From IMG/VR virus record IMGVR_UViG_3300012667_000409, positions 1 through 31,661 of that record: 31,661 nucleotides of DNA; one strand, written 5' to 3'. The DNA comes from a virus (lineage: Duplodnaviria > Caudoviricetes). Of this stretch, positions 1 to 31,661 are shown piece after piece. A program made the position numbers and the translations under genes. The number at the start of each line of letters is the position of its first letter. Within the stretch, counting starts at the first letter, position 1. The notes under the pieces were generated by a model that searched no databases, had not been told where the DNA came from, and saw nothing but the letters and a program-made list of their open reading frames with translations.

Positions 1-549
1 AATTCCTTGGCACTGGTAGCTATCCTTATCTACGCTTGCTAACACGGCTTCCTGACCGTTATAGAGGGCTTCATAGGAGCGTATGGTGACTACATCATCT
101 ACCTCTAAACCGTTGTCAACAACCTTTGCTTTGTACTTGCGTCTTAGATGATTTCTAACTGCAGTCAAATGCACAGGTCTAATGTTGTCTTCTCTGTTGC
201 TTTTATAAGGTGAAGGTAAAGGTAACTTATGTCTGAAGGTTTCTCCACCACCAATATAAATCTCAACATCGTCACACCAAGTTGACTCCATAAGTTTTTC
301 AATGCTCTTGTTTGCAGTACTGATGGCAAATGAAATATCGACAGGATGCTGATGATCTGTAATCTCATAATCTTCTGCTTTAAATTCCATTTGTTTGTTT
401 TCTAGGAACTTCTTGAATTCAGTTCTGGTATCAAACTCTTTTTCTCTACCTGATTTTAAATGCTTTACAATAACTGTACGAGTCTCAGCAGCGGCAGCAT
501 GTTTGTACGCCACTAGATCACCATCGACAATTAAGAGTCTTTTACTCAT
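1..549 (-). CDS. 5'-3' exonuclease, T7 gp6/PIN-like (runs off the window edge)
   Basis: Translated by hand from ATG at 549: MSKRLLIVDGDLVAY...FRHKL...YKSNR...LEVDDVV...SVDKD. These match the DGD, YKxNR, ExDD and DKD motifs of phage 5' nucleases. The start overlaps the upstream stop (ATGA). Confidence 0.88.
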   Translation of the reverse strand, partial: MSKRLLIVDGDLVAYKHAAAAETRTVIVKHLKSGREKEFDTRTEFKKFLENKQMEFKAEDYEITDHQHPVDISFAISTANKSIEKLMESTWCDDVEIYIGGGETFRHKLPLPSPYKSNREDNIRPVHLTAVRNHLRRKYKAKVVDNGLEVDDVVTIRSYEALYNGQEAVLASVDKDSYQCQGI

Positions 550-902
550 AGGCTCTTCTCCTTTATTAGATATACAAACACTTGCAGTCCATGTTGTCTA
601 GCTTGTGTAATCATGTTTGCAGTACCTTTACTCTCACCGTCCCATACAGCAATCAATGCATCTGCATATTCAGCCATCTGTAGGTTACGTAATGGTCCAG
701 CACGTTTACCATACTTGTTCCAATCTGCAGGAAATCTCTGAATTGAAATACCGTTATCTTTGGCAAAGAGTTCACCAAGATAGTCTACACCTTTGGCAGC
801 ACCTGAAACGATTTCTGTAGCTTGAAAACCAGATTTGTGGTATGCAGTTTTTACAACATTGTAATCTGTGATATTTCTACCACCAGCAATAATAACCTTC
901 AT
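546..902 (-). CDS. SLOG-superfamily YspA/DUF2493-like protein
   Basis: IIAGGR...IVSGAAKGVD...FPADWNKYGKRAGPLRNLQM...WDGESKGT motifs. Confidence 0.85.
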   Translation of the reverse strand: MKVIIAGGRNITDYNVVKTAYHKSGFQATEIVSGAAKGVDYLGELFAKDNGISIQRFPADWNKYGKRAGPLRNLQMAEYADALIAVWDGESKGTANMITQARQHGLQVFVYLIKEKSL

Positions 903-913
903 AGGCTCTCCTT

Positions 914-944
914 AAAGAAAAACCCGAGGGTATTAGCCTCGGGT
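914..944 (-). terminator. Rho-independent terminator
   Basis: Stem ACCCGAGG/CCTCGGGT (922-929/937-944) followed by a U-rich tract on the minus strand. Confidence 0.75.
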
Positions 945-950
945 AAAATA

Positions 951-1169
951 TTAGCTTCGGCTAATGTCGATAGCTTTCAGAATTTCATCTGACTTAGCTT
1001 TCAGTTCATCAACCTTATTTTTAACAATTGCTTTTGCTACTGCACTAACGATTGCTGGATCAAGACCTGATTCTTTAGCTTCATCCTTGATCTCCTTAGC
1101 TTCTTCAGCAAGTGATTGCTCTTGAGTATAAATACGAACTAGTTTTGAGATTGCTTCTTTCTGATTCAT
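951..1169 (-). CDS. GapR/T4 DsbA-like small DNA-binding protein
   Basis: 72-aa helical protein with the EEAKEIKDEAKESGLD pattern typical of DUF2312/DsbA-like proteins. Confidence 0.6.
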   Translation of the reverse strand: MNQKEAISKLVRIYTQEQSLAEEAKEIKDEAKESGLDPAIVSAVAKAIVKNKVDELKAKSDEILKAIDISRS

Positions 1170-1170
1170 A

Positions 1171-1380
1171 TTATACCTTTTTATTGATGATTGCTTTACT
1201 GAATACAGTTAAGTTCAATAGAACCACTGCTGCCCATTGATAGAAACCAAATGGAATTGCAAGTACTGGAAATAGTGTATTGAGTGACCAAATAATAGCA
1301 AGTGGTCCAAATACAATTAGTAGTACAGCAAATACCAACAATGTGATGATTGTGATGATATCTGTAGTTTGTTTAGTCAT
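1171..1380 (-). CDS. small membrane protein
   Basis: Two hydrophobic segments; tightly packed with neighbours. Confidence 0.75.
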   Translation of the reverse strand: MTKQTTDIITIITLLVFAVLLIVFGPLAIIWSLNTLFPVLAIPFGFYQWAAVVLLNLTVFSKAIINKKV

Positions 1381-1383
1381 TAA

Positions 1384-1560
1384 TTAATCCTCTGGTAATT
1401 CAAAATAATCTGAAATAACAAGATTTACATCTGCTAGTTCGTCTACGAAAAGTTTATCTGTCAAATAATTTCCTTGGCTATCCCTACCACACAGGGTAAG
1501 GATATAACCATTAGAAATTCTTTCAATAGATAAATCAGAATTTCTAGTTTTTAACTTCAT
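1384..1560 (-). CDS. hypothetical protein (58 aa)
   Basis: Read by hand: MKLKTRNSDLSIERISNGYILTL...ELPED*; fills the gap between SSB and the next gene. Confidence 0.7.
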   Translation of the reverse strand: MKLKTRNSDLSIERISNGYILTLCGRDSQGNYLTDKLFVDELADVNLVISDYFELPED

Positions 1561-1562
1561 GA

Positions 1563-2204
1563 TTAGAAGGGAATATCTTCTTCATCTTCAGCAGCAACTT
1601 CAACCTTAGCACGAGCTTTTGGCTTTGCTTCAGCTTTAGGAGCAGCTTTTGGAGCTTCTGCTTTTGGTTCATCATCAAACTCACTACCAGCTTCATAAGC
1701 AGCAGTTTCATCTGGTACATATTCAATCATGTCAGTGACTAGAACGTTCTTCAAGTACAGTGAAGTAGTACCATTGGTGCGTTCAAACTTATCAATACTG
1801 ATTGAACCGTAAGAACCATTTGCAGGTAACTTGCTATTGGTAACATCCACTAGAGCTTTACCAACTTTTTCAAACACTTTTGGTTTGTATAGATCAGGTA
1901 CAGGCTTACCAGTTTTACCTAGCTCTGTGCTCTTGCGTAGAGTAACTACCCAAATGTTTTTACCTGCATCCTCTGGAGGTGCTACTTTATAAGTTGCTTC
2001 AAATTCAGCGGTCTTGACTTTCTTGATTGAAGTCTTGGCATCAATATTCTTAGCGAACTCTTCGTATTGATCTAGAATATCTTCATCTGTAATTGCTACA
2101 GAAGCTTTCCATTCATCTGGCTTTGCTGGCTCTCCTGCTTTAACGTAAGCTTTTTGGGGCTTGTTTAGTGACACATAGAGAAGCATACCTGTTAGTTTTT
2201 GCAT
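1563..2204 (-). CDS. single-stranded DNA-binding protein (T7 gp2.5-like)
   Basis: Ala/Lys/Pro linker and acidic C-terminal tail EDEEDIPF; lies in the replication module. Confidence 0.75.
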   Translation of the reverse strand: MQKLTGMLLYVSLNKPQKAYVKAGEPAKPDEWKASVAITDEDILDQYEEFAKNIDAKTSIKKVKTAEFEATYKVAPPEDAGKNIWVVTLRKSTELGKTGKPVPDLYKPKVFEKVGKALVDVTNSKLPANGSYGSISIDKFERTNGTTSLYLKNVLVTDMIEYVPDETAAYEAGSEFDDEPKAEAPKAAPKAEAKPKARAKVEVAAEDEEDIPF

Positions 2205-2267
2205 AATATTTCCTTTCGACTATTAATAAAAGACTCTACTTGTAACGGAAGTAGTAACCGAAGTGCA

Positions 2268-2296
2268 ATTATATCAAACTGCAAATGCTTTGTCAA
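2268..2296 (-). promoter_or_regulatory. sigma70 promoter for SSB and downstream genes
   Basis: TTGACA-N17-TATAAT, perfect consensus. Confidence 0.85.
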
Positions 2297-2315
2297 TAGT
2301 TATTTGACTTTATTT

Positions 2316-2390
2316 TGGTGGGTCAGACTGGACTTGAACCAGCACTATCTCGATTATGAGTCGAGGGCTTCACCTTTAAGCTACCGACCC
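2316..2390 (-). tRNA. tRNA with CAU anticodon (Ile2-like; Met not excluded)
   Basis: Cloverleaf GGGTCGG...CTCGA-CTCATAA-TCGAG...GCTGGTTCAAGTCCAGT...ACCA. The anticodon and T arms resemble bacterial tRNA-Ile2. Confidence 0.9.
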
Positions 2391-2702
2391 TTATTCGTAA
2401 ACTGTAACTGTTTTTTGTTTTGGTGCTACAAAAGCAAAACCTTGGTAGTCTGAACCATAGTGCGATGCATAATAACCGTAGAATTTAACAAAGCATTGTT
2501 CACCATCTTTGCTAAACTTCCATACGGTCCAGTAATCAGAACCTTGGTCTTCACCACCATATTGATCAACTACTTCATAAACAATTAGTTGATTATCTAA
2601 TGCTGTTTCAGTAACATCATCACAATATTCTTGCATCATGCATTTTAAGGAACGTTCGTTTAATTCCTCAAATACGATCTCTAAAGTTTCTTTAAGACTC
2701 AT
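2391..2702 (-). CDS. GGEDQG-motif protein, paralogue 2 (103 aa)
   Basis: Probable start is MSLKETL at 2702 (GGAG RBS upstream). Motif DQYGGEDQGSDYWTVWKF...FVKFYGYYASH. Confidence 0.85.
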   Translation of the reverse strand: MSLKETLEIVFEELNERSLKCMMQEYCDDVTETALDNQLIVYEVVDQYGGEDQGSDYWTVWKFSKDGEQCFVKFYGYYASHYGSDYQGFAFVAPKQKTVTVYE

Positions 2703-2712
2703 ATAGCACTCC

Positions 2713-3069
2713 TTATTTCTTTTCAAACACAGTGATTGTTTTTTCTGCAGCTTGTACTTCGTAGAACTCTTCAAAAGTTGAACCATCGTAAGATGCATAC
2801 CAACCATCAAACTTGATGAATACCACTTCGTTTCCATTGGTAAATGAATACACACTCCAGTAGTCAGTACCTTGATCTTCACCACCGTAGCTATCTTCTA
2901 GTTTAAAGTTGATATTAGCTTCAGTGAGTTGACGTTTGAAGTCTACTACATTATCTTCATCCCATGTATATGGTTTATCCATAACATCACCACCGTGAAA
3001 AGCATCTTTAACATCTTCATCAACTCCTACAAACATGGTGCTGATTTTATCAATTAAACGTTCAGTCAT
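2713..3069 (-). CDS. GGEDQG-motif protein, paralogue 1
   Basis: DSYGGEDQGTDYWSVYSF...FIKFDGWYASY; AAGGAG RBS. Confidence 0.85.
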   Translation of the reverse strand: MTERLIDKISTMFVGVDEDVKDAFHGGDVMDKPYTWDEDNVVDFKRQLTEANINFKLEDSYGGEDQGTDYWSVYSFTNGNEVVFIKFDGWYASYDGSTFEEFYEVQAAEKTITVFEKK

Positions 3070-3070
3070 A

Positions 3071-3883
3071 TTACTCCTTTAGTAAAATTTGTTTAACATT
3101 CTCAAACTTAGCAGCATCAAACATATCCAAGACTTCTGTATAGTTGTCAATTGCATAGTCACGAAACCAACCTGAACACAGTGTAGTACAAATCTTGTTG
3201 ACCGACTTGTAAAACGCTAGTTTAGCTGGAGCTTCCCAATCGGTAGGTACTAAAAACCTTTCGGTTGAGATAACATAAGCTTCTTCTGCAATGCATCTAA
3301 GTTTGTCTGCATGGCTTAGATTGTACCACAGATTTTTATCACACCACGCTAACTTTGAATCTTTTTGTAGTTTTTTATACAAAGGCTGTTCGTGATAAGC
3401 AAACAACTCATGTAAGTAATCATGATTGTACTTCTTAGTTACTGCATCATCAAAGAAATCTTCTACTGTTTGCATCAAGTTCGGATTACCTTGTGGATAA
3501 GCCGACATTGTAAGCTTAATGCGCTTATTGAGTACAGCTTCATCTTTATCAGTAAAGAATGCACGATATGACTTCAAATGCACATTGTATTGTGTCATAT
3601 GCTTTTCAAACTTACGATCACGCCATAGGTGACTGCGCTTTACAATTGCAAGACCAATCGGGTTAACTACATAGACTCTTTGACCTCCAATTGTAATGTA
3701 GTGCGTACTAGCATAATTCAATAGATCATAGTTACCAATTGTATCGAACGTATGATTTTCAATACGCAAGGCACGATCTTGAATTTTATGTTCGCTAATA
3801 ATGTCCCAATCTGAATCAGGTCTTACTTTAAAAGTAGCACTCCAGTATTGCAATGCTTGTGAACCAATCAGTAGATTTTTCAT
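3071..3883 (-). CDS. putative Pol-beta-superfamily nucleotidyltransferase
   Basis: N-terminal hhGS...DxD motif (LLIGSQAL...DSDWDII), C-terminal helical region with HDYLHE; TAAGGAG RBS. Confidence 0.65.
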   Translation of the reverse strand: MKNLLIGSQALQYWSATFKVRPDSDWDIISEHKIQDRALRIENHTFDTIGNYDLLNYASTHYITIGGQRVYVVNPIGLAIVKRSHLWRDRKFEKHMTQYNVHLKSYRAFFTDKDEAVLNKRIKLTMSAYPQGNPNLMQTVEDFFDDAVTKKYNHDYLHELFAYHEQPLYKKLQKDSKLAWCDKNLWYNLSHADKLRCIAEEAYVISTERFLVPTDWEAPAKLAFYKSVNKICTTLCSGWFRDYAIDNYTEVLDMFDAAKFENVKQILLKE

Positions 3884-3895
3884 GTTTACTCCTTA

Positions 3896-4024
3896 GTTAT
3901 AGTTCAGTATATTCCGTATCTTAGTTTTAGTCAACTGTCTAGGCGCAAACAGGCCACCGTCCAACTTTAACCCAAATAGTAAACCACGTTCGTTTACCCA
4001 ACCTGAAATATACTGAACTATAAC
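3896..4024 (-). ncRNA. structured element closed by a perfect 18-bp inverted repeat
   Basis: GTTATAGTTCAGTATATT (3896-3913) is the exact reverse complement of 4007-4024. Internal hairpins: GTAAAC/GTTTAC and CTGTTTG/TAGACAG. Confidence 0.55.
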
Positions 4025-4074
4025 CACCTTCCCTAAAAGGTATTATAGTGTCTTGTTACATCCGGACGACAATC

Positions 4075-4215
4075 CTTTGGTCTAAGAAATCCGAATGCGA
4101 AGTCCACCATCACTCGCATCTTTTTCCAATTCCCATCACTAGGGAGGTTGATAGGGCTTGCACCTACCTCGGGTTGTACTCACTTCTAGGGATATGAAGC
4201 TTGCAGGGAACCGGG
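4075..4215 (-). ncRNA. putative structured RNA within the tRNA operon
   Basis: Minus-strand stems CCGGTTCCC/GGGAATTGG, GCTTC/GAAGT, GAGGT/ACCTC (enclosing T-arm-like TAGG-TGCAAGC-CCTA) and ATGCGA/TCGCAT; no credible ORF. Confidence 0.45.
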
Positions 4216-4225
4216 ACTAATTTTA

Positions 4226-4309
4226 TGGTGTACGTTGTAAGATTCGAACTTACATCTCAAGGTTTTCACACCTCATGTCATATTTCCCTAACATTTAGAC
4301 CAAACGTAC
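4226..4309 (-). tRNA. non-canonical tRNA (Phe-GAA-like; 8-nt anticodon loop, enlarged D-loop)
   Basis: Acceptor GTACGTT/AACGTAC+ACCA, T arm GTAAG-TTCGAAT-CTTAC, anticodon arm TGAGG-TGTGAAAA-CCTTG. Confidence 0.7.
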
Positions 4310-4314
4310 ATATC

Positions 4315-4404
4315 TGGTGGACAAAAGGAGAATTGAACTCCTGTCTTCCTCCTATGCTATTAGGAAGTTTCACATCAGCATCAGATGATTAACCCATCTT
4401 GTCC
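4315..4404 (-). tRNA. tRNA-like RNA, undetermined anticodon
   Basis: Acceptor GGACAAG/TTTGTCC+ACCA and T arm AGGAG-TTCAATT-CTCCT are intact. The D region is non-canonical and the anticodon arm is CTTCCTA-ATAGCA-TAGGAGG. Confidence 0.65.
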
Positions 4405-4409
4405 ATATT

Positions 4410-4486
4410 TGGTGCGAGTGGAGGGATTCGAACCCCCGACCAATGGTGTAGAAGACCAGTGCTCTATCCAACTGAGCTACACTCGC
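4410..4486 (-). tRNA. tRNA-Arg(UCU)
   Basis: Canonical cloverleaf GCGAGTGTAGCTCAGTTGGATAGAGCA...CTTCTAC...GGTTCGAATCC...ACCA. Confidence 0.95.
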
Positions 4487-4495
4487 TTAACCTCA

Positions 4496-4525
4496 ATTAT
4501 ACATCAGTTTCCAACTTTGTGTCAA
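4496..4525 (-). promoter_or_regulatory. sigma70 promoter of the tRNA/NTase operon
   Basis: TTGACA-N18-TATAAT ending about 10 nt upstream of tRNA-Arg. Confidence 0.8.
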
Positions 4526-4670
4526 TACTTCGCAAAATATTTTCTTTGATGTTCAAATTAGCTAACTTGTTCAGGTCAGACTTAGGCATCTGCATACAAG
4601 CTCTGAGCATACCATCTTTATATTGTTCTAAAGTGTGATGCTCTTTATTGTACTTATAAATGTAACTCAT
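4497..4670 (-). CDS. hypothetical protein (57 aa)
   Basis: MSYIYKYNKEHH..., GGAGG RBS upstream. Confidence 0.65.
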   Translation of the reverse strand: MSYIYKYNKEHHTLEQYKDGMLRACMQMPKSDLNKLANLNIKENILRSIDTKLETDV

Positions 4671-4848
4671 AGTTCCAACCTCCAATTTCGTGTGTTTTAA
4701 AAGTAGCTTTTGACATGCTAATCACATGTTCAGGTAACTTCTTATGAGTACCAGCAAACCACTCGTCTTCAAAGCAGCATAGCATCTTGGCAAGATCATG
4801 CTCATAAATTGCATCATACACCCAAAATGGTAAAGCACCCCAACTCAC
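4654..4848 (-). CDS. hypothetical protein
   Basis: GTG start overlapping the upstream stop; GGAG RBS. Confidence 0.65.
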   Translation of the reverse strand: MSWGALPFWVYDAIYEHDLAKMLCCFEDEWFAGTHKKLPEHVISMSKATFKTHEIGGWNYELHL

Positions 4849-5018
4849 GATTGTACTCCAAAATATTCCTTGAGAATTTTACGAATGTCTCTAGCGTAAT
4901 ATTTAGCTACAGAATCGGCTACACCAGCATACTCAAAACGATTAGCTAAAAACTCCAGCATTTCTTTTGGATTAGTAGCTACAGGATCATTACACCCACA
5001 ATCACAATCTTCGTTCAT
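4845..5018 (-). CDS. hypothetical protein (57 aa)
   Basis: Read by hand: MNEDCDCGCNDP...KILKEYFGVQS*. Confidence 0.65.
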   Translation of the reverse strand: MNEDCDCGCNDPVATNPKEMLEFLANRFEYAGVADSVAKYYARDIRKILKEYFGVQS

Positions 5019-5019
5019 G

Positions 5020-7206
5020 TTAAACCTTTCTAATAACTAGCTTTTCAGCTTCATTCACATAGTAGTCCAAGTCAACATCATAACCGAAATCAGCAATGTT
5101 GTTGCAGGTCTTTACATTCCAAGATGTATCAATACCTAATCTACGATCTGACTTATCTTCACTGTCCTCCAATGCTGGCATCAACTTGATCAGCTTACCA
5201 CCAGTCTTACAAGGGTAGTACCTGCAGATGTTCTGTTGTTGCTCTACACGACCATCTTCAAATTCTAGCACAAGCTTTGAACTGCGAGGAACTTTTGTGC
5301 GTAGCATAAAGTCAAAGAGATGACCTTGATCAAGTCGCTCTTGAATGAACTCACGTACATCCTTGCCATGCAGCATAGCAGCTTCTGCAGCCATTGGAAT
5401 CACCAGACCACCTTGGTTTTGATGCCATCCCAAATCTTCATACTGGTATGCACCTTTACGCTTTGTCTTACCATTTGTGTACACAGCAATGTAGTTGTTA
5501 ACATCACGAATGTACATGTTCTGATAATCCACGAATTCCAAATCAAGCTTTACATCCTTTTGCCACTGAGTGCAAATTGCATTGTACTGCTCTTCAGTAT
5601 CTCGTGTCATAGCTACAGTCAAACCGTCTGTATTTAGCTGCACAAGTTTAAGCTTTGGAATCTGCAACAAACGATCTGCAAGCATCAACAAAGATAGTTG
5701 ACCATTGATAGTAATTGACATTGTAAACTTCGGATCATAGAACACAGAGTATTTATCATTGCTCTTACCATATGTACCATTCAGTGCAAGTTTAAGCATT
5801 GCGTTTTCTGCAGTGTTCTTTGCATATGACTTGCGTTGCTCATACATATCTTTATAAATAACGCAGAACTCTTCACCAAGATGCTCAGGGTAAATCTTAT
5901 TTGAGATAGCGATGTTTGGATACATTGAACTAACGTCAGCATCACGAACCATGTAGGTTTTACCAGCACTGACAATCTTTTCAGTCAATGATGCATGTAC
6001 ACCACCTACACCAAAATCAATGCGATAACCGTCTACAAGAACGTTTAGTGTCTCAGCAATACGGTAGCATCCCCAATAGGATTTCTTGGGCACTCTGACC
6101 TTCTTAGGCTTCTTACTGAGGTCTGGACAACCATCTGCATCCAATACATGTTCAGTCACATGCTCACCGTTTGCATCAAACAGATATTCTGTAGCTTTGA
6201 GTTCTTCAACTTCAATCCAACCCATAGGATGCTGATTCTTGAAGTCATCAGTATCTCGCTCAGTTGGCACACCCTTGAACTTCTTGCGCTTTACAGTAAG
6301 CTCTGCATACTTTGCAACCTCACCAAGATTGTGCTCTTCAATATCTGAAAACACACCTTTAGTCTCAGTGATAACCTGCTTAGAAAACCAGTCATAAACA
6401 GCTTGGAATTCTGGACGATCAAACTTGTAGTACTTGAACAAACAGTCTTTAATTGCGATCTTGTCTCGCTTGGTTTGCATCATGACTTTCTTACCGTCTT
6501 TGAACTTATGCAGCTTAACACCTGAATCCTCAAGCTTCATTTGAAAGTATTCAGCACCAATCTTTGTATCGTCTGCATTGGTAAAGTCACGACCAAGCTT
6601 AATACTCAGATTATCTCTGAATTCAATTTGTGTAAGAGATTTCAGATAGAACGCAAGTGTACATCGCACATCATGCATGTTGTAGGTTTTCAGCTTGTCG
6701 ATTTCAGCATCTGTCAATTCAGCATCTACAGCGTAAGGCAAGTCTTCGATGTTGTCCATACGCATGTTGAATTCCAGCATCTTTAGACCAGTGGCTTTCG
6801 CCTTATTGTTAAAGTGATGAATGCGATATAAGTCAACTTGTGGGATAACCTGTTCATCAGTTTTGATACTGTGACCGAAACCGTTATCTTTGAAAGAGTC
6901 AATCTGCTTTTGTGCAAGCTTGTGTACAGCAGCAGCAACTTGCTTACCACTCTTAGCTTCCCAAGACCTACGATTAGTCAGTACTTCATGCAGGATCGGA
7001 TAGTCGAACCCTACGTTGTTAAAGCCTACCAAACGACCTACAGTAGCTTCAATGTGATCTACACAAGCGTAGATACGACCAAGTTCATTTGTGCGCTCAG
7101 AAACCTCAAATACTCGTGCAAACTTACCATCTGCACGAATGACAGCAAACGTAAACGCTGACTTGTACGTTTCAATGTCATAAATCCAGTCTCTTGTCAA
7201 ATCCAT
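5020..7206 (-). CDS. family B DNA polymerase with 3'-5' exonuclease
   Basis: Exo I YDIET, Exo II FNNVGFD, Exo III YNMHD; polymerase motifs DVSSMYP, KLALNGTYG, NTDG. Confidence 0.93.
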   Translation of the reverse strand: MDLTRDWIYDIETYKSAFTFAVIRADGKFARVFEVSERTNELGRIYACVDHIEATVGRLVGFNNVGFDYPILHEVLTNRRSWEAKSGKQVAAAVHKLAQKQIDSFKDNGFGHSIKTDEQVIPQVDLYRIHHFNNKAKATGLKMLEFNMRMDNIEDLPYAVDAELTDAEIDKLKTYNMHDVRCTLAFYLKSLTQIEFRDNLSIKLGRDFTNADDTKIGAEYFQMKLEDSGVKLHKFKDGKKVMMQTKRDKIAIKDCLFKYYKFDRPEFQAVYDWFSKQVITETKGVFSDIEEHNLGEVAKYAELTVKRKKFKGVPTERDTDDFKNQHPMGWIEVEELKATEYLFDANGEHVTEHVLDADGCPDLSKKPKKVRVPKKSYWGCYRIAETLNVLVDGYRIDFGVGGVHASLTEKIVSAGKTYMVRDADVSSMYPNIAISNKIYPEHLGEEFCVIYKDMYEQRKSYAKNTAENAMLKLALNGTYGKSNDKYSVFYDPKFTMSITINGQLSLLMLADRLLQIPKLKLVQLNTDGLTVAMTRDTEEQYNAICTQWQKDVKLDLEFVDYQNMYIRDVNNYIAVYTNGKTKRKGAYQYEDLGWHQNQGGLVIPMAAEAAMLHGKDVREFIQERLDQGHLFDFMLRTKVPRSSKLVLEFEDGRVEQQQNICRYYPCKTGGKLIKLMPALEDSEDKSDRRLGIDTSWNVKTCNNIADFGYDVDLDYYVNEAEKLVIRKV

Positions 7207-7221
7207 TTGTACTTCTCCAAT

Positions 7222-7263
7222 AAAGAAAACCTAGAGTCTATCACAACTCTAGGTCTACGTCAA
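7222..7263 (-). promoter_or_regulatory. overlapping terminator hairpin and sigma70 promoter upstream of the polymerase
   Basis: TTGACG-N17-TAGACT (7263-7235) overlies hairpin ACCTAGAGT/ACTCTAGGT followed by TTTCTTT. Confidence 0.6.
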
Positions 7264-7265
7264 GC

Positions 7266-8999
7266 TTAATTTTGGTTGTTCAACCAGTCATCTAAGTTGT
7301 GCAAAGTATGCGTGTCGTTATCATAGTAGACGTTACCAGCAGGTCCAGTCAATCCACAAATACGATTCTTACTGAGTACAACTTTGGTTGTATTGCGTTC
7401 GGTTGGGTCTTCTGCGTATTTATTTCGACTTAGCAAAATGTTAGCTGAAGCTGATTTAATAATAGTAGAACTACCCTGAATTTCTTCTTCTGTGAATGCA
7501 CCACCCTGTGAAGAGTTTTGTACTCCAGAAGCTGATTTACGAACGTGGTTAATGAAGATCAAAGTTACATTGTGACTCTTAATGATACCCTTGGACCATT
7601 TCATAAACAACGCTTGGTCTTCGTTTGATAAACCATCAAGAATGTCCTGCAAAGGATCAAGCACAATGATTCTACAACCGCATGATACTACAAGTTCTTC
7701 TACTGTATCTTGAATCTCTTCGATTGTACCATCACGATTATCAAGTAGGTAAAAGCGATGCTGACCATCTTCATTGTAGAAAAGCTCATTTGCTTTATCA
7801 CGTACTTTGTCAGATTCCAGCAAGTCTTTCTTTGCGTTGTCATCTTGAATCAACGATAGTTTACGACTCAAATGCCGACCTAGTAAAGTCTCTCCATATT
7901 GACCTGAATCTAACTCCATAGAAACAATACCGATTTTATGCGGCGAATTGAAAATCCAGTGATAGATCATTTCATTAACAAAAGATGTTTTACCAAGACC
8001 AGTACCTGCAGCAATATTGATGATGTGACCCAACGGTAGACCACCAACAAGCATTTCGTTCAGTGTATTCATAAATGGTGGAAACGGTACTTTCGCAACT
8101 GTAGCTTGAGCTAGAATCTTATCGTACAGTTCACCAGAACCAAGTACACCAACTGGTGTGTATCGCTTTGCTTCATAGAAGTTGCGTACAAACTCTTCCT
8201 CTTTACCTTCTTCAAGATAAGTATTAGGGTCTTTGTATCGCATGTGCATAATCTTAACTTTACCCTTGGGTAGAGCCTTGACTACTTCTTCTGTTGCTTC
8301 TTTACCAGCTTTGTCATTGTCATAGCACACAATAATTTGATCGAAGGTGTCGAAGAAACGATATTGAGCAGCAATTTGTTTGTGTGAATTAGCACCAGTA
8401 GTAGGGCTAACAACAGCAGTTTCATAACCAGAACCACGATTCTTGTTATAGTCCGAAAGCATTTGATAAGCAGATAACGCATCTAATTCACCTTCTGTGA
8501 TTAGAATATATTTTCCACCACGGTTAAATTTAAACTGCATGAACAATTCGCATTCAGCACCAGTGCGACCTTTAGAATAAAAGTTCTTTGGTACTTCACG
8601 GATTTTGTATCCTACAATCTGACCATCTTGAGTAGCTGGATAATATTGCTCTTCAACATCACCATCTTCATCATACGCATAACGTACACCAAAAGGCTTT
8701 GTGGTTTCATCTCTTAGTCCACGAAAACCCTTACCAGCAACACCAGTTACAGATTTGATGTAATCATTCTCTTCCAGTGTCATAGCAGGTTTACCACTAG
8801 GTTTAATTTCCATACTCTTTTCTTCCTTTGTAATTGATGTTCTAACTCGTGTAGTCTTCTTGGAATTTTGTTCCTTGAATTCACTAGATGGTTTCACAGC
8901 TTGACATGACCAGCAATATGATGAACCACCTTCGTATAATGCTTTAGCATCTGAACTTCCGCATTTTTCACAACTTGTATGTTTAATAAAGTTTGCCAC
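7266..8999 (-). CDS. DNA primase-helicase (T7 gp4-like)
   Basis: Zn finger CEKCGSSD...CWSC, TOPRIM TEGELDALS and YDNDKAG, Walker A AGTGLGKT, DnaB-type QGSS and KNR motifs. Confidence 0.95.
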   Translation of the reverse strand: MANFIKHTSCEKCGSSDAKALYEGGSSYCWSCQAVKPSSEFKEQNSKKTTRVRTSITKEEKSMEIKPSGKPAMTLEENDYIKSVTGVAGKGFRGLRDETTKPFGVRYAYDEDGDVEEQYYPATQDGQIVGYKIREVPKNFYSKGRTGAECELFMQFKFNRGGKYILITEGELDALSAYQMLSDYNKNRGSGYETAVVSPTTGANSHKQIAAQYRFFDTFDQIIVCYDNDKAGKEATEEVVKALPKGKVKIMHMRYKDPNTYLEEGKEEEFVRNFYEAKRYTPVGVLGSGELYDKILAQATVAKVPFPPFMNTLNEMLVGGLPLGHIINIAAGTGLGKTSFVNEMIYHWIFNSPHKIGIVSMELDSGQYGETLLGRHLSRKLSLIQDDNAKKDLLESDKVRDKANELFYNEDGQHRFYLLDNRDGTIEEIQDTVEELVVSCGCRIIVLDPLQDILDGLSNEDQALFMKWSKGIIKSHNVTLIFINHVRKSASGVQNSSQGGAFTEEEIQGSSTIIKSASANILLSRNKYAEDPTERNTTKVVLSKNRICGLTGPAGNVYYDNDTHTLHNLDDWLNNQN

Positions 9000-9537
9000 C
9001 GTACATACCTTTCTTTGATTTCAAACCCATTGTTTTTATAAAAGCACCTATAGATTCTGATGTTTTACCAAATGCTCTGCCTATCTTAGCATTACTCCAT
9101 CCATTGTCTCGTAAAATTAAAACAGCCTCTCTACAAGTATTATAATCGTAGTTCAAAGAGCGAAGATTATTTTCAAGAGCATGAATAGCATTCTCTCTTC
9201 TTGTACACCATTCTAAATTATCCAAGTCATTATTAGATTTAATACCGTCTTTGTGGTTTACTACTAAATCTTCACAACCTTCATTGTATCTGAAATTAAT
9301 CATCAATAGTCTATGTATCCTGTGAATTTCTTGAGTATTATTTCCGTATAACATTACATACTTATATCCATTAGAGTCAGTTCGGTGTTTTAAAAACTTC
9401 TCTTTTAAAGTTCTAAAACCATTTGAACATCTTACAACTCTAGGAGGGCAATAGATTTGTCCGTTTTCATACAAAACATACAATCCCTCCATCAATGAGA
9501 CTGACTGTAAAATTTTTAAATTATCATCTAATGCCAA
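8983..9537 (-). CDS. HNH homing endonuclease
   Basis: IHRL...VNHKDGIKSNNDLDNLEW...N; C-terminal HTH-like segment; AT-richer than its flanks. Confidence 0.9.
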   Translation of the reverse strand: MALDDNLKILQSVSLMEGLYVLYENGQIYCPPRVVRCSNGFRTLKEKFLKHRTDSNGYKYVMLYGNNTQEIHRIHRLLMINFRYNEGCEDLVVNHKDGIKSNNDLDNLEWCTRRENAIHALENNLRSLNYDYNTCREAVLILRDNGWSNAKIGRAFGKTSESIGAFIKTMGLKSKKGMYGGKLY

Positions 9538-9546
9538 TTCTACTCC

Positions 9547-10590
9547 TTATTCATTTTTGATCAACCATTTATTTGAGATAGCCTTAAAACTACGATCATG
9601 AATGCTGTTACTCTTGAATACAAGACCTTCACGTTCAGAAGCATTAAGTTCTGACTTACCTTCAGCTTGTGCAAGAATACCCGAAACACTTTCACCTACA
9701 AGCGAAATGTCTTCAGCAAGAATTGGTACATGCTTTAGACCCAAACGCTCACACGCAGCTTTAAGTTGCACAGGCAAAATGTATTGCCCTGTATGAGTAT
9801 TGTACATGTCATAGACGTAGAAGTCAAGCTGAGTTTTGTACTGGTTACCTTGGATGCCTTCACCAATCATCTCACCTTGGATAGCCATACCCTTCATGAA
9901 ATTGCGGCGCATAATATCCTCAACTTGGAACTTACGTGCTACTTTCCAGAATGAATTTGCTTCGTCTTCTTTCAAATCTAAGTTACGTGAGCATACATGA
10001 AATACGTCTTCATCATCCAGATAGAACGTGCAAGAGGAACCGTCAAGCTTTTCAGTAATTGACCAAGTATCTTCTTGGAATTTACCATTAAATTCTTTTA
10101 CAAGATTCTGAATACGCTCTTGATCAGTCTTTGGTACTAGTGCAGGGAAATTACCTCGTGCCATACCAGCAAGTTGAGCATTCATTGGGCGCTCCCATTT
10201 GAGGATACCAAGCTGTTCAGTTACATCAAGACCCTCAAGATCAGAAAACCACGGAGTAGGTCGAGGTCCAATTTTTGCTTCAAGATTTTTGTCAAGAGCT
10301 AGCAACAAACCTTGTGAGATTTGACCACGTAGTTTAATTGTGCGTAGACGTTCACCTTCTACACCTTCAAATACTTTTGGAAAGTGTCCAGCTTTGGTTA
10401 AAAATGGTGCAAGGGTTGTTGGAACCCACGAATCAATTTCAAGGTATACAGCAAGATCACCTGCAATATATTCACCCTTCTTTACTACGACTTTCCAGCC
10501 ATCGACTACAGCGACTTCAATAGCGTCTGCACCTTCGATGGGTTCAATTGCTGCAATACTGCGAATGGTTGCGAGTTTACGTTCTGTCAT
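9547..10590 (-). CDS. ATP-dependent RNA ligase, DRB0094/Rnl5-like
   Basis: N-terminal OB-like RKLATIR...IEGADAIE...VDGW; motif I TEKLDGSS; QGE, EGLVFK, FKAIS. Confidence 0.9.
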   Translation of the reverse strand: MTERKLATIRSIAAIEPIEGADAIEVAVVDGWKVVVKKGEYIAGDLAVYLEIDSWVPTTLAPFLTKAGHFPKVFEGVEGERLRTIKLRGQISQGLLLALDKNLEAKIGPRPTPWFSDLEGLDVTEQLGILKWERPMNAQLAGMARGNFPALVPKTDQERIQNLVKEFNGKFQEDTWSITEKLDGSSCTFYLDDEDVFHVCSRNLDLKEDEANSFWKVARKFQVEDIMRRNFMKGMAIQGEMIGEGIQGNQYKTQLDFYVYDMYNTHTGQYILPVQLKAACERLGLKHVPILAEDISLVGESVSGILAQAEGKSELNASEREGLVFKSNSIHDRSFKAISNKWLIKNE

Positions 10591-10766
10591 TTGTTCTTTC
10601 CTTTCGATTTAAAATGCTTGATTGTGAAATAAGAGATAGTTTTCATAGCCAAACCAGATGATAACATACCTAGTGACAATACAGCTACTAAACCATCAAA
10701 TATTTCTGACAATCCAAAAAGCATGAATTGCCACTTTGGGATAGGACTGCGTGTTTTATCAATCAT
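10587..10766 (-). CDS. small hydrophobic protein (59 aa)
   Basis: Read by hand: MIDKTRSPIPKWQFMLFGL...; ATGA overlaps at both ends. Confidence 0.6.
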   Translation of the reverse strand: MIDKTRSPIPKWQFMLFGLSEIFDGLVAVLSLGMLSSGLAMKTISYFTIKHFKSKGKNK

Positions 10767-11659
10767 AGATCATCCTTATGTCGAATACCAACTAGCACTG
10801 GAAAGCGAGGGACATTATATCCTGTTCCAACGTCAAAATATTTAACTTTTGCAAGTTGACCAATCAATGTTTCTCTGCGTTGCCACAAGTCTTCTCGAAT
10901 TGCATCAGTCATACCACTACCACAACTGAATGTATCGCCTTTAGAGGTGCGTAGGATCAACGATCCCATTGTATCTAGGGCTACCATACCATCTTTAGCT
11001 GTAGAGCGTTCTGTGCGTCCTAATTCATTGGTCTTTGCTTCATTGGTGTTGGTGTACTTCGGTTCCCAACCAATGATTTCAAATTCATTATCTACAAAGC
11101 GTTTGACCTTTTGTAGTTCTGGATTTTTAGTACCAGAGCGACCGCATTTATATGGCGCATTTTCATCTCGTAGCATTACACCTTCTGCACCCATTTCAAG
11201 CATTTCAGCTTCGAAGTCATCAATATCCGACATATCTACTACAGGATAGTGTGGAAGCATTACGACTCTTTGAGGTACACCTGTCAATGTCTGCAGACGT
11301 TTATAGCGGTTAATCCAACTCGCTGTCGGGTGATACCTGTCGAACACATAGAACTTAAAATCAGGTTCACCACTCTGACGCATAACTCCAGAAGTACTTT
11401 GATTGAATACATCAGGTGCATTCTTATCGCCTACGATCAGTTCACCATCCATACCTTCTAAAATATGCGCCCAATAGTTTACATAAGCTTGTATCTCCTT
11501 GTTTGGAATCGGTTTGAGACTGCGTGAGTAAGCCACACCCATAAATACAATGCAGCGAATACCATCAAGTTTTTCAGACATGTACATGCTAGACGGTTGT
11601 GTCTTGACTTTGGTGTGCTCGATTGCTAACTGCGGCTTAAAGCCTTCTGGAATTGTCAT
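10763..11659 (-). CDS. ATP-dependent DNA ligase
   Basis: SEKLDGIR, DGEL, FYVFD, EGVMLR, KVK and C-terminal OB fold (GSG...PRFP). Confidence 0.95.
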   Translation of the reverse strand: MTIPEGFKPQLAIEHTKVKTQPSSMYMSEKLDGIRCIVFMGVAYSRSLKPIPNKEIQAYVNYWAHILEGMDGELIVGDKNAPDVFNQSTSGVMRQSGEPDFKFYVFDRYHPTASWINRYKRLQTLTGVPQRVVMLPHYPVVDMSDIDDFEAEMLEMGAEGVMLRDENAPYKCGRSGTKNPELQKVKRFVDNEFEIIGWEPKYTNTNEAKTNELGRTERSTAKDGMVALDTMGSLILRTSKGDTFSCGSGMTDAIREDLWQRRETLIGQLAKVKYFDVGTGYNVPRFPVLVGIRHKDDL

Positions 11660-11769
11660 CAGTGTTCTCCAATCTTAAAAATGCGGTAACGTTTGTTGCC
11701 AAGCTTCAAGTATACACCAGCATAGTAGAAAATTTTAGGTGATTGCCAAATTAACTTAGGTAGATTCAT
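11659..11769 (-). CDS. hypothetical protein (36 aa)
   Basis: MNLPKLIWQSPKIFYY...; fills the gap with an overlapping stop/start. Confidence 0.5.
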   Translation of the reverse strand: MNLPKLIWQSPKIFYYAGVYLKLGNKRYRIFKIGEH

Positions 11770-11926
11770 CTTCAGCTTCCCATTCTGCAATAATTCGTTG
11801 TGCTTCTTCAAAACCTTCCCAATTATCTACGCCAGCAGCTTCCAATGCACATAACCAACGGTCACGTTCAAGTAGTTTAAAATATTCCTCTTCAGGAACC
11901 ATTGCGATTTTATCACCAATATTCAT
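11756..11926 (-). CDS. conserved phage hypothetical protein (GVDNWEG motif, 56 aa)
   Basis: Read by hand: ...WLCALEAAGVDNWEGFEEA...; AAGGAG RBS. Confidence 0.75.
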   Translation of the reverse strand: MNIGDKIAMVPEEEYFKLLERDRWLCALEAAGVDNWEGFEEAQRIIAEWEAEDEST

Positions 11927-12288
11927 TTCGTTTTCTCCTTAACTTTACTTTTGATAACATCAAGCTCTTCTGCAAGCTTCAGTTCAATAAGTTCCACTGT
12001 CTGTTTACCAATAGTACTTTCCATAACTTTTTCACCAGTATAAGCACCAGCCATCATCCACATTGTGCGTTCGCTCGGTAGCAACGTACTGATTGTACCA
12101 CAAGTTAGAATCAACACCAGAGGCCACTTGTAAAACTTACCACGAGTTTTCCAAGAGGATTCATTTGATATTAGATAACCAACAGTGTATAGACTGAATA
12201 AAACAATACTGGTAATAAAAATCAAACTTATAAAACTTGCTACATTGGTAATTACACCTGCAAGATAAATTACAAAAGCTAAACTCAT
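11923..12288 (-). CDS. membrane protein
   Basis: Hydrophobic helices; LPSERT motif. Confidence 0.8.
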   Translation of the reverse strand: MSLAFVIYLAGVITNVASFISLIFITSIVLFSLYTVGYLISNESSWKTRGKFYKWPLVLILTCGTISTLLPSERTMWMMAGAYTGEKVMESTIGKQTVELIELKLAEELDVIKSKVKEKTK

Positions 12289-12422
12289 CGCTGCACCACC
12301 TGCAAAATCATGTTAACACCTTGTATGACCATCTGTTGTTCCATAGGATTCAACTGATGCCATGTGCGTTTGTCACCGAACTTAGCTGCTACTGCAGACC
12401 AAAACCGTTCTAAATCACTCAT
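12285..12422 (-). CDS. hypothetical protein (45 aa)
   Basis: MSDLERFWSAVAAKFGD...; AAGGA RBS. Confidence 0.65.
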   Translation of the reverse strand: MSDLERFWSAVAAKFGDKRTWHQLNPMEQQMVIQGVNMILQVVQR

Positions 12423-12828
12423 AATTTTCCTTTCGATAAGCTAATTCTTGTTTCATCAAGTCCTCTACGTAAGTACCCTTGATGTGCCATTGAGTCTCAA
12501 GTATAGCATGAATATGATCATCTTCCATTTCGCACAAGCAAATATATCTTCCATGTGGCAGATACTCACCGTTCTTACCGTAGGATTTCCATACAAAAGC
12601 TTCACGAATAGTCTCAAAAGGATCGCTTAGGCATACATCCATAGATGTAGCAGGTGTTGTATTTACGCTACGGCGCAAGTAATCATTACCACCGTCTACA
12701 ACATAAGTTTCACCAGAAAACTTATCTGTGTACTCTTTGTAGTCATGTCTGTGATAGCTACGCAGGTAAGTACCATCAGGTGTCATGATAGCGTTGCAAA
12801 TAATAGTTTCATTCTTCATCTTCATCAC
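12415..12828 (-). CDS. conserved phage hypothetical protein
   Basis: SYHRHDY...VDGGNDYLRR motif; exact start uncertain (several Met codons). Confidence 0.75.
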   Translation of the reverse strand: MMKMKNETIICNAIMTPDGTYLRSYHRHDYKEYTDKFSGETYVVDGGNDYLRRSVNTTPATSMDVCLSDPFETIREAFVWKSYGKNGEYLPHGRYICLCEMEDDHIHAILETQWHIKGTYVEDLMKQELAYRKENYE

Positions 12829-12964
12829 TCCATGTTTCTACAACTTCAGGGTCATTTGCTGTTGGATCAAAGAATTCTAGCGCATATTTGATAGCTTCAG
12901 CTTCATTGAACACATCATCAATTACCAGTGTTTCTTCAACTTTGATAGTTACAAAATATTTCAT
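12809..12964 (-). CDS. hypothetical acidic protein (51 aa)
   Basis: MKYFVTIKVEE...; GGAG RBS. Confidence 0.65.
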   Translation of the reverse strand: MKYFVTIKVEETLVIDDVFNEAEAIKYALEFFDPTANDPEVVETWSDEDEE

Positions 12965-12980
12965 TTTATCTCCAAACAAT

Positions 12981-13002
12981 AAAAGGAGAGCCGAAGCTCT
13001 CC
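12981..13002 (-). terminator. Rho-independent terminator
   Basis: GGAGAGC-TTCG-GCTCTCC-TTTT downstream of the SPFH gene. Confidence 0.85.
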
Positions 13003-13007
13003 GTTTG

Positions 13008-13808
13008 TTACTTACCTACGTTAACCATTCCCTTGAAATCCATCGGTACAACAATCGTATGTACACGACCTGCTGCAATACCTTCTGCAATCTTCATTTG
13101 TGCTTGAGCTTGCATATAAGCGATAGATTGACCAGAGTTAGAACTCAGTGCAGCCATGCGCTCAGATTCTTTCTTAGCAATATCAACTTCAGTTTGCTTA
13201 ATCTTTAGTTCATTCTGAGCACGAACATAGTTGGTAGCAGACTGCAGGATTTCAGCATTGGGTAGAATGTTACGCACTTGCACAACGGTCAATGATACAG
13301 AACCATCTAGTTTTTCAGCTTTGAGTTGTTCATGTACAGTATCACGAATTTGCTCTTCAATCTTAGCACGATTGTCTGCAACCTCAAGTGACTTATAGTT
13401 ACGAATAACTTTGTACGCTGCATTATTAACCAGTGTACCAATGTATGAATACATCAAATAGATATCACCTTTTTGTTCAGCGTGAAAACTACGACTCTTG
13501 GTTGAGTACAATTCAGCTACAGCAGTTGGATTCAGACCATAAACAACAGTCATGTCAAAATCAGCCAATGCACTATTGTCTGCAGTCATTGGTGTTTTGT
13601 TGTCAAGGTTGATTGTGATATCTCGAACTGGAAAAGTCAACACAGAACCAACAAGAGTTTGATTCCATGAACCTTCTCGTAGTTCAGAACCTTCAATTTG
13701 CTTTGATGCATTGACACGTACACCAACTTCACCTGTTTCAATACGAGTGCAACCTGTAGAAGCCAAGGCAACTACAACAGCAAGAATAAGACCTTTGATA
13801 AATTTCAT
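13008..13808 (-). CDS. SPFH/Band-7 (prohibitin-like) protein, probable lipoprotein
   Basis: Signal/lipobox-like STGC, RIETGEVGV, C-terminal coiled coil. Confidence 0.88.
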   Translation of the reverse strand: MKFIKGLILAVVVALASTGCTRIETGEVGVRVNASKQIEGSELREGSWNQTLVGSVLTFPVRDITINLDNKTPMTADNSALADFDMTVVYGLNPTAVAELYSTKSRSFHAEQKGDIYLMYSYIGTLVNNAAYKVIRNYKSLEVADNRAKIEEQIRDTVHEQLKAEKLDGSVSLTVVQVRNILPNAEILQSATNYVRAQNELKIKQTEVDIAKKESERMAALSSNSGQSIAYMQAQAQMKIAEGIAAGRVHTIVVPMDFKGMVNVGK

Positions 13809-13823
13809 AAATACTCCTTTTAG

Positions 13824-14000
13824 TTAAAACAAAATAACAATGCCAGCCAGAATTGACACAGCAATGAATCCAAAGAATAGCAAGTATAGCACAGTTTTCA
13901 CTGCTTGCCACTTTGCTGATGCATCTGATTCTTTAAAAAAGAAAAAGACCATTGCTACAATCAGTGTAGCTAATGCAAGTACAAAAATTAGTTTGATCAT
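13824..14000 (-). CDS. small two-TM membrane protein (58 aa)
   Basis: MIKLIFVLALATLIVAMVFFFF...; lies directly upstream of SPFH. Confidence 0.7.
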   Translation of the reverse strand: MIKLIFVLALATLIVAMVFFFFKESDASAKWQAVKTVLYLLFFGFIAVSILAGIVILF

Positions 14001-14230
14001 GAATTTTTCTCCTTAAATAATTTCAGAACTTCTCTTACTGCAGGTACATACATGTCAGCTTTTTCACCCCATGACCAACCTGCATCAAGAAAGATATTTT
14101 CGATTTGTCTATCGGTTAGATCAACCCATTCTGAAGGTTTCATACCAGCTTTATAGCCATCAGCATAAGCTGCCTCGATAGCTTGTTTTACTTCCTCAAG
14201 TGCATTTAAAGCTTCTTGTATTTTACTCAT
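13997..14230 (-). CDS. hypothetical protein (WVxLTD...KEKN family)
   Basis: ORF with RBS; shares its C-terminus with the next gene. Confidence 0.8.
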   Translation of the reverse strand: MSKIQEALNALEEVKQAIEAAYADGYKAGMKPSEWVDLTDRQIENIFLDAGWSWGEKADMYVPAVREVLKLFKEKNS

Positions 14231-14562
14231 GAATTTTTCTCCTTAAGTTTGGCTTCGATGTTGTCCATCAAGTCGCCAAGGGTTTCCCACGGAATTCTGC
14301 GAACAGTCAACTTGTCTTCATCCGTCAGCCCAACCCATTGCCGCTGTGCTGCGGGTGGTATCGCCTCTGCATGAACCTGACCGCACTTGCGACACATCGT
14401 TTTTTCTTTGCTCTCGTACCAGCAGGGCTTCAACGCCACAGGCTCCTGCACAGGTGCTGCATTAGCTTCAGCTTCCAACCGAGTATTACGAGCACGTAAC
14501 AAACGATTCTCTTGCTTTAGTTCTTCAATGTAATTTTGCATACGTTCTTCTGCTGTACTCAT
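14227..14562 (-). CDS. hypothetical protein (QEPVA...WVGLTD...KEKN family)
   Basis: ORF with RBS; GC-richer 3' two-thirds. Confidence 0.8.
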   Translation of the reverse strand: MSTAEERMQNYIEELKQENRLLRARNTRLEAEANAAPVQEPVALKPCWYESKEKTMCRKCGQVHAEAIPPAAQRQWVGLTDEDKLTVRRIPWETLGDLMDNIEAKLKEKNS

Positions 14563-14798
14563 AGTTTCTCCTTACTCAGATACTTATTGGTAAAATATTT
14601 ATAAGCCTCAAATGATACCCTATCCATCCAAATAGTAATATTTGAAGTACTTTGTATATTTTCCGTCCAAATTCTGGTAATAGTTCTCAAAGTGCATTCA
14701 CCAATAAAACCGTCATTACAGAAAGTTTCATGGTCCCTAATTATAGTTCTAAATTCTTCTTCAGTTATAGAAGAGATAAAGTCATTCCAACTAATCAT
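14559..14798 (-). CDS. hypothetical protein
   Basis: ORF, ATGA-coupled. Confidence 0.7.
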   Translation of the reverse strand: MISWNDFISSITEEEFRTIIRDHETFCNDGFIGECTLRTITRIWTENIQSTSNITIWMDRVSFEAYKYFTNKYLSKEKL

Positions 14799-14968
14799 AC
14801 TTTCTCCATCTTAATGTTCTTGAGAGTAGGACTCTTACGCATTTGCATCAGATGCCAGCTTGCACTTTTATCGTCACAAGCGTAAGAACGATTGCTGATT
14901 GTACCATCGTTTTTAACTTCTTGCCATGTCAAACGAATGTTTTTAATGTCTTTTGCTTTTAGCTTCAT
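14795..14968 (-). CDS. hypothetical protein (57 aa)
   Basis: Read by hand: MKLKAKDIKNIRLTWQE...; ATGA-coupled. Confidence 0.65.
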   Translation of the reverse strand: MKLKAKDIKNIRLTWQEVKNDGTISNRSYACDDKSASWHLMQMRKSPTLKNIKMEKV

Positions 14969-15279
14969 GATCCCATCCCTTCAGATGCAATTGGTTTGTA
15001 CACTGTATTACGAGTGATGATTGTACCATCAAAAAGAACTTTTCTAACAACTGATGTTCTTACATCAAAGCAGTTACCTAGTGCTGGATGAGCGATCACA
15101 TACTGTAGATGTGCTACAGGTTGCTTAGGATCACCATTCCAGTTAGAAAACTGCGGTACACCTATATAGTATACTACTGGTTTTTCTTGCTCCTTCTCTA
15201 CGTAAGCAACTTTTGGAATGCACCCATGTTGCATACAGTGCTGTACTGTTTCGCATTCATCGCAAATAACTCTATTCAT
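14965..15279 (-). CDS. hypothetical protein, first gene of the leftward arm
   Basis: AAGGAG RBS; N-terminal CxxC...C...C. Confidence 0.75.
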   Translation of the reverse strand: MNRVICDECETVQHCMQHGCIPKVAYVEKEQEKPVVYYIGVPQFSNWNGDPKQPVAHLQYVIAHPALGNCFDVRTSVVRKVLFDGTIITRNTVYKPIASEGMGS

Positions 15280-15596
15280 AAAATACTCCTTTGTTTGTGT
15301 TTAAACTTATGCTTAACTTCAGTAAGAACTCAAGTTATTACCTAAGTTATACTTTCCGTAGGAACCGCAGCATAGCCTTTTAGAGCGTAAACCTAAGTTT
15401 ACCTCTTTATGGCTTGGCTACGATTTCTTTCCGTGAGGTATCGCTTGTCATTCAATGAATACACAGGGAACTTACGCTCTACCAAGTATACACCCTTTTA
15501 CCTAGACAAGATGGCAAAAGCCACATAGTTCGGTTGGGATTATCGGTCAATTGCTCAGACCTGAAGTAGTTACCGTTCTTCATACCCATGAGCAGC

Positions 15597-15625
15597 ACTG
15601 TAACAGATTTTCTTGGTCTTGTCAA
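15597..15625 (-). promoter_or_regulatory. leftward sigma70 promoter
   Basis: TTGACA-N17-TACAGT with extended -10 TG. Confidence 0.7.
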
Positions 15626-15671
15626 CACCTTTTGCGAATAAATTGGTAAGGTAAACTTACTTTAATTGCAC

Positions 15672-15700
15672 TTGACTATTTGTAAATATTTTGCTATAAT
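15672..15700 (+). promoter_or_regulatory. rightward sigma70 promoter (HNH gene)
   Basis: TTGACT-N17-TATAAT with extended -10 TG. Confidence 0.8.
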
Positions 15701-15807
15701 TATAAAGCAATAGCTAAAGTAGTCATGAACTTTAGTAATAAGAGCAGCTTCCCGTGGCTGCTTTTTGCTTTTTGCTTTATAGCACGGGTGTTTGACGGGA
15801 ATCAAGT

Positions 15808-16413
15808 ATGTATAAGAAATGTGGTAAGTGTAAAGAATTAAAATTATTTTCTGAATTTTATAAAGATAGGTCTAATGTGGACGGTATTGAGGGTCATTGT
15901 AAAATATGCCGAAAAAAGCAGAAAGTTGATTATTATAGTACTAATAGAGATCGTATTCTGGAATGCCGTAAAAAGTACGCAAAAGATAACAAAGATAAAA
16001 TATTAAAGTATAAAAAAGATAGTGAAAATAGAAGGCGCTCGTATGGAAGAGAGTATTACATTTTAAATAAAGAAGAACGTAAGGCTTACAGAGAAAAGAA
16101 TAAGTTAAAAATTAAATTACAGAAAAGACTTTATCGTTCAACTCACAGGTCAAAATTCAATGCAAAATCAGCAAAACGTAGGTCTGCAAAGCTCAAAGCT
16201 ACTCCTAAATGGTTAGCAGATGTAGAATTGCAACAGATTCAAGAACTTTATGATGTTGCACAGGCCTTTAAACTATACACAGGTCAAGAGTATCATGTAG
16301 ACCACATTGTTCCGCTTCAAGGTCAAAACGTTTGTGGTCTTCATGTGCCTTGGAATCTTCAGGTCTTGCTTGCTAAGGAAAATTTGATTAAGCACAATAA
16401 ATTTATAACTTGA
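15808..16413 (+). CDS. HNH endonuclease with N-terminal Zn finger
   Basis: CGKC...CKIC, basic helical linker, YHVDHIVPL...GLHVPWNLQVL...N. Confidence 0.9.
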   Translation: MYKKCGKCKELKLFSEFYKDRSNVDGIEGHCKICRKKQKVDYYSTNRDRILECRKKYAKDNKDKILKYKKDSENRRRSYGREYYILNKEERKAYREKNKLKIKLQKRLYRSTHRSKFNAKSAKRRSAKLKATPKWLADVELQQIQELYDVAQAFKLYTGQEYHVDHIVPLQGQNVCGLHVPWNLQVLLAKENLIKHNKFIT

Positions 16414-16418
16414 GCTAC

Positions 16419-16449
16419 ACCCTAGGTTAAACCCTAGGGTCTTTTTTTT
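16419..16449 (+). terminator. Rho-independent terminator
   Basis: ACCCTAGG/CCTAGGGT stem followed by a T8 tract. Confidence 0.85.
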
Positions 16450-16522
16450 GCATTTGATGTTGCAAAGCTGAGTTCTTGTGATATGATACAGACTTCAACA
16501 ACACAACTGAAAGGAACTTAAC

Positions 16523-16948
16523 ATGATCTTGAAATCTGAATTTGCTCACCTCGTGGATCGTTTAGGCTTAGAAGATGGTGAATTAACAATTGCAGAAATT
16601 GTCTGGGAACGCTGTGAAAAAGCAATGCAAGGCAAACCAGTACAGGAAGCTGCACTTCTTAAAGAGCCGTATGTATTTGCAGCAACAAAACGAGCAACTA
16701 ATGAGTTTACACGAGAAGAAGCTCAATTCATGACTGATCTCACACGAGACTTTCTTCGCACTGCACAATCAAATATGCGAGTTCTTCGTAGTGACATTCA
16801 AAGTGTTTGGCTACTATGTGATCCAGATGACGAACGAACAGATCATTATTTCAATGAACTAAACGCTTTGCGTAGTTATCAACGTAAAATTAATAGTTCA
16901 CTACGCAAACTTGAAAGCATTCAACATAAACTGAAGAAACAACGCTGA
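16523..16948 (+). CDS. hypothetical protein
   Basis: AAGGA RBS; helical. Confidence 0.8.
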   Translation: MILKSEFAHLVDRLGLEDGELTIAEIVWERCEKAMQGKPVQEAALLKEPYVFAATKRATNEFTREEAQFMTDLTRDFLRTAQSNMRVLRSDIQSVWLLCDPDDERTDHYFNELNALRSYQRKINSSLRKLESIQHKLKKQR

Positions 16949-17295
16949 TGAAACTACGGAAACGCTACACTATTGTTGCTACGTGCTTTGATCGTAAAGG
17001 TCGAGTACTTGGTTCTGGTACAAACAATTACAACAAGTCACACCCATTGATGCAGCACTTTGCTGTAAAAGCTGGAGAGTCTAACGACAAGATTTATGTA
17101 CATGCAGAACTAGCTGCTGTGCTACAATCTGGACGTAAAGATATCCATAGTATCTTAGTGCAGCGTTTCCATGAAAATGGTGATATGGCAGTTGCTAAAC
17201 CATGTCCAACTTGTCAAGCTATGCTCAAAGGTTTTGGTGTTAAGCTTGTTCGTTATACATCTGAAGAAGGAATCAAGGAATATGAAATTTTATAA
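16948..17295 (+). CDS. Zn-dependent cytidine/nucleotide deaminase-fold protein
   Basis: HAE...PCPTC motifs. Confidence 0.8.
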   Translation: MKLRKRYTIVATCFDRKGRVLGSGTNNYNKSHPLMQHFAVKAGESNDKIYVHAELAAVLQSGRKDIHSILVQRFHENGDMAVAKPCPTCQAMLKGFGVKLVRYTSEEGIKEYEIL

Positions 17296-17542
17296 TCCGT
17301 TTAAACCACACATTGTGCAATTTGCTGATAAATATTTGGTAAGACGATGGAGTGTAATTTGTTGGGAATACAAAGAAACCAGTACATGGCAAAATGATGA
17401 ACCCCATTGGTGGACACTTTGGGAATACGTTAGAAAGTACTGTATTTGTAACTCATTAGAACAAGCTCGTGCTCTAAGAGACAAAGAGTGGATTGATCCA
17501 ATAAAGAAACCTAAAGTAAAAACGAAAGTAATTCATGGCTAA
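17282..17542 (+). CDS. hypothetical protein (86 aa, Trp-rich)
   Basis: Probable start MKFYNPFKPH with AAGGA RBS. Confidence 0.7.
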   Translation: MKFYNPFKPHIVQFADKYLVRRWSVICWEYKETSTWQNDEPHWWTLWEYVRKYCICNSLEQARALRDKEWIDPIKKPKVKTKVIHG

Positions 17543-17551
17543 AGGAATTAA

Positions 17552-18073
17552 ATGTGTATAATAACACTAGATTATAATCAGGAACTATTTAAGGAATTGT
17601 TCTATTATGACGAAACAAGCGAATCAGGTTTAAGATATAAACACGGTAATACTTGTAAAGGACCAAATAGAAGATTTGCAAATGATGTAGCGGGTAGCAT
17701 CAGAAGTAATAAAGTTTGGATCGTAAAAATTAAATCAAAAGCATATGTTGTTCATCGAATTATCTGGTATTTAACTTTTGGAAATATTCCAAGTGATTTA
17801 GTTATTGATCATGTCGATGGTAATGCTCTTAATAATGTTTTATCTAACATGAGATTAACCACACAACTTGTAAATAATTCAAATCATGCAATGCAACTTA
17901 ATAATACTAGTGGAAAAACTGGTGTATATTTTCGTAACAATAGTTGGATAGCACAATGGAATGTAAATGGTGTGCAGAAAACAAAAAATTTTAAAACATT
18001 TCAAGAAGCTGCGGAATATCGTGATAAAATGATAAAAATTAATCACACATACACAGAAAGGCATGGTAAATAA
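17552..18073 (+). CDS. HNH-AP2 homing endonuclease
   Basis: VHRIIW...IDHVDGNALNN...NMR; NTSGKTGVY AP2-like tail. Confidence 0.9.
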   Translation: MCIITLDYNQELFKELFYYDETSESGLRYKHGNTCKGPNRRFANDVAGSIRSNKVWIVKIKSKAYVVHRIIWYLTFGNIPSDLVIDHVDGNALNNVLSNMRLTTQLVNNSNHAMQLNNTSGKTGVYFRNNSWIAQWNVNGVQKTKNFKTFQEAAEYRDKMIKINHTYTERHGK

Positions 18074-18585
18074 TGGCAACACCAAAACAAACAGACGATC
18101 TTTATATGGGTACTGCTTTACTTTATGCTAAATTATCAAAAGCTAAAAGAGCGCAAGTTGGGGCTTGTCTTGTTACGAACAATGGTGTAATCCTTGGGGG
18201 TGTGAATGGTACTGCTGTAGGTCGCCCTAACGAATGCGAAGATCGAATTTATCCAAACGAATACGCTGGTGATTTTGAACAACACTATGATGAGTTTGAT
18301 TCTAGATTTCCACTGTTAGATGTCAATATTAGACGATATAGATTGGAAACTAAACCAGAAGTAATTCATGCAGAACTTAACTGCATCATGAAAGCTGCTC
18401 GTGAAGGTGTAAGCTGTGTCGATGCTACAGTTTATGTTACACTAGCACCTTGTGTACAATGCGCTGCTATGATGCTGCAAGCTGGAGTTAAGCGTGTTGT
18501 ATATCTGCAACAGTACAGAGATGATTCTGGTGTAAAGTTACTGCAGGAATCAAATGTAATGGTACAATTGTACGATCAACTTTAA
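18073..18585 (+). CDS. dCMP deaminase
   Basis: S...RAQVGA...G.NG...IHAELNCI...YVTLAPCVQCA...Y. Confidence 0.9.
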   Translation: MATPKQTDDLYMGTALLYAKLSKAKRAQVGACLVTNNGVILGGVNGTAVGRPNECEDRIYPNEYAGDFEQHYDEFDSRFPLLDVNIRRYRLETKPEVIHAELNCIMKAAREGVSCVDATVYVTLAPCVQCAAMMLQAGVKRVVYLQQYRDDSGVKLLQESNVMVQLYDQL

Positions 18586-18597
18586 GGAGAAACTAAA

Positions 18598-18897
18598 ATG
18601 GCATTGAGAGATCAAAAAGACGTATTGATTGCTTGGATTAATGGTGAAAGTATTCAGGTTAAACTTGGAGATGTGTGGTGTGATTGTGATAAATTCGATG
18701 ATCGTGGTACAATCAGTGTAGGAGGTACTTCTGAATATCGCATTAAACCAAAAGAAATTGTAACTACTACACATATTAAACCTGATTCATATAATAAAGG
18801 ACTTCATATCACTTATAGTGGACAAGTGTACCCTCACAATATTCGTCTAACATGGTCGCCAGATGGTGAAACACTGTTGAAAGCAGAGGTTATCTGA
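18598..18897 (+). CDS. hypothetical protein (AWxxG...YRIKP family)
   Basis: TAAGGAG RBS; resembles 26555-26878. Confidence 0.8.
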   Translation: MALRDQKDVLIAWINGESIQVKLGDVWCDCDKFDDRGTISVGGTSEYRIKPKEIVTTTHIKPDSYNKGLHITYSGQVYPHNIRLTWSPDGETLLKAEVI

Positions 18898-19181
18898 TGA
18901 AAACCTATAAAACAGCAGTAGTTGTAGAATCAGAAGTAACAATTCGTATTAATCCTAATGTAGATACTACAGAATTAATCAAAGAATTCAGCGAATGCAT
19001 CTTCGGTGTAGATTCTATTGAGGAAATTGTAGAATTTGCATCTTCTCGTATCACACAAGGTGAACCAACGTTTATTGAAGGTATTGGTTCTGTAGAATAC
19101 GATTACGGTCAACCGTGGGAAGATCATGTAATAATGCAGTACACCGTTTGGACTGATGTATCAACAGAGATTGTAGACTAA
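18897..19181 (+). CDS. hypothetical acidic protein
   Basis: ORF coupled to neighbours. Confidence 0.75.
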   Translation: MKTYKTAVVVESEVTIRINPNVDTTELIKEFSECIFGVDSIEEIVEFASSRITQGEPTFIEGIGSVEYDYGQPWEDHVIMQYTVWTDVSTEIVD

Positions 19182-19390
19182 TGCTGCGCTGGTCTGGTAC
19201 AATCTTCTACATGATCAGTATGCTGCTGACTGCTCTAAATATTTTTCCTTTGAATCTAATATTTGGTGCAATCGGTGGTATACTCTGGTGTATCGTAGGC
19301 TTTTCCTACAAAGACAAAGCTTTGATTCTAGTGGAGGCTGCTTCTGCAGCTATCTATTTGTTTGGACTTTTACATTGGTGGATAAAATGA
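19181..19390 (+). CDS. small multi-TM membrane protein
   Basis: Three hydrophobic segments. Confidence 0.75.
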   Translation: MLRWSGTIFYMISMLLTALNIFPLNLIFGAIGGILWCIVGFSYKDKALILVEAASAAIYLFGLLHWWIK

Positions 19391-19626
19391 ATAAACGAAT
19401 TTATGAACTCGCTTTACAAGCTGAAATGGCAGCAAACAACGGTGACCACGTTGATGTAAAAATCATGATGGCTAAGTTCGGGGCGTTACTCATTGAAGAA
19501 TGTATAGCTTGTGTAAGATATACAGATAAAGACTCAATCTTTACTGCTCATGACGCTGGTGTTGTTGGTGCTGCACATGATCGAGCAATGAAAGCTATTC
19601 GTAAACATTTCGGAGTTGAAGAATGA
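19387..19626 (+). CDS. hypothetical protein (MN.RI.EL...KFAELI..EC...HFGVEE family)
   Basis: Probable start MNKRIYELA (ATGA overlap). Confidence 0.8.
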   Translation: MNKRIYELALQAEMAANNGDHVDVKIMMAKFGALLIEECIACVRYTDKDSIFTAHDAGVVGAAHDRAMKAIRKHFGVEE

Positions 19627-19853
19627 ACGAACTGATTAAAGAACTTTCCCTACAGGCTGGCATTCATTTTGGTCGTAGTGCCACTTTAGATGGTAATGAC
19701 ATTGCTCGTTTTGTTACAACTTCTGATATGGAAAAGTTTGCCGAGTTGATTGTTCGGGAATGTATCGACATTGTTGGTGCTGGCGGAGAGTTTGCTAGCC
19801 GTCCTAAACTGGTTGAAAAGCTACAAGAACATTTTGGAGTTACAGAAGAATGA
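19623..19853 (+). CDS. hypothetical protein, paralogue of the previous gene
   Basis: MNELIKEL...EKFAELIVREC...HFGVTEE. Confidence 0.8.
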   Translation: MNELIKELSLQAGIHFGRSATLDGNDIARFVTTSDMEKFAELIVRECIDIVGAGGEFASRPKLVEKLQEHFGVTEE

Positions 19854-19987
19854 CCGAACTATTCATTGCACTCGTCACGCTTGTTATTTTAGCATTTATT
19901 GCTAGTTTATTTTTTCTTTTTGATAATGAAATACTTCATGGGTATTTTGCCAAGAAGATTCGTAAATATTTTGGAGTTGAAGAATGA
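19850..19987 (+). CDS. small membrane protein ending FGVEE (45 aa)
   Basis: Read by hand: MTELFIALVTLVILAF...IRKYFGVEE*. Confidence 0.7.
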   Translation: MTELFIALVTLVILAFIASLFFLFDNEILHGYFAKKIRKYFGVEE

Positions 19988-20493
19988 ACAATAACATTAA
20001 AGCTGGCGCTGATATCAATGCTGGTGACGGTGGTTACAGCGAAGGTACATTAGAAGGTTATGAACAATTTTCTAAAGCTCGAAACAAATCCAGAGGTAAA
20101 CCTACTCTATATTTAATCCGTGGAGTTCCCGGTTCGGGTAAATCAACCTTTGCACAAGTACTTCTTGATGAATTTGTAGTACAACGTATCTATGAAGCTG
20201 ATCAATACTTTGTACAAAACGGTGAATACCAGTTTGATCCTACACTATTGGAAGATGCACATAATCAATGCAAGCGAAATACTTGGCTTGCGCTGTACGA
20301 AGGTATGTCAGTTGCTGTATCAAATACATCTTGTGCTGAGTGGGAAGTTGAAATTTATGCTACAATTGCACGAGAGACTGAAGCTAACTTTGTGAGTGTT
20401 ATCATCGAGAATCGACACGATGGTAAGAACATTCATGGTTGTCCTGATGCTAAAGTCGAACAGATGAAGCGAAAGTTTAGTGTTAAATTGTAA
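19984..20493 (+). CDS. P-loop polynucleotide-kinase-like protein (AAA_33)
   Basis: IRGVPGSGKST, EAD, VAVSNT, HGCP. Confidence 0.85.
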   Translation: MNNNIKAGADINAGDGGYSEGTLEGYEQFSKARNKSRGKPTLYLIRGVPGSGKSTFAQVLLDEFVVQRIYEADQYFVQNGEYQFDPTLLEDAHNQCKRNTWLALYEGMSVAVSNTSCAEWEVEIYATIARETEANFVSVIIENRHDGKNIHGCPDAKVEQMKRKFSVKL

Positions 20494-20502
20494 AGGAATA
20501 AA

Positions 20503-21396
20503 ATGCTGTTGACATATGATGAACAAATGCTACTAGTTAATCGTGGATTAGCTACACTCAAAAACGATGGTAAATACACAACGTTCAAATATGCACGTAA
20601 AGCAATGTATGAATATCTGTGGCATCAAATCCCTCAGTTGCTTGAATGCAGAGGTCATGTATATGATAATGCTATACATACTCTTGTGCAAGCTGCTCCA
20701 CGTAAGTCCTTCAATTATCTTGAGCGTGGTCATTGGTTGGATATTCCATTAGATACTCCAGTTGAAATGTACAAGAAGGTCAATGGTTTTATGGCTTGTG
20801 CTACAATTCATGATAGTGAACTCATTGTATCTACTACTGGTACTACTACAAGTGAATATGCTAAATGGGCTAAAGAGCTGATCCAACGTGATTATAAGTA
20901 TTACGATTTGGTGATCGAACGAGAAGTTACTACACTATTTGAAGTGGTAGTACCTCAAGACCCACACATTGTTCAAGAACGTGAAGGGCTGCATTTGCTT
21001 GGTGTGCGTGAGAAGGTTAACGGTAATTTTCATCCTATGGGTGAAAGCATTCGTTGTACTCTTTCACAGGCATTGGAAATTGCAAAGTATGATCGTGGTG
21101 AAGGCTTTATGCTGTATCCTATGCTACCCAATGGTTTGTATGATTACAACAACTGCTGTAAACTAAAGACTCCATATTACGTTGGTAAAAAGAAATTGAT
21201 GCGTATGACAGCAAAGAATGTTGAAATCATGTATAAAGATGTGCATCATTTTAAAGAACAGTTATCTAAAATGTGGTATACTGCTGCAAAATGCATTGTG
21301 AAAGATTTCAATAAAGATGCTTGGTTACAATCTACAGATCAGCAACGCAGATTAGTTCTTGATAATTTTAAATGGAATGAACATGCAGGGGCATAA
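20503..21396 (+). CDS. T4 Rnl1-like RNA ligase (divergent)
   Basis: ECRG...RKSFNY...YKKVNG (motif I)...LFEV...DPHIV...EGF...KLKT. Confidence 0.7.
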   Translation: MLLTYDEQMLLVNRGLATLKNDGKYTTFKYARKAMYEYLWHQIPQLLECRGHVYDNAIHTLVQAAPRKSFNYLERGHWLDIPLDTPVEMYKKVNGFMACATIHDSELIVSTTGTTTSEYAKWAKELIQRDYKYYDLVIEREVTTLFEVVVPQDPHIVQEREGLHLLGVREKVNGNFHPMGESIRCTLSQALEIAKYDRGEGFMLYPMLPNGLYDYNNCCKLKTPYYVGKKKLMRMTAKNVEIMYKDVHHFKEQLSKMWYTAAKCIVKDFNKDAWLQSTDQQRRLVLDNFKWNEHAGA

Positions 21397-21571
21397 TTTT
21401 AATCGCACATTACACGCTAAAGGCATGTTTGTGTATTGTAACAACTGTGGCCTTATTCGTTTGAATAATCGAGCAACTGAAAAGCAGATTAACAAACCTT
21501 GCGTTGGATTGCGAGAATTAGAAGACGAAGAGTATTTAAAACTTAAAGGACAAATGAAAGGTAGAAAATGA
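21383..21571 (+). CDS. small CxxC protein (62 aa)
   Basis: MQGHNF...YCNNCGL...PC; start uncertain. Confidence 0.65.
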   Translation: MQGHNFNRTLHAKGMFVYCNNCGLIRLNNRATEKQINKPCVGLRELEDEEYLKLKGQMKGRK

Positions 21572-22149
21572 AAATATTTACAAGTGATCTACACCACATG
21601 CATAATCGCATTGTTGAATTCACCAATAGAGGTGAAAGTACAACACAAGAAAATCACACGCAGTGGTTAACTGAAGTATGGAACAAGAATGTAAGCTCAG
21701 GTGATCTTGTTTATCACTTGGGAGATTTTTCATTTGCTAAAAAATATGATGAAATTGTAAAGTTTACCTTTCACTTGAACGGTCAAAAGATTTTCATCAA
21801 AGGTAATCATGATAAGCGAGAGCATCTAGATCAACTTGTGAAAGATAATTTGATTCAAGCATGGTATGATTACAAAGAGATCAAACTCCAAGACATTCCT
21901 ACTGTACTATTTCACTTTCCTATTGCAAGTTGGCATCGTCAAAGTCATGGTGCAATTCACCTACATGGTCATTCTCATGGTAATTTTAAAGATTTCCGTG
22001 GAAAAATGCTTGACGTAGGGATAGATTCAGCATATAATCTGTATGGAGAGCACAAGTTTATTACAGAAGATGAAGTAATAACTTTCATGCAGCACGAAGA
22101 TATTTACACAGCAGATCAACATAGAAAGGTTACAGATGCAAAAGATTGA
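21568..22149 (+). CDS. calcineurin-like metallophosphoesterase
   Basis: SDLH, LGD, GNHD, FHFP, HGHSH. Confidence 0.92.
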   Translation: MKIFTSDLHHMHNRIVEFTNRGESTTQENHTQWLTEVWNKNVSSGDLVYHLGDFSFAKKYDEIVKFTFHLNGQKIFIKGNHDKREHLDQLVKDNLIQAWYDYKEIKLQDIPTVLFHFPIASWHRQSHGAIHLHGHSHGNFKDFRGKMLDVGIDSAYNLYGEHKFITEDEVITFMQHEDIYTADQHRKVTDAKD

Positions 22150-22804
22150 AGATTACACCACAGCAAAGCTAATTGCTTACTCACAGGCCACCGAAGAGTT
22201 TAAAGGGCAGTTTAAGACCATTAAAGACCTTGTGGCATACTGCGCTAGGGTAAGTAACCCAAGTAACCAACTCAACATGGAAACTTCTGATAAGTTGATT
22301 GGTTATCTATTGAAGCACAAGCACTTTAGTCCGTTTGAGATGGCAAGTGCTACTATTGAAATTGAAACAACTCGTGATATTGCACGACAGCTATTGCGTC
22401 ACCGTAGTTTTACATTTCAGGAGTTTAGCCAACGCTATGCAGACCCTACAAAGGACTTGACGTTTGTAACTAGGGAAGCACGACTGCAAGACCCTAAGAA
22501 TCGTCAAAACTCTGTTGTTACTGATAATCTAGCATTGCAATTAATGTGGGAGAACTATCAGAATAAAGTCATTGAAACTGCTAAGAATGCATATGCTTTT
22601 GCTATTGCAAATGGTATCGCTAAAGAGCAAGCTCGTGCTGTACTACCGGAAGGTAATACAATGTCTCGATTATATGTACAGGGAACTATTCGCAGTTTTA
22701 TTCATTATATTGAAGTGCGTAAGGCTAACGGTACACAATTAGAACATATTGTATTGGCTCAAAAAGTCGCTCAAGCTATCTCGGAGGTATTTGATGTTGA
22801 ATGA
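22136..22804 (+). CDS. thyX: FAD-dependent thymidylate synthase
   Basis: HFSPFE, RQLLRHRSFTFQEFSQRY, EQARAVLP. Confidence 0.96.
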   Translation: MQKIEDYTTAKLIAYSQATEEFKGQFKTIKDLVAYCARVSNPSNQLNMETSDKLIGYLLKHKHFSPFEMASATIEIETTRDIARQLLRHRSFTFQEFSQRYADPTKDLTFVTREARLQDPKNRQNSVVTDNLALQLMWENYQNKVIETAKNAYAFAIANGIAKEQARAVLPEGNTMSRLYVQGTIRSFIHYIEVRKANGTQLEHIVLAQKVAQAISEVFDVE

Positions 22805-23042
22805 AATTGATATAAGAGATTGGGAAATGCTGACTACACCTTTGAAACTACAGGAGTTAAAAGAAGGTGATGTGTTCAGTGTATTTGGTGACAGTAAGAT
22901 GTTCAAGGTTATGTGCAAGGCAAACGAAATCGTCTTTGCAGAAACTGCAGAAATCTTTAATGCTTTTGCACTACCTAGATTTATGGAGGTTTACCCGTGG
23001 GTTTCAAAGAAAAATACAAATCTAAAAAGTACAGACAACTGA
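22794..23042 (+). CDS. hypothetical protein (82 aa)
   Basis: Start MLNEIDIRD with GGAGG RBS. Confidence 0.7.
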   Translation: MLNEIDIRDWEMLTTPLKLQELKEGDVFSVFGDSKMFKVMCKANEIVFAETAEIFNAFALPRFMEVYPWVSKKNTNLKSTDN

Positions 23043-23350
23043 TTGAAATGGTAGCTAAGTCATCAGGCTACTACCAATATGAAGTTGAAGATGTACTGAA
23101 CCATCTTGTTGGTAATATTCAAGTACTACTAGCAGAGGGAACTCCTATAAAGATCAGTGGGATTGGAACTCTCAAAGTAAAAAAGATGCATGTTTCTCGC
23201 TTACCGAGTGGTTCACTTGAAGAACTGTGCTATACTGCGTACAGGTTGTCAGTTGTATCTGACACCCAAATGCAATCTTACTTAAAGGAAAACTATGTTG
23301 ACCCAACAGAAACCAAAAGCAGTAGTGACTTGGCCCTTCCCATCAGTTAA
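22997..23350 (+). CDS. HU/IHF-like DNA-binding protein
   Basis: LIEMVAKSSG...VEDVL...LAEGTPIKISGIGTLKV; GGAGG RBS before GTG. Confidence 0.7.
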   Translation: MGFKEKYKSKKYRQLIEMVAKSSGYYQYEVEDVLNHLVGNIQVLLAEGTPIKISGIGTLKVKKMHVSRLPSGSLEELCYTAYRLSVVSDTQMQSYLKENYVDPTETKSSSDLALPIS

Positions 23351-23450
23351 TGGTGAACGTACTCAAGAAAGTCAAGAGTTGTTGGATAGTAAGCACTACA
23401 CAACTAAAGAAGTGCTGGATACAAATGACTATGAGGAATCTTTGTTTTGA
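23295..23450 (+). CDS. hypothetical protein (51 aa)
   Basis: MLTQQKPKAVVTWPFP...; AAGGA RBS. Confidence 0.55.
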   Translation: MLTQQKPKAVVTWPFPSVNGERTQESQELLDSKHYTTKEVLDTNDYEESLF

Positions 23451-23890
23451 ATAAAGAAAAATTCACAGTAGTTAGTATTGACAAAGTTCTAGCTAATAAA
23501 AAACTTCCGAATTGGTTGCTGAAAGCTGCATTTGAAGTCAAGCACTCAGGATATTTACCTGCTGGTGAGTATTTTGAGAAGCTTGATGATATTGAAGTTT
23601 ATGAGATTACAAACGCTTTAGAGTATATACACACCAGTAACTTTAAAGAGTTTGAGATTCTTTCCAGTCAAGCACAAGAAGATATTGAAAACTTGACATT
23701 GCTTTGTTTTATCTTGGCTTTAGGTGAAGGTGAAATGGAAGTTGATGCAGAAAGTCTTTCTTCTATGATACAATATCTATTCTTACTTGCCAGTATTGAG
23801 CAATTGTTCAGAGAAGGCAAGGTAGAAGTAATTAGAGAGCATTATTCTCTATTCGGTGGTGATAAACCAGTTGTAAAAGCAAAGGAGTAA
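23447..23890 (+). CDS. hypothetical protein
   Basis: TTG start, GAGG RBS. Confidence 0.75.
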   Translation: MNKEKFTVVSIDKVLANKKLPNWLLKAAFEVKHSGYLPAGEYFEKLDDIEVYEITNALEYIHTSNFKEFEILSSQAQEDIENLTLLCFILALGEGEMEVDAESLSSMIQYLFLLASIEQLFREGKVEVIREHYSLFGGDKPVVKAKE

Positions 23891-23895
23891 ACGTT

Positions 23896-24372
23896 ATGCA
23901 AGTTAAACTTGGACGATTCCCAAAAGGTGATACTGAACGTAAAATCAGTGTTAAAATTGACAAGTGGGATAGCTGGAATGCCGATCACAGTCTTGCTTTG
24001 ATTACTGCACCTTTGTTGGTACAGCTTAAAGAAACAAAACACGGTTCACCTAATGTAGATGACGCAGATGTTCCTGAGCATCTACGCAGCACTGCAGCAC
24101 CTCCTAAAGTCAATGAATGGGATACAGACGATAATTGGCATCCTCGGTGGGATTACGTCATGGGTGAAATGATTTATGCTATGCAAGAAATTGCAAACTA
24201 TAAAGAAGGATCAAATATCTTTTGGGATCACTCAGAAGTTGATGAAAGTACTGATGTAATGCAGCAGATAAGAGCAACTAAGGTTGACGATAAAGGTCTG
24301 GAAGCGTATAATAATAGAGTTCAAAAGGGTTGTGAACTTTTTGGCAAATACTTTCAGGCGCTATGGGATTAA
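23896..24372 (+). CDS. conserved phage hypothetical protein
   Basis: WDSWNADHSLALI...HGSP...RWDYVM...LFGKYFQALWD. Confidence 0.8.
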   Translation: MQVKLGRFPKGDTERKISVKIDKWDSWNADHSLALITAPLLVQLKETKHGSPNVDDADVPEHLRSTAAPPKVNEWDTDDNWHPRWDYVMGEMIYAMQEIANYKEGSNIFWDHSEVDESTDVMQQIRATKVDDKGLEAYNNRVQKGCELFGKYFQALWD

Positions 24373-24373
24373 C

Positions 24374-24616
24374 ATGAAAACATTTAAAGAATTAGAGTCG
24401 CTGGCATATATGAATAATCTACCAAAGATTGCTGCTCTTTATGCACAGCTAGATGATAACGAAGTAGCCGAGTATGAAATTGAGAGACTTCATGCTAAAA
24501 TTGATGATTTGGAATACGATTGTGAATATTATGAACAAAAAGTATTTCGATTAGAGGATAAGATTGAACAATTTGAAGATAAACTCGAAAAAATCAAAGA
24601 TATCTGTAATGAATGA
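24374..24616 (+). CDS. acidic coiled-coil protein (80 aa)
   Basis: Probable start MKTFKELE. Confidence 0.7.
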   Translation: MKTFKELESLAYMNNLPKIAALYAQLDDNEVAEYEIERLHAKIDDLEYDCEYYEQKVFRLEDKIEQFEDKLEKIKDICNE

Positions 24617-24743
24617 AAAATTTGATGTACAATCTAGGTTCTCTGAGGGTGACCTAGAGTATGTAACAGAAGAAGACAGCTATCAGGTATTACAATCATT
24701 TGATAGTTGGCACGAATATAACCATGAAAGGAATGAAGAATGA
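24609..24743 (+). CDS. hypothetical acidic protein (44 aa)
   Basis: MNEKFDVQSRF...; fills the gap. Confidence 0.45.
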   Translation: MNEKFDVQSRFSEGDLEYVTEEDSYQVLQSFDSWHEYNHERNEE

Positions 24744-24952
24744 CAGAACAAGAATTTCGCCAGAAACTAGACGTAGTAGTAACAGAGGGTCTAAACACTT
24801 TAGGCGCTGGTGTTGTGTACGGTCAGTTGGCTACAATGAAGCAATTCGTAGAAGTTGTATACGATAGTACTGTAGTAAATTATCTACAGAGTTCACAAAT
24901 GAAAGCAGCACAAGAAGCAGAAGCTGCAGCACAAGGAGCAAAAGCAGAATGA
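24740..24952 (+). CDS. hypothetical protein
   Basis: AAGGA RBS. Confidence 0.75.
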   Translation: MTEQEFRQKLDVVVTEGLNTLGAGVVYGQLATMKQFVEVVYDSTVVNYLQSSQMKAAQEAEAAAQGAKAE

Positions 24953-25122
24953 CACTCGATGATTTTCACATGGGGATTGTACACCTCTTCAGTGAAGCAA
25001 ATAAATCAGGTCTAGATATTGGTGATATCTACCAAATTCTGAATGGTCAGACTATTATTGCTGAAACAATTTTAAAATTATCAATCGAAAATGCTTATAA
25101 AGAAAGGTTTAATTCACTATGA
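24949..25122 (+). CDS. hypothetical protein (57 aa)
   Basis: MTLDDFHMGIVHL...; ATGA-coupled. Confidence 0.7.
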   Translation: MTLDDFHMGIVHLFSEANKSGLDIGDIYQILNGQTIIAETILKLSIENAYKERFNSL

Positions 25123-25250
25123 AATACGTAGTAAAATGGAACAATGGCTATTGGAAAGTTTTTGATACTCAAGAGTACAAAGATGCTTCAATGCATGGTC
25201 TTAAAACAGATGCTGACAAAGCCTGTTACAAGCTAAACCAGTACAACTAA
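25119..25250 (+). CDS. hypothetical protein (43 aa)
   Basis: MKYVVKWNNGYWKVFD... Confidence 0.65.
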   Translation: MKYVVKWNNGYWKVFDTQEYKDASMHGLKTDADKACYKLNQYN

Positions 25251-25259
25251 GTAGATAAT

Positions 25260-25290
25260 ACCCGAGTAACCCTCGGGGTTTCTTTCGTTT
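25260..25290 (+). terminator. Rho-independent terminator
   Basis: CCCGAG/CTCGGG stem followed by a T-rich tail. Confidence 0.7.
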
Positions 25291-25307
25291 CAATCAGGAG
25301 AATAAGT

Positions 25308-25475
25308 ATGCAAATTGATAAAGAAGTTCTAATTGTTCGCAATACTACAGTACAACGTTTGTACGATGTGGTTGTTGTAAATTATTTTTCGGAAGATGTT
25401 CAATTCATCGTAAAAGGTGTACAATTCGAAGATGCTGTAGCGATGCAGCTTGAAATTGAAGAAACACTCAACTAA
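25308..25475 (+). CDS. hypothetical protein (55 aa)
   Basis: AGGAG RBS; MQIDKEVLIVRN... Confidence 0.7.
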   Translation: MQIDKEVLIVRNTTVQRLYDVVVVNYFSEDVQFIVKGVQFEDAVAMQLEIEETLN

Positions 25476-25492
25476 CTTATCAAAGGAAAATC

Positions 25493-25645
25493 ATGTCACA
25501 AGGTTCATATTTGCAAAACACCAAACGTAATAAAAAACGCTTTGATGATGGTGGTTATGAAGATGATTTGAAGCCGAATAAAAAGCAGAAGCAAAAGAAA
25601 GATTTCAGTAAACAACGTGAACAAAAGCGTGGTGAGTTTGTATGA
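25493..25645 (+). CDS. small basic protein (50 aa)
   Basis: AAGGA RBS; MSQGSYLQNTKRNKK... Confidence 0.65.
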   Translation: MSQGSYLQNTKRNKKRFDDGGYEDDLKPNKKQKQKKDFSKQREQKRGEFV

Positions 25646-25851
25646 ATGAAGTACTTACCAAAATTGCAAAGGAAGCCAAGGTTGAGCATTGCATTAGCCA
25701 TGTTCGACTGCAAGAGTTCGCTGAGTTGCTTGTGAAAGAAACAATCAATCAAATGTGCTGTCAAATGTGGGTGCATGGTATTGATCAGGCAAACAACCCT
25801 TCGTTCTATAAAGCAATTCAGGATACTGAAAAACATTTGGGAGTAAAATGA
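25642..25851 (+). CDS. hypothetical protein, FAELL...HLGV family paralogue
   Basis: MNEVL...QEFAELLVKE...KHLGVK. Confidence 0.75.
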   Translation: MNEVLTKIAKEAKVEHCISHVRLQEFAELLVKETINQMCCQMWVHGIDQANNPSFYKAIQDTEKHLGVK

Positions 25852-26009
25852 TGAGTAATTTATGGTTTAACATTCGTTTTGGTACACGGCATTTTCAACT
25901 AAGCAATGACTGGGGATTTTCTTTTTCAGTTAATCCTTACTTTATTGATAATCCTCCAGCTAAATTCTTTCAAATCTATTGTATCTTTGGAAAGCACGTT
26001 GGACTATGA
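25848..26009 (+). CDS. hypothetical protein (53 aa)
   Basis: MMSNLWFNIRFG...; GGAG RBS. Confidence 0.65.
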   Translation: MMSNLWFNIRFGTRHFQLSNDWGFSFSVNPYFIDNPPAKFFQIYCIFGKHVGL

Positions 26010-26551
26010 AAGAAACCCTGAAACGTTGGACTAAATATATTGTAATTTTCATGCTTGCTTTTTGGTTAACTGGTCAGTACAATGAATACAGACAACTCAA
26101 AGAGTTTGAGCATGTTCGTAAAGAGTTAATCAGACAAGAGCAGGAAGCTGTCAAAGAGCAAGAGCGTAAATGCTTGAAAAATGCACTATACTATGAAGCA
26201 CGTAGTGAAGGTACTATCGGCATCTTGGCAGTTGCATCTGTCATTGAGAACAGAAAGAATCATGTCAACTACCCTAGTAGCTACTGTGGTGTCATTAAAC
26301 AGCATAAGCAGTTCAGCTACACCCTAGAGGGAAGACCTGATGTAGAGCGTATAGAAAGGCGTTTAAAGGCTGCGGATAAGGTAATGTACGGCTATGTATC
26401 AGAAGTAGCAGATAACATGCTAGAAGGTGAATTTAAACCCGTTCTAGAGCACTCTGTTCTTTGGTATGCTCATAAAAAAATTAAGAACGCATGGATCAAA
26501 ACTAAGCAGACCTATGCTACAATTGGCAATCATCGTTTTTACAAGGAGTAA
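26006..26551 (+). CDS. SleB-like cell wall hydrolase (Hydrolase_2) with N-terminal TM anchor
   Basis: YYEARSE...AVASVIENR...YP...QFS...IGNHRFY; probable start MKETLK. Confidence 0.9.
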   Translation: MKETLKRWTKYIVIFMLAFWLTGQYNEYRQLKEFEHVRKELIRQEQEAVKEQERKCLKNALYYEARSEGTIGILAVASVIENRKNHVNYPSSYCGVIKQHKQFSYTLEGRPDVERIERRLKAADKVMYGYVSEVADNMLEGEFKPVLEHSVLWYAHKKIKNAWIKTKQTYATIGNHRFYKE

Positions 26552-26554
26552 TTT

Positions 26555-26878
26555 ATGAACAAACCACACAAACACGCAGAATGCATCAAGGCTTGGGCTG
26601 ATGGTGCTGAGATTGAATACTGGTCTGATGTATATGCTGATTGGCATCCTTCAATTAATCCGTCTTGGCATCTTCAAACAACATACCGCATCAAACCACA
26701 ACCAGTAATTGAAAAGAAATTCATCTTTGCACAGCATTTTGAAACAAAAAATACAAACTTTAAAGCTGAAATTTGGCCTGAAGGTTCCAATTACATTGGT
26801 GAAGCTATCATTCAGGTTACATTGACAGACGGTAAAGTTACAGCAGTAGAACTTTTGGATCAACCAATTTCAAAATAA
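26555..26878 (+). CDS. hypothetical protein (KPHKHA...AWADG...YRIKP family)
   Basis: AAGGAG RBS. Confidence 0.8.
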   Translation: MNKPHKHAECIKAWADGAEIEYWSDVYADWHPSINPSWHLQTTYRIKPQPVIEKKFIFAQHFETKNTNFKAEIWPEGSNYIGEAIIQVTLTDGKVTAVELLDQPISK

Positions 26879-26886
26879 CCTTTATT

Positions 26887-26917
26887 TCCCTGTGGGTACA
26901 TCCTACAGGGATTTTTT
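26887..26917 (+). terminator. Rho-independent terminator
   Basis: TCCCTGTGGG/CCTACAGGGA stem followed by T6. Confidence 0.8.
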
Positions 26918-26963
26918 GTTGTATAATTCACTCCAGACATTAACTACTCGAAAGATTTCAAAC

Positions 26964-27887
26964 ATGCAAACAGATAAAATCATCGTTACAGCTTTCATCG
27001 ACAAAGAATTCTATCATTTCATGCTCCCATATGGTGAATGGGTGATCAATGGTAAAGAATACACAAATTCAAATTATAAATCTGAACAGATTACTTCCAA
27101 AGAAGAACCTGTGATTTTTAAGGTTGAACGCAAAACCAATATTGTTCGTTATAAAAATGTTACTGATGAAAATATGATTGGTCTTAGCGTTGGTGCTTAT
27201 GAAGATTCACTTGAAAGACTTAAAGCTAAAGGTAGCTGGTGTAATCTTAATGAAGAATTAGTTTTTATTTCTCTTGAAGATGAATTTGCGTATAAGAAAT
27301 TTCTACGTGATTGGAAACCAGTAACTGAACAACAAATTCTAAAGCATCGGGTTGAGACTGAAGTTCGACATGCAATGCTTGATACTGGTTCACCCTTTAT
27401 TAAACCACTATTTTGCATTGACCAGACTAAACCTGAGTTGGTTGAAGTTGATTTTGCACGATATCAAAAACATGTTGTGCATGAATGGTTGAAAGATTGC
27501 AATGTAACTGATTATGATTTTCCTAATCATAGTCATCTTGAGTATTTTAAAATTGGTAAAACTTACGTGTTCAACGGTAATCGTAATGAATTTAATGGTA
27601 GTAATCCCGTTCGTGTAATACAGGGTGTTGCTGCAGAACAACTTCTCGAAGATGAAAAGAAAAAGATCGAAGGTAAGTTATATGCTGTGCTATGCAGTCT
27701 TCGAGCAATTCCTGATGTGAATGTACGTCAGGTAACAAGTGAAATTGAAGCTGTACGTGCTTACTTGCTACAACATGCTGGTGATCGTGTATCCAAATCC
27801 CAAGTGGTGCAAACATGCCGCAATGATCTGCAGAAAATTGTAACAAGATTGGAAAATCTCAGTAAAGAAGTAATCTCTGGAGTATAA
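26964..27887 (+). CDS. hypothetical protein (307 aa)
   Basis: Long ORF; probable start MQTDKII, downstream of the terminator and TATAAT. Confidence 0.8.
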   Translation: MQTDKIIVTAFIDKEFYHFMLPYGEWVINGKEYTNSNYKSEQITSKEEPVIFKVERKTNIVRYKNVTDENMIGLSVGAYEDSLERLKAKGSWCNLNEELVFISLEDEFAYKKFLRDWKPVTEQQILKHRVETEVRHAMLDTGSPFIKPLFCIDQTKPELVEVDFARYQKHVVHEWLKDCNVTDYDFPNHSHLEYFKIGKTYVFNGNRNEFNGSNPVRVIQGVAAEQLLEDEKKKIEGKLYAVLCSLRAIPDVNVRQVTSEIEAVRAYLLQHAGDRVSKSQVVQTCRNDLQKIVTRLENLSKEVISGV

Positions 27888-27915
27888 TCTAGGCTTCAAC
27901 ACAAGGATTTCAAAC

Positions 27916-28221
27916 ATGAAGACATACAAATTCTACGCTGATCCGGGTCACGGTTGGCTTGCTGTCAAGATCAATGAGTTGATGGAACTTGCAATCATTA
28001 CTCAGATCAGTCACTACAGCTACATGCGTGGTGGTACAGCATATCTTGAAGAAGATTGTGATGCTGCTCTGTTCTTTAATGCTTATCGTGATAAACACGG
28101 AGTGGACCCAAAGCATTCATGCACGCACACAAACAATCGTAGTCCAATTCGCAACTATGATGGCTATAATCGAAATAAAGCTGTGGATTACGCTTTGACT
28201 AAACTTGGAGAAAAGAAATGA
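27916..28221 (+). CDS. conserved phage early protein (DPGHGWL...YLEEDCD)
   Basis: Motif recurrent in phage early regions; has its own promoter motif. Confidence 0.8.
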   Translation: MKTYKFYADPGHGWLAVKINELMELAIITQISHYSYMRGGTAYLEEDCDAALFFNAYRDKHGVDPKHSCTHTNNRSPIRNYDGYNRNKAVDYALTKLGEKK

Positions 28222-28379
28222 AAGTTTGGATTGGATATGATGTCTATTACGACTACTGTAATGAGTGGCGCTCGGCAGTCAAGGTATTCGATAATGAAGT
28301 CAAAGCCTTAATTTGGAAAGCAGAATTTGAAGCTACATTTTGTGAATGGCGTGCATATGAAGAATTTGAGGTAGAATAA
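28218..28379 (+). CDS. hypothetical protein (53 aa)
   Basis: MKVWIGYDVYYDY...; GGAG RBS. Confidence 0.7.
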   Translation: MKVWIGYDVYYDYCNEWRSAVKVFDNEVKALIWKAEFEATFCEWRAYEEFEVE

Positions 28380-28642
28380 TGCAGAAAAATATGACCTTGA
28401 TTGATTTAGCAAACTTGCTGAACTACATTCGTATGTATCATTCACCATTTGCTGCGGGTTCAAAACGTAGGGTGGTTAAGTACGTAGACCCACATATTGA
28501 TATGCGTACTGGTGAGTGCTTCAGTATTACTTTTCGTACATACGGCGCTGAATTCAACTTTTATACAACAAATGAAGAGCGAAGTAATCCAAAAAGTCTT
28601 TTCCAACGCTGTATGGATTGGTTAAATTCTGATATAATCTAA
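28379..28642 (+). CDS. hypothetical protein
   Basis: GAGG RBS. Confidence 0.75.
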   Translation: MQKNMTLIDLANLLNYIRMYHSPFAAGSKRRVVKYVDPHIDMRTGECFSITFRTYGAEFNFYTTNEERSNPKSLFQRCMDWLNSDII

Positions 28643-28665
28643 GCTTCAACAACAGGAGAATTTAC

Positions 28666-28917
28666 ATGCTGACAGTACGAGATACCAATATTGGTGAGTT
28701 CCAAGAAAAAGATTTTGGTAACTACTTTACTTACCGTAAAACTGACAATCCTTGGGCACTCCAAAACAACCTCACGCATGAAGTTGATGTAGGTGATGGT
28801 GTGCGTTTTGCTAATGTTCTGAAAACAGTAGTACACATGTGCGTTGATGAAGATGCTGAAGGTAAAGCTGTTCTTCATACTTGGAAGATCAAGAATCATA
28901 TTTTGTACATGAAATAA
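28666..28917 (+). CDS. hypothetical protein
   Basis: AGGAG RBS, own promoter motif. Confidence 0.75.
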   Translation: MLTVRDTNIGEFQEKDFGNYFTYRKTDNPWALQNNLTHEVDVGDGVRFANVLKTVVHMCVDEDAEGKAVLHTWKIKNHILYMK

Positions 28918-28998
28918 CCCTTTATTTTAGTCAACTTCTCGCACAGGCCAAAATCTGTGCTACAATCAAAGCTCACAAACCAACTGATGGAGTTTAAG

Positions 28999-29448
28999 AT
29001 GCAAAAGATTCAAGCTGTTTACCGTGGTGCAACTTCCAGCACTGGCAATGAACGCAATGATTGCACAGTTCGTGCCTTGGCTAATGCAACAGAGATGCCT
29101 TATGAGAAAGCCCATGCTTTGCTCAAGAAACATGGTCGCAAAGATTGCAAAGGTGCATACTTCACTACGATGAAACCTGCCTATGAAGAAGCTGGCTTTG
29201 TTCTGTATGGTGTCTATGGTACAACTCGTGCTGCTCGTTATACTGCACACGTTACAAAGCAGAAGGCCAACGCAGGTACTACACTCGCAAAGTTGCTTCC
29301 TACCCTTGGTTTCGGTGAGTACATCGTCAATACTACTGGTCATGCAGTTGCTGTGGTCAATGGTAAGATCATCGACACATTCGACAATCCTGCAGGTAAA
29401 CGAGTTGTTGCTGTCTTCAAAAAAGTTGATGGTGACTTCGGAATTTAA
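28999..29448 (+). CDS. putative papain-fold (C39-like) Cys-His protein
   Basis: NDCTVRALA...GHAVAV..G...D; probable start MQKIQAV (GGAG RBS). Confidence 0.6.
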   Translation: MQKIQAVYRGATSSTGNERNDCTVRALANATEMPYEKAHALLKKHGRKDCKGAYFTTMKPAYEEAGFVLYGVYGTTRAARYTAHVTKQKANAGTTLAKLLPTLGFGEYIVNTTGHAVAVVNGKIIDTFDNPAGKRVVAVFKKVDGDFGI

Positions 29449-29495
29449 TAAAATCTGTGCTACAATCTAATCTTCAACAAACGAAAGGAAATCAA

Positions 29496-29759
29496 ATGTC
29501 AAGCTCTAAAGTTTTCGCCAGTATGATCGAACAATCGAACGGTAAGATGGTTACTGTCACTTTTATCAAACAAGATGGTACAACACGGGTCCTCAACGGT
29601 CGCCTTGGTGTTAAGAAATACCTCAAGGGTGGTAAGCTCAGTACAAACACCGATGAGTATATCAACATCTATGATGTGCAAAATAAAGGCTATCGCAGCA
29701 TTAACCGCAATACAATCGTAGCTTTGCGTATGCAAGGTATTGAAGCTGTTGCAGTATAA
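29496..29759 (+). CDS. SH3/WYL-like beta-barrel protein (DUF2693-like)
   Basis: VTFIKQDGTTR...YDVQNKGYRSI. Confidence 0.7.
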   Translation: MSSSKVFASMIEQSNGKMVTVTFIKQDGTTRVLNGRLGVKKYLKGGKLSTNTDEYINIYDVQNKGYRSINRNTIVALRMQGIEAVAV

Positions 29760-29771
29760 TTGGGGATAAAA

Positions 29772-30092
29772 ATGAAAAGCTCAAAAATTATTGAATTGGC
29801 AAAAGAAAAAATGCCGATGACTTTTACTAGTCGGGAGGGTAATAAGGTGTCTCCTTATATTTGTGATCAAATTAGAGAAGTCTGTAATGAAAATGAATCG
29901 TACAGTAAAGGTCGTCAAATTAAGAATAAAATTGCTGAACTAATTGAAGATAACTTTTCTCTTGTAGATTGGGTTATAAACAAAGGATACGCCACAGAAG
30001 AAGAAATTTATGATAATCCAAAGAAAATGCAGCAGACTCGTTTGAATTTTATGGATGATCTGATTAAATATTACAAACAGATTGGAGATTAA
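29772..30092 (+). CDS. hypothetical protein
   Basis: ATG start MKSSKII. Confidence 0.75.
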   Translation: MKSSKIIELAKEKMPMTFTSREGNKVSPYICDQIREVCNENESYSKGRQIKNKIAELIEDNFSLVDWVINKGYATEEEIYDNPKKMQQTRLNFMDDLIKYYKQIGD

Positions 30093-30093
30093 T

Positions 30094-30426
30094 ATGTCTA
30101 AAATTACAATCGCTGAAATCCTGCATAATGCTGCAGATAAGCATTTGGCTGCTAAAGAAAGTCAGTATTGGGGTAGGGGTGGAAATAAAGAAAAATTCTC
30201 TTGCTGTGCAGTTGAAGAATCCGTAATTGATTTGCACAGGACTTTTACTAGTACTGAAGTGAATGCAATGTATGTTCAAATCTTGGCTGGTTTAAAAGAA
30301 ATGGGTTGCCCTACTGATTCTTGCGATGCTTTTGATGATGCTTTTGAGTTCAAAACAGAAAATCAACAAGCTCGTTATGTATGGCTCAAATTTGCTGCTA
30401 TGATGGCAGAAGAGCAGGGTGTATGA
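30094..30426 (+). CDS. hypothetical protein
   Basis: MSKITIAEIL..., GGAG RBS. Confidence 0.75.
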   Translation: MSKITIAEILHNAADKHLAAKESQYWGRGGNKEKFSCCAVEESVIDLHRTFTSTEVNAMYVQILAGLKEMGCPTDSCDAFDDAFEFKTENQQARYVWLKFAAMMAEEQGV

Positions 30427-30551
30427 GCAAGAAGCTTAAAAAGCTGCAGCTAAAGCGCAGGAATCATCTTGTGGCTATTGTTATGCGTAAAGCTGTACAG
30501 AAGCACAAAGATCGTAAACGTGAAGCAAAGAATCAACATCAGGAGAATTGA
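30423..30551 (+). CDS. small highly basic protein (42 aa)
   Basis: MSKKLKKLQLKRRNHLVA...HKDRKRE; ATGA-coupled. Confidence 0.65.
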   Translation: MSKKLKKLQLKRRNHLVAIVMRKAVQKHKDRKREAKNQHQEN

Positions 30552-30552
30552 C

Positions 30553-30756
30553 ATGAAAGATGAATTAGACTATCAAGCACTGATCGCAGAAGTAGCATTG
30601 ATTGATCAAGATGCAGCAGAATACATGCAAGGTCCAATGCGTGAATGCTTTGGTTTCTCTACATCAGGTGATCTTTGGGAAGTAGTTGTGTGGGAACATA
30701 CCGCACAAGGTACTGAATACTGGTATAATATCGCAAAACAATTGGAGAAACTATGA
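30553..30756 (+). CDS. hypothetical protein (67 aa)
   Basis: MKDELDYQ..., AGGAG RBS. Confidence 0.7.
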   Translation: MKDELDYQALIAEVALIDQDAAEYMQGPMRECFGFSTSGDLWEVVVWEHTAQGTEYWYNIAKQLEKL

Positions 30757-30884
30757 ATAAATTAATTATCGGGCTAGCTATTATCAACCTATGCATTTGT
30801 ATCTTTACATTAAATGTAGCAGGTATTTGTGGTTGGCTTGTAGCTTTGCTAGGTTACATTCAACTCGACTCTCATAATCTCTGA
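30753..30884 (+). CDS. small membrane protein (43 aa)
   Basis: MNKLIIGLAIINL...; GGAG RBS. Confidence 0.65.
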   Translation: MNKLIIGLAIINLCICIFTLNVAGICGWLVALLGYIQLDSHNL

Positions 30885-30893
30885 AATAGAAAT

Positions 30894-31103
30894 ATGAATA
30901 CAATCACCTACAATTCTTTCAATGGTAAATTATTCTATGAAATGAGTAAACCTGAGTTAGAATATTGCATGGAGATTATCATGCAAATGATCAATGCATA
31001 TAAACCAAGTATTTCTGGTATCTGTATTTCAGATCAGGAAGCACAACAAGAGCGTTGGAATGCTTGGCAAAATGCAAATTATAATCTGAACAAACTTCTT
31101 TAA
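30894..31103 (+). CDS. hypothetical protein
   Basis: ORF in a co-directional array. Confidence 0.65.
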   Translation: MNTITYNSFNGKLFYEMSKPELEYCMEIIMQMINAYKPSISGICISDQEAQQERWNAWQNANYNLNKLL

Positions 31104-31113
31104 GGAGAATAAA

Positions 31114-31290
31114 ATGTTTATTAAATTTAGATCAAGAAAAGATGACTTTACATTTGTACTAAATGCTTTTCAAATCATTGCTATTCATGAAACAGCAGAC
31201 AAATGTACTTGTATTATTACTACAGATAATGAACGATATTATAGTTGTGAGAAATACAAAGATGTATATGAAAAACTAGAATCACTATGA
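31114..31290 (+). CDS. hypothetical protein (58 aa)
   Basis: TAAGGAG RBS; MFIKFRSRKDD... Confidence 0.7.
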   Translation: MFIKFRSRKDDFTFVLNAFQIIAIHETADKCTCIITTDNERYYSCEKYKDVYEKLESL

Positions 31291-31305
31291 ATAAAGGAGA
31301 AAATC

Positions 31306-31503
31306 ATGGACGTTATTTTAGCTAAAGAAAACGCTGATGGCAGTGCAGTATTTACTTTTGATATGACAGCAGAAGAGACTCGTATGATGGTCTTGCTAGG
31401 CATTAAAACAGCCCTTCTAGCTGGTCTTGAAGATGCAAAGCTCTGGAATGGTGATGCTGACCTTGCAGAACTACAACAGGACAACCAAGGGTTATCCGAC
31501 TGA
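31306..31503 (+). CDS. hypothetical protein (ENADGSA motif)
   Basis: AAGGAG RBS. Confidence 0.75.
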   Translation: MDVILAKENADGSAVFTFDMTAEETRMMVLLGIKTALLAGLEDAKLWNGDADLAELQQDNQGLSD

Positions 31504-31565
31504 AAGACCTTATGTTTTACTAGGGTATAAAGCAGATGTAAAAAGTTGTGCTACAATAGAGTCAT

Positions 31566-31651
31566 ACTGAGATAGCTTAATGATAGAGCGGTGGGCACAC
31601 AGGTAACGACGACTACCCATATGTGCAGGTTCAACTCCTGCTCTCAGTACC
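31566..31651 (+). ncRNA. tRNA-like RNA with a 20-nt anticodon loop
   Basis: Acceptor ACTGAGA/TCTCAGT, D arm GCTT/GAGC, stem GTGGG/CCCAT around CACACAGGTAACGACGACTA, T arm GCAGG-TTCAACT-CCTGC. Ends A-CC-T. TGTGCTACAAT -10 lies just upstream. Confidence 0.75.
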
Positions 31652-31661
31652 TTTAACTTCA

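Follow-up and report, generated by a model that had tools for sequence, protein, structure and literature searches.

Cloverleaf-like RNAs that present single-stranded loops are known from bacteriophages, among them the C4 antisense RNA of P1 and P7 and the CI RNA of P4, and an engineered tRNA scaffold, in which a cargo RNA replaces the anticodon loop of a tRNA body, is reportedly available for recombinant RNA. RNA1, RNA2 and RNA3 of phage T5 (AY543070) and rnaC and rnaD of phage T4 (NC_000866) are likewise tRNA-like or stable RNAs that do not decode and have tRNA arms, encoded among tRNA genes; the three T5 RNAs are annotated as 'tRNA-like stable RNA with unknown functions'. The YrlA Y RNAs, tRNA-mimicking non-coding RNAs that are also found in phages, have been described as a tRNA-like domain joined to a Ro60-binding module and are encoded beside the Ro60 gene (PMC4201824). 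Phage tRNAs have been proposed to counter tRNA-targeting defence (PMC10264068), and phage RNA mimics of antitoxins are described as well (PMC3475682).

Here we describe a family of phage RNAs of only 84-85 nt that depart from tRNA in one module, a 20-nt loop that takes the place of the anticodon loop. The founding member lies at the end of a 31,661-nt stretch of viral DNA (the window), which is the whole of record G000, estimated to be 41% complete. Judged by its sequence, the family belongs to the same class of phage tRNA-like RNAs as T5 RNA1-3 and T4 rnaC/D without being homologous to these named members: there is no homology in the head (the anticodon stem with its loop), the loop motif is absent from the T5 and T4 RNAs at 2 mismatches, and they score no more than 23 bits with the family model R1, against 80-105 bits for members. 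The family RNA is also smaller than the named T5 and T4 RNAs except RNA3 and, unlike them, has only its anticodon loop changed and also occurs alone behind its own promoter. Unlike YrlA, the element has no Rfam Y RNA match, and no Ro60 gene goes with it (a search of 5 carriers, including 2 complete ones, found no TROVE gene, PF05731). It differs from C4 and CI in that its loop has no complementary target in its own genome and no Rfam match, and from the engineered scaffold in being natural and under selection.

With canonical tRNA (RF00005), and most closely with phage tRNA-Ile(UAU) and tRNA-Gln(UUG), the family has in common the cloverleaf, U8, A9, A14 and the 15:48 pair, whereas its 20-nt loop has neither U33 nor an anticodon, its acceptor is free, and G18G19 and CCA are mostly missing. 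Phage tRNA-Ile(UAU) genes share both the D arm and the GYGGG/CCCRY stem with the family, the D arm of the element being letter-identical to that of an ordinary tRNA-Ile(UAU) in record LR756502, and they are likely to represent the ancestor class. No description of the family was found in searches of full-text literature largely outside the subscription journals, and it is apparently undescribed. The available text of a review of non-canonical tRNAs does not contain the word 'phage' (PMC7609411), and the corresponding text of the paper on Limnohabitans phage DC31, a close relative of the window, mentions only its 6 tRNA genes (PMC12195039). Of the 10,006 candidate structured RNAs in a survey of viruses (PMC10690425), five are named as tRNA-like, having been selected by their overlap with ARAGORN calls; the available tables of that survey give no match for loop words or contig identifiers, and the family may be listed unnamed in its alignment archives.

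The Rfam tRNA model RF00005 scores 55.6 bits on the element (E 2.1e-10) and places the extra bases in the anticodon loop; no further Rfam family reaches its cut-off there. An earlier note, made from the letters alone, had read here four fully pairing stems (G-U pairs allowed), the T loop TTCAACT and a 20-nt loop replacing the 7-nt anticodon loop, and all of this is confirmed (Table 1). ARAGORN did not call the element in the window, where it found only a tRNA-Met and a tRNA-Arg elsewhere, and among 23 member loci it called one, as tRNA-???. Single-sequence folding was weak (z -1.49, with 17 of 200 shuffles equally good) and did not form the anticodon stem, so that the cloverleaf rests on covariation across 27 homologues.

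Table 1. Features of the tRNA-shaped element and its surroundings in the window
Feature	Coordinates	Strand	Description	Basis
Early-type promoter	31540..31557	+	A-tract and extended -10 (TG 31549-31550, TACAAT 31552-31557)	sequence; recurrence
tRNA-shaped non-coding RNA gene	31566..31649	+	nt 1 to discriminator A73	RF00005, family model R1, covariation
Acceptor stem, 5' strand	31566..31572	+	pairs with 31642-31648, 7 bp; sequence free, pairing kept	
U8, A9, D arm, G26	31573..31590	+	D stem 31575-31578/31586-31589 with one U-G pair; U13-G22 invariant; D loop has GA where canonical tRNA has GG	
Conserved 30-nt head	31591..31620	+	stem GUGGG 31591-31595 / CCCAU 31616-31620 with one G-U pair, closing the 20-nt loop	
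20-nt loop	31596..31615	+	consensus NMMAYAGGY-NNN-RACGNCUA; probable small inner hairpin	
Variable loop and T arm	31621..31641	+	4-nt variable loop; T stem 31625-31629/31637-31641; T loop UUCAACU	T-stem covariation
Acceptor stem, 3' strand, with A73 and CC	31642..31651	+	A73 at 31649, then CC; CCA not encoded	
AU-rich trailer	31652..31661	+	runs to contig end	identical copy L001: Shine-Dalgarno, then ATG 24 nt past acceptor stem

Homologues were sought with several search patterns. When only the D arm and the anticodon stem were fixed and loops of 10-35 nt were allowed, IMG/VR yielded 52 loci, 15 with a 20-nt loop; the 9 distinct 20-nt loops among these all fit one motif, and the remaining 37 loci were for the most part ordinary tRNAs, joined by a small number of unrelated genes with long loops. 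The earlier note had proposed that in an alignment of homologues a variable loop of fixed length would suggest a guide and a conserved loop a protein ligand, and the outcome points to the latter. A loop-based scan of IMG/VR returned 15 members among 25 loci, a stem-free scan 16 among 42, with the GYGGG stem kept in all 16 family hits, and a scan of metagenome contigs 24 among 31; in these later scans part of the conservation is built into the search patterns. Matches to the head that lacked a tRNA body (10 of 25 in IMG/VR and 7 of 31 in the metagenomes) look like chance, so that the scans brought out no head standing by itself. Pattern scanning of 185,579 GTDB genomes gave two matches, neither with a tRNA body, and searches of plasmids and GenBank phages gave no family member. 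The total comes to about 40 records, 16 IMG/VR contigs and 24 metagenome records, of which at least 2 are repeat filings of contigs already in the set. They hold 28 distinct cores, the window's included; with L091 left out as a truncated copy of L098, 27 sequences were aligned, which make up 10 lineages at 85% scaffold identity, many of the sequences being close relatives. With model R1, which members match by construction, the window scores 103.8 bits and the 22 members searched 80.6-104.9, while all else, ordinary tRNAs included, stays at or below 57.3. Scans for loops of 5-9 nt on the same frame found 5 ordinary tRNAs with unrelated acceptors, and a variant D arm added 2 more; in IMG/VR the acceptor and D arm of the window occur together in 3 records, each with the 20-nt loop. 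A normal 7-nt loop in close relatives, which the earlier note had named as one finding that would speak against it, did not appear: loop length is 20 nt in each of the 27 aligned sequences.

Thirteen of the 21 cloverleaf pairs change on both sides across these sequences, namely all 7 acceptor pairs, 4 of the 5 T-stem pairs, D pair 11-24 and anticodon-stem pair 28-42. None of 500 shuffles, a control that ignores kinship, reaches the covariation score, and in slid control structures the paired share falls to 38-52%. Pair 15:48 is kept in every sequence, as A:U in 26 and as G:C in one. Mean identity among the 10 lineage representatives amounts to 34% in the acceptor, 79% in the D arm, 89% in the anticodon stem, 79% in the loop and 70% in the variable and T arms. 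The frame is under selection for shape and the head for letters, the letters of the acceptor being free. Pairs G29-C41 and G31-C39 are G-C throughout and G30-C40 in 26 of 27, and the 13 distinct loops share 11 invariant positions out of 20. An inner hairpin of A6-U19 and G7-C18 within the loop is plausible, the mean modelled pairing probability being about 0.6 with the stem enforced; the letters of these pairs never vary, and hence allow no covariation test. For the hairpin tip the alignment does not separate two registers, of which 8-17 with 9-16 is broken at 8-17 in 13 of 27 sequences and 8-15 with 9-14 is broken at 9-14 in 2. The earlier argument that intact stems speak against random decay is strengthened by these compensatory changes and by a loop that is fixed in three types of phage.

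By the standards of a decoding tRNA, the RNA retains the four-stem cloverleaf and the core tertiary pair 15:48; it lacks the 7-nt loop with U33 and a purine at 37, acceptor and discriminator identity, and the elbow of G18G19 and TΨC. The discriminator is A in 14 sequences, U in 12 and G in 1, CCA is encoded at 74-76 in a single sequence, GG stands in the D loop of 3, and the T loop begins with UUC in 16. With an acceptor of such low identity, a mixed discriminator, and CCA and GG so rare, the RNA would therefore have no fixed aminoacyl identity.

The DNA polymerase encoded in the window shares 94.6% identity with its counterpart in Limnohabitans phage DC31 and 69.8% with the one in Curvibacter phage P26059A. 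The gene upstream of the element is present in DC31 too, but there a promoter-like site and the next gene come after it and the element is absent, and the family-model search found no element in any of 5 related GenBank records, DC31 included; the element is thus optional. An identical copy stands after a different upstream gene in a complete genome of 79 kb (L001, genome G005), between leader letters that are adjacent in an element-free early cassette of the same genome, which suggests insertion of the element into the standard early leader. Each of the 5 carriers searched whole holds one copy. Two RNA ligases, a kinase-like ATPase and a phosphoesterase are encoded in the window at 9547-10590 and 19984-22149, likely an RNA repair set; both ligases are also present in DC31.

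The early-type promoter that the earlier note ascribed to the element has its -10 box 8 nt ahead of nt 1, which would place the start site at 31563-31565, with a leader of 1-3 nt. The same extended -10 motif stands ahead of other early cassettes of the window (28630, 28958 and 29458) and of early cassettes in G005, and it lies 7-8 nt before nt 1 in DC31-like homologues and in L084/L108. The motif is real and recurrent, but a sigma-70 scan of the window did not list the extended -10 at 31549-31557, and the motif is found inside genes too, a consensus match rather than proof. The terminal CC without CCA, also remarked on before, is as the letters have it, but in the element-free early cassette of L001 the same leader runs straight into ACC; the CC after A73 may come from the ordinary early leader, and as a CCA remnant it is not informative. 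The window contig ends 10 bases beyond it. One contig of a freshwater metatranscriptome spans 31548-31661 with 2 differences, no gap, no joint and the loop unspliced, though it extends upstream of the promoter and may be DNA; it came from 4 sequencing runs that were compared, none of which showed a joint, out of 7 with small matching shares; all the matching sequences are contigs, which can speak only to presence.

At least three widely differing types of phage carry the family (DC31-like, small siphovirus-like and T4-like), and L084/L108 and L098 provide further settings. In DC31-like phages the element comes first in an early cassette, 23-26 nt before the ATG. Among small siphovirus-like contigs, L069, L140 and L126 carry it ahead of the terminase small subunit and L119 between a Cro-like gene and a replication gene, and in the tRNA regions of T4-like and other large phages 10 of the 27 members adjoin 1 to 18 tRNA genes. 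The downstream genes are unrelated across types (small early genes, the terminase small subunit, a replication protein). A comparison of 978 ORFs, drawn from DC31, the window and 8 carrier records, turned up no protein family that all three phage types share; in such a set a shared phage partner could be missed, since several records are fragments, the siphovirus-like ones being 17-87% complete. The nearest isolates are phages of Limnohabitans and of Methylophilaceae (terminase 62.8%), which suggests freshwater betaproteobacteria as hosts on the strength of nearest isolates only, and weakly so for the T4-like group, at 51% to a Methylophilales phage versus 49.7% to cyanophages.

Several further observations concern the carriers. 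In the siphovirus-like lineage of L119 (2461-2589) the acceptor helix is longer by 13 base pairs. A complete 166-kb T4-like carrier with 24 tRNA genes (G001) encodes a two-piece (permuted) tmRNA with the tag ANDSVFALAA at about 31191-31580 of G001:C1 (L178 11191-11580). In T4-like arrays (L146 2416-2648, L089 246-487, L088, L150, L100 and L105) one copy of an inverted repeat of about 19 nt begins with the NCCA end of an ordinary tRNA (Gln, Lys), and the copy that pairs with it lies downstream; the repeat brackets the family RNA too, and in L089 the base changes favour hairpins that sequester each CCA end, a possible 3' processing element. Long inter-tRNA gaps without clear ORFs occur in L082, L086, L089, L124, L136 and L150, and in several arrays such stretches share short words downstream of the element; they possibly hold further non-coding RNAs, for which Rfam gives no match.

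Other phage genes are also tRNA-shaped, with a similar D and T arm and enlarged but mutually unrelated anticodon modules: the L201 group (20 IMG/VR records) as well as L187, L189, L192, L199, L204, L205, L224, L232, L234, L240, L245, L253 and L261, all at or below 53 bits with model R1 where scored. L003 carries three tandem tRNA-like genes of 88-102 nt on the minus strand (1222-1558), each with an anticodon-loop insert, which may be intron-bearing tRNAs, and in L041 (1494-1710) a group I intron (RF00028, 54.2 bits) interrupts the anticodon loop of a tRNA gene. TRNA-like genes with long anticodon regions that fall outside the family were seen in L010/L043 (1494-1592), L024 (2084-2210) and L136 (1239-1334).

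A number of likenesses of the loop were examined and set aside. Twenty loop-profile tests on the 16S and 23S rRNAs of E. coli, covering mimicry and antisense pairing, gave as best results 23S 1828 in sense (p 0.02) and 16S 273 in antisense (p 0.04), neither of which survives 20 tests, and a likeness to 23S 2445-2456 in the peptidyl-transferase centre reached p 0.16. The single loop match with 3 mismatches, at 7324-7339, runs in the sense of the primase-helicase mRNA, and with 0.15 expected it lies close to chance. Loop positions 9-14 (Y-NNN-R-A) could be pictured as a displaced anticodon loop, but the triplets differ greatly and lack a closing stem of 5 bp. Nor does RF02519 support a likeness to the ToxI antitoxin: it gives no match at the element, and its best match elsewhere in the genome has only 7.8 bits (E 3.5).

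A synthetase substrate would conserve its acceptor, a guide would vary its loop and an intron would restore an anticodon; the pattern fits none of these and is read most simply as the mark of a fixed binding partner. The aptamer and the decoy are the best of the earlier proposals left, and we lean, with a little less than even confidence, towards a tRNA-shaped RNA, likely non-decoding, that would present its fixed 30-base head to a host protein as an early decoy or inhibitor. Such an RNA would be transcribed from the predicted early promoter, its leader being almost nil, and set free by host tRNA-processing enzymes, array members sitting among ordinary tRNAs; it would not be charged with a fixed amino acid, and its tRNA body would serve as a stable frame on which the conserved head is displayed. 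Action in trans is indicated by the 10 members beside ordinary tRNA genes and by neighbours that differ between phage types. The partner would be a host rather than a phage protein, and the role that of a decoy or inhibitor, since the element is optional, is early in one lineage, moves between unrelated phage types whose host group is probably the same, and was found with no accompanying phage protein. Defence that targets tRNA is the foremost guess, with the phage tRNAs and antitoxin mimics noted above as precedents. In the least certain step, this partner would be a tRNA-binding enzyme, for instance a tRNA-cleaving defence nuclease of freshwater betaproteobacteria; a nuclease decoy might, however, be expected to keep a tRNA-like anticodon loop, and the family RNA does not. 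A bolder version, which we regard as unlikely though worth stating, sees in the element a portable, RNA-only anti-defence gene whose tRNA body would dock on a betaproteobacterial tRNA-targeting defence enzyme while the head blocks the active site; it would have passed among the siphovirus-like, Pakpunavirus-like and T4-like phages that infect these freshwater hosts, as one of many interchangeable heads on tRNA frames.

The place of the element in many members fits a role in cis. In DC31-like members, L084/L108, L069 and L140, 7-8 nt separate its start from the -10 box and 22-27 nt its end from an ATG with a Shine-Dalgarno site, an arrangement that suits a 5' leader whose tRNA-shaped domain stabilises the early transcript or controls translation of the next gene, perhaps via a ligand; with downstream genes unrelated, and with the array members among tRNA genes mostly lacking a nearby start codon, such a leader is decidedly unlikely. 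Three G-C pairs in the anticodon stem are a hallmark of initiator tRNA, and since the family has them in 26-27 of 27 sequences and its stem stayed GYGGG in the stem-free scan, the RNA might bind the ribosome as a mimic, its G-C stem seated in the P site and its long loop filling the mRNA channel in favour of phage translation. The degenerate elbow, the absence of a significant loop match in E. coli 16S and 23S rRNA, and the occurrence of the same stem, perhaps inherited, in ordinary phage tRNA-Ile(UAU) and tRNA-Gln make this more doubtful still. A head that captures a small molecule in the manner of an aptamer or sponge, for example a host-defence nucleotide signal, appears improbable: a compact loop of fixed length whose 11 invariant bases are mostly unpaired or weakly paired would resemble a ligand pocket, but Rfam offers no match to a riboswitch or aptamer, even with the threshold at E 10, and we know of no precedent for a stoichiometric RNA sponge.

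The constant loop length would also suit an antisense or guide RNA on a tRNA frame, in the manner of C4 of P1 or CI of P4, conceivably with a conserved target in the host. Against this proposal of the earlier note, phages that are unrelated keep the loop conserved instead of varying it, the loop's variable positions show no codon periodicity, and Rfam gives no C4 match. The longest loop match elsewhere in the genome measures 8 nt in the window (41% of its genome), 10 nt in G005, which is complete and has the same loop, and 9 nt in G001, with a shuffled range of 8-13; this upholds the earlier by-eye impression that the window holds no complement, and with none in E. coli rRNA either, a guide is quite improbable. 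The other early idea, a precursor tRNA from which a 13-nt intron is excised and sealed by phage RNA ligases, drew on the ligases, kinase-like ATPase and phosphoesterase of the window, and it fails on several counts that leave it with very little likelihood. When a contiguous stretch of 13 nt is removed, whichever of the 8 registers is chosen, not one of the 13 loops is left with both U33 and a purine at 37, loop position 2 being never U; ligases and element occur independently, DC31 having both ligases without the element and complete G001 the element with neither ligase family; acceptor identity is not conserved; Rfam finds no group I or II intron core at the element, using the library that detected the intron in L041; and the RNA-library contig runs through the loop without a joint, a weak point given that it may be DNA. 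A decaying tRNA pseudogene or a contig-end assembly error, for which the nearness of the contig end and the drift of the D and T loops could be cited, is scarcely credible in view of the identical copy behind a different upstream gene in a complete genome, the 20-nt loop in every IMG/VR record with the same acceptor and D arm, and the compensatory changes and fixed loop across about 40 records and three phage types.

For the tRNA-like stable RNAs that are annotated without a function in T4 and T5, the family described here offers a good test case. Its sharp head consensus tells an experimenter what to mutate, and a cultured near relative without the element, Limnohabitans phage DC31 (host DCL3), offers a natural background. 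Because tRNA finders skip the family, it is invisible in routine annotation. If the head does inhibit a host enzyme, it would add a class of RNA-only counter-defence and would open a way into the numerous other foreign heads that phages carry on tRNA frames.
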